From NCBI RefSeq assembly GCF_054482595.1, contig NZ_CM137008.1: 64,000 bases of DNA; one strand, given 5' to 3'. Of this stretch, positions 1 through 64,000 are shown in pieces; positions within the stretch are counted from its first letter, which is position 1, and every line of letters begins with the position of its first letter. The notes beneath the pieces are model-generated. The model did not search any database. It was given only the letters and a program-made list of their open reading frames with translations, and had not been told where the DNA came from. The position numbers were made by a program, and so were the translations under genes.

Positions 1-13088: not shown

Positions 13089-14564
13089 ATGAATACCCAG
13101 TATAATTCCAGTTATATATTTTCGATTACCTTAGTCGCTACATTAGGTGGTTTATTATTTGGCTACGACACCGCCGTTATTTCCGGTACTGTTGAGTCAC
13201 TCAATACCGTCTTTGTTGCTCCACAAAACTTAAGTGAATCCGCTGCCAACTCCCTGTTAGGGTTTTGCGTAGCCAGCGCTCTGATTGGGTGCATCATCGG
13301 TGGTGCCCTCGGTGGTTATTGCAGTAGCCGCTTCGGTCGTCGTGATTCACTTAAGATTGCTGCTGTCCTGTTTTTTATTTCTGGTGTAGGTTCTGCCTGG
13401 CCAGAACTTGGTTTTACCTCTATAAACCCGGACAACACAGTGCCTGTTTATCTGGCAGGTTATGTCCCGGAATTTGTTATTTATCGCATTATTGGCGGTA
13501 TTGGCGTTGGTTTAGCCTCAATGCTTTCACCAATGTATATTGCGGAACTTGCTCCTGCTCATATTCGCGGGAAACTGGTCTCTTTTAACCAGTTTGCGAT
13601 TATTTTCGGGCAACTTTTAGTTTACTGCGTGAACTATTTTATTGCGCGTTCCGGTGATGCCAGCTGGCTGAATACTGACGGCTGGCGTTATATGTTTGCC
13701 TCGGAATGTATCCCTGCACTACTCTTCTTAATGCTGTTGTATACCGTGCCAGAAAGTCCTCGCTGGCTGATGTCGCGCGGCAAGCAAGAACAGGCGGAAG
13801 GTATCCTGCGCAAAATTATGGGCAACACGCTTGCAACTCAGGCAGTACAGGAAATTAAACACTCCCTGGATCATGGCCGCAAAACCGGTGGTCGTCTGCT
13901 GATGTTTGGCGTGGGCGTGATTGTCATCGGCGTTATGCTCTCCATCTTCCAGCAATTTGTCGGCATCAATGTGGTGCTGTACTACGCGCCGGAAGTGTTC
14001 AAAACGCTGGGGGCCAGCACGGATATCGCGCTGTTGCAGACCATTATTGTCGGAGTTATCAACCTCACCTTCACCGTTCTGGCAATTATGACGGTGGATA
14101 AATTTGGTCGTAAGCCACTGCAAATTATCGGCGCGCTCGGAATGGCAATCGGTATGTTTAGCCTCGGTACCGCGTTTTACACTCAGGCACCGGGTATTGT
14201 GGCGCTACTGTCGATGCTGTTCTATGTTGCCGCCTTTGCCATGTCCTGGGGTCCGGTATGCTGGGTTCTGCTGTCGGAAATCTTCCCGAATGCCATTCGT
14301 GGTAAAGCGCTGGCAATCGCGGTGGCGGCCCAGTGGCTGGCGAACTACTTCGTCTCCTGGACCTTCCCGATGATGGACAAAAACTCCTGGCTGGTGGCCC
14401 ATTTCCACAACGGTTTCTCCTACTGGATTTACGGTTGTATGGGCGTTCTGGCAGCACTGTTTATGTGGAAATTTGTCCCGGAAACCAAAGGTAAAACCCT
14501 TGAGGAGCTGGAAGCCCTCTGGGAACCGGAAACGAAGAAAACACAACAAACTGCTACGCTGTAA
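13089..14564 (+). CDS. xylE: D-xylose:proton symporter (MFS sugar porter)
   Basis: 491 aa; 12 TM helices; sugar-porter motifs (GRR/GRK loops, PESPRWL). Confidence 0.95.
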   Translation: MNTQYNSSYIFSITLVATLGGLLFGYDTAVISGTVESLNTVFVAPQNLSESAANSLLGFCVASALIGCIIGGALGGYCSSRFGRRDSLKIAAVLFFISGVGSAWPELGFTSINPDNTVPVYLAGYVPEFVIYRIIGGIGVGLASMLSPMYIAELAPAHIRGKLVSFNQFAIIFGQLLVYCVNYFIARSGDASWLNTDGWRYMFASECIPALLFLMLLYTVPESPRWLMSRGKQEQAEGILRKIMGNTLATQAVQEIKHSLDHGRKTGGRLLMFGVGVIVIGVMLSIFQQFVGINVVLYYAPEVFKTLGASTDIALLQTIIVGVINLTFTVLAIMTVDKFGRKPLQIIGALGMAIGMFSLGTAFYTQAPGIVALLSMLFYVAAFAMSWGPVCWVLLSEIFPNAIRGKALAIAVAAQWLANYFVSWTFPMMDKNSWLVAHFHNGFSYWIYGCMGVLAALFMWKFVPETKGKTLEELEALWEPETKKTQQTATL

Positions 14565-14574
14565 TCTTCCTGTC

Positions 14575-14609
14575 CAGCACGCCGCGCCAGTTCGGCGTGC
14601 TGTCTTTTT
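14575..14609 (+). terminator. Intrinsic terminator after xylE (convergent with psiE)
   Basis: CAGCACGCCG-loop-CGGCGTGCTG hairpin followed by TCTTTTT. Confidence 0.7.
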
Positions 14610-15018
14610 ACTCCCGCTTCAGCCGTTTCGAATTACACAGCCACAGGGTGATCACCAGTAACAGGATCGCAGCCGAGTAGATCAACACATCCAGTGGCGA
14701 TTTATGATCGACGATGATCAAGCGCACAATGGCGGTGATCCCAATATAGACAAAGTAACGTAGCGGGAAGTGAAAACCGGACTGAAAGTACTTCACAATC
14801 AGCGCGATAAATTCGAAATAGAGAAAGTAAACCACCAGTCCTTCTACCAGCTCATATTTGCTGGTTTGTTCTGGCGCGAACAGCACATCAGCCAGATGCA
14901 CCGTTTCTTTGCCGAGGAAGACAACCAAAATCAGGCCGAGGCACAGCAGGCCAAGATTGAGTACGGTCTGCAAAATGGTGGAGATAAACTCCACGCGCGG
15001 ACGAGAGAGTGACGTCAT
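14608..15018 (-). CDS. psiE: Phosphate-starvation-inducible inner membrane protein
   Basis: 136 aa, four predicted TM segments; matches PsiE ([17 protein letters not shown]...). Confidence 0.9.
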
Positions 15019-15131
15019 AGCAGTACCTCCTTCACAGTGGCGAGCTTCCTGTATAACGCAAAAATGTGACGGAGATCTATATTTTTTGTGTATGTTTTGT
15101 TCAACCTGGATTTGGAGCGCGCCTCCACCAA

Positions 15132-15190
15132 AGCCGGATATACCTACCCGTAGGCCGGATAAGCCGCGCCTGGCGGCGCATCCGGCAAGA
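15132..15190. repeat. REP element
   Basis: GTAGGCCGGATAAGCCGCGCCTGGCGGCGCATCCGGC-type palindrome. Confidence 0.6.
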
Positions 15191-15287
15191 CAAACCGCAC
15201 CAAAGCCGGTAATTCAAAAATCACCCATTCAGGTGATTCCCAGCCACCAGCAATGCGCGAAAAATCGACAATGTTCCTCTGGAACAA

Positions 15288-15566
15288 ATGAAACATAACC
15301 TGATAAAGGTGGTAAAAATGAAGCCTTATTTTGCTGCTTTGATGTTATCAGTCTCTGTTCTTCCTGCTTATGCTGGTCCGCTCGGTACTGCTGATAAAGC
15401 CGACCTACCGCAAAGCAATGTCTCCAGCCCAATGATGGCCCAGTCGCTCAGGCAACCAGACCTGCAACCGATATCGACGGACAGGAAGACAGAATGTTTT
15501 CGCCTTTACACACCAGATCGCAAACCGGGGGTGAACTGCGTTCCTGATGGCTCAACAGGCCATTAA
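15288..15566 (+). CDS. Small secreted protein of unknown function, possibly YjbT
   Basis: 92-aa ORF; an internal ATG at 15318 has an AAGGTGG ribosome-binding site and starts a signal peptide (MKPYFAALMLSVSVLPAYA). Position between psiE and yjbH fits yjbT. Confidence 0.5.
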   Translation: MKHNLIKVVKMKPYFAALMLSVSVLPAYAGPLGTADKADLPQSNVSSPMMAQSLRQPDLQPISTDRKTECFRLYTPDRKPGVNCVPDGSTGH

Positions 15567-15612
15567 GAATGAGGGTGCCAGTGATTGCGAAAACTGGCAC
15601 CTTTCCCATGAC

Positions 15613-17709
15613 TTAGCGGAAATTGACGCTACGGTCGCTGGTCATGTCATACAACTGGAACTTACGCCCAAGTTGCTGACCACCGTCACGCGTCAGCGGC
15701 GTCCAGCCAATCGCCGCACGGCTGCGTGTCGGGCCAGACGAGAAGAGATCCAACGGTACCGAGACATACACGCCCTTGGTGAAGTCCCCTTCGCCGTACT
15801 CCTCTTTCGAAACGTTGGTGATCGTGGCATAGCCGCCCACCACCACGCCGCTGTCAAAGCGTTTAGCGATCTCCAGCGTGCCGCCTTTATCCCCTGCCAG
15901 ATACTGCCCGACGCTGGCTTTAACTAACACATCCTGAGCGAAAGATGGCGTCCAGTAGGCGGTCAGATGTCCGGTTTTCACGCTGTAGTCGGTGAATTTC
16001 ATCATATCCTTTGCACTACGCCAGTCGCGCTGTTTAACGTAGTTGGCATCCAGACCAAACGCCCAGTTGCTGTCCAGCGGGCGATACAACACTTCTGCCC
16101 CCGCACCGCCAAACATGGTTTCGAGATAACCTCCGTAGACCTGACCGTAGAAGCCGTTGCCCAGATGCTGGAAGTAGTTGGCTTGCAGGTTATTCACATA
16201 GACATCGTTCTGCACATACTCGCGCACATGGGTACGAACGCGCGGTAAGTGCGAGTCCTGCGGCGGATTGGTGTAGTTAAACTTGTCGTAGTTGTTGGCA
16301 AGATTTGCAAACAGGCTGCCGGTGGTGAGCAGATGGTCCGTCAGCCACAAATCTGCCGTTCCCATCACGCCCAGCTGATACATGTAAAAGTTTTCCGGGC
16401 CACCGACCGACTGGTTCAGCACCGGATCGATATGGAAATCAAAGCGCGATTTGTCGATATACCAGCCCTGCTCGGTGGACTGCGGAACCACTGGCTCGAC
16501 GCGTTTTTGCGCCAGCTTCGTTTCGTGGCCCAACGGCTCTCCGGCGAGATGATTTTTCAGGCTGGCGACATCCGTTTCCGTGGTCACCTGCGGCATGTTA
16601 AGGCGATTTTCCGTAACGCGGATCGTCTTGATCCCATCCGGCAGATCATTCATCACGATCCGATTAGCACGGATGATCCCTTCGCGCGAATCACGATATT
16701 TCACCTGCTCGCCGGTAACATACAGCGTATCGCCTTTCGCCTGGATCTGTGGATCGGCAAGTCCGGCATTGTATTTCAACAGCGTTAACTGATTCGCTAC
16801 CACCGAATGCTGCAAAATGGCATCCTGCGGCTGCGGTTGATATTGCGGGCGGGCGTTATCGTTGTAAGGCGGGCGCAGATCGTTAAAGTTGGTGCGCAAC
16901 GTAACGCCAAACATAAAGGTGTTGCCACGTTCATAGCTAAGGTTAACGTCGGCCCAATCGGTAACGCGATAAATCGCACCGACGTTAAACTTACTTTTTT
17001 GCTCCAGCTTCCCGGCAAAATCCTGCTGATAATTATTGCCTTCATACTCCAGTTTCAGGCGCAGCGGTTGCCAGGGCGTCTGGTATTCCACGCCGCCAAA
17101 CAGTGAGGCAGGACCGTGGAACATCTGGCTACCGTCGATAGATCCCGCCTGTTTGTAGCTGTTATCGCGATAGCAATATTTATCACTGGCTGAACAGAGC
17201 GGATTTTTCACATTACCGCTGGTGCCCAGATATCCCCAGCCCAGGCCGAGCGTAAAATCGAACGGCCCCCAGGCTTTGCTGGCAACAAGATATTCCGCAT
17301 CAAACAGCCCCGTACCGCCGATATCCCGCGCACCAACCGCCACTTGCGGCAGCCAATAACTCTCTTCCCACAAACGCAGTTTGAGATCGAAGGCTTTATC
17401 TTTATACGTTTGATCGCCAGAGAACGCTTCGACGCTGCTGTACTGCCGGGTGCGCACGTCGGTGTAGCGCAGCGTTGTTTCCAGCCACGGGAAGAGTTGC
17501 ACTGAAGCTGAGTAATAACGGTACTGATCGTTATCGCGATAGTTCAGACTCAACTCCCCTTCCCGTGCCATACGCGCGGTGGGCGTTTGTAATAATCCTA
17601 CGCCACCGAAATCCGACTGCGACGGACCAATGGGCGCAGGATATGTTTCGCCGTAGCAAGCTGTGCTAATGCCCAGCGCCAGTAAGCTAAGCAGATGTCT
17701 TTTTTTCAT
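15613..17709 (-). CDS. yjbH: Outer-membrane protein of the yjbEFGH exopolysaccharide operon (GfcD paralogue)
   Basis: 698 aa; signal peptide with lipobox-like LGISTAC; last gene of yjbEFGH; start overlaps the yjbG stop (TAATG). Confidence 0.9.
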
Positions 17710-18446
17710 TATTGAGGTATCCGCTGCGTCAGAGTCTGAAGAATGTCGGCGTTAAGGGCATCAGGCGTCTCACTCCAGACGGAGTCCGCGAGGCCAACAT
17801 AAATAATGCTGCCGGGCATCGGCTCTACGTGACGCTTGTTCCAGTAAGCCACCGGCGCTTTTTGCGTGCGTCCGTCCGGGTAAACCACCCACGCGTAGCT
17901 GCGATCCGCACCGCTGAGCAGGCTCTGGTCAGAGAGATAGCTCGCCACGTCGCGACCTGGAGTGAATGGCTGCTTGCCAGGACGGCTGATAAGCCCGAAC
18001 AACGTGACCGTGGACGGCGGTGGTCCGACCCACAGCGTGTAGTTGCCCTGCAACGGCGGGTTACCGCGTTCGGCAACGCGGACGATATCGGGATCAAGAT
18101 TGATTTTTTGCCTGCCCGTCACTTTCAACGCCTGAATTTGCTGGCGTAAGGCGTTAATCGCAGCGGCATCGTCGGCGCTGGAATCTGCGCCCTGTTCTGC
18201 CAGCTGTGTCAGCAACGCCTGCTGCTGACGCAATGCTGCCGCCGTTGCCAGCTCTTCGCTAATCACCGCACCAGGCCACCAGCTGTTTGCCAGCCGTGGT
18301 TGGCCTACCAGATCGATTAAATGCTCTGCACCCGTCAGCGTTTTGGCCTCACTGCTGCCATTGCTGAATACCTTGACGGTTCCTGCCGCGAAGACCGATG
18401 ACGCCCCCACACTCAAAATCAATGCGACAATAGTTTGTTTAATCAT
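17709..18446 (-). CDS. yjbG: Exopolysaccharide operon periplasmic protein
   Basis: Track ORF 277 aa; start [20 protein letters not shown] (ATG 18444-18446) gives 245 aa; 4-nt ATGA overlap with yjbF. Confidence 0.85.
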
Positions 18447-19081
18447 TGTTTTGCCGCCTTGATGAGAGTGGTTTTCACCGGGAAATAATCTGCGCCGAGA
18501 TACTGTTCCGACTGGCGAATTTGCCCTTCGCTGTCGATCCAATAGCGGTTATGCCAGCGCGCCTGGTCGGTGGAGACTTCTTCGTCCAGCACGCGAACCG
18601 CGGTTTCATCGCTGCCGACCTTAACGGTACCGGTGCCATCCCATTTGAAGACTGAGCGTGCGGTGGCGTAGCGTACCTGCTGGTACTCGGTCCAGCCCAT
18701 CGTGCGCATCCAGGTTGCGCCATCAATGATTTGTGCGGGTTTAATCAGCGGGTCGGCGGCAAGGTTATTCACTTCAATCAGGTTGTCGCCGCCAAGCAAA
18801 GTCTTCACCAGACGACCATGTTGTGTGACGAGAGTAGCCTGATCCTGAGTGACCCATTTTTGTTGTCCGTCTTCAGCGAAGGCCAGCACCACAAATAACT
18901 GCGGCCCGCCATTAAGCTGCATGTACTGGCTGGCGTAGGGCATATTTTGAATATCATCATCCGTCAGCTGTACGCCTGGCGTACCGAACAGACTGTCCCA
19001 CAGTGAATTGCCCAGCTCTTTCGTCGTGGCTGAACAGGCCTGTAATAGCAGGCAGATAAGAATGAATGCAGGTCGCTTCAC
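18443..19081 (-). CDS. yjbF: Exopolysaccharide operon lipoprotein
   Basis: Lipobox LLQAC; probable GTG start at 19079-19081 with GGAGAA ribosome-binding site gives 212 aa (the track ORF extends 10 codons upstream). Confidence 0.8.
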   Translation of the reverse strand: MKRPAFILICLLLQACSATTKELGNSLWDSLFGTPGVQLTDDDIQNMPYASQYMQLNGGPQLFVVLAFAEDGQQKWVTQDQATLVTQHGRLVKTLLGGDNLIEVNNLAADPLIKPAQIIDGATWMRTMGWTEYQQVRYATARSVFKWDGTGTVKVGSDETAVRVLDEEVSTDQARWHNRYWIDSEGQIRQSEQYLGADYFPVKTTLIKAAKQ

Positions 19082-19194
19082 GACTCTTCTCCAGAGGGGC
19101 AGAATAACCACACCGGAGTGTGGTTATGGTAAATCCCTTCATACTTCTAGCCACAGATGCAATGACTCGAATTATTTTGGGGATACATACTTTA

Positions 19195-19437
19195 TTACTG
19201 GGTACTGGTGGTTGTGGTTGTTGTGGTCCCGGTATTAGAACCATCACCGCCACCGGTTGCCGCGAGCGCGACACCCACCGCCGAGCTTACGGTGCTGACG
19301 CTGGTCGCGGAGGAACTCCCCGCCGAAACCGACGTTGCTGCCGACCCTGCCGCTTCGCCCACCTGTACAGGTGCAGCCCACGCAGAAGTCGCCGCAAGCG
19401 CAGATATGGCAAAAATGCCATACAGAACTTTTTTCAT
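19195..19437 (-). CDS. yjbE: Small secreted Ser/Thr/Gly/Ala-rich protein
   Basis: 80 aa; signal peptide [21 protein letters not shown] then a low-complexity S/A/T/G region ending in a T7 run ([10 protein letters not shown]). Confidence 0.85.
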
Positions 19438-19844
19438 AACAATTTCCCTTCATTGAATGAATGGAGATTTACCCAAAAACATTTCGGGCGGGATCGAGTA
19501 TACACAACTAAAGCATACGAATTACGGCGCGGGGAATTAGCGATGGCGTTTTAGGATAATTGGAATGAATATCAAATATAAGTTTCAACTTATATTTAAA
19601 TAACAATAAAAATCATAAACTTAAAATAAAAACAAAAGTAATTAATCTGCGTATTTTCCGAAATAAACAACGATTAAAAATCTATTTTAGGATTAACCTC
19701 ACGGTATGATTTCCGTTAAATCACAGACAAGGGGATTTATCTGATAAAACAATGCCGACATAACGTCGGCATTGTTATTAAGGTTATTTAATCAATCGTG
19801 CTATGCATTAATTGCCGAATACGATGTACATATCGGCATCGACC

Positions 19845-19940
<96 letters not shown>

Positions 19941-19949
19941 GAACGATGA

Positions 19950-21599
19950 TTAACCGCGCCACGCTTTATAGCGGTTAATCAGACCATTGGTCGAGCTATC
20001 GTGGCTGCTGATTTCTTTATCATCTTTCAGCTCTGGCAGAATACGGTTCGCCAGCTGTTTACCCAGTTCCACGCCCCACTGGTCGAAGGTGAAGATGTTC
20101 AGGATCACGCCCTGAGTAAAGATTTTGTGCTCATACAGCGCAATCAACGCACCCAGGCTGAACGGAGTGATTTCACGCAGCAGGATGGAGTTGGTCGGGC
20201 GGTTACCTTCGAACACTTTGAACGGCACCACGTAGTCAAGCGTTGCCGGATCTTTACCCTGATCGCGATATTCCTGCTCAACCACTTCGCGGGATTTACC
20301 AAACGCCAGCGCTTCGGTCTGGGCAAAGAAGTTAGACAGCAGTTTCTGGTGATGATCAGAGAGCGGGTTATGGGTGATAGCCGGGGCGATGAAATCGCAC
20401 GGTACCATTTTAGTTCCCTGGTGGATCAGCTGGTAGAACGCGTGCTGACCGTTAGTACCTGGTTCCCCCCAGATAATCGGGCCAGTCTGGTAATCCACAA
20501 CATTACCGTTACGGTCAACATACTTACCGTTGGATTCCATATTGCCCTGCTGGAAGTACGCCGCGAAACGGTGCATATACTGGTCATACGGCAGAATCGC
20601 TTCAGTTTCCGCACCAAAGAAATTGTTGTACCAGATGCCAATCAGCGCCAGCAAGACAGGCAGGTTTTTCTCGGCAGGCGTGGTGGAGAAATGCTTGTCC
20701 ATCGCGTGTGCGCCAGAAAGCAGTTCAACGAAGTTATCAAAGCCGATGGAGAGAACAATCGACAGGCCAATCGCTGACCACAAAGAGTAACGGCCGCCGA
20801 CCCAGTCCCAGAACTCGAACATGTTGGCAGTATCAATACCAAACTCGCCAACGGCTTTGGCATTGGTTGAGAGCGCCGCAAAGTGTTTCGCAACGTGTTT
20901 TTCATCACCTGCCGCTTTCAGGAACCAGTCACGCGCGCTATGGGCGTTGGTCATGGTTTCCTGAGTGGTGAAGGTTTTAGATGCTACCAGGAACAGCGTG
21001 GTTTCCGGGTTTACTTTTTTCAGCACTTCCGCGATGTGAGTCCCATCGACGTTAGAAACAAAGTGCATGTTCAGGTGATTTTTGTACGGACGCAGTGCTT
21101 CGGTCACCATGTACGGGCCGAGGTCAGAACCACCGATCCCGATGTTCACTACGTCAGTGATTGCTTTGCCGGTATAACCCTTCCACTCACCGGAGATAAT
21201 CGCTTCCGAGAAGGCTTTCATCTTCTCCAGCACCGCGTTGACTTCCGGCATTACGTCTTTGCCATCAACCAGAATCGGGGTATTGCTACGGTTACGCAGC
21301 GCTACGTGCAGCACGGCGCGGTTTTCAGTGCGGTTGATCTTCTCGCCAGAGAACATCGACTTAATCGCGCCCGCCAGATCGCACTCTTTCGCCAGATCTT
21401 GTAATTTCGCCAGCGTCTCTTCAGTGATGCGGTTTTTGGAGTAATCCACCAGCATCTGATCGTCGAAGGTTGCGGAGAACTTAGAAAAACGATCGCCGTC
21501 TTTAGCAAAAAGATCGGCGATCGTAACGTCTTTCATTTCATCGAAGTGTTTCTGTAGTGCCTGCCAGGCAGCGGTCTGCGTTGGATTGATGTTTTTCAT
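19950..21599 (-). CDS. pgi: Glucose-6-phosphate isomerase
   Basis: Pgi N-terminus [15 protein letters not shown] at codon 3 of the track ORF gives 549 aa; conserved PGI motifs. Confidence 0.97.
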
Positions 21600-21839
21600 T
21601 AGCAATACTCTTCTGATTTTGAGAATTGTGACTTTGGAAGATTGTAGCGCCAGTCACAGAAAAATGTGATGGTTTTAGTGCCGTTAGCGTAATGTTGAGT
21701 GTAAACCCTTAGCGCAGTGAAGCATTTATTAGCTGAACTACTGACCGCCAGGAGTGGATGAAAAATCCGCATGACCCCGTCGTTGACAACCGCCCCGCTC
21801 ACCCTTTATTTATAAATGTACTACCTGCGCTAGCGCAGG

Positions 21840-22110
21840 CCAGAAGAGGCGCGTTGCCCAAGTAACGGTGTTGGAGGAGCCAGTCCTGTGATAACACCTG
21901 AGGGGGTGCATCGCCGAGGTGATTGAACGGCTGGCCACGTTCATCATCGGCTACAGGGGCTGAATCCCCTGGGTTGTCACCAGAAGCGTTCGCAGTCGGG
22001 CGTTTCGCAAGTGGTGGAGCACTTCTGGGTGAAAATAGTAGCGAAGTATCGCTCTGCGCCCACCCGTCTTCCGCTCTTCCCTTGTGCCAAGGCTGAAAAT
22101 GGATCCCCTG
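21840..22110 (+). promoter_or_regulatory. Lysine riboswitch (LYS element) in the lysC leader
   Basis: Long structured 5' leader directly upstream of lysC with the GAGGCGC...GGTG...GGGG elements typical of the lysC lysine riboswitch; a TTGACA -35 box lies at 21783-21788. Confidence 0.75.
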
Positions 22111-22123
22111 ACACGAGGTAGTT

Positions 22124-23473
22124 ATGTCTGAAATTGTTGTCTCCAAATTTGGCGGTACCAGCGTAGCTGATTTTGACGCCATGAACCGCAGCGCTGATAT
22201 TGTGCTTTCTGATGCCAACGTGCGTTTAGTAGTCCTCTCGGCTTCTGCTGGTATCACTAATCTGCTGGTCGCTTTAGCGGAAGGGCTGGAACCTGGCGAG
22301 CGATTCGAAAAACTCGACGCTATTCGCAACATCCAGTTTGCCATTCTGGAACGTCTGCGTTACCCGAACGTTATCCGTGAAGAGATTGAACGTCTGCTGG
22401 AGAACATTACTGTTCTGGCAGAAGCGGCGGCGCTGGCAACGTCTCCGGCGCTGACAGATGAACTGGTCAGCCACGGCGAGCTGATGTCGACCCTGCTGTT
22501 TGTTGAGATCCTGCGCGAACGCGATGTTCAGGCACAGTGGTTTGATGTACGTAAAGTGATGCGTACCAACGACCGATTTGGTCGTGCAGAGCCAGATGTA
22601 GCCGCGCTGGCGGAACTGGCCGCGCTGCAGCTGCTCCCACGCCTCAATGAAGGCTTAGTGATCACCCAGGGATTTATCGGTAGCGAAAATAAAGGTCGAA
22701 CAACGACGCTTGGCCGTGGAGGCAGCGATTATACGGCAGCCTTGCTGGCGGAGGCTTTACACGCATCTCGTGTTGATATCTGGACCGACGTCCCGGGCAT
22801 CTACACCACCGATCCACGCGTGGTTTCCGCAGCAAAACGCATTGATGAAATCGCGTTTGCCGAAGCGGCAGAGATGGCAACTTTTGGTGCAAAAGTACTG
22901 CATCCGGCAACGTTGCTACCCGCAGTACGCAGCGATATCCCGGTCTTTGTCGGCTCCAGCAAAGACCCACGCGCAGGTGGTACGCTGGTGTGCAATAAAA
23001 CTGAAAATCCGCCGCTGTTCCGCGCGCTGGCGCTTCGTCGCAATCAGACTCTGCTCACTTTGCACAGCCTGAATATGCTGCATTCTCGCGGTTTCCTCGC
23101 GGAAGTTTTCGGCATCCTCGCGCGGCATAATATTTCGGTAGACTTAATCACCACGTCAGAAGTGAGCGTGGCATTAACCCTTGATACCACCGGTTCAACC
23201 TCCACTGGCGATACGTTGCTGACGCAATCTCTGCTGATGGAGCTTTCCGCACTGTGCCGGGTGGAGGTGGAAGAAGGTCTGGCGCTGGTCGCGTTGATTG
23301 GCAATGACCTGTCAAAAGCCTGCGGCGTTGGCAAAGAGGTATTCGGCGTACTGGAACCGTTCAACATTCGCATGATTTGTTACGGCGCATCCAGCCATAA
23401 CCTGTGCTTCCTGGTGCCCGGCGAAGATGCCGAGCAGGTGGTGCAGAAGCTGCATTTTAATTTGTTTGAGTAA
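22124..23473 (+). CDS. lysC: Lysine-sensitive aspartokinase III
   Basis: 449 aa; MSEIVVSKFGGTSVADFDAMNRSADIV N-terminus, two C-terminal ACT domains. Confidence 0.97.
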   Translation: MSEIVVSKFGGTSVADFDAMNRSADIVLSDANVRLVVLSASAGITNLLVALAEGLEPGERFEKLDAIRNIQFAILERLRYPNVIREEIERLLENITVLAEAAALATSPALTDELVSHGELMSTLLFVEILRERDVQAQWFDVRKVMRTNDRFGRAEPDVAALAELAALQLLPRLNEGLVITQGFIGSENKGRTTTLGRGGSDYTAALLAEALHASRVDIWTDVPGIYTTDPRVVSAAKRIDEIAFAEAAEMATFGAKVLHPATLLPAVRSDIPVFVGSSKDPRAGGTLVCNKTENPPLFRALALRRNQTLLTLHSLNMLHSRGFLAEVFGILARHNISVDLITTSEVSVALTLDTTGSTSTGDTLLTQSLLMELSALCRVEVEEGLALVALIGNDLSKACGVGKEVFGVLEPFNIRMICYGASSHNLCFLVPGEDAEQVVQKLHFNLFE

Positions 23474-23725
23474 ATACTGTATGGCCTGGAAGCTATATTT
23501 CGGGCCGTATTGATTTTCTTGTCACTATGCTCATCAATAAACGAGCCTGTACTCTGTTAACCAGCGTCTTTATCGGAGAATAATTGCCTTTAATTTTTTT
23601 ATCTGCATCTCTAATTAATTATCGAAAGAGATAAATAGTTAAGAGAAGGCAAAATGAATATTATCAGTTCTGCTCGCAAACGAATTCCCGTACACTGAAC
23701 TCTCTGGCTCACTGAGGGCACCATC

Positions 23726-23998
23726 ATGGCACTCCCCCGTATTACCCAAAAAGAGATGACTGAGCGCGAGCAGCGTGAACTTAAAACACTGCTGGATCGG
23801 GCGCGGATTGCGCATGGTCGCGTACTGACCAACTCCGAAACCAACAGCATTAAGAAAGAGTACATCGATAAATTAATGGTCGAGCGTGAGGCTGAAGCGA
23901 AAAAAGCCCGCCAGTTAAAGAAAAAGCAGGCTTATAAACCGGATCCTGAAGCGTCATTTAGCTGGTCAGCAAATACGTCGACGCGCGGCAGGCGCTAA
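23726..23998 (+). CDS. yjbD: DUF3811-family small protein
   Basis: 90-aa highly charged protein (MALPRITQKEMTEREQRELKTLLDRARIAHG...); syntenic between lysC and rluF. Confidence 0.8.
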   Translation: MALPRITQKEMTEREQRELKTLLDRARIAHGRVLTNSETNSIKKEYIDKLMVEREAEAKKARQLKKKQAYKPDPEASFSWSANTSTRGRR

Positions 23999-24130
23999 TG
24001 AACAATCAACGCCTGAGATTTTCACTCGTCTGTGTGGACACAATCTTCCCCTCAACCTAACCCTCTCCCCGAAGGGGCGAGGGGACTGTCCGAGCACTTT
24101 TTGGACGTTTTCATCAGTCTGAGGCGTTAA

Positions 24131-25003
24131 TCAGCGTCCCTTCTTTTTACGCCCCGGCGAGGTAAAACGCTTACCGTTGGACGCCGGGCGACCGCCTTTT
24201 TCCGCCGTTTTTTCCATCTTAACGACTGGACGTTTGATGCCCGCCGTTTTCGGTTTAGCCTTCGCTTTAGGTTTTGCCTCGGAAGAGGAATTTTCAATGA
24301 GCTTAAAGAGGTCGATTAACTCATCGTCGGTTAAATCGCGCCACTCCCCCAGTGGAATGCCGCTTAAGCTGACGTTCATAATGCGCGTACGTTCCAGCTT
24401 TTTCACTTCGTAACCAAAGTGCTCACACATGCGACGGATCTGACGGTTCAACCCCTGCACCAGGGTAATGCGGAAGACAAACGGTGCTTCTTTTTTGATT
24501 TTGCACTTTTTCGTCACCGTCCCGAGGATCGGCACTCCCGCCCCCATACCACGAATAAATTCATCGGTAATCGGTTTATCGACCGTTACCAAATACTCTT
24601 TTTCATGATCATTGCCAGCACGCAGGATCTTATTCACCAGATCGCCGTGATTGGTGAGGAAAATCAGCCCCTGGGAGTCTTTATCCAGGCGGCCAATCGG
24701 GAACACGCGTTTGCTGTGGTTAACGAAATCGACAATGTTATCGCGCTCGCCATCTTCGGTGGTGCTGACAATACCGACGGGCTTGTTCAGGGCGATAAGT
24801 ACCAAATCTTCGGCTTCCCGAGGCTCAATCAACTGACCGTTTACTTTCACAACGTCGCCGGGTTTCACCTGATCGCCAATGGTGGCTCGCTTGCCATTAA
24901 GGAACACATTGCCTTGCTCGATATAGCGATCCGCTTCGCGGCGTGAGCAAATTCCGCTTTCGCTGATGTATTTATTTAAACGGACTGATGAGTCGGGCAG
25001 CAT
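24131..25003 (-). CDS. rluF: 23S rRNA pseudouridine synthase F
   Basis: 290 aa; S4 domain at the N-terminus, RsuA/RluF catalytic motif ([14 protein letters not shown]), lysine-rich C-terminal tail. Confidence 0.9.
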
Positions 25004-25350
25004 AAATTCTCCTGTAAAACGCGGAATATACCGTACCTCTTAGCAGGGAAAAACAGAGTTATGCGGCAACGTCGAAATTAAATGTGATCTGCCGCGCCTT
25101 TTATCACAAAAGTGTCTCCGGAAGTACAATGCAAATTTGCGTGGCAAAATAAGGATAATCAACATATTACGAATCGCTGCACACCTGTGCTGATAACTAC
25201 TACGCAGAGAAACAAATGTGCAAGAGAAAGCGCTATTTCTCCCCATGCAAAGAGTGAAAAATCGCTTTGAAAGGCCATCATGATGGGGTTATATCAGATC
25301 AAGCGGTGAGAAAGCGTATTTGCACAAATGTGCAGAACCAGGAGGCGGCA

Positions 25351-26298
25351 ATGGAAAACAGTGACGATATCCGTTTGATTGTGAAGATTGCCCAACTCTA
25401 TTACGAACAGGATATGACGCAGGCGCAAATCGCGCGCGAACTGGGTATTTACCGCACCACCATCAGCCGCTTGCTTAAACGAGGCCGCGATCAGGGAATT
25501 GTCACCATCGCCATCAACTATGACTACAACGAAAATCTCTGGCTGGAGCAGCAACTGAAGCAAAAGTTTGGCCTGAAAGACGTTGTGGTGGTGTCGGGAA
25601 ATGATGAGGATGAAGAGACTCAACTGGCGATGATGGGGTTACACGGCGCGCAACTGCTGGATCGCTTGCTGGAGCCTGGCGATATTGTCGGTTTTTCCTG
25701 GGGTCGCGCGGTGAGCGCACTGGTTGAAAACTTGCCGCAGGCGGGGCAATCGCGGCAGTTAATCTGCGTACCAATTATTGGCGGACCGTCCGGTAAACTC
25801 GAAAGCCGCTATCACGTAAACACATTAACCTACAGCGCGGCAGCGAAGCTGAAAGGGGAATCGCATCTCGCGGATTTTCCGGCTCTACTGGATAACCCAT
25901 TAATTCGTAATGGGATCATGCAGTCTCAGCACTTTAAAACCATCTCTGCCTACTGGGATAATCTGGATGTCGCCCTGGTGGGAATTGGCTCACCGGCCAT
26001 TCGCGACGGCGCTAACTGGCATGCGTTTTATGGTGGTGAAGAGAGTGACGACCTGAATGCCCGCCAGGTTGCTGGCGATATTTGCTCGCGCTTTTTTGAT
26101 ATTCACGGCGCAATGGTTGAAACGAATATGAGCGAAAAAACACTCTCTATCGAAATGAATAAATTAAAGCAGGCGCGGTATTCCATTGGCATTGCCATGA
26201 GTGCAGAAAAATACAGCGGAATTGTTGGTGCACTGCGTGGAAAATATATTAATTGTCTGGTAACGAATAGCAGCACAGCTGAACTATTACTGAAATAA
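25351..26298 (+). CDS. sorC: Sorbose operon transcriptional regulator (SorC family)
   Basis: ATG at 25351 preceded by AGGAGG; 315 aa; N-terminal HTH (MTQAQIARELGIYRTTISRLLKRGRDQG) plus a SorC sugar-binding domain; first gene of a sorbose-type PTS operon. Confidence 0.85.
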   Translation: MENSDDIRLIVKIAQLYYEQDMTQAQIARELGIYRTTISRLLKRGRDQGIVTIAINYDYNENLWLEQQLKQKFGLKDVVVVSGNDEDEETQLAMMGLHGAQLLDRLLEPGDIVGFSWGRAVSALVENLPQAGQSRQLICVPIIGGPSGKLESRYHVNTLTYSAAAKLKGESHLADFPALLDNPLIRNGIMQSQHFKTISAYWDNLDVALVGIGSPAIRDGANWHAFYGGEESDDLNARQVAGDICSRFFDIHGAMVETNMSEKTLSIEMNKLKQARYSIGIAMSAEKYSGIVGALRGKYINCLVTNSSTAELLLK

Positions 26299-26367
26299 AA
26301 ATCTTCCCGATGTTTACCGTAATAAAAATTACGGCGGGTCCCTATTATCTAAAATCAGGAGTCTGTT

Positions 26368-27174
26368 ATGCAAACGTGGTTAAATTTGCAGGATAAAATC
26401 ATTATCGTCACCGGCGGCGCATCCGGTATTGGTCTGGCGATTGTAGAGGAATTATTAGCACAAGGCGCAAACGTACAGATGGTAGATATTCACGGTGGCG
26501 ATGGTCAATATGAAGGTCATAAAGGCTATCAGTTTTGGCCGACCGATATTTCCAGCGCCAAAGAGGTAAATCATACGGTAGCGGAAATTATCCAGCGTTT
26601 TGGTCGCATCGACGGTCTGGTCAATAACGCCGGGGTCAATTTCCCGCGTCTGCTGGTCGATGAGAAAGCGCCTGCCGGGAAGTATGAACTCAACGAAGCT
26701 GCATTCGAAAAAATGGTCAATATCAACCAGAAAGGCGTTTTTCTGATGTCGCAGGCGGTGGCGCGACAGATGGTCAAACAACATGATGGCGTGATTGTGA
26801 ATGTTTCCTCAGAAAGTGGACTGGAAGGCTCAGAAGGACAAAGCTGTTACGCCGCTACCAAAGCCGCGCTCAATAGCTTCACGCGCTCCTGGTCGAAAGA
26901 GCTGGGTAAACACGGTATCCGTGTGGTCGGTATCGCGCCGGGGATTCTGGAAAAAACAGGACTGCGCACGCCGGAATATGAAGAAGCGCTGGCGTGGACG
27001 CGCAATATCACCGTCGAGCAGCTGCGTGAAGGCTATACCAAAAACGCCATTCCTATTGGGCGCGCCGGAAGATTAGCAGAAGTCGCTGATTTTGTTTGTT
27101 ATCTGCTGTCTGAACGCGCCAGCTACATCACCGGAGTAACCACTAACATTGCGGGCGGCAAAACGCGCGGATAA
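26368..27174 (+). CDS. sorD: Short-chain dehydrogenase (D-glucitol/sorbitol-6-phosphate dehydrogenase, SorD-like)
   Basis: 268 aa SDR with TGGASGIG cofactor motif and YxxxK active site; operon position. Confidence 0.8.
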   Translation: MQTWLNLQDKIIIVTGGASGIGLAIVEELLAQGANVQMVDIHGGDGQYEGHKGYQFWPTDISSAKEVNHTVAEIIQRFGRIDGLVNNAGVNFPRLLVDEKAPAGKYELNEAAFEKMVNINQKGVFLMSQAVARQMVKQHDGVIVNVSSESGLEGSEGQSCYAATKAALNSFTRSWSKELGKHGIRVVGIAPGILEKTGLRTPEYEEALAWTRNITVEQLREGYTKNAIPIGRAGRLAEVADFVCYLLSERASYITGVTTNIAGGKTRG

Positions 27175-27183
27175 GGAGGCTTT

Positions 27184-27591
27184 ATGGTCAACGCCATTTT
27201 TTGTGCCCACGGCAAATTAGCTTGCGCCATGCTGGAATCGGTTCAGATGGTTTACGGCAACACCAATGTTGAAGCCGTTGAATTTGTGCCCGGTGAAAAC
27301 GCCGGAGACATCGTAGCAAAGCTGAAAAAGTTAGTAAGCATTCACAATCAAGATGAGTGGCTGATTGCCGTGGATTTACAGTGCGGCAGCCCGTGGAATG
27401 CGGCAGCGATGCTTGCGATGCGCAATCCTCGTCTGCGGGTAATCAGCGGACTTTCTCTGCCGCTGGCGCTCGAACTGGTTGATAACCAGGACAGCATGAA
27501 TGTTGATGAACTGTGTGAACACCTGACGCAAATCGCAAAGCAAACCTGCGTTGTCTGGAAACAACTGGCAACGACAGAGGAGGATTTCTGA
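27184..27591 (+). CDS. sorF: PTS mannose/sorbose-family EIIA component
   Basis: 135 aa EIIA-Man fold (MVNAIFCAHGKLA...); 1-nt overlap with the next gene. Confidence 0.8.
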   Translation: MVNAIFCAHGKLACAMLESVQMVYGNTNVEAVEFVPGENAGDIVAKLKKLVSIHNQDEWLIAVDLQCGSPWNAAAMLAMRNPRLRVISGLSLPLALELVDNQDSMNVDELCEHLTQIAKQTCVVWKQLATTEEDF

Positions 27592-28085
27592 TGAACATTA
27601 CGCTCGCCCGCATTGATGACCGCCTGATCCATGGTCAGGTCACTACCGTCTGGTCGAAAGTGGCTAACGCCCAGCGCATTATTATCTGCAATGACGAAGT
27701 TTATAACGATGAAGTTCGCCGGACATTATTGCGTCAGGCTGCGCCACCGGGAATGAAGGTTAACGTGGTCAATATTGAAAAAGCCATCGCGGTTTATCAC
27801 AACCCGCAATATCAGGACGAAACCGTTTTTTATCTTTTCACTCGCCCACAGGATGCCTTAGCGATGGTTCGCCAGGGGGTAAAAATAGGCACCCTGAATA
27901 TTGGCGGCATGGCCTGGCGGCCCGGTAAAAAACAGTTAACCAAAGCGGTTTCATTAGATGATGATGATATTAACGCATTTCATGAGTTAAATAATCTTGG
28001 CGTCATATTGGATTTACGCGTCGTAGCGTCAGATCCCTCAATCAATATTATCGACAAAATAAACGAACAGTTAATCGCAAATTAA
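27591..28085 (+). CDS. sorB: PTS mannose/sorbose-family EIIB component
   Basis: 164 aa; N-terminal RIDDRLIHGQV motif with the phosphorylated His typical of EIIB-Man/Sor. Confidence 0.85.
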   Translation: MNITLARIDDRLIHGQVTTVWSKVANAQRIIICNDEVYNDEVRRTLLRQAAPPGMKVNVVNIEKAIAVYHNPQYQDETVFYLFTRPQDALAMVRQGVKIGTLNIGGMAWRPGKKQLTKAVSLDDDDINAFHELNNLGVILDLRVVASDPSINIIDKINEQLIAN

Positions 28086-28150
28086 ATAATAGCGCCTGTG
28101 TACATATGCTTTAACAGGCAGGGATGACGACACTTAAAAGGTGACAAATC

Positions 28151-28948
28151 ATGGAAATAAGTACCCTACAAATTATTGCTATATTTCTTTTTTTCTGTAT
28201 TGCCGGAATGGGCAGCGTGCTGGATGAATTTCAGACTCATCGCCCGTTAATTGCCTGTACGGTGATTGGTTTAATTCTCGGTGATTTAAAAACCGGAATA
28301 ATACTCGGTGGTACGCTGGAATTGATAGCTCTCGGCTGGATGAACGTCGGCGCGGCGCAATCTCCGGACTCTGCACTCGCCAGCATAATCTCCGCCATTC
28401 TGGTTATCGTTGGTCAGCAAAGCATCGCCACCGGAATCGCCATCGCGTTGCCTGTGGCTGCGGCAGGCCAGGTGCTGACGGTGTTTGCCCGTACCATCAC
28501 CGTAGTGTTCCAGCACGCGGCGGATAAAGCAGCGGAAGAGGCGCAGTTTCGCACTCTCGATATTCTGCATGTCTCCGCGCTTGGCGTGCAGGCGCTGCGC
28601 GTTGCTATTCCGGCACTGATTGTCTCGCTGTTCGTCAGCGCCGATATGGTGAGCAATATGTTAAACGCCATTCCCGAATTTGTGACCCGAGGACTACAGA
28701 TTGCTGGCGGTTTTATCGTGGTGGTCGGTTACGCCATGGTGCTACGTATGATGGGCGTGAAATATTTGATGCCTTTCTTTTTCCTCGGTTTCCTCGCAGG
28801 TGGCTACCTCGATCTCAGTCTGCTGGCGTTCGGTGGCGTCGGCGTGATCATGGCCCTGGTCTACATCCAGCTAAATCCACAGTGGCGTAAAGCTGAACCT
28901 CAACTCCAGGCCACCGCCTCCACCGCCCTTGACCAACTTGACGATTAA
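28151..28948 (+). CDS. sorA: PTS mannose/sorbose-family EIIC component
   Basis: 265-aa polytopic membrane protein of the EIIC-Man family. Confidence 0.85.
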   Translation: MEISTLQIIAIFLFFCIAGMGSVLDEFQTHRPLIACTVIGLILGDLKTGIILGGTLELIALGWMNVGAAQSPDSALASIISAILVIVGQQSIATGIAIALPVAAAGQVLTVFARTITVVFQHAADKAAEEAQFRTLDILHVSALGVQALRVAIPALIVSLFVSADMVSNMLNAIPEFVTRGLQIAGGFIVVVGYAMVLRMMGVKYLMPFFFLGFLAGGYLDLSLLAFGGVGVIMALVYIQLNPQWRKAEPQLQATASTALDQLDD

Positions 28949-28958
28949 CGGAGCCATC

Positions 28959-29783
28959 ATGGAACAGAGAAAAATTACACGCAGCGATCTGGTGAGCATG
29001 TTTCTGCGCTCCAACCTGCAACAGGCGTCCTTTAACTTTGAACGTATTCACGGGCTGGGTTTTTGCTACGACATGATCCCCGCCATCAAGCGACTTTACC
29101 CATTAAAAGAGGATCAGGTTGCGGCGCTCAGGCGACACCTGGTGTTCTTCAATACCACGCCAGCCGTATGTGGCCCGGTCATCGGCGTCACTGCCGCCAT
29201 GGAAGAGGCGCGGGCCAACGGCGCGGAAATTGATGACGGTACCATTAACGGCATCAAAGTCGGTCTGATGGGACCATTGGCAGGAGTTGGCGATCCACTG
29301 GTCTGGGGAACGCTGCGCCCGATTACCGCCGCGCTCGGCGCATCTCTGGCACTTTCGGGCAACATTCTCGGCCCGCTGCTGTTCTTCTTTATTTTCAATG
29401 CGGTGCGTCTGGCGATGAAGTGGTATGGCCTACAGCTCGGCTTTCGCAAAGGGGTGAATATCGTCAGCGATATGGGCGGGAATGTGCTGCAAAAACTCAC
29501 CGAAGGCGCGTCGATTCTCGGACTGTTTGTGATGGGCGTGCTGGTCACCAAATGGACGTCAATCAACGTACCGTTGGTGGTTTCACAAACGCATGCCGCC
29601 GATGGCTCCACCGTCACCATGACCGTGCAGAACATTCTCGACCAACTTTGCCCTGGTTTGCTGGCGCTCGGTCTGACGCTACTAATGGTTCGTCTGCTCA
29701 ACAAAAAAATTAACCCGGTATGGCTGATTTTCGCCCTGTTTGGCTTAGGGATTATCGGCAATGCGCTGGGCTTCCTGTCCTGA
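28959..29783 (+). CDS. sorM: PTS mannose/sorbose-family EIID component
   Basis: Track ORF begins at TTG 28929; ATG at 28959 with GGAG ribosome-binding site gives a 274-aa EIID (MEQRKITRSDLVSMFLRS...), 10 nt after the sorA stop. Confidence 0.8.
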   Translation: MEQRKITRSDLVSMFLRSNLQQASFNFERIHGLGFCYDMIPAIKRLYPLKEDQVAALRRHLVFFNTTPAVCGPVIGVTAAMEEARANGAEIDDGTINGIKVGLMGPLAGVGDPLVWGTLRPITAALGASLALSGNILGPLLFFFIFNAVRLAMKWYGLQLGFRKGVNIVSDMGGNVLQKLTEGASILGLFVMGVLVTKWTSINVPLVVSQTHAADGSTVTMTVQNILDQLCPGLLALGLTLLMVRLLNKKINPVWLIFALFGLGIIGNALGFLS

Positions 29784-29834
29784 TTCTTCGCCCCGGCACG
29801 ACTGCCGGGGCCATCGCTCAACATAAGGTGGTTT

Positions 29835-31064
29835 ATGAAAACAACAGCTCTGCGTCTTTATGGTAAACGTGATTTACGCCTGGAAACCTTTGATCTTCCT
29901 GAAATGCAGGAGGATGAAATCCTCGCGACGGTGGTCACTGACAGCCTGTGCCTCTCTTCCTGGAAAGAGGCCAACCTGGGTGAAAACCATAAAAAAGTAC
30001 CCGACGATGTGGCGACCAACCCAATCATCATCGGCCACGAGTTTTGCGGCGATATTCTGGCCGTGGGTAAAAAGTGGCAGCACAAATTCCAGCCGGGTCA
30101 ACGTTATGTAATACAGGCCAACCTGCAACTCCCCGACCGCCCGGACTGCCCCGGCTACTCCTTCCCGTGGGTGGGTGGTGAAGCCACACATGTGGTTATC
30201 CCAAATGAGGTTATGGAACAAGATTGCCTGCTGGCATACGAAGGCGAAACCTACTTTGAAGGCTCGCTGGTTGAACCGCTTTCCTGCGTGATTGGCGCGT
30301 TCAACGCCAACTATCATCTTCAGGAAGGTAGTTATAACCACACGATGGGGATTCGCCCGCAAGGGCGCACGCTGATCCTCGGCGGCACCGGACCAATGGG
30401 ACTGTTGGCGATTGATTATGCGCTACATGGACCCGTTAACCCGTCGCTGCTCGTCATTACCGATACCGACAACGATAAATTGAGTTATGCGCGCAAGCAC
30501 TATCCATCAGAACCGCAAACACTGATTCATTATCTCAATGCCACCGATGCAGCATTTGATACGCTAATGGCGCTGAGTGGCGGTCACGGCTTCGATGATA
30601 TTTTCGTCTTTGTGCCTAATGAAGGACTGGTGACTCTCGCCTCTTCCTTGCTGGCGACAGATGGTTGCCTGAATTTCTTCGCCAGACCGCAGGATAAACA
30701 TTTCAGCGCGCCAATTAATTTCTACGATGTGCATTATGCATTTACCCACTACGTGGGCACGTCAGGCGGCAATACCGACGACATGCGCGCAGCGGTCAAA
30801 TTGATTGAAGAGAAAAAAGTGCAGGCCGCAAAAGTGGTAACACATATTCTTGGGCTGAATGCCGCGGGCGAAACCACGCTTGAATTACCTGCCGTCGGCG
30901 GCGGCAAAAAGCTGGTGTATACCGGGAAATACCTGCCGCTGACGTCACTCACGCAGATTCAGGATCAAGCACTGGCGGCGATTCTGACGCGTCATCAGGG
31001 GATCTGGTCCGGTGAGGCGGAGCAATATCTGCTCACTCATGCAGAGGCAATTTCCCATGATTAA
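29835..31064 (+). CDS. sorE: Zinc-type alcohol dehydrogenase-like sorbose-1-phosphate reductase
   Basis: 409-aa MDR-family dehydrogenase (GHEFCG zinc motif, GGTGPMG Rossmann motif); last gene of the operon. Confidence 0.8.
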   Translation: MKTTALRLYGKRDLRLETFDLPEMQEDEILATVVTDSLCLSSWKEANLGENHKKVPDDVATNPIIIGHEFCGDILAVGKKWQHKFQPGQRYVIQANLQLPDRPDCPGYSFPWVGGEATHVVIPNEVMEQDCLLAYEGETYFEGSLVEPLSCVIGAFNANYHLQEGSYNHTMGIRPQGRTLILGGTGPMGLLAIDYALHGPVNPSLLVITDTDNDKLSYARKHYPSEPQTLIHYLNATDAAFDTLMALSGGHGFDDIFVFVPNEGLVTLASSLLATDGCLNFFARPQDKHFSAPINFYDVHYAFTHYVGTSGGNTDDMRAAVKLIEEKKVQAAKVVTHILGLNAAGETTLELPAVGGGKKLVYTGKYLPLTSLTQIQDQALAAILTRHQGIWSGEAEQYLLTHAEAISHD

Positions 31065-31209
31065 TCGCGTTACTCAACTCTGCATGTCGCTGGCTGGTCG
31101 CACCAGCAACTTCGCGACCGGATGTGCTGCTGATTGCTGAAGCAGCACAATTTGCACGAGAAGCATAAAAAATATCAGCGCCTTAAGGGGCGCTCAAATT
31201 GGTGGCAAA

Positions 31210-31320
31210 GTGCACATTGTTTATGCCGGATGCGGAATGAAGCCTTATTCGGTCTACATAATTTTGAAAATTCAATATATTGCAGTTATCTGGTAGGCCA
31301 GGTAAGCGTAGCGCATCAGG
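31210..31320. repeat. REP-like palindromic units between sorE and pepE
   Basis: TGCCGGATGCGGAATGAAGCCTTATTCGG... and AGGCCAGGTAAGCGTAGCGCATCAGGC resemble degenerate REPs. Confidence 0.5.
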
Positions 31321-31444
31321 CAATGCTGTGTTTGTCATCAGTCTCAGCGCCTGTGCAATACGTGACATCGTGAGCCATGTCAGTAAGTGGTTAAATTCGC
31401 AGTGGTAGCATTCCTTCCGTGATTTCTTACTAACCGGAGAAGTA

Positions 31445-32134
31445 ATGGAACTGCTTTTATTGAGTAACTCGACGCTGCCGGGTAAAGCCTGGCTGGAACA
31501 TGCACTGCCGCTAATTGCTGAACAGTTGCAGGGTCGCCGCTCAGCGGTGTTTATCCCTTTCGCTGGCGTAACGCAGACCTGGGATGATTACACAGCGAAA
31601 ACGGCTGCGGTTCTCGCTCCGCTGGGTGTTTCTGTCACCGGTATTCATAGCGTTGTCGATCCCGTTGCCGCGATTGAAAATGCTGAGATCGTGATTGTCG
31701 GGGGCGGGAATACTTTCCAGTTGCTGAAACAGTGCCGCGAGCGCGGGCTGCTGGCACCAATTACTGACGTGGTTAAACGTGGTGCGCTGTATATTGGCTG
31801 GAGCGCAGGCGCTAACCTTGCTTGCCCAACCATTCGTACCACCAACGATATGCCGATTGTCGATCCGCAAGGTTTCGATGCGCTAAATCTGTTCCCGCTG
31901 CAAATCAACCCGCACTTCACCAACGCGCTGCCGGAAGGCCATAAAGGTGAAACCCGTGAGCAGCGTATTCGCGAACTGCTGGTCGTCGCGCCAGAACTGA
32001 CGATTATTGGTCTACCGGAAGGTAACTGGATCACAGTGAGTAAAGGTCACGCTACGCTGGGTGGCCCGAACACCACTTATGTGTTTAAGGCTGGTGAAGA
32101 AGCGGTGCCGCTAGAAGCTGGTCACCGTTTTTAA
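31445..32134 (+). CDS. pepE: Alpha-aspartyl dipeptidase (peptidase E)
   Basis: 229 aa; [28 protein letters not shown]; S51 peptidase with GWSAGAN serine motif. Confidence 0.92.
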
Positions 32135-32140
32135 GTGAAT

Positions 32141-32212
32141 TGCCGGATGCATGATCCGGCATCTTGTTCATAGTGCCTGATGCGACGCTTGACGCGTCTT
32201 ATCAGGCCTACA
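32141..32212. repeat. REP element
   Basis: GCCGGATGCATGATCCGGC hairpin followed by GCCTGATGCGACGCTTGACGCGTCTTATCAGGCCTAC. Confidence 0.7.
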
Positions 32213-32224
32213 GGATTCACAATA

Positions 32225-33856
32225 TTAATACTCGTCCCGTCCTTCATCTTCATCCGGCTGTTCCAGCACACTGTAAGCCACCGAACAAAACAGCGAGTTC
32301 AGGCGCTGCATATCTCCCAGTAAGCCTAAATGTAGCGAACTGGTTTCAATGCTCTGCACGTTTTGCTGATGCAGGCGATCGACGTGGGCGTGGGAATAGC
32401 GGCGATTAAGAATGCGAAAACGATGTTTGCTGCGACGCAAACGACGAGCGCTGGTGACATCGCCAGAGAAGAACACCGACATTGCCAGTTTTAAATTACT
32501 GAGCAATTGCTCATAGAGCGCATCCAGTTCCTTCAAGCCATCAAGCGAAAATGCCCGCCGTGCTGCCAGCGATTTATCGGCAATTTCGCTGCCCATGCGC
32601 TCGACGATATCGGAGGCCTGTTCAAGGTTGAGCGACATTTCGATGATCTCCGCCCAGCGGCGCGACTCTTCCTCCGCCAACTCTTCTTTTGGCATCCGCG
32701 CCAGATACAGCTTAATGGCGGTGTAGAGAACGTTGATATCATCTGCCAGCTTACGCAGCTCTTTCTCCTGCCGTGGCTCGCCGTGCATCACTTTATTTAG
32801 CCCTTCCATCATCTGTTCCATGGCGTCGCCAATGCGCAGGGTTTCGCGCGCGGCGTTCGCCAGAGCAAGCGTGGGCGTATCCAGCGCGCTGACATCCAGA
32901 TGTTTGGGCCGTAGCTGGGTATCCAGTTCCGGTTCATCGCGAATAATCGTTTTGCAAAACCGTGCCATCGGGTCAACAAATGGCAGCATGACCAGGCAAC
33001 GTACAAGGTTGTAGAAGACGTGGAAATAGATCACCAGTTCCGCTTTTGGCAATGACAACTTCCCCATTGTCTCTGCCAGCAAATGGACAAACGGCAGGAT
33101 AATCAGGCTACCCACCAGCTTAAACAGCAGACTACCCAGCGCGACACGGCGGGCTGCGGCATTGGCGGCACTGTTGTTGAGCATCGCCAGCAGACCGGAA
33201 CCGAGGTTAGCACCAATCACCAGACAGAGCGCCACGGGGAAGGAGATAATGCCTGCGGCGGTCAGAGTCGCGGTCAGCAGTACAGCAGCAAGGCTGGAGT
33301 AGCTGATAATGGCGAACATCGCGCCAATCAGCGCATCCAGCAGAATATCGCCGGTCAGCGAGGCAAAGATCACCTGAACGCCGTTTGCCTGGGTGATCGG
33401 CGTTACGGCCTGCACAATCAACTCCAGCGCCAGCAAAATCAGCCCAAGACCAATACCGACGCGGCCCAGTTGCCCGGCGCGTGACTGTTTGCGTCCGAGG
33501 AAAAAAATCACGCCGATAAAAAGAAGTAACGGTGACAGCCAGGATAAGTCGAAGGTGAGAATACGCGCCATTAGCGCCGTCCCGACATCTGCACCCAGCA
33601 CAATGACCAGAGCCGGTGCGAGGGCTACCAGATCCTGAGCGACAAACGAGGTCACCAGCATGGTGGTGGCATTACTGCTCTGTACCAGTGCGGTAACGCC
33701 GATCCCCGCGCAAAAGGCGAGCGGCTTTTTTTCGACGCTCCGGCTAAGGACAGTACGCAAACGCGCGCCGAAGACGCGCATTACGCCGGTTCGAACAATA
33801 TGAGTCCCCCAGACCAGCAGGGCGACGGCAGAAAGCAGGTGAAGCAGCGTTAACAC
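32225..33856 (-). CDS. yjbB: Na/Pi-cotransporter-family membrane protein
   Basis: 543 aa; N-terminal Na/Pi cotransporter repeats and C-terminal PhoU-like domain; syntenic next to metH. Confidence 0.88.
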   Translation of the reverse strand: MLTLLHLLSAVALLVWGTHIVRTGVMRVFGARLRTVLSRSVEKKPLAFCAGIGVTALVQSSNATTMLVTSFVAQDLVALAPALVIVLGADVGTALMARILTFDLSWLSPLLLFIGVIFFLGRKQSRAGQLGRVGIGLGLILLALELIVQAVTPITQANGVQVIFASLTGDILLDALIGAMFAIISYSSLAAVLLTATLTAAGIISFPVALCLVIGANLGSGLLAMLNNSAANAAARRVALGSLLFKLVGSLIILPFVHLLAETMGKLSLPKAELVIYFHVFYNLVRCLVMLPFVDPMARFCKTIIRDEPELDTQLRPKHLDVSALDTPTLALANAARETLRIGDAMEQMMEGLNKVMHGEPRQEKELRKLADDINVLYTAIKLYLARMPKEELAEEESRRWAEIIEMSLNLEQASDIVERMGSEIADKSLAARRAFSLDGLKELDALYEQLLSNLKLAMSVFFSGDVTSARRLRRSKHRFRILNRRYSHAHVDRLHQQNVQSIETSSLHLGLLGDMQRLNSLFCSVAYSVLEQPDEDEGRDEY

Positions 33857-34075
33857 GAGTTCAGGTTCTCCTTATCGTTATATGTTCCTGAAGCAATTGA
33901 ATGACCAAAGGACCGGAAACACGCTGACTGGCATCTTTACTGTGCCTTTTGACATTCGTTTTTCCGGCTAAGATTATTCCAGCCTGTTTCCAGTATAAGT
34001 GTTTCATATTAATAAAGAGACAGGGCACTCATTGAGCGCCCTGTTTGTTGTAAGGAAAAGTGACAGATTTGTGAA

Positions 34076-37759
<3,684 letters not shown>

Positions 37760-37958
37760 ACTTGCTCCCGACACGCTCAACCCAGATTTAATAAAAATTC
37801 AACAAACCATACTGGCATAAACGCATCTGTGGTAAAAGCGACCACCACGCAACATGAGATTTGTTCAACATTAACTCATCGGATCAGTGCAGCAACTATT
37901 GCATTAGCTAACAATAAAAATGAAAATGATTTCCACGATACAGAAAAAGGAGGCTGTC

Positions 37959-38783
37959 ATGGTCGCACCCATTCCCGCGAAACGCGGCAGAAAACCCGCC
38001 GTTGCCACCGCACCAGCGACTGGACAGGTTCAGTCTTTAACGCGTGGCCTGAAATTACTGGAGTGGATTGCCGAATCCAATGGCAGTGTGGCACTCACAG
38101 AGCTGGCGCAACAAGCCGGGTTACCCAATTCCACGACCCACCGCCTGCTAACCACGATGCAACAGCAGGGTTTCGTGCGTCAGGTCGGCGAACTGGGACA
38201 TTGGGCAATCGGCGCACATGCCTTTATGGTCGGCAGCAGCTTTCTCCAGAGCCGTAATTTGTTAGCGATTGTTCACCCTATCCTGCGCAATTTAATGGAA
38301 GAGTCTGGCGAAACGGTCAATATGGCGGTGCTTGATCAAAGCGATCACGAAGCGATTATTATCGACCAGGTACAGTGTACGCATCTGATGCGAATGTCCG
38401 CGCCTATCGGCGGTAAATTGCCGATGCACGCTTCCGGTGCGGGTAAAGCCTTTTTAGCCCAACTGAGCGAAGAACAGGTGACGAAGCTGCTGCACCGCAA
38501 AGGGTTACATGCCTATACCCACGCAACGCTGGTGTCTCCTGTGCATTTAAAAGAAGATCTCGCCCAAACGCGCAAACGGGGTTATTCATTTGACGATGAG
38601 GAACATGCACTGGGGCTACGTTGCCTTGCAGCGTGTATTTTCGATGAGCACCGCGAACCGTTTGCCGCAATTTCAATTTCCGGACCGATTTCACGCATTA
38701 CCGATGACCGCGTGACCGAGTTTGGCGCGATGGTGATTAAAGCGGCGAAGGAAGTGACGCTGGCGTACGGTGGAATGCGCTGA
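37959..38783 (+). CDS. iclR: Glyoxylate-shunt repressor
   Basis: IclR N-terminus MVAPIPAKRGRKPAV at codon 14 of the track ORF (ATG 37959, AAGGAGG ribosome-binding site); 274 aa; divergent from metH. Confidence 0.95.
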   Translation: MVAPIPAKRGRKPAVATAPATGQVQSLTRGLKLLEWIAESNGSVALTELAQQAGLPNSTTHRLLTTMQQQGFVRQVGELGHWAIGAHAFMVGSSFLQSRNLLAIVHPILRNLMEESGETVNMAVLDQSDHEAIIIDQVQCTHLMRMSAPIGGKLPMHASGAGKAFLAQLSEEQVTKLLHRKGLHAYTHATLVSPVHLKEDLAQTRKRGYSFDDEEHALGLRCLAACIFDEHREPFAAISISGPISRITDDRVTEFGAMVIKAAKEVTLAYGGMR

Positions 38784-39099
38784 CTTTTTCTGGCGGGCAG
38801 AGGCAATATTCTGCCCATCATACCTGAGTGGCAATAGAATAAGGGTGTCTGTTAATCGCATTGACGCCAAAATAACTTAATGTCATACACTTCACACACT
38901 TTTATTAACTCAGCATTATTTTTAAACATCAAACCACTTAATCATTAACAAAATCGCAAGATCTCATTCCACCGAAACTTTTACGGCTGCATTATGAGAT
39001 TGAGCGATTTATGATATTTCTTTACTTGTAATCATATTAAATTTTTTCACTGTTCTGATAGTTAAAATTCAAGACATCAATAAACAATGAGATATTTAA

Positions 39100-40316
39100 A
39101 TGATTACTCGTATCCCTCGTAGTTCTTTCTCTGCAAATATTAATAATACAGCCCAGACAAATGAACACCAAACCCTGAGTGAATTGTTTTATAAAGAACT
39201 CGAGGATAAATTTTCTGGCAAGGAGCTGGCGACGCCTCTATTAAAAAGCTTCTCAGAGAACTGTAGACAAAATGGTCGTCATATCTTTAGCAACAAGGAT
39301 TTTGTCATTAAATTTTCCACGTCCGTCTTACAAGCTGATAAGAAAGAAATTACGATAATTAATAAAAATGAAAACACGACACTCACTCAAACCATTGCTC
39401 CAATATTTGAAGAATACCTAATGGAAATTTTACCTCAACGCTCAGACACTCTTGATAAACAAGAATTAAACCTAAACTCAGTTAGAAAAGAAAAAGAATT
39501 CCCAAGAGTTAAACTTAATGATCAATGTTATTTTCCGGGGCGCCCCCAAAACCGTATAGTATGCCGACACATTGCTGCACAATATATTAATGATATTTAT
39601 CAGAATGTTGATTACAAACCCCATCAAGATGATTACTCTTCAGCTGAAAAATTTCTCACGCACTTCAACAAAAAATGCAAAAACCAGACTTTGGCGTTGG
39701 TTTCCAGCCGTCCTGAGGGGCGTTGCGTTGCTGCCTGCGGTGATTTCGGGCTAGTTATGAAAGCATATTTTGACAAGATGGAATCAAATGGCATCAGTGT
39801 TATGGCAGCCATATTACTGGTGGATAACCATGCTTTGACGGTCCGGCTAAGAATAAAGAACACAACTGAAGGATGTACCCATTACGTGGTTTCGGTTTAT
39901 GATCCTAATGTCACTAACGATAAAATAAGAATTATGAGCGAAAGCAAAGAGGATATTAAACACTATTCTCTGATGGATTTTATGAATGTAGATTATAGCC
40001 TCCTGAAATGGTCAAATGATCATATTATTAACCAATCTGTTGCAATAATTCCAGCACTTCCGAAAGAACAGCTATTGATGTTAAAAGGATCTGTGGATGA
40101 AATAACCCCTCCATTATCACCTGCAACGATGAATTTGCTAATGGCAATTGGTCAGAATCACCAACTTACGCAACTGATGATTCAACTCCAGAAAATGCCA
40201 GAACTACATAGAACAGAAATGTTGACTGCCTATAATAGTGGACATATGAACGTTATTAATACTATTTTTAACGCATTACCCACTCTTTTTAATACGTTTA
40301 AATTCGATAAAAAAAT

Positions 40317-40320
<4 letters not shown>
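39100..40320 (+). pseudogene. arpA: Ankyrin-repeat protein gene, N-terminal 406-codon segment (ShET2-like), frame-interrupted
   Basis: Low-GC ORF in the iclR-aceK interval where arpA sits in K-12; stops at a TGA that overlaps the ATG of the next ORF inside an A7 run. Confidence 0.6.
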
Positions 40321-42378
<2,058 letters not shown>

Positions 42379-42406
42379 TTAGCGCCCTCATCAGGAGCAG
42401 AGAATT

Positions 42407-42540
42407 GCCGGATGCGGCGTAAACGCCTTATCCAGCCTACGTTCGGCAACGGTTGTAGGCATGATAAGACGCGCAAGCGTCGCATCAGGCATCGTGCACC
42501 GATTGCCGGATGCGGCGTAAATGCCTTATCCGGCCTACAG
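42407..42540. repeat. REP/BIME cluster between aceA and aceK
   Basis: Three or four REP palindromes (TGCCGGATGCGGCGTAAACGCCTTATCCAGCCTAC...). Confidence 0.75.
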
Positions 42541-42560
42541 TCAGCAACGGTTGTTGTTGC

Positions 42561-43865
42561 TTAGAACTGCGATTCTTCAGTGGAGCCGGTCAGCGCGGTG
42601 ACTGAAGACGTGCCGCCCTGAATAATAGTCGTCACTTTATCGAAGTAACCTGTACCCACTTCCTGCTGGTGAGATACGAAGGTATAGCCATCTTTCGCGG
42701 CGGCAAATTCCGGCTGCTGCACTTTCTCAACGTAGTGCTTCATACCCTCGCCCTGGGCATAGGCGTTTGCCAGGTCAAACATGTTGAACCACATGCTGTG
42801 GATACCTGCCAGGGTGATGAACTGGAACTTGTAGCCCATATCCGACAGCTGCTGCTGGAAGCTGGCAATAGTTTTGTCGTCGAGGTTTTTCTGCCAGTTG
42901 AACGACGGCGAGCAGTTATAAGCCAGCAGTTTGCCCGGATATTTCGCGTGGATAGCTTGTGCAAAGCGACGCGCCAGTTCCAGATCCGGCGTGGAGGTTT
43001 CACACCAGACCAGGTCAGCATATGGCGCATACGCCAGGCCACGGCTGATCGCTTGCTCAATGCCCGCATGAGTACGGAAGAAGCCTTCACTGGTACGCTC
43101 GCCAGTAATAAATTCACTGTCATACGGGTCGCAATCGGAGGTAATCAGATCCGCCGCATCGGCATCGGTACGAGCAACCAGCAGGGTTGGAACGCCCGTC
43201 ACGTCAGCTGCAAGACGCGCCGCGACCAGTTTCTGAATAGCTTCCTGAGTTGGCACCAAAACTTTGCCGCCCATGTGACCGCATTTCTTCACTGACGCCA
43301 GCTGATCTTCGAAGTGAACTGCCGCTGCACCGGCTTCAATCATCGCTTTCATCAGTTCAAAGGCATTCAGGACACCGCCAAAACCGGCTTCCGCATCGGC
43401 AACGATCGGCAGGAAGTAATCGACATAGCGCGGATCGCCCGGCTCAATGCCTGCGGACCATTGGATCTGATCGGCACGACGGAAGGTGTTGTTGATCCGC
43501 TCCACCACAGCTGGCACCGAGTTTGCCGGATAGAGCGACTGATCCGGATACATGCTGGCCGCCAGGTTAGCGTCCGCCGCTACCTGCCATCCCGACAGAT
43601 AGACTGCTTCAATACCCGCTTTCGCCTGTTGCAGCGCCTGACCGCCAGTCAGTGCACCGAGGCTGTTGATGTAGCCTTTTTTCGACTCGCCATGCAGCAG
43701 ACGCCACATTTTCGCCGCGCCCAGTTGCGCCAGGGTGCATTCAGGATTGACTGAACCGCGTAATTTCACCACATCTTCCGCGCTGTATGGGCGAGTAATG
43801 CCTTCCCAACGCGGTTGAGTCCACTCTTTCTGTAATTCTTCAATTTGTTGTGTACGGGTTTTCAT
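42561..43865 (-). CDS. aceA: Isocitrate lyase
   Basis: AceA start [15 protein letters not shown] at codon 6 of the track ORF gives 434 aa; catalytic KKCGH motif. Confidence 0.97.
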
Positions 43866-43894
43866 GTGCAGATGCTCCATAGTTATGTGGTGGT

Positions 43895-45496
43895 TTACGC
43901 TAACAGGCGGTAGCCTGGCAGGGTCAGGAAATCAATTAACTCATCGGAAGTGGTGATCTGTTCCATCAAGCGTGCGGCATCGTCAAAACGCCCCTGGGAG
44001 AAACGTTCTTCGCCCAGTTCGCTGGCAATGACTTTCATCTCTTCACCCAGCATCTGGCGGAACAAGGCTTTGGTCACCGGTTTGCCATTGCTCAACGTTT
44101 TTTGATGATGGATCCACTGCCAGATTGAGGTACGGGAAATTTCAGCCGTCGCCGCATCTTCCATCAGGCCATAAATCGGCACGCAGCCGTTGCCGGAGAT
44201 CCATGCTTCGATGTACTGCACTGCCACGCGAATGTTGGCGCGCATACCTTCTTCGGTGCGTTCACCATCACAAGGTGCCAGCAGCTGATCGGCAGTAATC
44301 GGCGCGTCTTGTTCGCGCATCACTTCAAGCTGATTTTTACGGGAGCCGAGAATGTCGTTGAATACCGCCATTGCCGTATCCGCAAGGCCTGGGTGAGCAA
44401 TCCATGTGCCATCGTGACCGTTATTGGCTTCCAGCGCTTTATCCGCTTTTACTTTGTTGAGCACCTGGTTATTGCGCTCTTCATCTTTGCTCGGAATAAA
44501 CGCTGCCATGCCGCCCATCGCAAAAGCACCGCGTTTATGGCAGGTTTTAATCAACAGGCGTGAGTAAGCATTCAGGAATGGTTTATCCATCGTCACTGCC
44601 TGTCTGTCTGGCAGGACGCGATCGGGATAGTTTTTCAACGTTTTGATATAGCTGAAGATGTAATCCCAACGACCGCAGTTCAGACCAACAATATGGTCAC
44701 GCAGCGCGTGAAGGATTTCATCCATCTGGAACACGGCGGGCAGCGTTTCAATCAGCAACGTCGCCTTGATGGTGCCGCGCGGCAGATTAAAGCGATCTTC
44801 TGCATAGCTGAAGACTTCGCTCCACCAGGCCGCTTCCTGCCAGGACTGGGTTTTCGGCAGATAGAAATAGGGACCGCTGCCCTTTGCCAACAGTGCCTGA
44901 TAGTTGTGGAAGAAATAGAGCGCAAAATCAAACAGGCTACCGGGGATTGCCTCACCACGCCAGGTGACATGTTTTTCCGGCAAGTGCAGACCGCGTACCC
45001 GACAAATCAAAACCGCTGGATTGGGCTTGAGCTGATAAATTTTGCCTGCTTCATTGGTATAGCTGATGGTGCCGTTAACCGCATCGCGCAGGTTAATTTG
45101 CCCGTCGATCACTTTGTTCCAGTCTGGTGCCAGTGAATCTTCGAAATCGGCCATAAAGACTTTCACATTGGCGTTCAGTGCGTTGATCACCATCTTGCGC
45201 TCAACCGGGCCAGTTATCTCGACTCGACGATCTTGTAAGTCCGCGGGAATACCACGAATTTTCCAGTCCGTATCGCGAATGGAAGCTGTTTCCGAAATAA
45301 AATCAGGCAACGTTCCGTTATCAATATCTTGCTGCTGCTGAATGCGCGCTGCCAGAAGTTTATTGCGTTGTGGCGTAAAATGCGTCACCAGCTCAGTCAG
45401 AAATTCTACCGCTTCGGCAGTAAGAATTTGCTTCTCCTGCTCGCCATACGGCCTTATGAAAGCCAGTTCATCGGTTGTTGTTGCCTGTTCAGTCAT
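43895..45496 (-). CDS. aceB: Malate synthase A
   Basis: AceB start [13 protein letters not shown] at codon 7 of the track ORF gives 533 aa. Confidence 0.97.
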
Positions 45497-45690
45497 CGTG
45501 CAGCTCCTCGTCATGGATCCGAAAACTTCCCCACTGTGAACGAAGGATCGTTGTGCGCTTTTCGTTCAGCACAACTAAGACTACTCATTTAAAATACAAA
45601 ATCAAAAACAATTTCCATTTTAATTAAAAATACTTGATAACTTATTGATAACAATATGAATAAAATTTATTCACCTCCTGAGGTGCGTTT
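45497..45690 (-). promoter_or_regulatory. aceBAK promoter region (AT-rich; expected IclR/IHF sites)
   Basis: Very AT-rich 5' region directly upstream of aceB; individual sites not resolved by eye. Confidence 0.4.
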
Positions 45691-45695
45691 CGGAA

Positions 45696-45720
45696 ATAAA
45701 AAAGGCACCCGAAGGTGCCT
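45696..45720 (-). terminator. Intrinsic terminator downstream of metA
   Basis: AGGCACC-CGAA-GGTGCCT hairpin with a T-run on the - strand (A-run at 45698-45702 on +). Confidence 0.65.
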
Positions 45721-45764
45721 GAGGTAAGGTGCTGAATCGCTTAACGATCGACTATCACAGAAGA

Positions 45765-46694
45765 TTAATCCAGCGTTGGATTCATGTGCCGTAGATCGTA
45801 TGGCGTGATCTGATAGACGTAATAGTTGAGCCAGTTGGTAAACAGCAAATTACCGTGACTACGCCAGCTCGCTCGCGGTGTATTTTGCGGATCATTGTGC
45901 GGGAAATAGTTATACGGTACTTCCGGGCCTAGTCCGGCTTCCACATCGCGGAAATATTCCTGCGCCAGCGTTTGCGCATCATATTCGGGATGGCCCGTCA
46001 CAAAGGCAATGCGCTTATCTTTGCTGGCAAACAGATATGCATCCCCTTCTTCCGTCTCTGCCAGAATTTCCAGATCGGTGTAATCACGAATCAACGCTGC
46101 CGGAAAGTCAGCATAGCGCGAATGTGGTGCCAGGAATGAATCATCAAAGCCACGCGTCAGAAGCGCATGAGGATGGAGAATATGATGCTCGTAAACGCCA
46201 GAGAGTTTGTCGGTGCGAGTTTGCTTAGGAATGCCGTAGAGGATATTGAGCGCGGCCTGTACCGCCCAGCAGACAAACAGCGTCGAGGTGACGTGATCTT
46301 TCGACCACTCCAGCACCTGTTTGATCTGCGGCCAGTAAGCGACATCATTAAACTCCACCAGGCCCAGCGGCGCACCGGTTACAATCAGACCGTCAAAGTT
46401 CTGTTCCTGAATATCTTCAAAGTTACAGTAGAAGTTGTTCAGATGCTCTGCGGGCGTGTTGCGCGATTCACGGGAATCGATGCGCAACAGCTGAATATCG
46501 ACCTGCAAAGGTGAGTTTGAAAGCAGGCGCAGAAACTGATTTTCAGTTTCAATCTTCTTCGGCATCAGGTTAAGGATCAGAACCTTAAGTGGACGAATTT
46601 CCTGACCAGACGCACGAGAAGTTGTCATCACAAAGACGTTTTCTTCACGCAAGAAATTGACGGCGGGTAGCTCGTCCGGCACACGAATAGGCAT
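45765..46694 (-). CDS. metA: Homoserine O-succinyltransferase
   Basis: 309 aa; [28 protein letters not shown]. Confidence 0.97.
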
Positions 46695-46711
46695 AACCTG
46701 ATTACCTCACT

Positions 46712-46745
46712 ACATACGCTTATACGTTTAGACATCCAGATAGCT
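46712..46745 (-). promoter_or_regulatory. Putative MetJ operator (tandem met boxes) upstream of metA
   Basis: The - strand reads ..GGATGTCTAAACGTATAAGCGTATGT.., consecutive 8-bp units resembling the AGACGTCT met-box consensus. Confidence 0.45.
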
Positions 46746-46850
46746 GAAGATAACCAGAAAATTTGCCAATGTCGAGCCTGCATGTTGAAGGTGAGAAAGT
46801 TTCAAGGAAAAGGCTACGTTAGAATATAAGAATGACGAAAAGGAGAGAAA

Positions 46851-47294
46851 ATGGTTATTAGTATTCGCCGCTCACAGCATGAGGAAGGGGAGGAACTCGT
46901 TGCGATTTGGTGTCGATCTGTCGATGCCACCCACGATTTTTTATCAGCAGAGTATCGGGCCGAGCTGGAAGAGCTGGTTCGTTCCTTTCTGCCGGAAGCA
47001 CCGTTGTGGGTCGCGGTTAATGAACGGGATCAGCCGGTTGGGTTTATGTTGTTAAGTGGGCAGCATATGGATGCGCTGTTTATCGATCCTGATGTGCGCG
47101 GCTGCGGCGTGGGTCGGATGCTGGTGGAGCATGCGCTCTCGATGGCACCGGAACTGACAACCAACGTTAATGAGCAAAATGAGCAGGCGGTTGGGTTCTA
47201 TAAGAAGGTGGGTTTTAAGGTTACGGGACGCTCTGAGGTGGACGATTTGGGGAAACCGTATCCGTTGCTGAATCTGGCGTATGTGGGGGAATAA
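46851..47294 (+). CDS. yjaB: GNAT-family N-acetyltransferase
   Basis: 147 aa with acetyl-CoA-binding motif (RGCGVGRMLVEHA); divergent from metA. Confidence 0.9.
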   Translation: MVISIRRSQHEEGEELVAIWCRSVDATHDFLSAEYRAELEELVRSFLPEAPLWVAVNERDQPVGFMLLSGQHMDALFIDPDVRGCGVGRMLVEHALSMAPELTTNVNEQNEQAVGFYKKVGFKVTGRSEVDDLGKPYPLLNLAYVGE

Positions 47295-47361
47295 GCCGCC
47301 CCTGCCGTGCCTGCCCAGGCTGGAGAAGACGCGCCAGCGTCGCACCCGGCATTTTTTTCAC

Positions 47362-47393
47362 CAACGCAAAAAGGCCATCGTGACTGATGGCCT
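47362..47393 (-). terminator. rrnE operon terminator downstream of 5S rRNA
   Basis: AGGCCATC-loop-GATGGCCT hairpin followed by a T-run on the - strand, 14 nt downstream of the 5S 3' end. Confidence 0.65.
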
Positions 47394-47406
47394 TTCGCTT
47401 AATTTG

Positions 47407-47526
47407 ATGCCTGGCAGTTCCCTACTCTCGCATGGGGAGACCCCACACTACCATCGGCGCTACGGCGTTTCACTTCTGAGTTCGGCATGGGGTCAGGTGG
47501 GACCACCGCGCTAAGGCCGCCAGGCA
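47407..47526 (-). rRNA. rrfE: 5S ribosomal RNA
   Basis: 120-nt reverse-complement match to E. coli 5S rRNA (TGCCTGGCGGCC...GGAACTGCCAGGCAT). Confidence 0.98.
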
Positions 47527-47618
47527 AATTCTGTTTTATCAGACCGCTTCTGCGTTCTGATTTAATCTGTATCAGGCTGAAAATCTTCTCTCATCCGCCA
47601 AAACATCTTCGGCGTTGT

Positions 47619-50521
<2,903 letters not shown>

Positions 50522-50714
50522 TCACAACCCGAAGATGTTTCTTTCGATTCATCATCGTGTTGCGAAAATTTGAGAGACTCACGAACAACTCTCGTTGTTC
50601 AGTGTTTCAATTTTCAGCTTGATCCAGATTTTTAAAGAGCAAATATCTCAAACATCACCCGAAGATGAGTTTTGAGATATTAAGGTCGGCGACTTTCACT
50701 CACAAACCAGCAAG

Positions 50715-50790
50715 TGGCGTCCCCTAGGGGATTCGAACCCCTGTTACCGCCGTGAAAGGGCGGTGTCCTGGGCCTCTAGACGAAGGGGAC
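50715..50790 (-). tRNA. gltV: tRNA-Glu (anticodon UUC) in the 16S-23S spacer
   Basis: Reverse complement equals GTCCCCTTCGTCTAGAGGCCCAGGACACCGCCCTTTCACGGCGGTAACAGGGGTTCGAATCCCCTAGGGGACGCCA. Confidence 0.97.
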
Positions 50791-50875
50791 GTATCAGTCT
50801 GCTTCGCAAGACGCCTTGCTTTTCACTTTCTATCAGACAATCTGTGTGAGCACTTCAAAGAACGCTTCTTTAAGG

Positions 50876-52417
<1,542 letters not shown>

Positions 52418-52548
52418 AAAAGTTTGATGCTCAAAGAATTAAACTTCGTAATGAATTACGTGTTCACTCTTGAGACTTGGTATTCATTTTTCGTCTTGCG
52501 ACGTTAAGAATCCGTATCTTCGAGTGCCCACACAGATTGTCTGATAAA

Positions 52549-52561
52549 TTGTTAAAGAGCA
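52549..52561 (-). promoter_or_regulatory. rrn leader boxA antitermination element
   Basis: The - strand reads TGCTCTTTAACAA. Confidence 0.7.
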
Positions 52562-52597
52562 GTTGCGACGCGCTTTAGCGCACTGTCGCGAGGTGGC

Positions 52598-52745
52598 GTA
52601 TATTACGCTTTCCTCTTTCAGAGTCAACCCTGAATTTCAGGATTTTTCTCTTCAACCGAACCGGCTGTTTGTGTGAAGTGATTCACATCCGCCGTGTCGA
52701 TGGAGGCGCATTATAGGGAGTTCTCCGCAGGCCGCAATAGAAAAA
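52598..52745 (-). promoter_or_regulatory. rrnE tandem promoters P1 and P2
   Basis: On the - strand: P2 -35 TTGACT (52622-52627) and -10 TAATAT (52600-52605), 16-bp spacer; P1 -35 TTGCGG (52732-52737) and -10 TATAAT (52710-52715), 16-bp spacer. Confidence 0.75.
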
Positions 52746-52908
52746 TTGCAGAAAAATGACTGACTGCTGCATTCCCCAGCAAAACCCCGCTTTATACCTT
52801 TTTACGCACAGAGTTATCCACAATCATCAATGTAATTTCTGTATTTTTCCCACGGTAACCACTGTCAAAATTGTGATCACCATTGAAAGAGAAAAATTCG
52901 CGAGCGTT

Positions 52909-52924
52909 GCGCAAACGTTTTCGT
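52909..52924 (+). promoter_or_regulatory. PurR operator (pur box) of purHD
   Basis: GCGCAAACGTTTTCGT matches the 16-bp pur-box consensus; overlaps a TACAAT -10-like hexamer at 52925-52930. Confidence 0.75.
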
Positions 52925-53031
52925 TACAATGCGGGCGAAAAATAAGGATGCCCCGTTAGGGGCGTTAGCTGAGTTTTTCGCGAAAAATTCAGCTAACGCT
53001 CTCTGTAATAGTCAAATCCAGGGGATTTACC

Positions 53032-54621
53032 ATGCAACAACGTCGTCCAGTCCGCCGCGCTCTGCTCAGTGTTTCTGACAAAGCCGGTATCGTCGAATTC
53101 GCCCAGGCACTTTCCGCACGCGGTGTGGAGCTGCTGTCTACAGGGGGCACTGCCCGTCTGTTAGCAGAAAAAGGTCTGCCGGTAACCGAAGTTTCCGATT
53201 ACACCGGTTTCCCGGAGATGATGGATGGACGCGTGAAGACCCTGCATCCGAAAGTACATGGTGGCATTCTGGGCCGTCGCGGCCAGGACGATGCCATTAT
53301 GGAAGAACATCAGATCCAGCCTATCGATATGGTGGTTGTTAACCTTTATCCGTTCGCCCAGACCGTGGCCCGTGAAGGTTGCTCGCTGGAAGATGCGGTT
53401 GAGAACATCGATATCGGCGGCCCGACCATGGTGCGCTCCGCCGCTAAGAACCATAAAGATGTCGCAATCGTGGTGAAGAGCAGCGACTACGACGCCATTA
53501 TTAAAGAGATGGATGACAACGAAGGATCGCTGACGCTTGCAACCCGTTTCGACCTCGCCATCAAAGCCTTCGAACACACTGCCGCCTACGACAGCATGAT
53601 TGCCAACTACTTCGGCAGCATGGTTCCGGCGTACCACGGTGAAAGCAAAGAAGCCGCTGGTCGCTTCCCACGCACGCTGAACCTGAACTTCATTAAGAAG
53701 CAGGATATGCGTTACGGCGAGAACAGCCACCAGCAGGCTGCCTTCTATATAGAAGAGAATGTGAAAGAAGCCTCCGTTGCTACCGCAACCCAGGTTCAGG
53801 GTAAAGCCCTCTCTTATAACAACATCGCCGATACCGATGCGGCGCTGGAGTGCGTGAAAGAGTTCGCCGAGCCGGCATGTGTGATTGTGAAGCACGCCAA
53901 CCCTTGCGGTGTAGCTATCGGCAATTCCATTCTTGATGCTTACGATCGCGCGTACAAAACCGACCCAACCTCCGCATTCGGCGGCATCATTGCCTTTAAC
54001 CGCGAGCTGGATGCGGAAACCGCACAGGCCATCATTTCTCGTCAGTTTGTCGAAGTGATTATTGCGCCTTCCGCCAGCGAAGAAGCCCTGAAAATCACCG
54101 CCGCCAAGCAGAACGTACGCGTTCTGACCTGCGGTCAGTGGGGCGAGCGTGTTCCGGGTCTTGATTTCAAACGCGTGAACGGCGGTCTGCTGGTTCAGGA
54201 TCGTGACCTGGGGATGGTCGGTGCGGAAGAACTGCGCGTCGTCACCCAACGTCAGCCGACCGAACAGGAACTGCGCGATGCGCTGTTCTGCTGGAAAGTG
54301 GCGAAGTTCGTGAAATCCAATGCTATCGTCTATGCCAAAAACAATATGACCATCGGTATTGGCGCGGGCCAGATGAGCCGCGTGTACTCCGCGAAAATCG
54401 CCGGTATTAAAGCTGCTGATGAAGGCCTGGAAGTGAAAGGTTCCTCGATGGCTTCTGACGCGTTCTTCCCGTTCCGCGACGGTATTGATGCCGCCGCCGC
54501 TGCGGGCGTGACCTGCGTAATCCAGCCTGGCGGTTCCATCCGTGATGACGAAGTGATTGCCGCCGCCGACGAGCACGGTATTGCGATGCTCTTCACCGAC
54601 ATGCGCCACTTCCGCCATTAA
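53032..54621 (+). CDS. purH: Bifunctional AICAR transformylase / IMP cyclohydrolase
   Basis: 529 aa; [27 protein letters not shown]. Confidence 0.98.
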
Positions 54622-54632
54622 TGGAGCAATAG

Positions 54633-64000: not shown

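Follow-up and report, generated by a model that had tools for sequence, protein, structure and literature searches.

The minus-strand region downstream of pgi in the stretch of DNA analysed here (64,000 nt, referred to as the window) is the E. coli yjbEFGH operon together with its control region. The window comes from E. coli and displayed 100% identity to strain XH990. Our model joins this operon identity to a conserved leader upstream of yjbE, a hairpin between yjbE and yjbF, and the proposal that YjbE is a client of the proteins encoded by the following three genes. As a whole it is given a probability of roughly 75%. The yjbEFGH system is already described, and only modest new detail is added to it here.

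Gene layout and the yjbE-yjbF spacer

All four proteins matched their Pfam families far above the family cut-offs, and the genes follow pgi in the order E-F-G-H (Table 1). RefSeq annotates yjbEFGH under the 100% match, as it does in 5,420 of 5,426 complete E. coli genomes, and the original prediction had thus named the locus correctly. The span it gave for the operon, 17709-19800, was too short, since yjbH falls outside it at 15613-17709. The yjbF product is a lipoprotein with the lipobox LQAC at 19034-19048, and the next gene beyond yjbH is yjbT on the opposite strand. Translational coupling had been claimed for all four genes. As read from the sequence, the overlaps are real at the yjbF/yjbG junction (ATGA) and the yjbG/yjbH junction (TAATG), but yjbE and yjbF are not coupled and are separated by the spacer. 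On the pgi side of the operon, the REP-bearing part of the pgi-yjbE spacer was found in some strains and not in others.

Table 1. Coordinates of genes and of observed, predicted and putative features in the yjbEFGH region of the window
Feature	Position	Strand	Details
yjbH	15613..17709	-	698-aa outer-membrane protein; PF06082, E 8e-271
yjbG	17709..18446	-	245 aa; PF20616 and PF06251 (GfcC N- and C-terminal domains)
yjbF	18443..19081	-	GTG start, 212 aa; PF11102, E 9e-63
yjbE-yjbF spacer	19082..19194	-	113 nt
Spacer hairpin	19104..19127	-	ATAACCACAC-tccg-GTGTGGTTAT; perfect 10-bp stem, 4 G-C pairs
yjbE	19195..19437	-	80 aa; PF11106, E 5e-33
Seven Thr codons of yjbE	19207..19227	-	ACC ACA ACA ACC ACA ACC ACC
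Inferred yjbE 5' UTR	19438..19490	-	about 52 nt; hairpins 19471-19489 (5'-proximal) and 19445-19466
Inferred yjbE -10, TATACT	19497..19502	-	no good -35 (GTAATT, 17-bp spacing)
Box 2 (putative)	19548..19565	-	right half only conserved (TCCTAAAA); centred about 68 bp upstream of the inferred start
Sigma-70-like site, ATAACA-16-TAAAAT	19600..19627	+	ends 7 nt before the STnc430 model start
Candidate STnc430 (Rfam RF02053)	19634..19783	+	75.8 bits (gathering score 47); full model, positions 1-162
Box 1', inverted Rcs-type site (putative)	19648..19661	+	TGCGTATTTTCCGA; one core mismatch (C at position 3)
Box 1, RcsAB-box-like (putative)	19688..19701	-	TGAGGTTAATCCTA; about 200 bp upstream of the inferred yjbE start
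pgi terminator hairpin	19748..19776		AACAATGCCGAC-gttat-GTCGGCATTGTT; doubles as the STnc430 3' hairpin on the + strand
REP/BIME element (Rfam naRNA4 family)	19849..19920	-	just downstream of pgi; RF02564, 81.3 bits (gathering score 59.5)

The spacer between yjbE and yjbF measures about 63 nt in the majority of genera; where strains carry an ERIC-like insert, it reaches 186 nt. Of the 78 species spacers, about 65 showed the hairpin, with an identical stem and variation in the loop alone; for the remaining spacers only the last 70 nt, which lack the hairpin, were compared. The tail on its 3' side is UUUU(G/C) in most species and UUCUG in E. coli. The predicted fold of the spacer RNA reached -37.4 kcal/mol (z = -2.87), and a terminator scan made no call at the hairpin. 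From its sequence, the hairpin may act as an attenuator or as a stabiliser of the mRNA 3' end. By partial termination, or through a stabilised yjbE-only transcript, it would then cause much more YjbE to be made than YjbFGH. In the literature, an IS1 element between yjbE and yjbF suffices to raise colanic acid and sedimentation resistance.

The UUCUG behind the E. coli hairpin would make a poor terminator tail. The stems of the spacer hairpin and of the hairpins in the 5' UTR are invariant, and consequently offer no compensatory changes of the kind that prove an RNA structure.

The AT-rich leader and its conserved sites

The DNA upstream of yjbE is strongly AT-rich, as had been predicted, although 19440-19800 has a GC content of 31.9% and not the proposed value of under 30%. 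The content is 29.9% for 19500-19800 and falls to 23.5% at 19550-19749, the lowest 200-bp window of the 64 kb, where only 1% of such windows lie below 30%. The trough is present in all 78 species, and large parts of the leader are conserved in their sequence, beyond their composition. The suggested nucleoid-protein silencing is based on this AT content, and may or may not apply here. At the pgi end, the terminator hairpin is kept across species while its stem sequence changes (GCCGAC, GCCGGC, GCCGAT).

A simple sigma-70 scan found no minus-strand promoter and no terminator, and its lone promoter-like match was the plus-strand site in Table 1. Around the -10 element assigned to yjbE, the sequence GTTGTGTATACTCG was identical in nearly all of the 78 sequences. 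An invariant -10 without a -35 is as expected for an activator-dependent promoter, and from this arrangement we infer that yjbE transcription starts near 19490. The resulting 5' UTR is near-invariant in the 78 sequences, with changes only in loops or on one side of a stem, including a CAAC insertion in loop B, and its second hairpin includes the Shine-Dalgarno sequence AAGGGA (19445-19450). Its predicted fold (-14.2 kcal/mol, z = -0.85) was no better than that of shuffled sequence.

Transcription of yjbEFGH as a single unit, its activation via RcsA-RcsB, of the Rcs envelope-stress phosphorelay, and its strong induction by envelope damage are documented in the literature, which agrees with the stress activation suggested for the operon. 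The regulatory motifs anticipated in the leader are also present, as an RcsAB-box-like site (box 1) and the conserved -10 element. Box 1 is the sole match to TNAGNNNNNTCCTA in the window; such a pattern is expected 0.8 times per 64 kb by chance, so that the weight of box 1 comes only from its conservation. The core positions T1, A3, G4, T10, C11 and A14 were invariant in 78 of 78 sequences while the non-core positions vary. These core positions are those of the published 14-bp RcsAB consensus, TaAGaatatTCctA, from which box 1 differs at 4 of 8 non-core positions; a consensus search allowing three mismatches missed it for that reason. The RcsB box, TN(G/A)GAN4TC(T/C)NA (PMC7913699), is matched except at position 5. 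In box 1' the TC..AAA positions were invariant in 71-75 of 75 sequences, with Y and K varying independently of box 1. Box 2 retains T-C-Y-K-A-A-A in 76-78 of 78 sequences and has a left half that misfits the RcsAB core. We regard all three as putative Rcs-type sites of the yjbE leader.

The arrangement resembles that of RcsAB-box capsule promoters (Wehland and Bernhard 2000), where the core T-AG-----TC--A likewise lies upstream of a -35-less promoter, and a single match to this degenerate core, TAAGAAATATCGCA, lies in the upstream region of K-12 wza. The yjb leader differs from the published box in its extra copies, the inverted box 1' and the half-site box 2, and in the AAA(A) extension borne by all of its sites, which lies outside that box.

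The same DNA carries, on the opposite strand, a full-length match to Rfam STnc430, a candidate small RNA, predicted only, that would point away from yjbE. Like the Rfam family it occupies the pgi/yjbE spacer, on the same strand relative to the neighbouring genes; in E. coli, 11 nt are missing from the central stem region. The blocks within 19634-19783 could be conserved as this RNA, a plus-strand transcript that would begin at the TAAAAT promoter and end at the shared terminator, and not as regulatory sites of yjbE. We consider this unlikely. Its score above the gathering threshold, the promoter-like site 7 nt before the model start and the terminator hairpin speak for it, and a -10-like TAWAAT recurs at the upstream position in many species (seen by eye in the alignment and uncounted). 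The invariant positions, however, match the RcsAB/RcsB core instead. The RNA structure is not supported by the alignment: RNAalifold gave 0 consensus pairs in 75 sequences, covariation was absent from the main stem, where the two variable positions are paired in no more than 19/75 and 49/75 sequences, and the commonest stem arms, TCCTAAA with TTTCAGA, are non-complementary at the variable positions. The source study predicted the Salmonella pgi/yjbE candidate by computation; it had 0 cDNA reads in either library and 'np' in the Northern column. No report of STnc430 expression appeared in the papers searched. Rcs-type control of yjbE stays the preferred reading of the leader.

An STnc430 transcript and Rcs binding could coexist, and leader conservation at the Rcs-type sites could partly serve the opposite-strand candidate.

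YjbE and the constancy of its threonine run

YjbE is identical to WP_000757333.1 of K-12-like, O157:H7 and APEC O1 strains. Residues 1-21 (19375-19437) form a signal peptide as judged by eye, with a basic N-region, a hydrophobic core and a small-x-small site of the Sec type, the cleavage site falling between AWA and AP. The mature protein is 88% Ser/Thr/Gly/Ala/Val, and AlphaFold2 gave no confident fold (mean pLDDT 47.8). YjbE is hence modelled as a small, signal-peptide-bearing, disordered protein rich in Ser/Thr/Gly/Ala. Its best-conserved part is the C-terminal module ending in Thr7-STQ: mean identity was 0.967 over residues 52-80, 0.84 in the mature N-terminal part and 0.82 in the signal peptide. 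The length of 80 aa, the Ser/Thr/Gly-rich composition and the seven consecutive Thr had been described correctly from the start, except that Ser-Thr-Gln follows the run, which is not strictly the end of the protein. A triplet repeat had been placed at about 19198-19245, but the Thr codons occupy only 19207-19227.

Exactly seven Thr were present in 74 of 79 sequences (78 Enterobacteriaceae species and the window), encoded by more than 45 different synonymous codon strings, with saturating synonymous change across genera. More distant members of the family, whose representatives share less than 50% identity with one another, retain the run as well. Its codons are a mixture of ACC, ACA and ACG and not homogeneous repeat units, and Tandem Repeats Finder scored the tract at only 37 (period 9). 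Within E. coli, YjbE was uniform in length in about 98% of 5,420 complete genomes, and 57 of 60 evenly sampled genomes had no indel. A T9 allele (+ACAACC, adding two Thr) was detected in 85 of the 5,420 genomes (about 1.6%). The best 25 T9 genomes listed were 100% identical over 289 nt, suggesting a single, apparently clonal lineage, in which two additional Thr are tolerated in nature. The frequent length polymorphism and homogeneous units of contingency-type repeats were not observed among the E. coli genomes. The variation in tail length from strain to strain that the original prediction had proposed was therefore not borne out, the tail being nearly invariant with one T9 allele beside T7.

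These counts bear on a reading that treats the Thr codons as a triplet repeat prone to slippage, with a tail varying between strains, and the leader as an H-NS-type silenced promoter. The T9 allele, a +9-bp in-frame yjbE insertion reported from experimental evolution and the 23.5% GC leader core are in its favour. We nevertheless find it very improbable: the tail has one length in nearly all complete E. coli genomes, its longer allele appears confined to one lineage, and T7 is fixed across species with scrambled codons that break the homogeneity of a repeat scoring so low. In the leader, moreover, the H-NS nucleation motif (TCGATAAATT, at most 2 mismatches) was absent from 19440-19800, as against 91 occurrences in the whole window, and the conservation extends beyond composition. 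The fixed length of the Thr run would instead reflect a functional requirement.

Thr-repeat variation as a common phenomenon is ruled out by the E. coli population counts.

The proposed YjbFGH machine and related systems

Published fold assignments give YjbH a FapF-like barrel in its N-terminal half and a PgaA-like barrel in its C-terminal half. In the model preferred here, YjbF, YjbG and YjbH would be produced at a constant ratio and assemble into an outer-membrane machine. YjbE would be its client or partner, exported or held via the FapF-like half of YjbH, and might carry or organise polysaccharide. A broken machine or an altered YjbE would then cause envelope stress, leading to Rcs activation and colanic-acid mucoidy. 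In the literature, mucoid clones evolved under predation carried yjb mutations, the +9-bp in-frame insertion in yjbE among them, and transposon mutants of yjbE, yjbF and yjbH were enriched under phage T4.

A more specific and speculative proposal is that the invariant C-terminal module shared by YjbE and GfcA (hydrophobic segment, GDG and exactly seven Thr) acts in threading or docking at the FapF-like barrel of YjbH/GfcD, so that yjbEFGH would serve primarily in export and anchoring of a peptide or glycopeptide, with the hairpin setting a large excess of YjbE. We hold this to be improbable as it stands; if true, it would explain the Rcs activation and mucoidy arising from machine-defective or length-altered alleles. 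Somewhat less doubtful, though still on the unlikely side, is that YjbE is a scaffold or primer for polysaccharide assembly anchored in the inner membrane, YjbFGH exporting glycan only. NCBI lists GfcA under the product name 'threonine-rich inner membrane protein'. In distant homologues, the GDG-Thr tail is preceded by a hydrophobic stretch of about 20 Gly/Ala/Val/Leu-type residues, which could cross a membrane. AlphaFold2 also placed a low-confidence helix over YjbE residues 44-60, and the C-terminal barrel of YjbH resembles a polysaccharide porin. The uncharged segment of YjbE itself, however, is about 10 residues long and too short for a bilayer, the N-terminus has a standard cleavable signal, and YjbH has an N-terminal barrel like that of a peptide exporter.

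The closest known system is the K-12 yjbEFGH itself. As cited in other papers, it was described by Ferrieres et al. (2007, Microbiology 153:1070); it is the same locus, with the order pgi-yjbE-F-G-H-(yjbT). The YjbE proteins are identical and the leader is about 98% identical to that of the window, which has three synonymous changes in yjbE, two of them in Thr codons, and a different REP content adjoining pgi; these differences are at strain level only.

The paralogy to the group 4 capsule operon proposed earlier is upheld: YjbF matched PDB 2IN5 (YmcC/GfcB; E 5e-42), YjbG matched PDB 3P42 (GfcC; E 7e-56) and YjbH shares 65% identity with GfcD. According to the literature, gfc exports O-antigen and the polymer exported by yjb is undefined, which agrees with the earlier statement that the yjb polysaccharide is poorly defined. 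The gfcABCD genes have the same layout as yjb, starting with a small Thr-rich gene with a signal peptide and a hairpin-bearing spacer of about 100 nt, after which come genes for a lipoprotein, a protein of the GfcC fold and an outer-membrane protein with two barrels; in gfc, 106 nt separate gfcA from the next gene, and the following junctions overlap by ATGA and TGATG. YjbE and GfcA have in common a C-terminal module of the form hydrophobic-GDG-Thr-rich-ST(Q/R), whereas GfcA is 101 aa long, has interrupted Thr runs and is unrecognised by the Pfam YjbE model. Unlike gfcABCDE-etp-etk, the yjb genes are not followed by wza/wzb/wzc-type genes (gfcE-etp-etk). Since only the opposite-strand yjbT lies beyond yjbH, the locus is a paralogue of gfcABCD and not a group 4 capsule operon.

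The Fap layout has, in outline, a small disordered Thr/Ser/Gly/Ala-rich secreted protein encoded beside a FapF-like barrel. The likeness of yjb would lie in this outline, and YjbE is far shorter than the Fap subunits. The fold recognition cited above likens the N-terminal half of YjbH to FapF, which exports functional amyloid in the Fap system, and its C-terminal half to PgaA-type porins, as in PNAG export.

Gene order and identity of the operon

Pfam placed all four Yjb proteins in their expected families, far over threshold. YjbF and YjbG matched the solved structures of GfcB/YmcC (2IN5, E 5e-42) and GfcC (3P42, E 7e-56), respectively, and YjbH shared 65% identity with GfcD. Together with the genome annotation, these matches identify the locus, on sequence criteria, as yjbEFGH, an operon already known and paralogous to gfcABCD, in agreement with the original prediction. 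A stretch of 811 bases comprising the end of pgi, the spacer and yjbE matched E. coli strain XH990 at 100% identity. Most of the 5,426 complete E. coli genomes carry it at 95-99% identity, annotated as pgi and yjbE. Rcs control, the gfcABCD paralogy and the STnc430 candidate described below are, like the operon itself, already on record, and nothing in the identification is new.

The span 17709-19800 previously assigned to the whole operon leaves yjbH outside. Translational coupling, proposed for all four genes, was confirmed for yjbF/yjbG (ATGA overlap) and yjbG/yjbH (TAATG overlap) but not for yjbE/yjbF, between which a spacer of 113 nt is found. Start/stop overlaps were previously noted for gfcB-C-D and homologous operons (PMC8592465). 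Antisense ORFs across yjbE, such as one of 82 aa at 19208-19456 on the plus strand, were dismissed, since a coding sequence this GC-rich and repetitive yields them as by-products.

Features of the yjbEFGH region and of the remaining window
Feature	Position	Strand	Remarks
pgi	3′ end at 19950	minus	
REP/BIME cluster	19800-19949		pgi-proximal part of the spacer; Rfam naRNA4
pgi terminator hairpin	19748-19776		conserved block in the 78-sequence alignment
STnc430 match (RF02053)	19634-19783	plus	opposite to yjbE; full length, 75.8 bits against a gathering threshold of 47
Box 1, RcsAB-box-like	19688-19701	minus	TGAGGTTAATCCTA; core T1, A3, G4, T10, C11, A14
Box 1′	19648-19661		inverted, slightly degenerate Rcs-type copy
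Sigma-70-like site	19600-19627	plus	ATAACA-16-TAAAAT
Half-site	19548-19556	minus	TCCTAAAA
TATACT	19497-19502	minus	within invariant GTTGTGTATACTCG; no usable -35
yjbE	19437..19195	minus	80 aa
Seven Thr codons	19207-19227		
Spacer hairpin	19104-19127	minus	ATAACCACAC-tccg-GTGTGGTTAT; directly upstream of the yjbF ribosome-binding site
yjbF	19081 (GTG start)..18443	minus	212 aa; lipobox LQAC
yjbG	18446..17709	minus	245 aa
yjbH	17709..15613	minus	698 aa
yjbT	next after yjbH	plus	
Lysine riboswitch (RF00168)	21836-22032	plus	lysC leader, past pgi; 99.5 bits
Three further REP-type elements	5949-6019, 10178-10248, 42458-42535 (minus)		naRNA4 above threshold
Complete rRNA operon	47409-52417	minus	16S, tRNA, 23S, 5S; StyR-44 match in the 16S-23S spacer
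Low-GC stretches	3629-4577 and 38867-39618		350-bp windows 28.6-29.7%, 200-bp minima 24.5-26.5%; similar to or longer than the yjbE leader

The threonine run of YjbE

YjbE carries a standard signal peptide with the cleavage site between AWA and AP. Ser, Thr, Gly, Ala and Val make up 88% of the mature protein, which ends in NTG-T7-STQ, where T7 denotes seven consecutive Thr. The codons of this run occupy a shorter stretch than the 19198-19245 first reported, and Tandem Repeats Finder detected a weak repeat in the tract (22 nt, period 9, score 37). AlphaFold2 gave no confident fold for YjbE (pLDDT 47.8).

Repeat-number variation among strains had been anticipated, but the length of the run was found to be nearly constant, and that hypothesis is essentially refuted. 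In seven E. coli sequences of different lineages yjbE was 243 nt long and six of the seven proteins were identical, the Thr codons varying synonymously. The gene was present in 5,420 of the 5,426 complete E. coli genomes, at no less than 97.9% identity to a query of 283 nt. Sixty matches sampled evenly down the BLAST ranking of this query showed no length change in 57 cases; of the remaining three, one lacked 1 nt, one carried an IS1 and one had gained 6 nt. The 6-nt gain is a duplication of ACAACC producing nine Thr (T9; WP_021575443.1, 82 aa; L087:71-319). When searched with its own sequence, the T9 allele was found in 85 complete E. coli genomes (1.6%), and the best 25 of these showed 100% identity across 289 nt, suggesting a single, apparently clonal lineage. 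One carrier strain was named ST361. These population counts were read from BLAST spans; a word-indexed search with the YjbE protein was of no use for this purpose, its only hits being singletons that were frameshifted, truncated or erroneous. Disrupted or truncated copies were also seen: in strain EC25 an IS1A within yjbE left a pseudogene fragment and a shortened ORF (L088:965-1984), and Shigella dysenteriae has a truncated YjbE of 74 aa (P0002).

Across 78 other species of Enterobacteriaceae, located via YjbF, and the window, exactly seven consecutive Thr were present in 74 of the 79 sequences. Over 45 different codon strings encode this run. In the Kluyvera group it is replaced by T5-S-T3. 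Mean identity in this set was 96.7% for residues 52-80 and 84% for the other mature part, and YjbF identity ranged from 63 to 96%. Among 1.8 billion representative proteins, a profile search detected only 36 members of the YjbE family, and many of the distant ones have retained GDGS(N)TG-T7. Distant representatives with less than 50% mutual identity (P0053-P0073) kept the same plan of a signal peptide, GEAAG, a hydrophobic stretch of Gly, Ala, Val and Leu, GGGDGS(N)TG, a Thr run that is often exactly seven long, and ST(T)R/Q.

The fixed length of the run, its scrambled codons and the conservation of residues 52-80 show that the tail is under strong purifying selection at the protein level, with slippage possible but rare. 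The Thr tail, originally described as low-complexity, is the most constrained part of YjbE, of fixed length across genera and distant homologues. Being invariant, it gives no co-variation signal. For an evolved clone that had become mucoid, the candidate causal mutation was an in-frame +9-bp insertion in yjbE, its position in the gene not given (PMC8540638), an observation consistent with a length requirement.

The AT-rich leader and the STnc430 candidate

The leader, the AT-rich part of the pgi-yjbE spacer, had been described as below 30% GC over 19440-19800. That stretch has 31.9%, but the figure holds for 19500-19800 (29.9%) and for a core at 19550-19749, whose 23.5% is the lowest 200-bp GC in the window. 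In every species the minimum 150-bp GC upstream of yjbE was 0.17-0.31. An alignment of 78 sequences of 360 nt upstream of yjbE revealed, besides conserved composition, discrete conserved blocks. A scan of the leader for H-NS nucleation motifs found none, a result that neither favours nor rules out the proposed nucleoid-protein silencing.

RcsAB-box and sigma-70 elements were sought in the leader, as the original prediction had suggested; an RcsAB-like site of the core type and an invariant TATACT were present. The RcsAB consensus TAAGAATATTCCTA had no match in the leader with up to 3 mismatches, and a simple scan for sigma-70 promoters and terminators called nothing on the yjbE strand. Box 1 was detected only by a core-only pattern combined with conservation: its six core positions were invariant in all 78 sequences and the remaining positions varied. 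It also fits the RcsB box TN(G/A)GAN4TC(T/C)NA, position 5 excepted, and its degenerate pattern is expected by chance about once per window. The stretch from the TATACT region to the ATG was near-invariant and can form a 5′-proximal hairpin, and a second possible hairpin before the ATG includes the Shine-Dalgarno sequence. This layout fits an activator-dependent promoter whose transcript would begin near 19490, and it agrees with the documented role of RcsA-RcsB as activator of the yjb operon under envelope stress; we infer both the start site and Rcs binding at the boxes. In a reporter study the yjbE promoter is also listed among those scoring for the motif of an unidentified osmotic-stress activator, common to yjbJ and ybaY (bioRxiv 10.1101/2025.05.13.653802).

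The Rfam match to STnc430, absent from the original prediction, lies inside this AT-rich region. The only sigma-70-like site called by the scan ends 7 nt before it, and by eye TAWAAT is kept at that place in many species of the alignment. STnc430 was a computational candidate from the Salmonella pgi/yjbE spacer. Neither library of the source study yielded a cDNA read for it and no Northern result is listed there, and no report of its expression was found in the literature searched. RNAalifold on 75 sequences of the region gave no consensus structure. Both arms of the main predicted stem had an invariant T-C-.-.-A-A-A. Its two variable positions paired in only 49 and 19 of the 75 sequences, and the commonest combination of arms was non-complementary. 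Such a pattern would be expected from independent protein half-sites and not from an RNA helix. On these grounds STnc430 is treated here as an unproven candidate RNA that may still be transcribed, its conservation probably explained largely by the Rcs-type DNA sites and the pgi terminator. Conservation more like that of protein-binding DNA than of RNA structure calls for caution in annotation.

The pgi-proximal REP/BIME cluster was variably present in E. coli, and about 1,400 genomes lacked coverage of query positions 1-170, corresponding to this region. In strain GN06156 an IS200C was inserted between pgi and yjbE.

The yjbE-yjbF spacer and a possible role of YjbE

The hairpin stem was identical wherever visible, in about 65 of the spacers from 78 species, and the loop alone varied (UUCG, UCCG, UACG or UGCG). 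UUUU(G/C) follows it in most species. The spacer folded better than shuffled sequence (z = -2.87); a simple terminator scan called nothing in the yjbE region, the hairpin included. Most genera had a spacer of about 63 nt. In E. coli, and in some Citrobacter and Enterobacter, it measured about 113-122 nt, and E. coli strains carrying an ERIC-like insert had one of 186 nt. This element, of about 73 nt, was seen in strains MS20657 and UID2309220007 (L004, L005), 5′ of the conserved hairpin. A laboratory IS1 insertion exactly within the spacer increased both colanic acid and resistance to sedimentation (PMC8117528). The ERIC-like element and the laboratory IS1 insertions (PMC8117528) make the spacer an insertion hotspot.

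The hairpin may serve as an attenuator or 3′ stabiliser and thereby make the output of YjbE independent of that of YjbFGH, a role offered tentatively since the invariant stem gives no covariation and the tail in E. coli is U-poor. An uncoupling spacer would also account for the phenotypes of insertions there. Mutations in the yjb operon result in mucoidy, colanic-acid overproduction or phage/predator resistance, and the polymer behind the yjb polysaccharide effect is undefined in the literature. In published fold assignments the N-terminal barrel of YjbH resembles the amyloid exporter FapF and the C-terminal barrel the PNAG porin. At the genetic level yjbE is uncoupled from yjbFGH, whose genes are tightly coupled. 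YjbE is probably made in excess as a client or partner of the YjbFGH outer-membrane machine, and a disturbed relation between the two would cause envelope stress and feed back on Rcs. Chief among the alternatives is a role of YjbE/GfcA as an inner-membrane scaffold, as NCBI's naming of GfcA implies, instead of as a YjbFGH client. A conserved tail of fixed length would mark YjbE/GfcA as a specific functional partner, and it is easily addressed by mutagenesis. The heptathreonine module, which is invariant, and the putative uncoupling hairpin both offer handles on these uncharacterised proteins.

GfcA, the paralogue of YjbE, has in common with it the module of a hydrophobic stretch, GDG, a Thr-rich part and STTR. 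The arrangement of yjbE-yjbF recurs in gfcA-gfcB, with a gap of 106 nt and a hairpin, and this shared layout suggests that the small protein and the machine are expressed at different levels. The group 4 capsule operon is completed by wza/wzb/wzc-type genes, whereas the yjbEFGH locus is without them.

What the first reader, a model, noticed from the sequence alone, without database searches (positions are those of the whole stretch)
21840..22110. Lysine riboswitch upstream of lysC on a shared divergent pgi-lysC control region
The roughly 280-nt structured leader is the classical LYS-element riboswitch controlling aspartokinase III; pgi is divergently transcribed from the same 524-bp intergenic region. 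Known biology, noted for completeness.
Basis: established knowledge. Interest (0 to 1): 0.2.

Follow-up and report, generated by a model that had tools for sequence, protein, structure and literature searches.

The report
E. coli lysC lysine riboswitch, confirmed
This is the well-studied lysine-sensing RNA switch in front of the E. coli aspartokinase III gene lysC, whose transcribed sequence is identical to the laboratory K-12 version, so the finding is correct and ordinary.

Summary
Rfam RF00168 (Lysine riboswitch) matches window 21836-22032 (+) at 99.5 bits against a cut-off of 30, E 3e-26. The match lies upstream of lysC (22124-23473, +). pgi (19950-21599, -) is divergent, and the spacer is exactly 524 bp.

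The spacer matches E. coli K-12 MG1655 at 523 of 524 bases. The one difference (21779) lies upstream of the -35 hexamer, so the 306-nt leader (TSS 21818) is identical to the experimentally studied one. The region is present in 5425 of 5426 complete E. coli genomes, and PGAP annotates it as a riboswitch.

Published work describes this switch as using no intrinsic terminator. Lysine binding stabilises helix P1. That lets an SD-sequestering hairpin form (22080-22118) and exposes a C-rich Rho-loading and RNase E region (about 22050-22085). Without lysine, a long anti-P1 helix (22006-22031 with 22061-22086) masks that region. All published landmark positions map onto the window.

The phrase "shared control region" is only topological. 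The two promoters sit in separate conserved blocks.

One side observation stands out. 32 of 78 assessable related Enterobacteriaceae species, including two Escherichia species, lack the roughly 233-nt riboswitch module. Nearly all of them keep the promoter and the SD hairpin.

Novelty: already known. Interest: low.

The parts
19950..21599 (-). pgi coding sequence (glucose-6-phosphate isomerase), divergent neighbour
   Evidence: NF001211 at 909.6 bits; annotated pgi in RefSeq at the homologous place.
21641..21670 (-). sigma-70 promoter-like site for pgi (ATCACA, 18-nt spacer, TACAAT)
   Evidence: Consensus scan only, 9 of 12 matches. It lies in the block IGR 1-86 that is conserved across genera. 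Not verified experimentally here.
21758..21772 (+). Conserved block ATGAAAAATCCGCAT, centred about 53 bp upstream of the lysC TSS, with a T-N11-A dyad typical of LysR-type regulator sites; candidate ArgP site
   Evidence: The core AAAAATCCGCAT and the leading AT are invariant across the nine sequences of six genera in A2, and the third position is G or A; coordinates. ArgP control of lysC transcription is stated in PMC12925634 and PMC6254735. The assignment of this block to ArgP is my inference.
21783..21817 (+). lysC promoter: -35 TTGACA (21783-21788) and a largely conserved AT-rich -10 block TTTATTTATAAAT (21805-21817; first nine bases TTTATTTAT invariant in A2)
   Evidence: Read from the sequence and conserved in riboswitch-plus and riboswitch-less relatives. 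The simple consensus scan did not call it.
21818..22123 (+). lysC 5' untranslated leader, 306 nt (TSS G at 21818)
   Evidence: Numbering from PMC10946432 (G309 = G of AUG). With +1 = 21818 the bases at G309, G349, U354-357, A364 and Site1 250-253 (UCUU) all match the window. The leader is identical to K-12 MG1655.
21825..21838 (+). 5' hairpin CUGCGC-UA-GCGCAG preceding the aptamer; its 3' edge is a recurrent indel point in relatives
   Evidence: Sequence. Insertions of 86 nt to about 320 nt occur at this point in E. albertii, Klebsiella, Raoultella and Kosakonia.
21836..22032 (+). Lysine riboswitch aptamer (P1 = 21841-21846 paired with 22022-22027; P2 to P5 inside)
   Evidence: RF00168 at 99.5 bits; P1 pairs. 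On 46 related leaders, 19 pairs show changes on both sides, against 13.3 in shuffles (0 of 500 shuffles reach it) and 5-14 in slid controls. The compensatory changes are in P2, P3 and P4.
22006..22031 (+). 5' strand of the anti-P1 / anti-sequester helix (ON state); overlaps the 3' strands of P5 and P1
   Evidence: Local MFE fold of 22005-22140. All sequences that have both bases keep the 12 pairs of the main helix (one pair exists in only 10 of them), but none shows a compensatory change.
22050..22085 (+). C-rich, G-poor stretch: published Rho-utilisation (rut) region, containing RNase E Site1 UCUU at 22067-22070
   Evidence: C 0.50 and G 0.17 in the 30-nt window at +241..+270. The rut site near +240 and Site1 at +250-253 are from PMC10946432.
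22061..22086 (+). 3' strand of the anti-P1 / anti-sequester helix; CUUGUG (22081-22086) is shared with the sequestering hairpin
22080..22118 (+). SD-sequestering hairpin (OFF state): CCUUGUG 22080-22086 pairs with CACGAGG 22112-22118, plus the inner pairs 22088/22110, 22089/22109, 22091/22107 and 22092/22106
   Evidence: Folds. 98% of cells are paired in 45 distinct riboswitch-plus leaders. The same hairpin is the RNAalifold consensus of 23 riboswitch-less leaders. No compensatory changes, so the support is conservation only.
22115..22126 (+). Shine-Dalgarno GAGG (22115-22118) and AUG (22124-22126); G at 22126 is the published RNAP pause and Rho/NusG termination site G309
   Evidence: Sequence; PMC10946432.
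22124..23473 (+). lysC coding sequence (lysine-sensitive aspartokinase III, 449 aa)
   Evidence: NF006570 at 766.9 bits; RefSeq annotation at the homologous place.

Best explanation
This is the E. coli lysC lysine riboswitch, a cis-acting RNA in the 306-nt leader of the aspartokinase III mRNA that turns lysC off when lysine is abundant.

- Aptamer: 21836-22032 forms the five-helix lysine aptamer.
- Lysine bound (OFF): lysine stabilises P1 (21841-21846 with 22022-22027). The downstream strand 22061-22086 is then free. Its CCUUGUG pairs with CACGAGG and buries the Shine-Dalgarno sequence (hairpin 22080-22118). The C-rich stretch around 22050-22085 stays single-stranded, where Rho can load and RNase E can cut (Site1 at 22067-22070).
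- Lysine absent (ON): the 3' strands of P5 and P1 (22006-22031) pair instead with 22061-22086. This long imperfect helix takes the CUUGUG strand away from the SD and masks the rut and RNase E region, so lysC is translated and the mRNA is kept.
- There is no intrinsic terminator.
- A second, independent layer of lysine control acts at the promoter (ArgP).

Shown here: the identity of the element, the aptamer fold with covariation, the alternative helices in silico, and the exact mapping of all published landmarks. Taken from published experiments on the identical K-12 sequence: lysine dependence and the involvement of RNase E and Rho.
For: - Family match: RF00168 at 99.5 bits, E 2.9e-26.
- Aptamer fold: 47 of 51 consensus pairs are canonical.
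- Context: lysC lies downstream on the same strand.
- Identity: the IGR is 523 of 524 identical to K-12 MG1655, and the single difference at 21779 is upstream of the -35.
- Prevalence: 5425 of 5426 complete E. coli genomes hold the region, with a PGAP 'riboswitch' feature.
- Landmarks: every published position (G309, G349, U354-357, A364, Site1 UCUU at 250-253, C-rich peak near +240) falls on the right base with +1 = 21818 (PMC10946432).
- No terminator: no terminator-like site on the + strand between the aptamer and the AUG.
- Switch geometry: the local fold gives the anti-P1/anti-sequester helix, which shares CUUGUG with the SD hairpin.
- Covariation: aptamer helices P2, P3 and P4 carry compensatory changes across 45 distinct Enterobacteriaceae leaders. 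150 cells change on both sides, against 51 in shuffles and 15-45 in slid controls.
- Platform helices: 98-100% paired across relatives.
- Promoter layer: ArgP control is reported in PMC12925634 and PMC6254735.
Against: - No experiment was done on this strain. Function is transferred from the identical K-12 sequence.
- Unconstrained MFE folding of the whole leader does not recover the aptamer and is only modestly better than shuffles (z = -1.99).
- Constrained ensemble calculations give only a small ON/OFF difference in SD accessibility (mean P(unpaired) 0.21 against 0.11). They also predict RNase E Site1 to be more exposed in the ON constraint (0.98) than in the OFF constraint (0.62), and the rut stretch only slightly more exposed in OFF (0.44 against 0.32). 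The thermodynamic model therefore does not reproduce the switch.
- The expression-platform helices show no compensatory changes (0 pairs). Their support is conservation, and the structure was derived from one of the aligned sequences.
- The SD hairpin is equally conserved in relatives that have no riboswitch, so it is not purely a riboswitch part.
Confidence: 0.97

Rival explanations
1. It is a lysine riboswitch of the Bacillus type, which works by forming an intrinsic transcription terminator in the leader.
For: The aptamer class is the same as in B. subtilis lysC (RF00168).
Against: There is no terminator-like stem plus U-run on the + strand between 22032 and 22124. The only + strand terminator-like site in 21500-22250 is at 21569-21583, inside pgi antisense. 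The literature on the identical sequence reports control of translation, RNase E cleavage and Rho-dependent termination instead.
Confidence: 0.01
2. Lysine control of lysC here is mainly transcriptional, through the promoter and ArgP. On this view the RNA structure is a minor or vestigial contributor, as its precise absence in many close relatives might suggest.
For: 32 of 78 assessable related species keep the promoter and the conserved upstream block but lack the aptamer. ArgP-dependent, lysine-sensitive activation of lysC transcription is reported.
Against: In E. coli the aptamer and platform are fixed (5425 of 5426 genomes, 5420 records at 99% identity or more). They are under structural constraint. 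Published fusions driven by a heterologous lacUV5 promoter still show 2- to 8.5-fold lysine repression that depends on the riboswitch.
Confidence: 0.02
3. The region encodes a protein on the opposite strand (ORF 21799-22344, -, 181 aa), and the RNA match is incidental.
For: An ATG-initiated 181-aa ORF exists antisense to the leader and the 5' end of lysC.
Against: It has no Pfam match at E up to 0.1. It is not annotated in RefSeq records for this place. It overlaps the lysC coding sequence. The CM match at E 3e-26 and the covariation are not compatible with chance.
Confidence: 0.005

Closest known systems
E. coli K-12 lysC lysine riboswitch (characterised by Caron et al. 2012 as cited in, and by, Ghosh et al. 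2024, PMC10946432)
   Same: The entire transcribed leader (306 nt) and start region are base-for-base identical. All published landmarks map exactly: TSS, Site1, rut, pause/termination site G309, and G349, U354-357, A364. The genomic context is the same: rluF-yjbD-lysC / pgi-yjbE.
   Different: There is one substitution at 21779 (G here, A in MG1655), 4 bp upstream of the -35 hexamer and outside the RNA.
Bacillus subtilis lysC L-box / LYS element (RF00168 members in Firmicutes)
   Same: Same aptamer family, same ligand, and the same kind of regulated gene (aspartokinase).
   Different: The expression platform in Bacillus is an intrinsic terminator with an antiterminator. Here there is no terminator. 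Instead there is an SD-sequestering hairpin plus a masked rut and RNase E region.
Other E. coli riboswitches that couple translation control to Rho or RNase E (thiC, thiM, tbpA, ribB, btuB)
   Same: Same multi-layer logic: ligand-dependent SD occlusion with secondary effects on mRNA level, and a pause at the start codon (PMC10946432; PMC5234074 was listed but not read).
   Different: The ligand and aptamer fold differ. According to PMC10946432, lysC is the case where RNase E sites are directly unmasked by the switch (nucleolytic repression), rather than decay merely following translation arrest.
Riboswitch-less lysC leaders of Citrobacter, the Enterobacter cloacae complex, Lelliottia, Trabulsiella, Escherichia whittamii and others
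   Same: Same -35 and -10 blocks, same conserved upstream box, same first ~22 nt of leader, and the same SD-sequestering hairpin and SD/AUG context.
   Different: They lack about 233 nt corresponding to window ~21840-22072 (aptamer plus anti-P1 strand). The 12 of these loci that were scanned have no RF00168 hit at gathering score, and nhmmer finds no aptamer in any of them.

Membership tests
Lysine riboswitch (Rfam RF00168, L-box / LYS element) | Covariance-model score at or above the curated gathering score, over the full model | tested here: met
   99.5 bits against 30, model positions 1-182 of 182, E 2.9e-26; the only Lysine hit in the 64-kb window.
Lysine riboswitch (Rfam RF00168, L-box / LYS element) | Five helices (P1-P5) around a multi-helix junction, supported by base pairing and covariation | tested here: met
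   47 of 51 consensus pairs are canonical. Across 45 distinct related leaders, 92.3% of cells are paired. 19 pairs have changes on both sides (shuffles 13.3, 0 of 500 reach it; slid controls 5-14). The compensatory changes are in P2, P3 and P4; P1 and P5 are invariant.
Lysine riboswitch (Rfam RF00168, L-box / LYS element) | Conserved junction/core sequence blocks (AGAGG.GC, GCCGA, UGUCAC, GGAG..CU) | tested here: met
   All blocks align to the consensus at high posterior probability and are invariant or nearly so in 46 leaders. Which of these bases contact lysine rests on published crystal structures, recalled from memory, not tested here.
Lysine riboswitch (Rfam RF00168, L-box / LYS element) | Located in the 5' leader, same strand, of a lysine biosynthesis or transport gene | tested here: met
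   The aptamer ends 91 nt upstream of the lysC start codon (AUG at 22124); lysC is identified by NF006570 at 766.9 bits.
Lysine riboswitch (Rfam RF00168, L-box / LYS element) | Expression platform with mutually exclusive structures linked to P1 | tested here: inconclusive
   The alternative helices exist and are 98-100% paired in relatives. They show no compensatory changes, and the ensemble calculation shows only a small ON/OFF difference in SD exposure (0.21 against 0.11).
Lysine riboswitch (Rfam RF00168, L-box / LYS element) | Direct, selective binding of L-lysine and lysine-dependent repression | not testable with these tools
   Inferred from 100% identity of the RNA to the K-12 element, for which lysine-dependent regulation is published (PMC10946432).
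Terminator-type (transcription attenuation) riboswitch | Intrinsic terminator hairpin followed by a U-run between the aptamer and the start codon | tested here: not met
   No such site on the + strand in 22032-22124.

The most novel reading that the evidence does not exclude
The riboswitch proper (aptamer plus anti-P1 strand, about window 21840-22072, ~233 nt) behaves as a discrete cassette. It sits between a conserved promoter with a 5' stub and a conserved SD-sequestering hairpin.

It is present in 46 and absent in 32 of 78 assessable Enterobacteriaceae species, and all but one of the riboswitch-less leaders share essentially the same junction. The genus Escherichia is split: E. coli and E. 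albertii have it, E. whittamii and strain E1V33 do not.

In the riboswitch-less Escherichia, the lysC gene with its leader and promoter forms a diverged island (77-86% identity). The flanks are at 87-100%, and the left breakpoint lies inside the pgi-lysC spacer near 21690.

The unexcluded reading is that this regulatory module is gained and lost by homologous allelic exchange. It would follow that the SD hairpin has a role independent of the riboswitch, for example as a translation damper or a pause element for the start-codon pause.

I did not find this described. A 2017 survey states only that the system is 'well conserved within Enterobacteriales'.
Probability: 0.45. Interest if true: 0.4.

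Novelty: already known. Interest (0 to 1): 0.1.

Why it matters
The finding itself adds nothing new. It is the textbook E. coli lysC riboswitch, correctly recognised from raw sequence. It controls the first committed, lysine-sensitive step of the aspartate pathway. It is a target of lysine analogues such as AEC and a standard lever in lysine-overproduction engineering.

What may be worth a follow-up is the comparative side result. Close relatives, including other Escherichia species, run the same promoter and the same SD hairpin without the riboswitch. This offers a natural experiment on what the RNA layer adds on top of ArgP control, and on how a riboswitch is lost or gained.

Tried and rejected
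1. Intrinsic terminator platform: scanned, none on the + strand.
2. Whole-leader MFE folding as a test of structure: it does not recover the aptamer and z is only -1.99. It was replaced by CM alignment, constrained and local folds, and comparative counts.
3. Ensemble SD-accessibility as a switch read-out: the difference is small (0.11 against 0.21) and not convincing.
4. Antisense ORF 21799-22344: no Pfam hit and not annotated.
5. Mobile or plasmid origin: the only 'plasmid' hits are megabase-size or otherwise non-mobilizable records, probably mis-filed chromosomal sequence.
6. Recent transfer of the E. coli riboswitch from Kluyvera: identity falls off as a gradient (Kluyvera 87%, Klebsiella/Raoultella 84-85%) rather than showing an outlier, so this is not supported.
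7. Literature on riboswitch loss at lysC in enterobacteria: four searches and one survey paper gave nothing. The primary papers (Rodionov 2003, Sudarsan 2003, Caron 2012, Marbaniang 2011) are not held.
8. Salmonella was not among the 80 loci returned and could not be reached through the other collections.

Full report
**Observation**

A covariance-model scan of window 19000-25000 against Rfam 15 gives a full-length match to RF00168 (Lysine riboswitch aptamer). The match is at 21836-22032 on the + strand, at 99.5 bits (gathering score 30), E 2.9e-26. It is the only such hit in the whole 64-kb window. 47 of the 51 consensus base pairs are canonical in this sequence.

The next ORF downstream on the same strand, 22124-23473, is lysine-sensitive aspartokinase 3 (NF006570, 766.9 bits against a cut-off of 455). 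The ORF 19950-21599 on the - strand is glucose-6-phosphate isomerase (NF001211, 909.6 bits).

It omits the first 22 nt of the leader and the SD strand of the regulatory hairpin.

**Identity with the known element**

The 524-bp spacer is found at 99% identity or more in 5420 records. It is present in 5425 of 5426 complete E. coli genomes, nearly always once, and PGAP annotates a riboswitch under it. The gene order is rluF-yjbD-lysC / pgi-yjbE-yjbF, as in K-12.

Against K-12 MG1655 the spacer differs at one base, window 21779 (G against A), 4 bp upstream of the -35 hexamer. The transcribed leader is therefore identical to the one that has been studied experimentally.

Ghosh et al. 2024 (PMC10946432) number the RNA from the transcription start, with G309 as the G of the AUG. 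This places +1 at window 21818, which is a G. With that origin every landmark in the paper falls on the right base:
- G309 = 22126
- G349 = 22166
- U354-357 = TTTT at 22171-22174
- A364 = 22181
- RNase E Site1 (250-253) = UCUU at 22067-22070
- The C-rich, G-poor 'rut' region around +240 = the composition peak at +241..+270 (C 0.50, G 0.17)

The leader is thus 306 nt (21818-22123).

**Mechanism**

The literature on the identical sequence describes three outputs of one conformational switch.
- Without lysine, an anti-P1 (anti-sequestering) stem allows translation and hides the RNase E sites.
- With lysine, P1 forms, the SD is sequestered, and the RNase E sites and the rut region become single-stranded.
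- Rho with NusG then terminates at the start codon (G309, also an RNAP pause) and further inside the gene.

I checked that the sequence supports this geometry.
- P1 is 21841-21846 paired with 22022-22027.
- A local fold of 22005-22140 gives a long imperfect helix between 22006-22031 and 22061-22086. Its pairings are CGCAAG:CUUGUG, GG:CC, GGAGC:GCUCU and UGGGUG:CACCCG. Site1 lies in its internal loop.
- The alternative partner of CCUUGUG (22080-22086) is CACGAGG (22112-22118), which contains the SD GAGG (22115-22118). Four further inner pairs extend this hairpin.
- The strand 22081-22086 is therefore shared between the ON helix and the SD hairpin. The strand 22022-22031 is shared between P1 and the ON helix. 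That is the logic of the switch.
- There is no intrinsic terminator on the + strand between the aptamer and the AUG, so the Bacillus-type mechanism is excluded.

Two cautions apply. Unconstrained folding of the whole leader does not recover the aptamer (z = -1.99). Constrained ensemble calculations also fail to reproduce the switch. The ON/OFF difference in SD exposure is small (0.21 against 0.11). Site1 comes out more exposed under the ON constraint (0.98 against 0.62). The in-silico part therefore shows only that the alternative helices exist. It does not show the switch working.

**Comparative test**

A scan of one genome per species returned 80 Enterobacteriaceae lysC loci. 46 of them carry the aptamer by nhmmer. 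A mixed sample of 20 loci was checked with Rfam. All 8 expected positives scored 74-94 bits, and all 12 expected negatives had no hit.

On an alignment of 46 riboswitch-plus leaders (A3), I counted pairs for the aptamer plus OFF-state structure.
- 92.3% of cells are paired.
- 19 pairs change on both sides (shuffles 13.3, 0 of 500 reach it; slid controls 5-14).
- 150 cells change on both sides (shuffles 51; slid controls 15-45).
- The compensatory changes are in P2, P3 and P4. P1, P5 and the SD hairpin never vary.

The ON-state helix is fully paired in its 12-pair core but has no compensatory change. The aptamer fold is thus supported by covariation. The expression platform is supported only by strong conservation and by one-sided changes that keep pairing.

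**The 'shared divergent control region'**

This phrase is correct as geography only.
- The lysC promoter has -35 TTGACA at 21783-21788 and an AT-rich -10 block at 21805-17.
- A conserved upstream box ATGAAAAATCCGCAT lies at 21758-21772. It has a T-N11-A dyad and may be the site of ArgP. ArgP is reported to activate lysC transcription unless lysine is bound. The site assignment is my inference.
- The pgi promoter-like site is at 21641-21670 on the - strand.

Across genera, two blocks are conserved separately: IGR 1-86 on the pgi side and IGR 159-218 on the lysC side. The sequence between them varies and carries indels. Nothing suggests a common regulator.

**Side result: many relatives lack the riboswitch**

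32 of the 78 assessable species lack it. These include 13 Citrobacter species, Enterobacter cloacae-complex species, Lelliottia, Trabulsiella, Pluralibacter, Superficieibacter, Pseudenterobacter, Phytobacter massiliensis and Atlantibacter. They also include one Buttiauxella MAG, Escherichia whittamii and Escherichia sp. E1V33.

Nearly all of their leaders keep the -35 and -10 blocks, the upstream box and the first ~22 nt. They then continue directly with the last ~50 nt of the E. coli leader. In effect they equal the E. coli leader minus about +23 to +255 (window ~21840-22072), with essentially one junction. Atlantibacter (L079) is the exception, with a different leader that lacks the shared hairpin.

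The RNAalifold consensus of 23 such leaders is the same 11-pair SD-sequestering hairpin. The hairpin is therefore not just a riboswitch part.

In E. whittamii and E1V33, identity to the window is 93-100% across pgi. It drops to 77-86% from about 21690 through lysC and returns to 87-98% beyond about 23600. This looks like allelic replacement of lysC together with its control region.

The direction of change (loss or regain) is unresolved. The E. coli riboswitch is closest to Kluyvera (87%), but along a gradient rather than as an outlier.

The leader is also an indel hotspot.
- E. albertii has an 86-nt insertion at +22, and Klebsiella, Raoultella and Kosakonia have larger ones at the same point.
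- ERIC-like elements sit inside the P5 loop in Buttiauxella noackiae and Cedecea sulfonylureivorans.
- ERIC-like elements also sit just after the -10 block in several Citrobacter.

A 2017 survey says only that the lysC system is 'well conserved within Enterobacteriales' (PMC5584792). I found no description of this patchiness. The key early papers are not held, and Salmonella was not examined.

**Verdict**

The finding is right and is already known biology. Interest is low. The presence/absence polymorphism among close relatives is the only part that might merit further work.

Noticed in passing
L004, L006, L008, L010, L011, L013-L018, L020, L021, L023, L035, L037, L045, L046, L049, L051, L052, L063, L067, L069, L072-L075, L077, L079, L081, L082 (upstream of lysC, about 2400-2500 in most loci): 32 of 78 assessable Enterobacteriaceae species, including Escherichia whittamii and Escherichia sp. 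E1V33, have no lysine riboswitch upstream of lysC. Nearly all of their leaders equal the E. coli leader minus about 233 nt (window ~21840-22072), with essentially the same junction. The promoter and the upstream box are kept.
   Followed up: partly
window 22080-22118; alignment A4 of 23 riboswitch-less leaders: The SD-sequestering hairpin (CCUUGUG/CACGAGG plus inner pairs) and the block CCCUGACACGAGGU are conserved in leaders with and without the riboswitch. This suggests a role beyond the riboswitch. Its 3' end lies 8 nt before the published start-codon pause site G309 (22126).
   Followed up: partly
window ~21690-23600 compared with L006 and L004: Against E. whittamii and E1V33, identity is 93-100% in pgi. 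It falls to 77-86% across the lysC-side spacer and lysC, then returns to 87-98% in yjbD/rluF. This is a diverged island with a breakpoint inside the spacer. In E. albertii (L007) the riboswitch is 93-96% identical but the lysC CDS only 79-90%.
   Followed up: partly
L050 around 2293 and L068 around 2300 (inside the riboswitch P5 loop); L011 ~2351, L017 ~2358, L020 ~2357, L073 (just after the -10 block): ERIC-like repeat elements (core ...GAGCTTAC..AAGTAAGTGAYT...GGTGAG) are inserted in the P5 loop of the lysine riboswitch in Buttiauxella noackiae and Cedecea sulfonylureivorans. They are also inserted at the start of the leader in several riboswitch-less Citrobacter and in an unnamed Enterobacteriaceae MAG (L073). 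Identification as ERIC rests on my recollection of the ERIC primer sequences.
   Followed up: partly
L007 2008-2093; the same point (window 21839) in Klebsiella, Raoultella and Kosakonia loci: There is a recurrent insertion point between the 5' hairpin (21825-21838) and the aptamer. The insertion is 86 nt in E. albertii, about 100 nt in Klebsiella/Raoultella and about 320 nt in Kosakonia. The nature of the inserts was not determined.
   Followed up: no
A3 columns ~408-548 (Klebsiella, Raoultella; L012): The loop of the SD-sequestering hairpin carries an extra ~100 nt or more in Klebsiella/Raoultella and in L012. This stretch contains its own inverted repeat (GGCCTGGCTTATTAAGAC...GTTTTAATAAGTCAGGCC). 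Function unknown.
   Followed up: no
window 21758-21772: The block ATGAAAAATCCGCAT (T-N11-A dyad) lies about 53 bp upstream of the lysC TSS. It is almost invariant across genera, with and without the riboswitch. It is a candidate LysR-type (ArgP) site.
   Followed up: no
window 19634-19783 (+) and 19849-19920: Between yjbE and pgi there is an Rfam STnc430 match (75.8 bits) and a REP-type naRNA4 match (81.3 bits on the - strand). STnc430 recurs at the same place in most related loci scanned. More naRNA4/REP hits lie at 5949-6019, 10178-10248 and 42458-42535.
   Followed up: no
window 47409-52417 (-): A complete rRNA operon: 16S at 50876-52417, a tRNA at 50718-50790, a StyR-44 match at 50529-50637, 23S at 47619-50521 and 5S at 47409-47524.
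   Followed up: no
(E. coli genomes): One of 5426 complete 'E. coli' genomes has no match to the pgi-lysC spacer, and one genome has a second copy on a plasmid record. L005, labelled E. coli SCPM-O-B-8794, has a lysC start region of the riboswitch-less type, but too little upstream sequence is held to judge.
   Followed up: no

What the first reader, a model, noticed from the sequence alone, without database searches (positions are those of the whole stretch)
24036..24090. GC-rich imperfect hairpin between convergent yjbD and rluF
CCCTCTCCCC-GAAG-GGGCGAGGGG forms an imperfect 10-bp stem in the 132-bp gap between the two convergent genes. It has no clean U-tract on either strand, although CACTTTTTGG follows about 15 nt downstream on the + strand. 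It may be an atypical bidirectional terminator or a degenerate repeat element.
Basis: seen in the sequence. Interest (0 to 1): 0.2.

Follow-up and report, generated by a model that had tools for sequence, protein, structure and literature searches.

The report
BoxC repeat inserted between yjbD and rluF
The GC-rich hairpin is one copy of BoxC, a known E. coli repeat found about 15 times per genome, which was inserted in some E. coli strains between two genes that otherwise touch tail to tail; it probably gives the yjbD mRNA a stable end and is not a purpose-built two-way terminator.

Summary
The hairpin is real (24061-24084; 9 Watson-Crick pairs plus one U·C mismatch; -16.9 kcal/mol). It is not a locus-specific terminator. 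It is the core of a BoxC / PIT / TMECO repeat (Bachellier 1999; Hoyne & Maher; Holder 2015). A 65-bp query around it hits 72,360 places in 5,425 of 5,426 complete E. coli genomes, with a median of 15 per genome. On the minus strand, 24048-24083 matches the commonest "type A mm" TMECO at 35 of 36 bases.

The whole 132-bp spacer is a derived insertion. About two thirds of E. coli genomes, and 76 of 80 other Enterobacteriaceae species, have yjbD and rluF abutting (0 bp) or sharing TTAA (-4 bp). The insert is flanked by a 9-10-bp direct repeat (AGGCGCTAA / AGGCGTTAA), and both proteins are unchanged.

Published K-12 Term-seq (Adams 2021) places a yjbD-sense RNA 3' end 3 nt after the hairpin, with no U-tract. 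It also places Rho-dependent termination regions on both strands beyond the spacer. This fits a hairpin that blocks exonucleases after Rho termination, and it does not fit a bidirectional intrinsic terminator.

This is an ordinary, known kind of element. The only mildly new point is the clean before/after insertion site with a duplication.

The parts
23999..24130 (.). The entire 132-bp yjbD-rluF spacer, which is a derived insertion absent from about two thirds of E. coli genomes and from other Enterobacteriaceae
   Evidence: Filled and empty alleles. Spacer of 0 or -4 bp in 76 of 80 species.
23990..23998 (+). Left copy of the direct repeat AGGCGCTAA (last two codons and stop of yjbD); with T23999 it is 10 bp
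   Evidence: Local-alignment score reached by 20 of 2000 shuffles.
24122..24130 (+). Right copy of the direct repeat AGGCGTTAA (8/9 identical to the left copy), directly before the rluF stop. The empty alleles carry a single copy.
24004..24013 (+). AATCAACGCC, which resembles the rluF end of some empty alleles (TAATCAACGCC in L021). This suggests the duplication may have been about 17 bp, with a later 7-bp tandem repeat (AATGAAC/AATCAAC). Suggestive only.
24020..24121 (.). Body of the repeat element that is shared with copies at other loci. Similarity to the ppc-argE copy runs over about 24028-24122, and the right end ...CATCAGTCTG is shared by several loci.
   Evidence: (H10).
24048..24083 (-). 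Three-block TMECO / potential intrastrand-triplex motif: CCCTCGCCCC TTC GGGGAGAGGG TTA GGTTGAGGGG. It is type A (TTA loop) with the family-typical mismatch plus one extra G>T in block 3.
   Evidence: 35/36. Table 1 of Holder 2015.
24061..24084 (+). It forms on both transcripts.
24087..24087 (+). Position equivalent to the K-12 Term-seq 3' end at 4231270 (- strand). The yjbD-sense RNA ends ...GGGGCGAGGGGACU.
   Evidence: Adams 2021 supplementary file 1. Coordinates verified on NC_000913.3.
24087..24111 (+). Second, weak hairpin GUCCGAG-CACUU-UUUGGAC (-7.2 kcal/mol) followed by GUUUUCAU. It is terminator-like only, and it lies inside the right arm of the repeat.
24008..24018 (+). Left arm of the outer inverted repeat AACGCCTGAGA, which pairs with 24118-24128 (10 of 11 pairs). 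Much of it follows from the palindromic target sequence.
24118..24128 (+). Right arm of the outer inverted repeat TCTGAGGCGTT

Best explanation
The hairpin is the core of a BoxC repeat, also called a PIT element or TMECO triplex motif. About 100-120 bp of this repeat was inserted, in an ancestor of roughly one third of E. coli strains, exactly at the junction of the tail-to-tail genes yjbD and rluF. That junction has no spacer in the ancestral state. The insertion duplicated at least 9-10 bp of the junction, so both reading frames kept their last codons and stop codons.

Shown: identity as a repeat, the derived status of the insertion, the flanking duplication and the intact proteins.

Inferred, from K-12 data on the orthologous copy: when the element is transcribed as the yjbD 3' UTR, the GC-rich hairpin does not itself stop RNA polymerase efficiently. 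Transcription runs on into antisense rluF and is ended by Rho. 3'-to-5' exonucleases then trim back to the hairpin, leaving a stable end 3 nt past the stem. rluF transcripts likewise read through and are ended by Rho inside antisense yjbD.

The element is most simply a selfish or neutral repeat whose hairpin incidentally serves as an mRNA 3'-end protector. It is not an evolved bidirectional terminator.
For: Repeat identity:
- A 65-bp query hits 72,360 places in 5,425/5,426 genomes, with a median of 15 per genome.
- Copies from seven unrelated spacers share an invariant core TTCCCCTCACCCTAACCCTCTCCCCnnnGGGGCGAGGGGAC plus flanking similarity.
- The window copy matches the type A mm TMECO at 35/36 (Holder Table 1).
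- BoxC is listed as a known 56-bp, 32-copy E. coli family.

Insertion:
- 1,772 genomes carry the 431-bp filled span. Every shorter allele in the sampled rows has a 299-bp span, and four of these were fetched and have the two CDSs abutting.
- 76 of 80 other species have a spacer of 0 or -4 bp.
- The insert is flanked by AGGCGCTAA / AGGCGTTAA.
- The same YjbD and RluF protein accessions occur in filled and empty strains.

RNA role:
- K-12 has a Term-seq 3' end at 4231270 (- strand), which is the U of GGGGACU.
- Rho termination regions lie at 4231091 (- strand) and 4231569 (+ strand).
- There is no + strand 3' end in the spacer.
- Other BoxC copies also have 3' ends close to the hairpin: 3 nt past the stem at 3781065 and 847200, and 10 nt past it at 632098.
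- A general model exists of Rho-terminated RNAs being trimmed back to U-less stem-loops (Dar & Sorek 2018).
- PIT elements showed no terminator or promoter activity.
Against: - The RNA data come from K-12. Its copy differs at 9 of 132 positions, has a decayed inner block (CCCTTTTCCC), and uses the outer block for the stem. Nothing was measured in a strain carrying this allele.
- The 3' end was called in only one of the three growth-condition tabs.
- A weak intrinsic termination event at the hairpin, or at the second hairpin and T-run (24087-24111, flagged), followed by trimming, would give the same 3' end.
- The insertion mechanism is unknown. The direct repeat is short (8/9; p about 0.01 by shuffling) and could instead reflect microhomology used in a templated repair event.
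- Three other loci examined did not give clean empty sites.
Confidence: 0.8

Rival explanations
1. The hairpin, alone or together with the second hairpin and T-run, is a genuine Rho-independent terminator. It would stop yjbD transcription, and perhaps rluF transcription from the other side, making it an atypical bidirectional terminator.
For: A stable GC-rich stem forms on both strands. A K-12 3' end lies next to the hairpin on the yjbD strand. The consensus scan flags 24087-24107 plus TTTTCATC as terminator-like on the + strand. Convergent genes often share bidirectional terminators.
Against: - No U-tract abuts the main hairpin on either strand.
- The 3' end lies 3 nt after the stem, not in a U-run.
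- No rluF-sense 3' end was mapped in the spacer.
- Rho-dependent read-through regions lie beyond the spacer on both strands.
- Reporter assays found no terminator activity for PIT elements.
- The second hairpin is weak (-7.2 kcal/mol, two G·U pairs), and no K-12 3' end maps after it.
- Most relatives manage with no spacer at all.
Confidence: 0.12
2. The element acts at the DNA level. The three-block motif folds into an intrastrand triplex (H-DNA-like) that stalls replication or promotes rearrangement, and its presence marks a fragile, variable site rather than an RNA signal.
For: The TMECO G-rich strand forms a stable triplex in vitro, and TMECO loci are more variable between strains than control loci (Holder 2015). 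This locus is itself dimorphic. Other BoxC spacers are occupied by different repeats in different strains.
Against: In vivo DMS footprinting did not support triplex formation. This copy has two imperfect triplets, the family mismatch plus GGT for GGG in block 3, which should weaken any triplex. In the 40 sampled rows the locus shows only two states, with no ragged deletions. A DNA-level role also does not exclude the RNA role.
Confidence: 0.15
3. The spacer encodes something: a small protein (a 32-aa GTG ORF at 24032-24130 on the + strand, or a 43-aa ORF at 23966-24097 on the - strand) or a 3'-UTR-derived regulatory sRNA.
For: ORFs of these sizes are listed mechanically. An abundant 3' end exists at the hairpin in K-12.
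Against: - The sequence is a copy of a non-coding repeat found in many unrelated spacers in both orientations.
- No Rfam family matches it.
- There is no U-tail for Hfq.
- No promoter-like site lies in the spacer.
- The insert is absent from most relatives.
Confidence: 0.02

Closest known systems
BoxC repeats of E. coli (Bachellier et al. 1999 survey), also described as PIT elements (Hoyne & Maher 2000/2002) and as TMECO intrastrand-triplex motifs (Holder et al. 2015, PMC4666352)
   Same: It has the same three-block sequence, CCCTCGCCCC-loop-GGGGAGAGGG-TTA-GGGTGAGGGG (35/36). It has the same family-typical internal mismatch, the same intergenic location, the same multi-copy distribution, and shared flanks of about 56 bp or more with other copies.
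   Different: Block 3 carries GGT instead of GGG, so Holder's strict search pattern misses this copy. The K-12 orthologue is likewise absent from their list of 23. Here the element sits in a spacer that it created itself, between genes that otherwise abut. A flanking direct repeat is visible, which the papers found in the held library do not describe for this family.
REP/BIME elements as mRNA 3'-end stabilisers, and the U-less protective stem-loops of Rho-terminated transcripts (Newbury/Higgins 1987; Dar & Sorek 2018, PMC6061677)
   Same: It is a transcribed intergenic repeat whose stable hairpin lies just upstream of the steady-state RNA 3' end. No U-tract follows, and Rho-dependent termination lies further downstream.
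   Different: It is an unrelated sequence family. REP-derived Rfam models (naRNA4) hit four other places in the window but not this one. Exonuclease dependence has not been tested for BoxC.
Bacterial MITEs and other small non-autonomous insertions (e.g. ERIC/IRU, Correia/NEMIS, RUP)
   Same: It has a similar size (about 100-130 bp), an imperfectly palindromic build, an intergenic multi-copy distribution, a filled/empty site polymorphism and a flanking direct repeat.
   Different: No clear terminal inverted repeats, no known partner transposase and no association with mobile elements have been reported. The duplication (at least 9-10 bp, possibly 17) was seen at only this one locus.
Canonical intrinsic (Rho-independent) terminators, including bidirectional ones between convergent genes
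   Same: It has a GC-rich stem-loop in a convergent spacer, and that stem-loop folds on both strands.
   Different: It lacks the 7-8-nt U-tract on either side. The mapped 3' end is not in a U-run, and read-through is documented on both strands.

Membership tests
BoxC repeat family (E. coli) | Sequence homology to other genomic copies over the roughly 56-bp unit | tested here: met
   blastn of 24040-24104 gives 88-95% identity over 56-60 bp to copies in the iscR-trmJ, yihS-yihR, ygfF-gcvP, tkt-ypfG, alx-sstT, purK-ybcF, cstA-ybdD and ppc-argE spacers.
BoxC repeat family (E. coli) | Multi-copy and dispersed (literature: 32 copies in K-12) | tested here: met
   72,360 places in 5,425 genomes, with a median of 15 and a maximum of 26 per genome. 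Literature value.
BoxC repeat family (E. coli) | Extragenic location | tested here: met
   It lies wholly between the yjbD and rluF stop codons. All comparison copies are intergenic.
TMECO intrastrand-triplex motif (Holder 2015 strict pattern) | CCCTCNCCC N3-6 GGGNGAGGG N3 GGGNGAGGG with no mismatch | tested here: not met
   Block 3 reads GGTTGAGGG. The two-block part matches, and the full type A mm sequence matches at 35/36. The strict pattern hits 10 comparison loci but not the K-12 locus L002. This corresponds to the paper's 'TMECO mutated' class.
TMECO intrastrand-triplex motif (Holder 2015) | Forms an intrastrand triplex | not testable with these tools
   This needs CD/NMR or chemical probing. 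The published in vitro data are for consensus oligonucleotides, and in vivo footprinting was negative.
Intrinsic terminator | Stable GC-rich stem-loop | tested here: met
   -16.9 kcal/mol.
Intrinsic terminator | U-rich tract of about 7-8 nt immediately 3' of the stem | tested here: not met
   The + strand follows with ACUGUCCGAG and the - strand with UUAGGUUGAG. The terminator scan does not call the main hairpin.
Intrinsic terminator | RNA 3' ends fall in the U-tract and are Rho-independent | tested here: not met
   The K-12 3' end is 3 nt after the stem at ...GGGGACU. BCM-sensitive regions lie downstream on both strands. These are data from the orthologous K-12 copy, not from this strain.
Intrinsic terminator (second hairpin, 24087-24111) | Stem-loop plus T-run | tested here: inconclusive
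   It passes the loose consensus scan. However, the stem is only -7.2 kcal/mol with two G·U pairs, the run is only UUUU, and no K-12 3' end was mapped there.
MITE / transposon-derived insertion | Filled and empty alleles of the same site, with the empty state ancestral | tested here: met
MITE / transposon-derived insertion | Target-site duplication | tested here: inconclusive
   AGGCGCTAA(T) / AGGCGTTAA(T) flank the insert, and the empty alleles have one copy. 20 of 2000 shuffles reach the score. This is only one locus; three other loci were uninformative.
MITE / transposon-derived insertion | Terminal inverted repeats matching a transposase-bearing element | tested here: inconclusive
   The element is internally palindromic. 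The outer inverted repeat largely reflects the palindromic target. No parent element was searched for or is known.
REP/BIME | REP consensus sequence | tested here: not met
   REP-derived Rfam models hit 5949-6019, 10178-10248, 19849-19920 and 42458-42535 but not this spacer. The sequence is unlike the REPs seen.

The most novel reading that the evidence does not exclude
BoxC/TMECO elements are, or once were, mobile non-autonomous elements that insert with a long target duplication (at least 9-10 bp, perhaps about 17 bp). The yjbD-rluF junction is a rare clean record of such an event: it has zero spacer in every other lineage examined, and here it is filled by about 110-120 bp with both reading frames preserved by the duplication. 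That would turn an element so far described only as a 'structure-forming repeat associated with instability' into a transposition-like or templated-repair product with a definable insertion signature.
Probability: 0.3. Interest if true: 0.4.

Novelty: already known. Interest (0 to 1): 0.15.

Why it matters
The practical value is for annotation. GC-rich hairpins of this exact sequence in E. coli spacers should be labelled BoxC repeats and not treated as candidate terminators or regulators. The MG1655 reference record does not mark the copy at this locus, and no Rfam family matches it.

The locus is also a tidy natural experiment. Strains differ only by the presence or absence of the element between two abutting convergent genes. 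This would allow a direct test of what a BoxC hairpin does to mRNA 3' ends, antisense read-through and RNA polymerase collisions. If the flanking duplication proves general, it would be the first hint of how this family spreads.

Tried and rejected
- Rfam with permissive thresholds on the region and at gathering thresholds on the whole window: no family covers the element.
- Promoter scan of the spacer: nothing found.
- The outer inverted repeat (24008-18 / 24118-28) as transposon termini: rejected as firm evidence, because six of its pairs follow from the palindromic target (both genes end in GGCG(C/T)T-stop).
- A search for clean empty sites at other BoxC loci, to test whether the duplication is general. 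The yihS-yihR short allele carries a different hairpin and shares the right-hand sequence. The purK-ybcF and ppc-argE alternatives carry REP elements instead. tkt-ypfG and iscR-trmJ vary in length but not cleanly. None was informative.
- The 17-bp version of the duplication scores only marginally under gapped alignment, so it is reported as a possibility only.
- Literature. The TERMITe supplement has no yjbD or rluF entry. The Dar & Sorek supplement is not held. No paper mentions yjbD together with rluF. No paper in the held library describes BoxC as a MITE.
- The small ORFs in the spacer were dismissed, because the sequence is a dispersed non-coding repeat.

Full report
**Observation.** The window is E. 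coli. lysC lies at 22124-23473 (+), yjbD at 23726-23998 (+) and rluF at 24131-25003 (-), which leaves a 132-bp convergent spacer. CCCTCTCCCC-GAAG-GGGCGAGGGG is at 24061-24084. It folds with 9 Watson-Crick pairs, one U·C mismatch and a GAA loop, at -16.9 kcal/mol. No U-tract abuts it on either strand. Folding energy alone is unremarkable for such GC-rich sequence (z = -0.78 on the + strand, -1.88 on the - strand). The sequence, however, is not a chance product: shuffles of the window expect 0 matches.

**What it is.** A megablast of the spacer against 5,426 complete E. coli genomes showed that its central ~56 bp also occurs at other loci. A blastn of 24040-24104 then found 72,360 places in 5,425 genomes, with a median of 15 and a maximum of 26 per genome. 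I fetched copies from the iscR-trmJ, yihS-yihR, ygfF-gcvP, tkt-ypfG, alx-sstT, purK-ybcF, cstA-ybdD and ppc-argE spacers. When aligned, they share an invariant core, TTCCCCTCACCCTAACCCTCTCCCCnnnGGGGCGAGGGGAC. Weaker similarity extends rightwards to ...CATCAGTCTG (window 24121) and, in the closest relative (ppc-argE), leftwards to about 24028.

This is the BoxC repeat. BoxC is listed as a known 56-bp, 32-copy E. coli family. It was re-described as PIT elements and then as the TMECO intrastrand-triplex motif, CCCTCNCCC N3-6 GGGNGAGGG N3 GGGNGAGGG (Holder et al. 2015). On the minus strand, 24048-24083 reads CCCTCGCCCC TTC GGGGAGAGGG TTA GGTTGAGGGG. That is 35/36 identical to the commonest 'type A mm' form.

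- The one extra change (GGT for GGG in block 3) means the strict published pattern misses this copy.
- The K-12 orthologue has a decayed middle block (CCCTTTTCCC) and is absent from Holder's table of 23.
- No Rfam family covers the element.
- The MG1655 reference record annotates nothing in the spacer.

**The spacer is an insertion.** A 431-bp query spanning both gene ends gave two kinds of allele. In 1,772 genomes the full 431-bp span is present; every shorter allele among the 40 sampled rows spans 299 bp, exactly 132 bp less. Four of these short alleles were fetched, and in each the yjbD CDS ends at the base before the rluF CDS begins.

To establish polarity, I located yjbD relatives in one genome per species and measured the distance to the rluF stop.

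- 76 of 80 species have a spacer of 0 bp or a 4-bp overlap (shared TTAA). These include Escherichia albertii, E. whittamii, Salmonella, Citrobacter, Klebsiella, Kluyvera, Raoultella and Enterobacter.
- Two species have 3 or 12 bp.
- In two species rluF is not adjacent.

The ancestral state is therefore 'no spacer', and the 132 bp is derived.

The insert is flanked by AGGCGCTAA (23990-23998) and AGGCGTTAA (24122-24130), and the empty alleles carry one copy. The 10-bp local alignment is matched by 20 of 2000 shuffles. Inside the left junction, AATCAACGCC resembles the rluF end of some empty alleles (for example L021...GGCGTTAATCAACGCC). The original duplication may therefore have been about 17 bp, with a later 7-bp tandem repeat, but this longer version is only marginal statistically.

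Because of the duplication, both genes kept their final codons and stops. The same YjbD (WP_001207638.1) and RluF (WP_000936361.1) accessions occur in a filled strain and in an empty strain. The window allele and the K-12 allele share the same junctions, which fits a single insertion event. They have since diverged to 93% identity.

**What it does.** No RNA data exist for this allele, but K-12 carries the orthologous copy.

- Adams et al. 2021 (supplementary file 1) list one Term-seq 3' end in the spacer, at 4231270 on the minus strand, which is yjbD-sense.
- The table gives 50 nt upstream, the end nucleotide and 10 nt downstream; I checked this format against the thrL entry.
- On NC_000913.3, base 4231270 is the U of ...GGGGCGAGGGGACU, 3 nt after the hairpin. 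This corresponds to window position 24087.
- No rluF-sense end was called in the spacer.
- Their bicyclomycin data list Rho termination regions at 4231091 (- strand; 179 nt further on, inside antisense rluF; window ~24266) and at 4231569 (+ strand; inside antisense yjbD; window ~23788).
- Other BoxC copies in K-12 also carry 3' ends close to the hairpin: 3 nt past the stem at 3781065 (+) and 847200 (-), and 10 nt past it at 632098 (+).

This pattern is a precise end immediately after a stable, U-less stem-loop, with Rho-dependent termination downstream. Dar & Sorek 2018 describe exactly this for Rho-terminated mRNAs trimmed back by PNPase and RNase II. Earlier reporter assays found no terminator or promoter activity for PIT elements (cited).

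I therefore infer that the hairpin works mainly as a 3'-exonuclease barrier for the yjbD transcript and does not work as a bidirectional intrinsic terminator. The inference is indirect. A weak intrinsic contribution cannot be excluded, especially from the second hairpin and T-run (24087-24111; -7.2 kcal/mol).

**Comparison with what is known, and verdict.** The element is an ordinary member of a known family, so novelty is low. Two points go slightly beyond the papers I could read: this copy created a spacer between genes that abut in every other lineage examined, and it carries a flanking duplication.

I could not test whether such duplications are general. The alternative alleles at yihS-yihR, purK-ybcF and ppc-argE carry other hairpins or REP elements, not empty sites. 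No paper in the held library treats BoxC as a mobile element, and Holder et al. report no association with mobile elements.

Noticed in passing
window 23996-24133 compared with loci L017-L096: Across Enterobacteriaceae, yjbD and rluF are convergent with their stop codons abutting (0 bp) or sharing TTAA (-4 bp) in 76 of 80 species. There is therefore no room for any intergenic terminator, and each transcript must end inside the other gene.
   Followed up: partly
window 21836-22032 (+): A lysine riboswitch (Rfam RF00168, 99.5 bits) lies upstream of lysC, as expected. A terminator-like hairpin with a T-run follows lysC at 23479-23510.
   Followed up: no
window 5949-6019, 10178-10248, 19849-19920, 42458-42535 (all -): There are four matches to Rfam naRNA4 (CssrE), a REP-derived family, and STnc430 at 19634-19783 (+). 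The window therefore holds several REP-type repeats but only one BoxC copy.
   Followed up: no
window 47409-52417 (-): A complete rRNA operon (5S, 23S, a spacer tRNA at 50718-50790, and 16S), with a StyR-44 match at 50529-50637 just upstream of the 23S rRNA.
   Followed up: no
window 25267-26298 (+) and L001: Downstream of rluF, this strain has a SorC-type sugar-binding regulator followed by an SDR oxidoreductase, where K-12 has pepE. In strain EC1515 the spacer is 100% identical, but the genes upstream of yjbD are a slipin / nucleotidyltransferase / zeta-toxin cluster instead of lysC. The flanks of this locus vary between strains.
   Followed up: no
L016 1150-1330 versus L100 and L101 (ppc-argE spacer); L010 versus L099 (purK-ybcF spacer): The same intergenic position is occupied by a BoxC-type element in some E. 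coli strains and by one or more REP elements in others, as if these spacers were shared landing or replacement sites for different repeat families.
   Followed up: partly
L005 1140-1238 and L008 1140-1239: At ygfF-gcvP and alx-sstT, a type B and a type A TMECO sit head to head as a large palindrome. This is the paired arrangement reported by Holder et al. The left arm of the window element (24014-24047) looks like a decayed remnant of the linker of such a pair, but the similarity is weak.
   Followed up: partly
K-12 coordinates 3781065 (+), 847200 (-), 632098 (+) in Adams 2021 supplementary file 1: Other BoxC copies also carry Term-seq 3' ends close to their hairpins: 3 nt past the stem at 3781065 and 847200, and 10 nt past it at 632098. 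This suggests that the whole family shapes mRNA 3' ends. I found no statement of this in the papers read.
   Followed up: partly
window 24020-24033 and 24108-24121: A 14-bp direct repeat, TTTTCACTCGTCTG / TTTTCATCAGTCTG (11/14), brackets the central 74 bp of the element. A related GACATATCAGGCTG occurs in the short yihS-yihR allele. I do not know its meaning; it could be an older, nested duplication or a preferred target.
   Followed up: no

Follow-up and report, generated by a model that had tools for sequence, protein, structure and literature searches.

The L-sorbose operon of Klebsiella pneumoniae, sorCDFBAME, was reportedly described by Sprenger and Lengeler in 1984 and by Wehmeier and Lengeler in 1994. 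In E. coli, mapping by Wehmeier in 1992, as related in a paper that cites it, placed sor near metH and iclR. The cloned operon of strain CFT073 (c4981-c4987) gave DH5alpha growth on L-sorbose (PMC2831201). EAEC 042 carries sorEMABFDC beside rluF and uses sorbose, whereas MG1655 is not a user (PMC2808357). A study from 2025 found the operon to be induced by sorbose; a sorE knock-out lost the benefit of sorbose in complex medium and grew worst among the strains tested, a sor knock-in conferred growth on an ST10 strain, and a sorAM mutant still took up sorbose via other PTSs (PMC12817954).

We analyzed a window of 64,000 nucleotides from an E. coli chromosome, which is 100% identical to strain XH990. 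With a probability of about 95%, it carries the chromosomal L-sorbose operon sorCDFBAME as an intact, presumably functional and old resident of its site that was lost in K-12. Because the CFT073 copy has been cloned with growth on L-sorbose and the 2025 study provided knock-outs and knock-ins, the operon counts as known and well studied, and the statement of an earlier, sequence-only reading that the system is not novel agrees with the literature (PMC2831201, PMC2808357, PMC12817954). Two points are added here: the most likely ancestral position of the operon at this site and a deletion scar in an adjoining gene, sdhL.

The operon is flanked by two core genes that also adjoin sor in other genera: rluF (24131-25003, minus strand; NF007784 RluF, 606.7 bits), which is divergent from sorC, and pepE (31445-32134, plus strand; NF003642 PepE, 357 bits). 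Positions 25004-31444 are thus the exact rluF-pepE spacer. It is filled by seven intact genes on the plus strand in the order regulator, SDR dehydrogenase, EIIA, EIIB, EIIC, EIID and zinc dehydrogenase, that is, sorC, sorD, sorF, sorB, sorA, sorM and sorE, and the ORF listing of the spacer contains no long competing frames beside them. This gene content and order, already proposed by the sequence-only reading, was borne out by the ORF listing, the family matches and the RefSeq names. In K-12 MG1655 the gap between pepE and rluF measures only 211 bp, so that the operon is missing there. The genes metH and iclR lie in the neighborhood, matching the 1992 mapping.

The first gene, sorC (25351-26298, plus strand, RefSeq start), encodes the SorC-family transcriptional regulator of the operon with 315 residues. 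HTH models match residues 12-53 at the N-terminus, followed by the C-terminal sugar-binding domain (Pfam Sugar-bind PF04198, 2.9e-80, residues 59-316), as expected for a SorC/DeoR-type protein. The top PDB match is SorC from Klebsiella pneumoniae (2W48, 609 bits, full length 1-315) and the second is a "probable sor-operon regulator" (3EFB), while DeoR and LsrR reached at most 142 bits. The gene sorD (26368-27174, plus strand) encodes an SDR-type D-glucitol(sorbitol)-6-phosphate dehydrogenase of 268 residues with TGGASGIG and YAATK motifs (NCBIfam PRK06171, sorbitol-6-phosphate dehydrogenase subunit: 501 bits, cut-off 304, 5.7e-151). At the other end, sorE (29835-31064, plus strand) encodes L-sorbose-1-phosphate reductase according to its RefSeq name, a zinc-type medium-chain dehydrogenase of 409 residues (Pfam ADH_N and ADH_zinc_N). 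Its zinc-ligand motifs, the cysteine of DSLCLS and GHEFCG, are present together with one GxGxxG motif.

Between the dehydrogenase genes lie the four subunits of a mannose-family PTS (TC 4.A.6), all on the plus strand and all above the cut-off of their TIGR models. SorF (27184-27591, 135 residues) is the EIIA subunit (TIGR00824 EIIA-man, 147.8 bits, cut-off 98, 1.3e-43) and carries the conserved phosphorylatable histidine, the N-terminal His9, within MVNAIFCAHGK. The start of sorB overlaps the stop of sorF. SorB (27591-28085, 164 residues) is the sorbose-specific EIIB (TIGR00854, pts-sorbose IIB family, 1.1e-66) with the phosphorylation-site motif RIDDRLIHGQV, which includes LIHGQV. The membrane subunits are the EIIC SorA (28151-28948, 265 residues; TIGR00822 EII-Sor, 421.5 bits, cut-off 340, 1.2e-126) and the EIID SorM (28959-29783, 274 residues; TIGR00828, 472 bits, cut-off 293, 4.1e-142).

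We considered whether these subunits could form a second mannose, fructose or N-acetylgalactosamine PTS, with dehydrogenases for another sugar. The NCBIfam and Pfam models resolve the subunits only to "mannose/fructose/sorbose", SorM also passes the ManZ-named model PRK11103 (415 bits, cut-off 365), and the sorbose import remaining in the sorAM mutant means that specificities overlap in this family. Their identity to ManXYZ of E. coli, however, is only 33-63%, compared to 73-96% for Sor of Klebsiella and Raoultella: 73-79% for SorF, whose gene varies most within the operon (33% to ManX), 92-95% for SorA (63% to ManY) and 93-96% for SorM (62.5% to ManZ). The best structure matches are SorC and the sorbose-specific IIB 1NRZ, which scored 305 bits with SorB compared to 171 bits for the IIB domain of ManX. 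The likeness to the Klebsiella operon pointed out by the sequence-only reading thus extends to orthology of the subunits. A near-identical operon moreover gave sorbose growth experimentally (PMC2831201, PMC12817954). The published cloning and knock-out data effectively refute another sugar specificity, to which we give next to no chance.

By orthology, the operon in the window would work in the way that has been established for sor in Klebsiella and in E. coli. Phosphate is expected to pass from PEP via EI and HPr to SorF and from there to SorB. The membrane pair SorA/SorM would import L-sorbose as L-sorbose-1-phosphate, which SorE would reduce to D-glucitol-6-phosphate. SorD would then convert this product to D-fructose-6-phosphate, which enters glycolysis. 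SorC would control the operon via conserved sites of the leader. Growth on sorbose and induction are likewise predicted for the present strain from near-identical alleles (96.7-98.1% nucleotide identity).

The control region upstream of sorC is a 312-bp leader (25039-25350, plus strand) that lies within the DNA missing from K-12. An alignment over nine species, which belong to six named genera, and an unclassified isolate of the Enterobacteriaceae revealed several conserved blocks: AAATGTGATCTGCCGCGCCTTTTATCACAAAAGTGT (25080-25115), the left half of which is CRP-like, the palindrome GCAAATTTGC (25131-25140), TGCACACCTGTGC (25178-25190), CAAATGTGCAA (25213-25223), GGGTTATATCAGATCAAG (25286-25303), a possible -10 element, and TTTGCACAAATGTGCAG (25319-25335). 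They are followed by the Shine-Dalgarno sequence AGGAGG of sorC (25340-25345). The repeat families D2, D4, I1, I6 and I9 have members in the leader. The pattern GCAC-N4-GTGC occurs twice in the leader and just once more in the rest of the 64 kb; its count across the window is not above chance, and both leader copies are invariant in the aligned species. We infer that the blocks are a putative SorC operator, CRP site or promoter. The promoter, the SorC operators and a terminator are putative elements; the consensus scans performed no better than on shuffled sequence.

Behind sorE we observed a remnant of an eighth gene, sdhL (31057-31168, plus strand), which the sequence-only reading had overlooked. 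A tblastn search with the intact 270-residue SdhL of E. whittamii matched 31057-31119 (residues 1-21, 81%) and 31115-31165 (residues 254-270, 82%). A 701-column alignment gap places the junction at 31113|31114; here 701 bp are missing, and codons 1-21 run into the last 17 codons in a shifted frame. Thus 38 codons survive, and translation of the remnant ends after 27 codons. The ATG of sdhL overlaps the stop codon of sorE (ATGA), which suggests translational coupling. The intact orthologue matches NF009202 "shikimate 5-dehydrogenase" with 467 bits and passes NCBIfam PRK12550; intact orthologues of about 270 residues passing this model occur elsewhere, but not in the window. Its best PDB match is SdhL from Haemophilus influenzae (HI0607, PDB 1NPY; residues 1-268, 378 bits); of sdhL itself the window keeps no more than the 38 out-of-frame codons.

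Nearly every other enterobacterial sor locus has an intact sdhL, as do ST648-type strains such as MSB1_8B, but among 5,426 E. coli genomes the number is only 177. In almost all genera studied the gene keeps its place behind sorE. It has been reported as sorbose-induced in ST648. We regard sdhL as a predicted shikimate-dehydrogenase-like, co-transcribed eighth gene, destroyed by the 701-bp deletion here as in most sor-positive E. coli. We know of no physiological substrate or role of SdhL. A tentative and rather doubtful extension is that the ancestral enterobacterial operon had eight genes with sdhL as the last one, and that SdhL, if the linkage is functional, might be a sugar(-phosphate) oxidoreductase of a sorbose/5-ketofructose branch; a solved member of the SdhL fold, 7COK, is a 5-ketofructose reductase. 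If true, SdhL would not be a shikimate enzyme, and the pathway would have become narrower in E. coli when the gene was lost.

The scar also bears on the question of whether the operon is a decaying, non-functional copy like some in Shigella, since an adjoining gene is already a deletion remnant and the allele is uncommon (only 24 records at least 99% identical). All seven sor ORFs, however, are full length and agree with RefSeq proteins without frameshift, and SorC and SorB align to the Klebsiella structures over 315 of 315 and 160 of 164 residues, respectively. The same sdhL deletion is found in sorbose-positive lineages such as ST131 (deletion from co-linearity, phenotype from PMC12817954). 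The primers used for cloning the CFT073 operon correspond to positions ~25004 and 31065-31095 of the window. That fragment therefore ended inside the remnant and lacked sdhL, yet conferred growth. The sdhL deletion does not abolish sorbose use, and a decaying copy is very unlikely.

Between the remnant and pepE lies a BIME-like block (31184-31352), composed of two inverted REP units in a long imperfect palindrome. One unit (31293-31321) has two mismatches to a REP consensus, with 0 matches expected by chance. Its partner (about 31224-31258) is degraded here, and the E. whittamii orthologue, in which the block has consensus REPs, reads as the second REP consensus. Elsewhere in the window this second consensus recurs in five near-exact copies, and both patterns together have six further copies. 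The block contains the inverted repeats I1 and I5 and has a folding energy of -66.7 kcal/mol (z = -3.97). The REP-like units suspected on the pepE side are therefore a real pair (31224-31321).

Comparison with strains having an empty site showed that homology stops at 25038 and restarts at 31355; 6,316 bp in the window replace 86 bp. Relative to the empty allele the sor region is thus a replacement, and no duplication was found at the junctions 25038|25039 and 31354|31355. The GC content of 25039-31354 (0.508) is host-like, as had been stated, compared to 0.516 for the whole window. Neither integrase, transposase, tRNA nor IS element was present among the ORFs and repeats examined at the locus. 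A genomic island formed by site-specific insertion is not supported in view of the missing integrase, att sites and repeats, the host-like GC content and the synteny across genera.

The operon occupies the rluF-pepE site in 2,865 of 5,426 complete E. coli genomes, the present XH990-type allele being a minor variant. More than 86% of the genomes in each phylogroup carry it, except for A (9.6%) and B1 (12.1%) (PMC12817954). The order rluF-sorCDFBAME-(sdhL)-pepE/yjbB was found in E. whittamii, E. albertii, Escherichia sp., Pseudocitrobacter, Citrobacter, Klebsiella, Raoultella, Enterobacter and Cedecea, so that site and orientation agree across at least seven genera and across every other Escherichia species recovered. 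For Citrobacter, Klebsiella, Raoultella and Enterobacter the nucleotide divergence of sor equals that of the flanks (K. michiganensis: 73-85% identity for sor, 80-82% for the flanks). On grounds of this synteny and the flank-like divergence we infer that the absence in K-12 is a loss, and the operon is most likely ancestral at the site and would have been lost from K-12 and most phylogroup A/B1 strains. The sequence-only reading had spoken of a strain-variable metabolic island inserted at this site; its variability is confirmed, whereas island and insertion are probably not the right terms.

A horizontally acquired island, put into an originally empty spacer in an ancestor of the present strain, is unlikely given this distribution and the lack of mobility features. 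It would account for the absence from K-12 and about 47% of complete E. coli genomes, and REP/BIME elements are present at one edge. In the K-12 spacer, about 50-80 bp match nothing in sor-positive alleles, and the rluF-proximal part is closer to the Citrobacter/Klebsiella type than to Escherichia sor-positive alleles; the spacer is not a clean excision product. In Pseudocitrobacter the sor genes are 86-93% identical to E. coli, closer than lysC/pepE/yjbB (80-82%). Homologous recombination has therefore probably led to some lateral exchange at the locus, and the ancestral operon would not have a purely vertical history.

Compared with known systems, the locus is closest to other E. coli alleles. 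CFT073 (c4981-c4987), EAEC 042 (Ec042-4384-4390), ST131 and ST648 have the same locus and gene set, and over 8.4 kb they are about 96.7-98.1% identical to the window at the nucleotide level. Cloning, a knock-out and a knock-in have shown the function of such alleles (PMC2831201, PMC2808357, PMC12817954). ST648-type strains such as MSB1_8B differ in their intact sdhL and in lacking the BIME block. The Klebsiella operon agrees with the window in its seven genes, their order and their orientation, and in the species retrieved also in the neighbors rluF and pepE/yjbB. Its nucleotide identity is about 73-85%, and an intact sdhL follows sorE in place of the scar. Protein identities amount to 85-87% (SorC), 89-91% (SorD), 76-78% (SorF), 86-88% (SorB), 93-95% (SorA), 93-96% (SorM) and 85-86% (SorE). 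The structures 2W48 and 1NRZ, the latter of which we take to be from Klebsiella, are co-linear with SorC and SorB over the residues given above. ManXYZ belongs to the same mannose/fructose/sorbose PTS family and shares the four-domain IIA-IIB-IIC-IID architecture; IIA and IIB, however, are fused in ManX and separate proteins in the sor operon, and ManXYZ lacks the linkage to SorE, SorD and SorC.

The interval between rluF (24131–25003, minus strand) and pepE (31445–32134, plus strand) contains seven plus-strand open reading frames with short or overlapping junctions. Its limits, 25004–31444, are exactly those that the sequence-only reading had given for an L-sorbose PTS operon, sorCDFBAME. The first gene, sorC (25351–26298), encodes a SorC/DeoR-type regulator with an HTH and a PF04198 domain (2.9e-80), and sorD (26368–27174) encodes an SDR that passed the sorbitol-6-phosphate dehydrogenase model with 501 bits (curated cut-off 304). 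These are followed by four mannose-family PTS genes, all above the curated cut-offs: sorF (EIIA, 27184–27591), sorB (EIIB, 27591–28085), sorA (EIIC, 28151–28948) and sorM (EIID, 28959–29783). The last gene, sorE (29835–31064), codes for a zinc-type medium-chain dehydrogenase with the RefSeq name L-sorbose 1-phosphate reductase. Catalytic and phosphorylation motifs were seen in the translations. The window is E. coli chromosomal DNA; an 8.5-kb query over the region was 100% identical to strain XH990, and its identity to other E. coli genomes, thousands in number, was 96.7–98.1%. The RefSeq annotation of XH990, a urine isolate from China, contains the same seven sor genes. Open reading frames, annotation and family searches all bear out the gene content and support the identification as a sor operon. 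By orthology, L-sorbose would be taken up by the PTS to give L-sorbose-1-phosphate, which SorE would reduce to glucitol-6-phosphate and SorD oxidize to fructose-6-phosphate, with SorC predicted to control the operon. This is the established sor pathway.

The PTS proteins are closer to sorbose than to mannose systems. Direct BLASTP against K-12 ManX, ManY and ManZ resulted in identities of 33% (SorF), 53% (SorB), 63% (SorA) and 62.5% (SorM), compared with 73–96% to the sor-locus proteins of Klebsiella and Raoultella. In a structure search, the whole of SorC (315 residues) aligned co-linearly with the sequence of the Klebsiella pneumoniae SorC crystal structure (2W48, 609 bits). The second match was 3EFB, a "probable sor-operon regulator", and DeoR and LsrR reached at most 142 bits. 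For SorB the top structure was the sorbose-specific EIIB 1NRZ with 305 bits; the IIB domain of ManX scored 171 bits. The EIIA gene sorF (27184–27591) was consistently the most diverged of the operon, with 73–79% protein identity to Klebsiella and Raoultella as against 92–96% for SorA and SorM. Four separate sorF clusters have been described within E. coli (PMC12817954, 2025).

At the corresponding site in K-12 MG1655 only 211 bp separate pepE from rluF and, as had been expected, the operon is absent. The neighbors of this spacer are yjbB, metH and iclR in one direction and yjbD, lysC and pgi in the opposite one. XH990 has the same neighbors including metH and iclR, in agreement with the location near metH-pepE named in the sequence-only reading; according to a citing paper, sor was mapped near metH and iclR in 1992. 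A frameshifted ShET2/EspL2-family type III effector pseudogene lies downstream of iclR in XH990, between iclR and aceK (record 4524888–4526461, RefSeq annotation), beyond window position ~38900. At least 80% of the query was present at the site in 2,865 of 5,426 complete E. coli genomes. Homology to strains with an empty site, i.e. a rluF-pepE spacer without the operon, ends at 25038 and resumes at 31355, and 6,316 bp in the window stand opposite 86 bp in these strains. The difference is a replacement and not a clean insertion. A search of the junctions for flanking direct repeats or a target-site duplication found none. A 9-bp repeat, TCAGCGCCT (31175–83 and 31344–52), at first resembled a duplication around the REP pair at the pepE edge (BIME block). 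It was dropped because the alignment with MSB1_8B, an ST648-type strain, places the indel at ~31184–31328; the repeat is probably coincidental.

In order to determine the direction of the polymorphism, we scanned one genome per species for SorE and ran all window proteins by tblastn on the retrieved loci. Across these loci the order rluF, sorCDFBAME, pepE and/or yjbB was kept: in Escherichia whittamii, E. albertii (truncated by the contig) and two further Escherichia lineages, in Pseudocitrobacter, six Citrobacter, five Klebsiella, four Raoultella, several Enterobacter, and Cedecea. Gene by gene, the nucleotide identity of sor follows that of the flanks (Citrobacter, sor 77–86%, flanks 80–82%; K. 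michiganensis, 73–85% and 80–82%; E. whittamii, 89–95% and 84–92%). The GC content is host-like, as had been noted (0.508 versus 0.516 for the whole window), and the sor region contains no mobility gene. In published data the operon is found in more than 86% of the genomes of each phylogroup except A (9.6%) and B1 (12.1%) (PMC12817954). Taken together, these observations argue that the operon was ancestrally present at this site. The description of the operon as an inserted island is therefore not upheld by the cross-genus synteny and the flank-matched divergence; most likely, the operon was lost in phylogroups A and B1, and the K-12 state represents this loss. Claims of a "pathogen-enriched marker" would then have to be read differently, as pathogens would not have acquired the operon as an island.

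The picture of strictly vertical inheritance of sor is complicated by two observations. In the Pseudocitrobacter loci, rluF and sor are 86–93% identical in nucleotide sequence to window positions 24131–31064, and lysC, pepE and yjbB are only 80–82% identical to E. coli. This suggests that the rluF-sor segment was exchanged between genera by homologous recombination. The second observation concerns the K-12 spacer (positions 2144–2354 of the K-12 locus). Its bases 1–35 and 116/122–211 match sor-positive alleles, bases 36–60 are closer to rluF-proximal sequence of Citrobacter and Klebsiella than to the Escherichia sor-positive alleles, and bases 112–122 match sequence upstream of pepE in Citrobacter. 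The central ~50–80 bp have no match in any sor-positive locus, and the ~80 bp unique to the empty-site spacer gave only chance-level words in the window, 84 related loci and MSB1_8B. With these unmatched and Citrobacter- or Klebsiella-like pieces, the empty allele is not what would be left by simply cutting out the operon now seen in E. coli. Within rluF, the 200 positions 24357–24556 include 21 (10.5%) at which K-12 and the window disagree, compared with ~5% for other sor-negative E. coli and ~2% in the remainder of the gene; the RluF protein is nevertheless 99% identical. A link of this patch to the presence or absence of sor was rejected because it is specific to the K-12 lineage, where it looks like an unrelated recombination patch.

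The account of the gene content in the sequence-only reading was right but missed a frameshifted remnant of sdhL at 31057–31168, the start of which overlaps the sorE stop. In MSB1_8B the intact gene is annotated as a 270-residue "shikimate 5-dehydrogenase" with its ATG overlapping the sorE stop. The window retains only codons 1–21 (31057–31119) and 254–270 (31115–31165); the alignment shows a 701-bp gap with the junction AACTTC|GCGACC at 31113|31114, which results in a frameshift. Nearly every enterobacterial sor locus has an intact sdhL behind sorE (74–95% identity). Among 5,426 E. coli genomes just 177 have retained it, with copies that share 99% identity or more. The gene was reported as an ST648-specific, sorbose-induced neighbor of the operon (PMC12817954, 2025); our comparison points to intact sdhL as the ancestral state, of which other E. 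coli carry a deletion scar. Sorbose-positive lineages and a cloned CFT073 fragment lack sdhL, so that it is dispensable for growth on sorbose. Intact SdhL passes NCBIfam PRK12550 (467 bits, cut-off 306) and its top structure is HI0607/SdhL (1NPY, 378 bits). One solved member of this fold is a 5-ketofructose reductase (7COK, structure search; see also PMC7954740), which motivates but does not support the hypothesis that SdhL may be a sugar oxidoreductase.

REP-like units had been proposed at 31210–31320. We indeed observed a REP consensus match at 31293–31321 (two mismatches, none expected by chance) and an inverted partner at ~31224–31258, which is degraded in the window and of consensus type in E. 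whittamii. This BIME block, which MSB1_8B lacks, forms a long hairpin on folding (z = −3.97). IS1397, which targets BIMEs, was discarded as a marker of the sor-side block in strain 98200, as it sits in the pepE-yjbB spacer instead. An Rfam scan of 23500–32500 gave no match in the sor region. In the pepE-yjbB spacer (32141–32208) the nucleoid-associated RNA naRNA4, which derives from REP sequences, gave a sub-threshold match (47.1 bits, gathering score 59.5). The genes yjbD and rluF converge, and their stops are separated by a ~130-bp element (23999–24130). This element has short inverted repeats at its ends and forms a CCCTCTCCCC...GGGGCGAGGGG hairpin, and we take it to resemble a boxC-type repeat. 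It is present in K-12 and the window and missing from RMDEC332, MSB1_8B and 98200, where yjbD and rluF abut.

Alignment of the rluF-sorC spacer from nine species (six named genera and one unclassified Enterobacteriaceae isolate) revealed invariant blocks at 25080–25115, 25131–25140 (GCAAATTTGC), 25178–25190 (TGCAC-N4-GTGC), 25213–25223 (CAAATGTGCAA), 25286–25303 (GGGTTATATCAGATCAAG) and 25319–25335 (TTTGCACAAATGTGCAG), the last directly 5' of an AGGAGG ribosome-binding site. Three GTGCA-type elements are mutually related and may be SorC operators, and 25286–25303 is a candidate −10 region. GCAC-N4-GTGC occurs three times in the window (1.7 expected, not significant) and is put forward as a candidate operator because of its cross-genus conservation alone. 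Scans for sigma-70 promoters and intrinsic terminators gave the same counts as shuffled sequence. The one promoter-like match upstream of sorC (25101–25130) was set aside because it is not conserved outside Escherichia. Close to the 3' end, the sole clean hairpin that has a run of T lies on the wrong strand for a terminator. The deeply conserved blocks mark specific positions at which SorC operators may lie.

The main outcome is that the existing annotation is correct. The sor operon is already known and experimentally characterized, so the interest of the finding itself is low; the reading of the polymorphism as an ancestral loss, the remnant of sdhL and the blocks conserved in the leader are small, checkable additions. 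Sorbose utilization is a textbook strain-variable catabolic trait in use as a diagnostic and evolutionary marker. The CFT073 operon c4981–c4987, with 82–97% similarity to Klebsiella SorC, D, F, B, A, M and E, was cloned and enabled DH5alpha to grow on L-sorbose (PMC2831201, Table 3 for the similarities); the cloning primers map to window positions ~25004 and 31065–31095. In EAEC 042 sorEMABFDC adjoins rluF, MG1655 lacks the operon, and the Biolog phenotypes match (PMC2808357). Induction by sorbose, knock-outs of sorE and sorAM and a knock-in with an ST10 strain as recipient have been reported, along with assays of competition and in Galleria (PMC12817954, 2025). A recent proposal makes the operon a fitness determinant in high-risk ExPEC lineages.

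What the first reader, a model, noticed from the sequence alone, without database searches (positions are those of the whole stretch)
25205..25340. Repeated motifs including a perfect 14-bp palindrome just upstream of sorC
TGCACAAATGTGCA (25321-25334) is a perfect palindrome ending 17 nt before the sorC start codon. Its half-site ACAAATGTGCA recurs at 25212-25222, and a second motif GAGAAAGCG(C)TATTT occurs at about 25223-25240 and 25307-25323, so the two motifs appear in permuted order, A-B then B-A. This looks like operator and promoter architecture for autoregulation by SorC.
Basis: seen in the sequence. Interest (0 to 1): 0.3.

Follow-up and report, generated by a model that had tools for sequence, protein, structure and literature searches.

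The report
Predicted SorC operator sites before sorC

Summary
The window is E. coli with the sorCDFBAME island beside rluF. The reported sequences are at the stated coordinates. However, TGCACAAATGTGCA is not a perfect palindrome: it has 6-bp arms around a non-symmetric AA.

As a 16-mer the site is TTGCACA-AA-TGTGCAg.
- It occurs at O3 (25320-25335).
- It occurs as a right-arm half-site at O2 (25208-25223).

In 26 sor loci from about 10 enterobacterial genera these sites keep fixed spacing (31 and 112 bp) while the flanks diverge. The core GCAC-N4-GTGC occurs nowhere else in 182 kb of those loci.

Firmicute SorC-like regulators share the recognition helix LGIYRTTISR and carry the same palindrome upstream, although they sit next to unrelated genes. 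The experimentally defined B. subtilis DeoR operator has the same 7+2+7 geometry, and its half-site differs by one base.

So these are very probably SorC operators flanking a conserved weak promoter (-10 at 25290-25295). O3 lies in the leader; O1 and O2 lie upstream.

The second motif, GAGAAAGCG..TATTT, is not conserved and is at chance level.

No published SorC operator was found. This is a new member of a known kind, of modest interest.

The parts
25320..25335 (.). O3: TTGCACA-AA-TGTGCAg, the proximal SorC-type operator.
   Evidence: It is invariant in 26 enterobacterial sor loci at -30/-31 from the start codon, with majority identity 0.99. It lies about +19 to +34 from the predicted transcription start, directly before the Shine-Dalgarno sequence.
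25208..25223 (.). O2: agaaACA-AA-TGTGCAA, a half-operator with a perfect right arm and a degenerate left arm.
   Evidence: CAAATGTGCAA is conserved at a fixed position 112 bp from O3 in 25 of 26 loci, and 113 bp in Serratia. The right arm plus centre has identity 0.97. In Kluyvera the site is a full palindrome, TTGCACAAACGTGCAA.
25177..25192 (.).
   Evidence: Seen. The core GCAC-N4-GTGC is present at -173/-174 in 24 of 26 loci, 31 bp upstream of O2; the other two (L004, L013) carry a one-base variant at the same position. The centre and outer bases vary without compensation, as expected for a protein site rather than a stem.
25102..25117 (.). O0: taTCACA-AA-AGTGtct, a weak SorC-like palindrome (core CACAAAAGTG). 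Its status is uncertain.
   Evidence: ACACAAAAGTGT is conserved across genera. It lacks the G of GCAC that is invariant in O1-O3, and it has 6 mismatches to the 16-mer.
25267..25272 (+). Predicted -35 hexamer, TTGAAA.
   Evidence: TTG is conserved. TTGnnn-17-TATATC is the only promoter-like pair that recurs at the same alignment position; it is among the top 3 hits in 22 of 28 sequences. This is a prediction only.
25290..25295 (+). Predicted weak -10 hexamer, TATATC, inside the invariant block GGTTATATCAGATCA (25287-25301). The predicted transcription start is near 25302.
   Evidence: The block has majority identity 0.97. The transcription start is inferred from the -10 position and has not been measured.
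25254..25266 (+). A-rich stretch GTGAAAAATCGCT just upstream of the -35 (about -48 to -36), resembling a proximal UP element. It is also an inverted B-like copy (AAAGCGATTTTTC on the minus strand).
   Evidence: Conserved as GAAAAT(T/A)GCTTTG across genera. Inverted-repeat pairs I2 and I3 appear. The function is inferred.
25224..25238 (+). It is not supported as a functional element.
   Evidence: Majority identity is 0.65, which is background. It varies among E. coli and Pseudocitrobacter alleles. A 9-mer repeat is expected in 27% of random sequences.
25308..25321 (+). It is not supported as a functional element; only the ATTT flank of O3 is conserved.
   Evidence: Majority identity is 0.71. 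E. coli E69 has TTAAAAAGCGTATTT at this position.
25340..25345 (+). Shine-Dalgarno sequence AGGAGG of sorC.
   Evidence: Read from the sequence. It lies 5 nt before the ATG at 25351.
25351..26298 (+). sorC, a 315-aa SorC-family regulator and first gene of sorCDFBAME (operon to 31064).
   Evidence: E 1e-182 to PDB 2W48. It has an HTH plus Sugar-bind domain. RefSeq annotation is, and orthologous operon genes are.
25080..25101 (.). CRP-like site AAATGTGATCTGCCGCGCCTTT. The left half matches the CRP consensus 11 of 11; the right half is weak.
   Evidence: TGTGATC is invariant in 26 loci, and other genera have better right halves, such as TGTGATCCGTCACACCTTT. Which promoter it serves is unknown.

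Best explanation
The palindrome-type motif marks binding sites for SorC, the regulator encoded by the next gene. The site is a 16-bp inverted repeat, TTGCACA-AA-TGTGCAA. Each 7-bp arm would be read by one helix-turn-helix of a SorC dimer.

The E. coli sor control region carries three such sites at fixed spacing.
- O1 (25177-25192) is a palindrome.
- O2 (25208-25223) has only its outer, right arm intact. It lies 31 bp from O1.
- O3 (25320-25335) is near-perfect. It lies 112 bp from O2.

A conserved weak promoter (TTGAAA-17-TATATC, transcription start near 25302) lies between O2 and O3.

The inferred mechanism is as follows.
- Without sorbose, tetrameric SorC (a dimer of dimers) occupies O3 in the transcribed leader and bridges to O1/O2. 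This encloses the promoter in a loop of about 112-143 bp and represses sorC and the whole operon, giving autoregulation.
- With inducer, the contacts between dimers loosen. O3 is freed, and SorC left at O1/O2 (about -87 and -118) helps RNA polymerase at the weak promoter. This would account for SorC being both repressor and activator.

What is shown: the existence, specificity, conservation and fixed spacing of the sites; their co-occurrence with the SorC recognition helix; and their likeness to the DeoR operator.

What is inferred: binding by SorC, the promoter and transcription-start position, looping, and activation from O1/O2.

The GAGAAAGCG..TATTT repeat is not part of the mechanism.
For: 1. 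Conservation. O3 is invariant. The O2 right arm and the O1 core GCAC/GTGC are invariant or nearly so, at -30/-31, -142/-143 and -173/-174, in 26 sor loci. The genera are Escherichia, Pseudocitrobacter, Citrobacter, Klebsiella, Raoultella, Mangrovibacter, Serratia, Pantoea, Cedecea, Entomohabitans and Enterobacter. Intervening DNA drops to 0.45-0.67 majority identity.

2. Specificity. GCAC-N4-GTGC occurs only at these positions in 182 kb of those loci. It occurs only here in the 64-kb window: 4 strand-matches against 0.69 expected.

3. The motif follows the protein rather than the operon. Three Firmicute regulators that are 43-48% identical to SorC have an identical helix, LGIYRTTISR. They carry TTGCACAATTGTGC plus a right-arm half-site 19-20 bp downstream in their upstream regions. 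Yet their neighbouring genes are RpiA-like and GFO/IDH/MocA genes, not a sorbose PTS.

4. A homologous regulator with a solved DNA complex. B. subtilis DeoR has a DNA-binding domain 48% identical to SorC's (PMC11229326), with E 1e-8 and both base-contacting arginines aligned. It binds TTGAACA-AA-ATTTCAA plus aTTTACA-TA-TGTTCAA. This is the same 7+2+7 geometry, the half-site differs by one base, and the outer arms are strong while the inner arms are weak, as in O1+O2 (operator sequence quoted).

5. Phase. Kluyvera has lost 11 bp, one helical turn, between O2 and the -35. This changes O2-O3 from 112 to 101 bp.

6. Protein state. SorC is tetrameric in the crystal and is described as both repressor and activator of sor (PMC2943609; PMC12817954).

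7. Promoter. TTGnnn-17-TATATC is the only positionally conserved promoter-like pair.
Against: - No binding experiment exists for SorC on this DNA. I could not read Wöhrl et al. 1990 or de Sanctis et al. 2009, which may map the promoter or discuss repeats.
- The transcription start is only predicted. The -10 (TATATC) is poor, and its 15-bp invariance is more than a -10 requires.
- The O1-O2 spacing (31 bp) does not match the roughly two turns between DNA-binding-domain pairs inferred from the SorC crystal. It also does not match the 19-22 bp seen in DeoR and in the Firmicute homologues.
- O2-O3 at 112 bp is 10.7 turns at 10.5 bp per turn. It is in phase only if the in vivo repeat is about 11.1.
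- A conserved CRP-like site and other conserved blocks further upstream (25080-25169) do not fit the simple model and hint at a second promoter.
Confidence: 0.78

Rival explanations
1. One reading: two different motifs, A (the palindrome) and B (GAGAAAGCG..TATTT), in permuted order form a composite operator/promoter, with B as a second functional recognition element.
For: Both B copies exist and abut A copies. A third, inverted B-like copy (GAAAAATCGCTTT, 25256-25268) overlaps the conserved region upstream of the -35 (pairs I2 and I3).
Against: B1 and B3 are at background conservation across genera (0.65 and 0.71). They differ among E. coli and Pseudocitrobacter alleles: GATAAAGCGCC and TTAAAAAGCG. 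Repeats this good arise in 13-27% of random sequences. Only the inverted copy next to the -35 is conserved, and it is better explained as an A-tract/UP-like element plus the -35.
Confidence: 0.08
2. The palindromes are bound by a different host transcription factor, a global or sugar regulator of Enterobacteriaceae, rather than by SorC.
For: No SorC binding data exist. Conserved CRP-like and other blocks show that other factors probably act in this region.
Against: The same motif appears upstream of SorC-like genes in Bacillales, which share the recognition helix but not the host factors or the target genes. The half-site is one base away from that of the homologous DeoR DNA-binding domain. 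In my recollection the motif matches no E. coli consensus (CRP, Cra, GalR, PurR, FNR). That comparison was made by eye, not with a motif database.
Confidence: 0.05
3. O3 acts as an RNA hairpin in the sorC 5' leader, affecting translation or stability, and the upstream copies are incidental.
For: The leader can form a 7-bp hairpin with an AAAU loop (centroid -7.9 kcal/mol) 4-5 nt before the Shine-Dalgarno sequence. In most genera the 3' arm abuts the Shine-Dalgarno sequence: TGTGCAGGAG.
Against: The fold is not better than shuffles (z -0.99). There is no Rfam match. The loop and flanks are as invariant as the stem, so there is no covariation. The same motif is conserved at O1 and O2, upstream of the predicted promoter. 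There the inner pair is often broken without compensation, as in GCACAAAGGTGC. The hairpin does not sequester the Shine-Dalgarno sequence.
Confidence: 0.04
4. The repeats are a chance or purely historical feature, such as a small duplication, with no function.
For: On single-sequence statistics alone the case is only moderate: an 11-mer repeat has p about 0.024 and a 6+2+6 palindrome p about 0.084.
Against: The sites are invariant and at fixed spacing across about 10 genera while neighbouring DNA diverges. They also recur in another phylum.
Confidence: 0.02

Closest known systems
Bacillus subtilis DeoR operator of dra-nupC-pdp (SorC/DeoR subfamily; crystal structure of DeoR with OL18, PMC11229326)
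   Same: - The DNA-binding domain is a homologous HTH, 48% identical to SorC's. The RxT(V/I)SRLL helix keeps both base-contacting arginines.
- The site geometry is the same, 7+2+7 with an A-rich centre.
- The half-site TTGAACA differs from TTGCACA by one base.
- The composite operator pairs a palindrome with a partner whose outer arm is perfect and whose inner arm is degenerate, as in O1+O2.
- The protein is a tetramer, a dimer of dimers.
   Different: - DeoR's two half-operators are 22 bp apart and overlap the -35 (-60 to -21). In sor, O1-O2 are 31 bp apart and lie well upstream.
- The sor region has a third, best site in the leader, 112 bp away.
- DeoR is a pure repressor encoded upstream of its operon. 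SorC is both repressor and activator and is the first gene of its own operon.
- SorC binding has not been shown.
Bacillus subtilis CggR operator of gapA (SorC/CggR subfamily)
   Same: - The regulator is the first gene of the operon it controls, so it is autoregulated.
- The operator lies in the transcribed leader (+32 to +77), as O3 does here (about +19 to +34).
- A tetramer binds two half-operators cooperatively, and the inducer breaks the dimer-dimer bridge (PMC2943609). That paper suggested the same cooperativity model for SorC.
   Different: - CggR has a winged-helix DNA-binding domain and direct-repeat GGGAC-type sites, so the motif is unrelated.
- It has a single contiguous 45-bp operator, with no upstream sites and no activation.
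Promoter-flanking operator pairs that loop DNA: GalR OE/OI, LacI O1/O3, AraC O2/I1 (from established knowledge, not tested here)
   Same: - Palindromic operators lie on both sides of the promoter, roughly 90-210 bp apart. In gal the two are about 114 bp apart, against 112 bp for O2-O3 here.
- A CRP site lies nearby.
- In ara, one protein both represses by looping and activates from the upstream site.
   Different: - The protein families are different.
- Looping at sor is only inferred, from the spacing, the 11-bp Kluyvera deletion and the tetrameric state of SorC.
E. coli LsrR (SorC family) at the lsrR-lsrA intergenic region
   Same: - It belongs to the same family and the same HTH subfamily (E 3e-7 for the DNA-binding domain).
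- It is tetrameric and has two binding boxes in a divergent control region (as cited in PMC11229326).
   Different: - The recognition helix is different (LTRLKVSRLL).
- I could not retrieve its site sequence, so no motif comparison was made.

Membership tests
Operator of a SorC/DeoR-subfamily regulator | Lies in the control region of a gene or operon associated with a SorC-family protein that has the short HTH DNA-binding domain. | tested here: met
   sorC starts 16 nt after the 14-mer. The protein has Sugar-bind plus HTH domains and gives E 1e-182 to SorC 2W48. Its DNA-binding domain aligns to DeoR and LsrR.
Operator of a SorC/DeoR-subfamily regulator | Inverted repeat of two roughly 7-bp arms around a 2-bp centre, with a half-site resembling TTGAACA (the DeoR OL site seen in the crystal). 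| tested here: met
   O3 is TTGCACA-AA-TGTGCAg. The DeoR OL site is TTGAACA-AA-ATTTCAA (sequence quoted). The geometry is the same and the half-site differs by one base.
Operator of a SorC/DeoR-subfamily regulator | Two half-operators about two helical turns apart (20-22 bp), so that one tetramer covers both. | tested here: not met
   The enterobacterial spacings are 31, 112 and 143 bp, and no site lies 19-22 bp from O1, O2 or O3. The feature is met in the Firmicute homologues, at 19-20 bp. The sor arrangement is therefore a spacing variant.
Operator of a SorC/DeoR-subfamily regulator | Direct, inducer-sensitive binding by the cognate regulator. | not testable with these tools
   This needs EMSA or footprinting. 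PMC2943609 (2010) states that operators were known only for DeoR and CggR. The 2025 E. coli sor paper does not mention a promoter or operator.
Operator of a SorC/DeoR-subfamily regulator | The motif co-varies with the regulator's recognition helix across taxa. | tested here: met
   The helix LGIYRTTISR is identical in E. coli, Klebsiella, Kluyvera and three Bacillales homologues, and all carry TTGCACA-type palindromes upstream. DeoR has a different helix and a different half-site.
Sigma-70 promoter (for the element between O2 and O3) | -35 and -10 hexamers with 16-18 bp spacing, conserved in position, and a mapped transcription start. | tested here: inconclusive
   TTGAAA-17-TATATC matches 9 of 12 positions but lacks the conserved T at the last position of the -10. 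It ranks among the top 3 at the same alignment column in 22 of 28 sequences. The generic scan did not list it and instead found a non-conserved TTATCA-18-TACAAT. No transcription-start data were available.
Structured RNA leader or terminator | A stable fold beyond background, covariation, a U-tract or an Rfam match. | tested here: not met
   The z-score is -0.99. No terminator-like site was found. There is no Rfam hit. There are no compensatory changes.
CRP site (25080-25101, outside the finding) | A 22-bp site TGTGA-N6-TCACA, positioned at -41.5, -61.5, -71.5 and so on from a transcription start. | tested here: inconclusive
   The left half matches 11 of 11. The right half matches 2 of 5 in E. 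coli and 3 of 5 in other genera. Its centre lies about -211 from the predicted transcription start, so its positional class is unresolved.

The most novel reading that the evidence does not exclude
SorC, the founding member of its family, may not use the contiguous two-turn tandem operator proposed from its crystal structure and seen for DeoR and CggR. It may instead use a three-site, phase-locked switch.

The switch would have two parts.
- A stretched composite operator, O1+O2, 31 bp apart. This is one helical turn more than in the Firmicute relatives.
- A lone high-affinity site, O3, in the leader 112 bp away.

A tetramer would loop out the promoter to repress. When the loop opens, SorC would activate from the upstream sites. 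This resembles the AraC/GalR logic, built here from a SorC-family protein, possibly with CRP bending the DNA upstream.
Probability: 0.3. Interest if true: 0.5.

Novelty: new member of a known kind. Interest (0 to 1): 0.3.

Why it matters
SorC gave its name to a large family of sugar-responsive regulators. According to the literature I could search, operators have been defined only for DeoR, CggR and LsrR, not for SorC itself.

The comparison yields three things.
- A concrete 16-bp consensus.
- Three exact sites to mutate.
- A testable explanation for SorC acting as both repressor and activator.

It also gives a natural one-base specificity pair: TTGCACA with helix YRTTISR, against TTGAACA with helix SRPTVSR. 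This could be used to study DNA recognition in the family.

The sor operon is enriched in high-risk E. coli lineages and affects their fitness (PMC12817954), so its control region has some applied interest.

None of this is surprising. It is the expected kind of cis-element for a known autoregulated operon.

Tried and rejected
- **Motif B as an operator.** Rejected. It is not conserved and is at chance level.
- **Perfect palindrome.** Rejected by reading the reverse complement.
- **The generic promoter hit TTATCA-18-TACAAT at 25101-25130.** TACAAT is specific to this allele and is not conserved, so it is not taken as the sor promoter.
- **A promoter using O3's TTTGCA as -35 and AAAGAT at the start codon.** Rejected. 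It is absent in E. coli. In other genera it is explained by the A-rich spacer between the Shine-Dalgarno sequence and the ATG.
- **Sigma-54, FNR and IHF readings of the invariant block and of O3.** By eye, these are poor matches.
- **RNA readings.** Rfam at a permissive threshold gave only a meaningless snoRNA hit. The RNA fold was not significant.
- **Partner half-sites 19-22 bp from O1, O2 or O3.** None were found (and by eye).
- **Internal operator sites elsewhere in the sor operon or in the 64-kb window.** None were found.
- **Literature.** Wöhrl 1990 and de Sanctis 2009 are not held. The LsrR structure paper is not held, and the LsrR site search was unproductive. No paper in the library links SorC to a defined operator.
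- **Distant SorC homologues (25-33% identity, Chloroflexi and Clostridia).** No obvious TTGCACA palindrome appeared in the three I inspected. They were not analysed further.

Full report
**Context**

The window matches E. coli chromosomes. The query 24950-25450 is found whole in 2863 of 5426 complete genomes. In the others only its first 89 bases match, so an island begins near 25038. RefSeq annotation of an identical strain shows rluF on the minus strand (window 24131-25003). It is followed on the plus strand by a sugar-binding regulator, an SDR oxidoreductase, mannose-class PTS IIA/IIB/IIC/IID and sorE, and then pepE. The regulator (25351-26298) gives E 1e-182 to K. pneumoniae SorC, PDB 2W48, and has HTH plus Sugar-bind domains.

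**Observation**

There are three corrections.
- TGCACAAATGTGCA is not a perfect palindrome. Its reverse complement is TGCACATTTGTGCA, so it is 6-bp arms around a non-symmetric AA.
- A third copy, TGCACACCTGTGCT (25178-25191), was missed.
- Framed as 16-mers against TTGCACA-NN-TGTGCAA, the sites are as follows.

| Site | Coordinates | Match to the 16-mer |
|---|---|---|
| O3 | 25320-25335 | 1 mismatch |
| O1 | 25177-25192 | 3 mismatches |
| O2 | 25208-25223 | right arm and centre only |
| O0 (weak) | 25102-25117 | 6 mismatches |

**Chance**

In random sequences of the same length and composition:
- an exact 9-mer repeat, as in motif B, appears in 27% of sequences;
- an 11-mer repeat appears in 2.4%;
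- a 6+2+6 palindrome appears in 8.4%;
- the 11-mer repeat and the palindrome together appear in 0.2%.

A gapped repeat as good as B appears in 13% of shuffles. In the whole 64-kb window, the only two matches to the 14-mer with at most 1 mismatch are both in this region. GCACANNNGTGC is found only there, with 4 strand-matches against 0.69 expected.

**Conservation**

A scan of one genome per species with the SorC protein returned 27 enterobacterial loci.

Position and spacing:
- In 26 sor loci (the window plus 25 fetched loci, Kluyvera excluded), the 14-mer sits at -30/-31 from the start codon. It is identical in 25; Serratia has AGCACAAATGTGCA.
- CAAATGTGCAA sits at -142/-143.
- GCAC-N4-GTGC sits at -173/-174.
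- The spacings are therefore 31 and 112 bp, with 113 bp in Serratia.

Majority identity among 13 clade representatives:

| Region | Majority identity |
|---|---|
| O3 | 0.99 |
| O2 right arm | 0.97 |
| O1 (GCAC/GTGC columns invariant) | 0.83 |
| B1 | 0.65 |
| B3 | 0.71 |
| Unconstrained stretches | 0.45-0.67 |

- Even among E. coli and Pseudocitrobacter alleles, B reads GATAAAGCGCC and TTAAAAAGCG.
- GCAC-N4-GTGC occurs nowhere else in the 182 kb of these loci.
- In O1 the central and outer bases change without compensation (for example GCACAAAGGTGC). This fits a protein site rather than a stem.

**Link to the protein**

Three Bacillales regulators are 43-48% identical to SorC (L027-L029). They sit beside RpiA-like and GFO/IDH/MocA genes, not a sorbose PTS. 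Their upstream regions nevertheless carry TTGCACAATTGTGC(T) or TTGCACAATTGTAC, plus a second site 19-20 bp downstream. That second site has an intact right arm in L028 (TGTGCAA) and a one-mismatch arm in L027 and L029 (TGTGCTA, CGTGCAA). Their recognition helix, LGIYRTTISR, is identical to that of E. coli SorC.

B. subtilis DeoR has a DNA-binding domain 48% identical to SorC's and aligns at E 1e-8 with both base-contacting arginines in place. Its operator is ATTGAACAAAATTTCAATTACCAATTTACATATGTTCAA. Parsed in the same frame, this is TTGAACA-AA-ATTTCAA followed by aTTTACA-TA-TGTTCAA, 22 bp apart. The geometry is identical, the half-site differs by one base, and the outer arms are perfect while the inner arms are degenerate, exactly the pattern of O1+O2. 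Taken together this makes SorC the binding protein with high probability, although no experiment shows it.

**Promoter**

The only promoter-like pair that recurs at one alignment position is TTGnnn-17-TATATC, with the -10 at 25290-25295. It ranks in the top 3 in 22 of 28 sequences. It lies inside an invariant block, GGTTATATCAGATCA, and is preceded by a conserved A-tract.

With a transcription start near 25302, the site positions would be as follows.

| Site | Position relative to predicted start |
|---|---|
| O3 | about +19 to +34, just before the Shine-Dalgarno sequence |
| O2 | centre about -86.5 |
| O1 | centre about -117.5 |

The generic scan's hit at 25101-25130 is not conserved.

In Kluyvera, a sorC-like gene (70% identity) followed by a shikimate-dehydrogenase-like gene occupies the same rluF-pepE slot. 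The upstream site there is a full palindrome. An 11-bp deletion between it and the -35 shortens the operator distance to 101 bp. One helical turn is lost and the phase is kept.

**Mechanism (inference)**

SorC is a tetramer in the crystal and is described as repressor without sorbose and activator with it. The layout has a best site in the leader and a composite site upstream, flanking a weak promoter at fixed, phase-preserving distances. This suggests repression by a tetramer bridging O3 to O1/O2, or at minimum a roadblock at O3. It further suggests activation from O1/O2 once the inducer loosens the bridge, in line with the cooperativity model proposed for the family.

Several points argue against a simple transfer of the DeoR/CggR model.
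- O1-O2 are 31 bp apart, not about 21 bp.
- 112 bp is 10.7 turns at 10.5 bp per turn.
- There is unexplained conserved DNA upstream.

**Alternatives**

An RNA hairpin at O3 can form (-7.9 kcal/mol). It is no better than shuffles (z -0.99), it has no Rfam match, and it cannot explain O1 and O2. A host factor other than SorC is unlikely given the Firmicute data.

**Literature**

No paper in the searchable library gives a SorC operator. A 2010 paper says operators were known only for DeoR and CggR. A 2025 study of the E. coli sor operon does not mention a promoter or operator. The two primary SorC papers could not be read.

**Verdict**

- This is a new member of a known kind, of modest interest.

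Noticed in passing
window 25080-25101: AAATGTGATCTGCCGCGCCTTT has a left half that matches the CRP consensus 11 of 11. TGTGATC is invariant in 26 enterobacterial sor loci, and other genera have better right halves. Its centre lies about 211 bp upstream of the predicted sor transcription start. It may therefore serve a second sor promoter or the divergent rluF gene. The late, stationary-phase induction reported in PMC12817954 would fit catabolite control.
   Followed up: partly
window 25102-25117: TATCACAAAAGTGTCT (core ACACAAAAGTGT in other genera) is a conserved palindrome with the same CACA-AA-xGTG core as the SorC sites, but it lacks the invariant G. It could be a weak fourth SorC site or the site of another factor. 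It lies 75 bp from O1.
   Followed up: partly
window 25130-25169: There are further conserved blocks with no assigned role: TGCAAATTTGC (containing the perfect 10-bp palindrome GCAAATTTGC), GATAATCAA (CAGAATCAA in other genera) and ATTA. A second promoter with a -10 near 25154-25168 is possible but is not conserved as such.
   Followed up: partly
window 25287-25301: GGTTATATCAGATCA is invariant in 26 loci, which is more constraint than a weak -10 needs. On the minus strand it reads TGATATAAC, which resembles an extended -10, so a divergent or bidirectional promoter is conceivable. It contains a GATC, as does the invariant TGTGATC upstream.
   Followed up: no
window 25084-25350 against loci L002-L031: The whole sor control region of about 270 bp aligns across about 10 genera almost without indels, only single-base gaps, despite heavy substitution between the conserved blocks. 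This suggests that spacing is constrained throughout.
   Followed up: partly
L023 and L024 (Kluyvera), about 2900-4760: The rluF-pepE slot holds a sorC-like gene (70% identity) followed by a shikimate-dehydrogenase-like gene and no sorbose PTS. It still has two near-perfect TTGCACA palindromes 101 bp apart. PMC12817954 reports a shikimate-dehydrogenase-like sdhL next to the sor operon in E. coli ST648, which may be the same module.
   Followed up: partly
L027, L028, L029 (Bacillales), -180 to -20 from the regulator start: SorC-like regulators with the same recognition helix and the same operator motif sit next to RpiA-like and GFO/IDH/MocA oxidoreductase genes. This may be an uncharacterised sugar or polyol pathway under a SorC-type switch. 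In L027 the sites overlap a TGnTATAAT promoter.
   Followed up: partly
window about 25038 (island junction) and rluF 24131-25003: The sor island starts only about 35 nt upstream of the rluF start codon. The DNA that must hold the rluF promoter therefore differs between sor+ E. coli (2863 of 5426 genomes) and sor- E. coli.
   Followed up: no

What the first reader, a model, noticed from the sequence alone, without database searches (positions are those of the whole stretch)
47295..47406. yjaA is absent: only 112 bp separate yjaB from the rrfE 5S rRNA gene
In K-12 the small stress-response gene yjaA (b4011) lies between yjaB (b4012) and the 3' end of rrnE. Here the yjaB stop at 47294 is followed directly by the rrnE terminator hairpin and the 5S gene at 47407, leaving no room for a coding sequence. 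yjaA is a Clermont marker, present in K-12 and B2 strains and absent from many others, so this is a lineage indicator.
Basis: partly seen in the sequence, partly recalled or inferred. Interest (0 to 1): 0.35.

Follow-up and report, generated by a model that had tools for sequence, protein, structure and literature searches.

The report
E. coli locus lacking yjaA marker
This E. coli carries the common yjaA-less version of the short gap between the yjaB gene and the rrnE ribosomal RNA operon, which is a long-known strain-typing polymorphism and therefore ordinary.

Summary
yjaB ends at 47294 and the 120-nt 5S gene of rrnE starts at 47407, leaving 112 bp that cannot hold a gene. The K-12 order rrfE-yjaA-yjaB-metA-aceB is correct. 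No YjaA homologue occurs anywhere in the 64-kb window.

yjaA is a well-known Clermont marker. It is present in 2594 of 5426 complete E. coli genomes. A yjaA-less yjaB-5S junction is present in 2811, so the two states cover almost all genomes.

One correction: this is not a clean deletion of yjaA from a K-12-like sequence. The whole interval is non-homologous between the two alleles, from the last yjaB codon to 7 nt past the 5S gene. The window's 112 bp consist of:
- about 24 nt of junction sequence;
- a decayed REP element;
- an rrnB-T2-type terminator hairpin fused directly to the 5S end.

A third allele also carries the 168-bp T1 module.

Both states are old. yjaA sits directly after a 5S gene and next to metA from Pectobacterium to Salmonella salamae. 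yjaA-less junctions occur in other Escherichia species.

arpA, a second Clermont marker, lies in the window and types positive. The partial profile arpA+ yjaA- excludes B2 and F. chuA and TspE4.C2 are outside the window. Interest is low.

The parts
46851..47294 (+). yjaB (GNAT lysine acetyltransferase), convergent with rrnE. The last codon is GAA (E) instead of K-12 GCG (A), and the allele break begins at 47290.
   Evidence: ORF, NCBIfam PRK10514, Pfam GNAT; 18 of 444 nt differ from K-12, none between 47119 and 47289, then a break at 47290.
47295..47318 (.). Junction sequence specific to the yjaA-less alleles (GCCGCCCCTGCCGTGCCTGCCCAG...).
   Evidence: Aligns only with the other yjaA-less yjaB-rrfE junctions (strain 98198, FY10, Escherichia sp. 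E1V33). It does not align with rrnA, rrnB or the K-12 rrnE flank.
47319..47350 (-). Decayed REP (palindromic unit): GCCGGGTGCGACGCTGGCGCGTCTTCTCCAGC.
   Evidence: It has 3 mismatches to a 32-nt REP pattern, with 0 matches expected by chance. The two other window matches fall inside Rfam naRNA4 (REP-derived) hits. It is 95% identical to the REP between mobB and rrfA of K-12-type genomes.
47370..47395 (-). Intrinsic terminator of rrnE, homologous to rrnB T2. The stem is AAAGGCCATC/GATGGCCTTT with a 6-nt loop, followed on the rRNA strand by TTGCG. Its symmetry means it could also stop yjaB transcripts.
   Evidence: Hairpin present in the minimum-free-energy and centroid folds. The consensus scan flags it on the + strand. 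Alignment to the K-12 rrnB T1-T2 region.
47402..47419 (.). 18-nt ATTTGATGCCTGGCAGTT (trailer plus 5S 3' end). In the T1-T2 allele this sequence occurs twice, flanking the 168-bp T1 module. The window has the single, fused copy.
   Evidence: alignments A2, A4. Record spans of 469-481 against 300-314 nt.
47407..47526 (-). rrfE, the 5S rRNA gene (120 nt). It has two substitutions relative to K-12 rrfE at 47513-47514.
   Evidence: Rfam RF00001, 93.2 bits, at 47409-47524. Sequence reading. Alignment.
47619..52417 (-). The rest of rrnE: 23S 47619-50521, tRNA-Glu 50715-50790, 16S 50876-52417.
45765..46694 (-). metA, the conserved flank of the locus across Enterobacterales.
40653..41052 (.). Clermont aceK-arpA amplicon (AceK.f / ArpA1.r, exactly 400 bp). 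This is the second lineage marker in the window and types arpA+.
   Evidence: In-silico PCR with 0 mismatches. The primers were validated on K-12 loci and against the EzClermont primer table.

Best explanation
The window carries the yjaA-negative allele of the rrnE-yjaB intergenic region, one of three common alleles at this site in E. coli. It is a natural, old polymorphism. It is not a fresh deletion, a relocation or an assembly artefact.

Anatomy (shown). After the yjaB stop come about 24 nt of junction sequence, then a decayed REP element, then an rrnB-T2-type hairpin terminator joined directly to the 3' end of the 5S gene.

Function (inferred from homology to the characterised rrnB T2 and from the fold). 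rrnE transcription on the - strand stops at this hairpin. The near-symmetrical hairpin and the REP probably also end the convergent yjaB transcript.

Origin of the short form (inferred). It relates to the T1-T2 allele by loss or gain of a 168-bp module between two copies of an 18-nt repeat (5S 3' end plus trailer). This could happen by unequal recombination or by conversion between rrn operons.

Relation to the yjaA+ allele. That allele (520 bp, with its own different terminator plus yjaA) is a non-homologous alternative haplotype. The two are swapped as cassettes by homologous recombination, using the rRNA operon and yjaB/metA as arms.

Consequence. The strain lacks the small YjaA stress protein and types yjaA-negative. 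Combined with arpA+, this leaves phylogroups A, B1, D or E, most likely B1.
For: Anatomy and coordinates.

No yjaA in the window: (tBLASTn best E = 0.63; no primer sites).

Non-homology of the two intervals: the alignment is fragmentary, and blastn finds nothing in the spacer.

Population frequency: yjaA is in 2594 of 5426 complete genomes, with a median of one copy. A yjaA-less junction covering at least 80% of the query is in 2811 genomes, by two independent queries. Every sampled yjaA+ row has yjaA annotated between yjaB and rrf (14 of 14; 28 of 28).

Identical junction in other genomes: a 921-bp query (46700-47620) is 100% identical in E. coli O178:H19 2012C-4431. The 81-nt spacer query is at least 99% identical in 501 genomes.

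Three alleles: in a 60-row spread (59 informative rows) there were about 22 short, 9 T1-T2 and 28 yjaA+.

Age of the absence allele: Escherichia sp. E1V33 and MOD1-EC7003 have the same spacer at about 85% identity. Salmonella, Klebsiella, Citrobacter and Pseudocitrobacter have yjaB, then REP-like sequence, then a T2-type hairpin, then 5S.

Age of the presence allele: yjaA lies immediately after 5S plus a terminator and before (yjaB-)metA-aceB in Kosakonia, Phytobacter, Superficieibacter, S. enterica subsp. salamae, a MAG, C. youngae and Pectobacterium. YjaA identity there is 43-72% while MetA is 83-94%.

Cassette exchange: in E. whittamii Sa2BVA5, the stretch from the metA-yjaB intergenic region to rrfE is 96.8-100% identical to K-12, while metA and aceB are 93.5% and 92.3%.

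Lineage: the arpA amplicon is intact. O153/O178:H19 STEC are typed B1 in PMC7874142.
Against: - Absence from the rest of the genome cannot be tested with a 64-kb window.
- Which state is ancestral for E. coli is not resolved. Deep synteny favours old presence, while non-coli Escherichia species favour old absence.
- Terminator activity is inferred, not measured. The consensus scan flagged the hairpin on the + strand only, because its longest stem absorbs part of the U-run on the rRNA strand.
- The fold of the whole spacer is not more stable than shuffles (z = -1.1 and -1.7).
- B1 rests on nearest-neighbour strains, not on chuA or TspE4.C2. The 24-kb stretch 20000-44000 is 100% identical to several genomes of unknown phylogroup.
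Confidence: 0.9

Rival explanations
1. Recent simple deletion: the lineage descended from a K-12-like yjaA+ ancestor and lost yjaA through one deletion between the rrnE terminator and yjaB.
For: The gene is missing and both flanks are intact. The 3' 171 nt of yjaB are identical to K-12 right up to the break.
Against: A deletion would leave K-12-type sequence on both sides. Instead the terminator itself is different (T2-type against CCCCGGTCCATAAGGCCGGGG) and none of the 112 bp aligns to the 520-bp K-12 interval. The same spacer is found at about 85% identity in other Escherichia species and in 2811 genomes at 78-100% identity, so it is old.
Confidence: 0.04
2. Foreign acquisition: absence is the ancestral E. 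coli state, and the yjaA+ allele is a comparatively recent import from another enterobacterial genus.
For: Three non-coli Escherichia lineages lack yjaA at the site (E1V33, MOD1-EC7003 and the ~92%-identical 'E. coli' SCPM-O-B-8794). The fourth, E. whittamii, has it only through an import from E. coli. yjaA is 45% G+C against 50-54% in the flanks. Distribution among genera is patchy.
Against: No close donor is known: the best non-Escherichia YjaA is 72% identical. yjaA differs by about 2% between K-12 and B2 strains, as expected for vertical divergence within the species. The yjaB flank of the yjaA+ allele is native up to the junction. yjaA occupies this exact site as far out as Pectobacterium.
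Confidence: 0.25
3. Relocation: yjaA is present in this genome but has moved elsewhere.
For: Only 64 kb can be inspected. A few genomes have 2-3 yjaA matches and one match is on a plasmid.
Against: There is no hit in the window. In 5426 genomes yjaA has a median of one copy. The yjaA+ count (2594) plus the yjaA-less-junction count (2811) sums to 5405, leaving essentially no room for genomes with both. All sampled yjaA copies sit between yjaB and rrf.
Confidence: 0.02
4. Assembly artefact: the junction is a collapse or mis-join at the repeated rRNA operon.
For: rRNA operons are classic assembly break points, and the T2 trailer and REP are shared with rrnA and rrnB.
Against: The junction is identical base for base in independent complete genomes. 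The junction-specific 24 nt link yjaB to the trailer in all of them.
Confidence: 0.01

Closest known systems
Clermont yjaA marker (triplex PCR 2000, quadruplex PCR 2013; in-silico ClermonTyping and EzClermont)
   Same: This is the same locus and the same presence/absence polymorphism. The published primer pair yjaA.1b/2b hits K-12 (211-bp product) and has no site in the window.
   Different: Nothing differs biologically. Those papers treat yjaA as a binary marker. Here the negative allele is dissected into junction, REP and T2 terminator, and a third (T1-T2) allele is distinguished.
rrnB T1-T2 terminator region of E. coli K-12 (the terminator cassette used in many expression vectors)
   Same: The window's hairpin and trailer (CAAATTAAGC..AAGGCCATC...GATGGCCTTTTTGCGTT) align to rrnB T2. 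The T1-T2 allele of rrnE aligns to the whole rrnB T1, 5S-end fragment and T2 block.
   Different: In the window T1 and the 5S-end fragment are missing, so T2 follows the 5S gene directly. The loop sequence differs (AGTCAC against CTGACG), and homology to rrnB ends right after the U-run.
rrnA 3' flank (rrfA-mobB) of K-12-type genomes
   Same: It shares the T2 hairpin and also the REP beyond it (43 nt, 95% identical). This shows that the REP+T2 trailer is a module shared among rrn operons.
   Different: rrnA keeps the T1 module, and the sequence next to the neighbouring gene (mobB against yjaB) is unrelated.
REP / BIME palindromic units
   Same: An imperfect 32-nt palindrome matches a common REP sequence, and other copies in the window coincide with Rfam naRNA4 hits.
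   Different: This is a single, mutated unit (GGATG to GGGTG; TTATCCGGC to TTCTCCAGC), so the stem is weakened. It does not reach the Rfam gathering score.

Membership tests
Clermont yjaA-negative genotype | No amplicon with primers yjaA.1b / yjaA.2b (211 bp in K-12) | tested here: met
   No site with 2 or fewer mismatches for either primer, or for the 2000 primer pair, in the window. Both pairs hit K-12 L001 with 0 mismatches. Primer sequences agree with the EzClermont table.
Clermont yjaA-negative genotype | No YjaA-coding sequence at the rrfE-yjaB locus or elsewhere in the genome | tested here: inconclusive
   Met for the locus and the 64-kb window. The rest of the genome is not available. 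Population counts make relocation very unlikely.
E. coli phylogroup B1 (quadruplex arpA+ chuA- yjaA- TspE4.C2+) | arpA amplicon present (400 bp, AceK.f / ArpA1.r) | tested here: met
   The primers sit at 41033-41052 and 40653-40672 with 0 mismatches, giving a 400-bp product.
E. coli phylogroup B1 (quadruplex arpA+ chuA- yjaA- TspE4.C2+) | yjaA amplicon absent | tested here: met
E. coli phylogroup B1 (quadruplex arpA+ chuA- yjaA- TspE4.C2+) | chuA absent and TspE4.C2 present | not testable with these tools
   Neither locus lies in the window: no primer sites, which is expected because they map elsewhere. Only indirect support exists. The junction is identical to an O178:H19 STEC, and O153/O178:H19 STEC are typed B1 in PMC7874142.
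rrnB-T2-type intrinsic terminator | G+C-rich hairpin followed by a U-run on the rRNA strand, just downstream of the 5S gene | tested here: met
   GGCCAUC-loop-GAUGGCC with flanking A/U pairs, then UUUUUGCGUU, 11 nt after the 5S end. It is present in the minimum-free-energy and centroid structures.
rrnB-T2-type intrinsic terminator | Sequence homology to K-12 rrnB T2 | tested here: met
   Alignments A2 and A4: trailer, stem and U-run are conserved, and only the loop and two stem-flanking bases differ.
rrnB-T2-type intrinsic terminator | Termination of transcription in vivo or in vitro | not testable with these tools
   This needs Term-seq, 3' RACE or in-vitro transcription.
YjaA family stress response protein (NCBIfam NF041448) | A protein scoring above the family cutoff (125 bits) | tested here: not met
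   K-12 YjaA scores 177 bits. No ORF or translated frame of the window resembles it. The family member is absent here.
REP palindromic unit | Match to a REP sequence and an imperfect palindrome, with related copies elsewhere | tested here: met
   3 mismatches in 32 nt against a pattern recalled from memory, with 0 matches in 100 shuffles. The other two matches lie in Rfam naRNA4 hits. A 95% identical copy lies next to rrnA.

The most novel reading that the evidence does not exclude
The rrnE-(yjaA)-yjaB interval may be a very old presence/absence polymorphism that crosses species boundaries in Enterobacterales. It would persist because either allele can be swapped in as a cassette by homologous recombination, with the rRNA operon and yjaB/metA as arms. 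The E. whittamii import of the K-12-type allele is an example. If so, yjaA status records the local recombination history of this site rather than the phylogeny of the genome, and part of the known Clermont mistyping would come from this hot spot.
Probability: 0.4. Interest if true: 0.3.

Novelty: already known. Interest (0 to 1): 0.1.

Why it matters
The practical value is strain typing. With arpA+ in the same window, a yjaA-negative call excludes phylogroups B2 and F and the yjaA+ profiles (C, part of A, clade I), and it fits B1. The strain also lacks a small protein reported to aid tolerance to acid, peroxide and cadmium (Lee et al., cited in PMC3050900). The added anatomy is a modest clarification for people who use or design yjaA-based typing: three alleles, a terminator swap, and recombinational exchange. 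It is not a discovery.

Tried and rejected
1. I aligned the 112-bp spacer to the 520-bp K-12 interval to find deletion end points. Both MAFFT and a global aligner produced only scattered chance matches, so I dropped the simple-deletion model.

2. I tried to count the T1-T2 allele with a junction-specific 197-nt query. The count of 1968 genomes is inflated by the homologous rrnA-mobB flank, so I used record spans in a 60-row spread instead. The resulting proportions are approximate.

3. Megablast with the 81-nt spacer found only 1843 genomes. This undercounted divergent alleles, and blastn raised the figure to 2811.

4. I looked for a divergence gradient in yjaB towards the junction as a recombination scar. 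There is none: mismatches cluster in the 5' two-thirds, and the last 171 nt are identical to K-12.

5. Completing the phylogroup was not possible. chuA and TspE4.C2 are not in the window, and the tools cannot query one chosen genome.

6. The context look-up for the Pseudomonas YjaA-like protein P0086 returned nothing.

7. Two literature searches failed on term syntax.

8. G+C content of yjaA (45%) is low in every host and does not discriminate between origins.

Full report
**Observation**

The window holds aceB (43895-45514, -), metA (45765-46694, -) and yjaB (46851-47294, +), followed by an rRNA operon on the - strand:
- 5S: Rfam 47409-47524; the full 120 nt by sequence reading is 47407-47526.
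- 23S: 47619-50521.
- tRNA-Glu: 50715-50790.
- 16S: 50876-52417.

In the RefSeq genome that is 100% identical over 46700-47620 (E. coli O178:H19 2012C-4431), purH and purD follow the 16S gene, so the operon is rrnE. The gap between the yjaB stop and the 5S gene is exactly 112 bp. The only ORFs touching it overlap yjaB or the 5S gene.

tBLASTn of K-12 YjaA against all 64 kb gives nothing (best E = 0.63). The K-12 interval has no blastn match beyond chance words.

**What the 112 bp are**

Aligning the window to K-12 shows identity through yjaB up to 47289 and again from 7 nt outside the 5S gene. Between those points there is no real alignment. Even the last yjaB codon (E against A) and the rrnE terminator differ. 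This is therefore not yjaA cut out of a K-12-like sequence.

The spacer instead aligns with three other sequences:
- Other yjaA-less rrnE junctions.
- The 3' trailer of K-12 rrnB, whose T2 terminator it matches.
- The 3' trailer of rrnA next to mobB, which shares both T2 and the REP beyond it (43 nt, 95% identical).

The order of elements after the yjaB stop is:
- About 24 nt found only in yjaA-less junctions.
- A decayed REP at 47319-47350. It has 3 mismatches to a 32-nt REP pattern, with 0 matches in shuffles. The two other matches in the window lie in Rfam naRNA4 hits.
- A T/A-rich stretch.
- The T2-type hairpin at 47370-47395.
- The trailer GCTTAATTTG, which abuts the 5S gene.

**A third allele**

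Some genomes (for example strain 98198, EAEC 042 and a BL21 derivative) have the same junction, REP and T2. They then add a 14-nt fragment of the 5S 3' end and the rrnB-type T1 terminator before the real 5S gene. That interval is 282 bp.

The extra 168 bp is bounded by two copies of ATTTGATGCCTGGCAGTT. The window has the fused single copy at 47402-47419. The short and long forms can interconvert by unequal recombination between these repeats or by conversion from rrnA or rrnB. This step is inferred.

**How common the alleles are**

- yjaA is found in 2594 of 5426 complete E. coli genomes (47.8%), nearly always as one chromosomal copy.
- A yjaA-less junction covering at least 80% of the query is found in 2811 genomes (51.8%), by two independent queries.
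- The two counts sum to 5405 and so account for almost every genome.
- In every sampled yjaA+ row, yjaA is annotated between yjaB and rrf.
- A 60-row spread (59 informative rows) gives roughly 37% short form (as here), 15% T1-T2 and 47% yjaA+. These are sample estimates from a biased database.
- The 81-nt spacer is at least 99% identical to the window's in 501 genomes, including O111:H8 and other STEC strains.

**Age and direction**

Outgroup loci were fetched with YjaB and analysed.

Evidence that the absence allele is old:
- Salmonella diarizonae and arizonae, Klebsiella, most Citrobacter, Pseudocitrobacter and Phytobacter massiliensis all have yjaB, then REP-like sequence, then a T2-type hairpin, then 5S, with no yjaA.
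- Escherichia sp. E1V33 and MOD1-EC7003 have the window-type spacer at about 85% identity.

Evidence that yjaA is also old at this site:
- YjaA homologues sit at exactly this position, right after a 5S gene and its terminator and before (yjaB-)metA-aceB.
- This holds in Kosakonia, Phytobacter diazotrophicus, Superficieibacter, S. enterica subsp. salamae, an unnamed MAG, Citrobacter youngae and Pectobacterium.
- YjaA is 43-72% identical to K-12 where MetA is 83-94%.

Both states therefore predate E. coli, and I cannot say which is ancestral for the species. The yjaA+ allele shows no sign of recent foreign import. The yjaB flank is native up to the junction, and yjaA differs by about 2% between K-12 and B2 strains.

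**Exchange by recombination**

In E. whittamii Sa2BVA5, aceB and metA are 92.3% and 93.5% identical to K-12. The stretch from the metA-yjaB intergenic region through yjaB and yjaA to rrfE is 96.8-100% identical. That is an imported E. coli segment carrying the yjaA+ allele.

Within E. coli, yjaB is unusually diverse: 94-96% between alleles, against 98-99% for flanking genes. This supports cassette swapping through the conserved arms. It also matches the warning in the ClermonTyping paper that horizontal transfer of a target fragment alters the typing result (PMC6113867).

**Lineage reading**

yjaA is one of the four quadruplex targets (PMC6113867, PMC7656184). arpA, another target, lies in this window. 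The AceK.f/ArpA1.r amplicon is intact and exactly 400 bp (40653-41052), while the yjaA primers have no site.

From my knowledge of the Clermont 2013 scheme, arpA+ yjaA- leaves A, B1, D or E and excludes B2 and F and the yjaA+ profiles. The identical junction in an O178:H19 STEC points to B1, because O153/O178:H19 STEC are typed B1 in PMC7874142. chuA and TspE4.C2 are outside the window, so the assignment is not complete.

**Verdict**

The finding is real, correctly interpreted and already well known. The only additions are structural: a non-homologous allele rather than a deletion, a T2-type terminator fused to the 5S gene, a third T1-T2 allele, deep synteny of yjaA, and evidence of recombinational exchange. 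Interest is low.

Noticed in passing
window 39100-40673 (+), between iclR and aceK: arpA is a pseudogene here. It has a clean 612-nt in-frame deletion in the ankyrin-repeat region (K-12 nt 1141-1752; junction at 40239/40240) and a 1-nt deletion near 40308, so the ORF stops at 40320 (406 aa against 728). RefSeq annotates the identical gene as a frameshifted ShET2/EspL2-family effector. The Clermont arpA amplicon at its 3' end is unaffected.
   Followed up: partly
L006 (Escherichia whittamii Sa2BVA5), 626-4035: The stretch from the metA-yjaB intergenic region through yjaB and yjaA to rrfE is 96.8-100% identical to K-12, while metA and aceB are 93.5% and 92.3%. This is a recombinational import of the E. 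coli yjaA+ allele into another Escherichia species.
   Followed up: yes
L003 2096-2377 (E. coli 98198); also EAEC 042 and BL21-type genomes: A third allele of the rrnE-yjaB interval. It has the same junction, REP and T2 as the window, plus a 5S-end fragment and an rrnB-type T1 (168 bp extra). It occurs in roughly 15% of complete genomes.
   Followed up: yes
window 46851-47294: yjaB is locally hyper-diverse. It is 95.9% identical to K-12, while neighbouring genes are 98-99%. Identity between E. coli alleles is 94-96%, and mismatches cluster in the 5' two-thirds.
   Followed up: partly
L052 (Pectobacterium) and L054 (Citrobacter youngae): In these genomes yjaA lies directly next to metA with no yjaB between them. 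The C. youngae YjaA is only 43% identical to K-12 although its MetA is 93.5% identical, which suggests a mosaic history of the interval.
   Followed up: no
window 47513-47514: The 5S gene of this rrnE differs from K-12 rrfE at two adjacent bases near its 5' end (…GCGCTAAGGCCGCC… against …GCGCTACTGCCGCC…). This is probably one of the known 5S variants shared between rrn operons.
   Followed up: no
window 5949-6019, 10178-10248, 19849-19920, 42458-42535; 21836-22032; 19634-19783; 50529-50637: Other Rfam hits in the window: four naRNA4 (REP-derived) elements, a lysine riboswitch, STnc430, and StyR-44 beside the 23S gene.
   Followed up: no

Follow-up and report, generated by a model that had tools for sequence, protein, structure and literature searches.

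The window analysed here is a 64,000 nucleotide stretch of the E. coli chromosome, whose segment 52700-53100 recurs in 5418 of 5426 complete genomes with an identity of at least 95%. The stretch carries the purH and purD genes, and the 16S gene of rrnE lies upstream of purH on the opposite strand. The genes and promoter elements to which the following description refers are:

52909-52924, plus strand: PurR operator, GCGCAAACGTTTTCGT, equal to the ChIP-chip motif
52925-52930, plus strand: -10 element TACAAT of the purHD promoter, directly abutting the PurR operator
53032-54621, plus strand: purH coding sequence (open reading frame and annotation), the gene downstream of the leader
54633-55922, plus strand: purD, the next gene after purH

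The operator sequence GCGCAAACGTTTTCGT is the PurR ChIP-chip motif that has been given for purH-purD (PMC3159470). The PurR box and the TACAAT hexamer are invariant in all 44 Enterobacterales leaders of the comparison set, a collection of purH loci that was retrieved with the PurH N-terminus. From this conserved pair the purHD start site can be placed at about 52937-52938, which would give a leader of about 95 nt enclosing a palindrome that had been located between the PurR box and -10 element (52909-52930) and the purH ATG at 53032 in a preliminary description of the sequence, and the coordinates bear this location out. The accessible parts of the Cappable-seq and the E. coli/Klebsiella start-site supplements hold no purH entry. 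Flannigan et al. reportedly mapped the 5' end of the purHD mRNA by primer extension in 1990 and are said to have described two dyad symmetries in the leader, either one excluding the other, and the E. coli hairpins themselves were thus probably already noted at that time. An ATG at 52949 could open a leader peptide, which was dismissed as it would read only M-P-R-stop, lies flush against the Shine-Dalgarno-like AAGGA and is not conserved.

Two further features lie on the upstream side of the promoter. A double DnaA box, TTACGCACA-gag-TTATCCACA, occupies positions 52802-52822 of the plus strand, and a perfect DnaA box is present at the equivalent position in 39 of 40 Enterobacterales purH loci. 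Binding of DnaA at E. coli purH has been published with a ChIP-seq enrichment of 124-fold and a mutational analysis, and the available part of that paper makes no mention of the breadth of conservation of the box across the Enterobacterales (PMC11317965). On the minus strand, positions 52600-52783 give a partial, sub-threshold Rfam match to the Yersinia sRNA Ysr197, with 62 bits where the gathering score is 167. The match covers the promoter and leader region of rrnE, and its cause is probably that the seed of the family includes rRNA leader sequence.

The palindrome spans the 38 nt from 52962 to 52999 and consists of GCGTTAGCTGAGTTTTTCG followed immediately by CGAAAAATTCAGCTAACGC. The repeat finder assigns it arms of 19 nt that are 95% complementary with a spacer of 0 nt, and the only position that departs from Watson-Crick pairing is G52973 opposite T52988, which corresponds to a G·U pair in plus-strand RNA and to an A·C mismatch on the minus strand. 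Both the 18 of 19 complementary arm positions and the wobble nature of the single mismatch had been proposed beforehand and agree with the sequence and with the repeat finder. An inverted-repeat scan over all centres of the window, with 19-nt arms and spacers of 0-8, reaches 18 of 19 matches at this site only, making it the strongest inverted repeat in the 64 kb, whereas the best score in 100 dinucleotide-preserving shuffles is 16 of 19 (mean 14.4) and none of the 100 reaches 17. Folding of the leader RNA, which had been suggested as a check, gives -41 kcal/mol for 52937-53050 compared with -23.1 +/- 3.4 for shuffled sequences (z = -5.3). The palindrome is confirmed as real and far beyond chance. 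The runner-up of the same scan, GAGTAAAAATGACTCGC ... GCGAGTCATTTTTACTC at 58716-58760, has 17 of 19 matches and an 8-nt spacer; by K-12 coordinates it is situated near zraP/zraS, where it may serve as a terminator or bind an activator.

The leader RNA can be divided into four elements, of which the palindrome forms the second, referred to as P2:

52950-52963, plus strand: P1, a GC-rich hairpin GCCCC-GUUA-GGGGC (predicted fold)
52962-52999, plus strand: P2, the main stem-loop of the purHD leader (fold, covariation and covariance model)
52998-53008, plus strand: the tail GCUCUCUGUAA, in which GCUCU is invariant in 34 of 34 species
53014-53028, plus strand: P3, a small hairpin AAAUCC-AGG-GGAUUU, specific to the Enterobacteriaceae (consensus fold)

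P2 in E. coli comprises 17-19 pairs that are closed by a CGCG or UCGCGA loop. Its lower 16 pairs, with the apex masked, were aligned across 34 species of Enterobacteriaceae, Erwiniaceae and Yersiniaceae together with Brenneria, and yield the arm consensus GCGUUAsCUGA ... UCAnsUAACGC-UCU. Over the 34 species these positions are 89.5% paired, as opposed to 29-43% in slid registers, and compensatory double changes occur in 8 of the 16 pairs against a shuffled mean of 4.1, with none of 500 shuffles reaching the observed values. Pair 7, for instance, switches between G:C, C:G and U:A among species. Both the conservation and the compensatory substitutions across purH leaders that the preliminary description had named as a check are therefore present. 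With regard to the strand, the alignment holds 30 G·U cells and 9 A·C cells, the variants of E. albertii and of a divergent E. coli carry C-to-U changes that retain U·G pairs, and a covariance model for which the full alignment was used scores the element of the window at 79 bits on the plus strand compared to 32 bits on the minus strand, all of which upholds the earlier preference for a stem in plus-strand RNA. Taken together, the covariation and the strand evidence show that P2 is a real, selected, plus-strand RNA structure. The same model detects nothing in the rest of the window and nothing in 46 further purH loci; it finds no copy in Vibrionaceae, Pasteurellaceae or Morganellaceae.

The conservation of P2 is unevenly distributed. 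Some bases are invariant beyond what pairing demands, namely U, A, C and A of the 5' arm, UAA.G of the 3' arm and UCU of the tail. At position 8 a conserved C faces G, C or U, and 17 of 32 distinct sequences leave it unpaired. Nearly all species have 32-36 nt between the -10 element and P2, and in most the 3' arm motif begins 42-50 nt upstream of the ATG, while the apex varies in length from 6 nt in E. coli to 70 nt in Rahnella. E. coli genomes carry the element once, and in 5381 of 5419 of them its identity is 99% or more.

It is highly improbable that the palindrome acts at the level of DNA or of the minus strand, either as a cruciform or protein-binding palindrome close to the strong divergent rrnE promoters, or as an antisense terminator formed by the reverse complement of P1 and UUAUUUUU. 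The near-perfect, spacerless symmetry and the AT-rich centre would suit the former and a terminator-like site called by the scan at 52963-52950 of the minus strand the latter, and the majority of the Enterobacterales contigs with purH end 250-740 bp ahead of the gene, which suggests that the rRNA-operon neighbourhood is conserved. An arm spacing that ranges from 0 to about 70 bp, combined with mismatches, nevertheless fits neither a dimeric DNA-binding site nor a cruciform, and the excess of G·U over A·C indicates plus-strand RNA. The U-run of the putative antisense terminator is not conserved outside the Enterobacteriaceae, and the element is retained where purH does not lie at a contig end (locus L023). 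An operator for a dimeric protein was likewise rejected, given that the conserved arm bases are split by an apex of 6-70 nt and have no fixed half-site spacing, and so was an operator of the RbsR, PurR or NagC type at the palindrome, where the spacing varies and the centre is not conserved.

Several other identities were considered and discarded. A dispersed repeat of the REP/BIME, ERIC or MITE-like kind does not agree with one locus per E. coli genome and the lack of a second copy in the window; the '2 places' per E. coli genome reported by the genome search are the two strands of one palindrome. A loose pattern scan for copies in viral contigs returned 90 matches, all of them chance. The stretch AGCUAACGC in the 3' arm of P2 occurs in 16S rRNA as well, and about 0.5 such 9-mers are expected by chance, so this sharing was set aside. 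Spot 42 is complementary to the CUCUGUA of the leader over 7-8 nt, which was treated as chance too.

P1 directly adjoins P2, and G52962 and C52963 at the base of P2 are common to both. It is predicted in nearly all orthologous leaders with varying stem lengths and loops, and is 93% paired within the Enterobacteriaceae, but its covariation is weak and not significant (121 of 500 shuffles are as high). The GCUCU of the tail can in turn pair with the GGGG of P1, resulting in a predicted extended form of P2. Extended P2 is favoured by E. coli in its minimum-energy fold and by 15 Enterobacteriaceae in their consensus fold, whereas shorter constructs and slightly more than half of the species favour P1 together with P2. 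As both partners of the extension, the G run and the pyrimidine run, are invariant, covariation speaks neither for nor against their pairing. Downstream of the tail, P3 contains a Shine-Dalgarno-like AGGGGA just 5' of the ATG at 53032, and an AU/CU-rich stretch between P2 and this Shine-Dalgarno hairpin is predicted to be single-stranded. Overall, the palindrome is the main stem of a conserved two-hairpin structure in the purHD leader, which very probably acts at the RNA level and in cis.

Two GGA motifs flank the hairpins on the plus strand, AAGGAU before P1 (52945-52950) and GGGGAU at the Shine-Dalgarno (53021-53026), which the hairpins would bring near to each other, as in a pair of CsrA sites. 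Not all genera conserve the upstream GGA. CsrA binding was rejected for this reason and because the CLIP papers do not name purH in their main text, as far as these were available.

The base of P2, with G-C, C-G and G-C pairs and a 4-nt loop, resembles the stem of a terminator. The preliminary description had stated that the palindrome is not a terminator, and this stands for E. coli, where the post-stem sequence TCTCTGTA holds 4 T in 8, the plus-strand terminator scan makes no call and a canonical intrinsic terminator was consequently rejected. It is less clear-cut elsewhere, since U-tracts with at least 5 U in 8 are present in 16 of 34 orthologs (5-6 of 8), among them the U-richer tails of Serratia, Pantoea and Rahnella. 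P2 and its pyrimidine tail could on these grounds constitute a pause site or a weak intrinsic attenuator that stops a fraction of the polymerases, in which case P1 would hold the two bottom pairs of P2 and so be a partial anti-terminator. Such an element would explain the GC-rich stem base with UCU immediately 3' of it, the overlap between P1 and the bottom of P2, and also the pattern of conservation, because terminators need their base and tail and leave the apex free. It would be reminiscent of the pyrBI/pyrE attenuators, in which a stable GC-based hairpin with a pyrimidine- or U-rich tail is located between promoter and gene and a second hairpin, further upstream, overlaps the stem at its base. 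The comparison is weakened by the absence of a conserved leader peptide, the weak E. coli U-tract UCUCUGUA (only 4 U in 8, uncalled by the scan), and an invariant C at the second position of the tail, where a terminator would favour U. In addition, the long irregular hairpins of other families make poor terminators. The E. coli Term-seq tables of PMC7815308, in the part available, list no 3' end in the purH leader, which, as far as these tables go, would count against an attenuator and likewise against the two-state element proposed below. Attenuation of this kind is therefore regarded as unlikely.

The tail is also open to being read as a putative boxA-type site for NusB/NusE (S10), at which the loading of Nus factors would modify the polymerase or repress translation. 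The gammaproteobacterial boxA consensus is GYUCUUUAANA with a critical C4, and the study that gives it also predicts a boxA upstream of prsA, another nucleotide-synthesis gene (PMC5725501). As in the boxB-boxA arrangement of rRNA leaders, lambda nut and the suhB 5' UTR (PMC5725501), a hairpin in the purH leader is directly followed by a GCUCU(U)UA element, and like the suhB boxA the purH tail is located less than 50 nt from the start codon and conserves the critical C4, which is invariant in 34 of 34 species. The likeness is closest in Mixta, Serratia and Rahnella, where the tail reads GCUCUUUA and matches the boxA core in 8 of 8 positions, and in Brenneria, whose GUUCUUUAA is the best match among the orthologs with 10 of 11. 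In five of six Pantoea/Erwinia species the tail is CGCUCUUA, and in E. psidii it is CGUUCUUA. CGCUCUUA is identical to the boxA of lambda.

On the other hand, a perfect match to GYUCUUUAANA is found in none of the species. In E. coli, GCUCUCUGUAA agrees with the consensus in 8 of 11 positions and with the rRNA boxA GCUCUUUAACA in 7 of 11, and the three departures from the consensus (U6C, A8G and A9U) are shared by all Enterobacteriaceae, in which this form is itself invariant. The suhB mutant C4T/T6C, which is inactive, contains the U6C change alongside that of C4, and G1 and C2 of the site are paired within P2. The resemblance was moreover noticed post hoc, and short matches of this type arise by chance: a loose boxA pattern, to which the rrnE boxA sequences of the minus strand also conform (leader, GCTCTTTAACA at 52550-52560; 16S-23S spacer, GCTCTTTAAAA at 50630-50640), was found 5 times where 3.5 matches are expected. 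purH is absent from the text, lists and supplements of the boxA/suhB paper (PMC5725501). A Nus-factor site is accordingly judged distinctly unlikely.

The length of the stem raises the question of processing by RNase III. The P2 duplex has 17-19 pairs, and as many as about 22 if the tail extension is included, which corresponds to the approximately two helical turns of an RNase III substrate, a long stem with a varying apex is present in all species, and cleavage of a duplex of about 19-23 bp could alter the stability or translation of the purHD mRNA. Leader hairpins that are cut by RNase III are known, for example between lambda nutL and the N gene, and the lambda N, rnc and pnp leaders resemble P2 in placing a long near-perfect duplex upstream of the ribosome-binding site. 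Base-specific conservation is unexpected for RNase III, which does not require the invariant bases, and the available part of an RNase III dataset contains no cleavage within the hairpin (K-12 4207565-4207602), although purH expression may have been low there (PMC5371410). The 'purH-rrsE' site of the same dataset, 4207874, maps to about 52690 in the rrnE leader. Cleavage by RNase III is, on balance, quite improbable as the function of the stem.

It has a small chance of being correct that the P1/P2 junction is a putative operator for a trans-acting factor, be it a protein, a small RNA or a metabolite, a reading that would also cover a functional replacement for the ZTP riboswitch. The gathering of conserved sequence at the helix junction and tail, with a free apex, is what such a site would look like, and so is the conserved C at stem position 8 that faces G, C or U. 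PurH consumes AICAR (ZMP), which it thereby clears and which is a product of both histidine and purine synthesis. The purH leaders of other phyla carry the ZTP riboswitch (pfl, RF01750), and P1/P2 has in common with it the position relative to the gene and the nature of a cis-acting RNA, but is a plain two-hairpin architecture without a pseudoknot or conserved loops. No covariance-model match to the riboswitch was obtained at E <= 10, and it was rejected as an identity for the leader. Rfam as a whole returned no relevant match at E <= 10 in 52600-53200, the lone hit being a chance match to mir-725 with 23.8 bits against a gathering score of 76, and at gathering score nothing was found in 14 other gammaproteobacterial purH loci, nor was there a match in the Yersinia or Vibrio purH leaders. 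The earlier statement that the palindrome could not be matched to a known regulatory site thus agrees with the finding that no Rfam family fits. Against a trans-acting factor, the stem in E. coli is a perfect duplex without a pocket, no multi-helix junction or pseudoknot is predicted, and the main text of the CsrA, Hfq and ProQ papers searched does not mention purH, insofar as these papers were accessible. We know of no binding partner of the purHD leader.

A hairpin in the purH leader is not confined to the enterobacterial families. In Vibrionaceae (loci L054, L059, L060, L061, L074 and others) the purH ATG is preceded at a distance of 27-44 nt by a long hairpin. Its base, GGUAUUUACCAAAA ... 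UUUUGGCAAAUAUC, is conserved and its single-base mismatches are fixed, the apex varies, and the 3' end consists of pyrimidines. It equals enterobacterial P2 in position and in these last features, with the exception that its sequence is unrelated and is missed by the enterobacterial covariance model; it also has no match in Rfam. The purH leaders of Pasteurellaceae are short and lack a hairpin. With an unrelated hairpin at the same place, selection for a long hairpin ahead of purH thus reaches beyond one sequence family.

The best single reading, proposed tentatively, is that of a purHD leader with two states by which elongation or translation into purH is tuned. The GGGGC sequence would pair upstream to close P1 or, alternatively, downstream with the bottom of P2 extended onto the CUCU tail. 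The state chosen would determine whether the pyrimidine tail is free or buried beside the ribosome-binding region, and exposure of the tail would in turn tune the share of transcripts that are elongated and translated into purH-purD, on top of the control of initiation by PurR. Conservation is concentrated at the junction and its flanks, namely in P1, whose distance from the promoter is fixed, in the 12-16 lower pairs of P2, and in GCUCU about 30 nt before the start codon. P1 and P2 share 2 nt and their minimum-energy folds differ by species between P1 plus P2 and extended P2, and the combination of fixed flanking distances, a variable apex and two partners for GGGGC fits a junction with two states. 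The weak covariation of P1, the perfect duplex of E. coli P2 with no internal loop for a ligand pocket, and the exclusion from P2 of the Shine-Dalgarno, which sits in a small hairpin of its own, count against it, as do the Term-seq tables mentioned above.

A passive structural role accounts for the leader data almost as well. In this case the stable hairpins would keep the leader locally folded and prevent mispairing with the ribosome-binding region, leave a single-stranded standby stretch before the start codon, or set the half-life of the mRNA, and neither a switch nor an effector would be involved. The great stability of the hairpin, the freedom of its apex, the single-stranded AU/CU-rich stretch ahead of the Shine-Dalgarno hairpin and the unrelated Vibrionaceae hairpin at the same position are all compatible with it, and neither a regulator nor a premature 3' end has turned up in the sources available. 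What it leaves unexplained are the invariant bases of the arms and tail, across families whose intergenic DNA is otherwise unalignable, and the fixed distance to the promoter; furthermore, a 5' end with 12-13 single-stranded nt is unlike that of a protective 5' hairpin. While fairly unlikely in itself, a passive role follows close behind the two-state reading, which remains ahead.

With respect to classification, P1/P2 does not show the defining features of the boxB-boxA, attenuator or ZTP riboswitch classes and is filed under none of them. It is best described, in general terms, as an unlisted conserved cis-acting leader RNA structure. Control of purHD is usually described as acting on initiation only, through PurR and lately also RbsR, PhoP and DnaA. 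Purifying selection on a leader RNA in four or more enterobacterial families implies that initiation is followed by a second layer of control. This layer is absent from Rfam, and in the papers searched no functional study of the leader was found, nor did an earlier account of the covariation, the variable apex, the invariant boxA-like tail or the Vibrio counterpart turn up. The two-state element may even be a purHD-specific RNA switch for a purine-pathway or growth signal, with ZMP/ZTP or folate stress, the availability of Nus factors and purine NTP levels as candidate signals, although the odds of this are long. If true, P1/P2 would fill the enteric counterpart of the role of the ZTP riboswitch upstream of purH, and in the Vibrionaceae a different hairpin, without relation to it, would have arisen to do likewise. 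Enteric bacteria are without the ZTP riboswitch, and signal-dependent behaviour of the leader would bear on how they handle AICAR/ZMP. As the element is short, single-copy and present in a genetically tractable organism, its function is directly answerable.

Among the orthologs, the apex of P2 in Erwiniaceae and Yersiniaceae (loci L022-L036) is made up of sub-hairpins that each consist of a pyrimidine run, a UAUA loop and a purine run, such as CUUCUCUAUAAAGAGGAAG. They are duplicated in Serratia and look like expansions inside the loop. Siccibacter colletis (locus L021) carries about 120 nt of extra sequence after the hairpin and tail, which places its hairpin 155 nt from the ATG compared to the usual distance of about 45.
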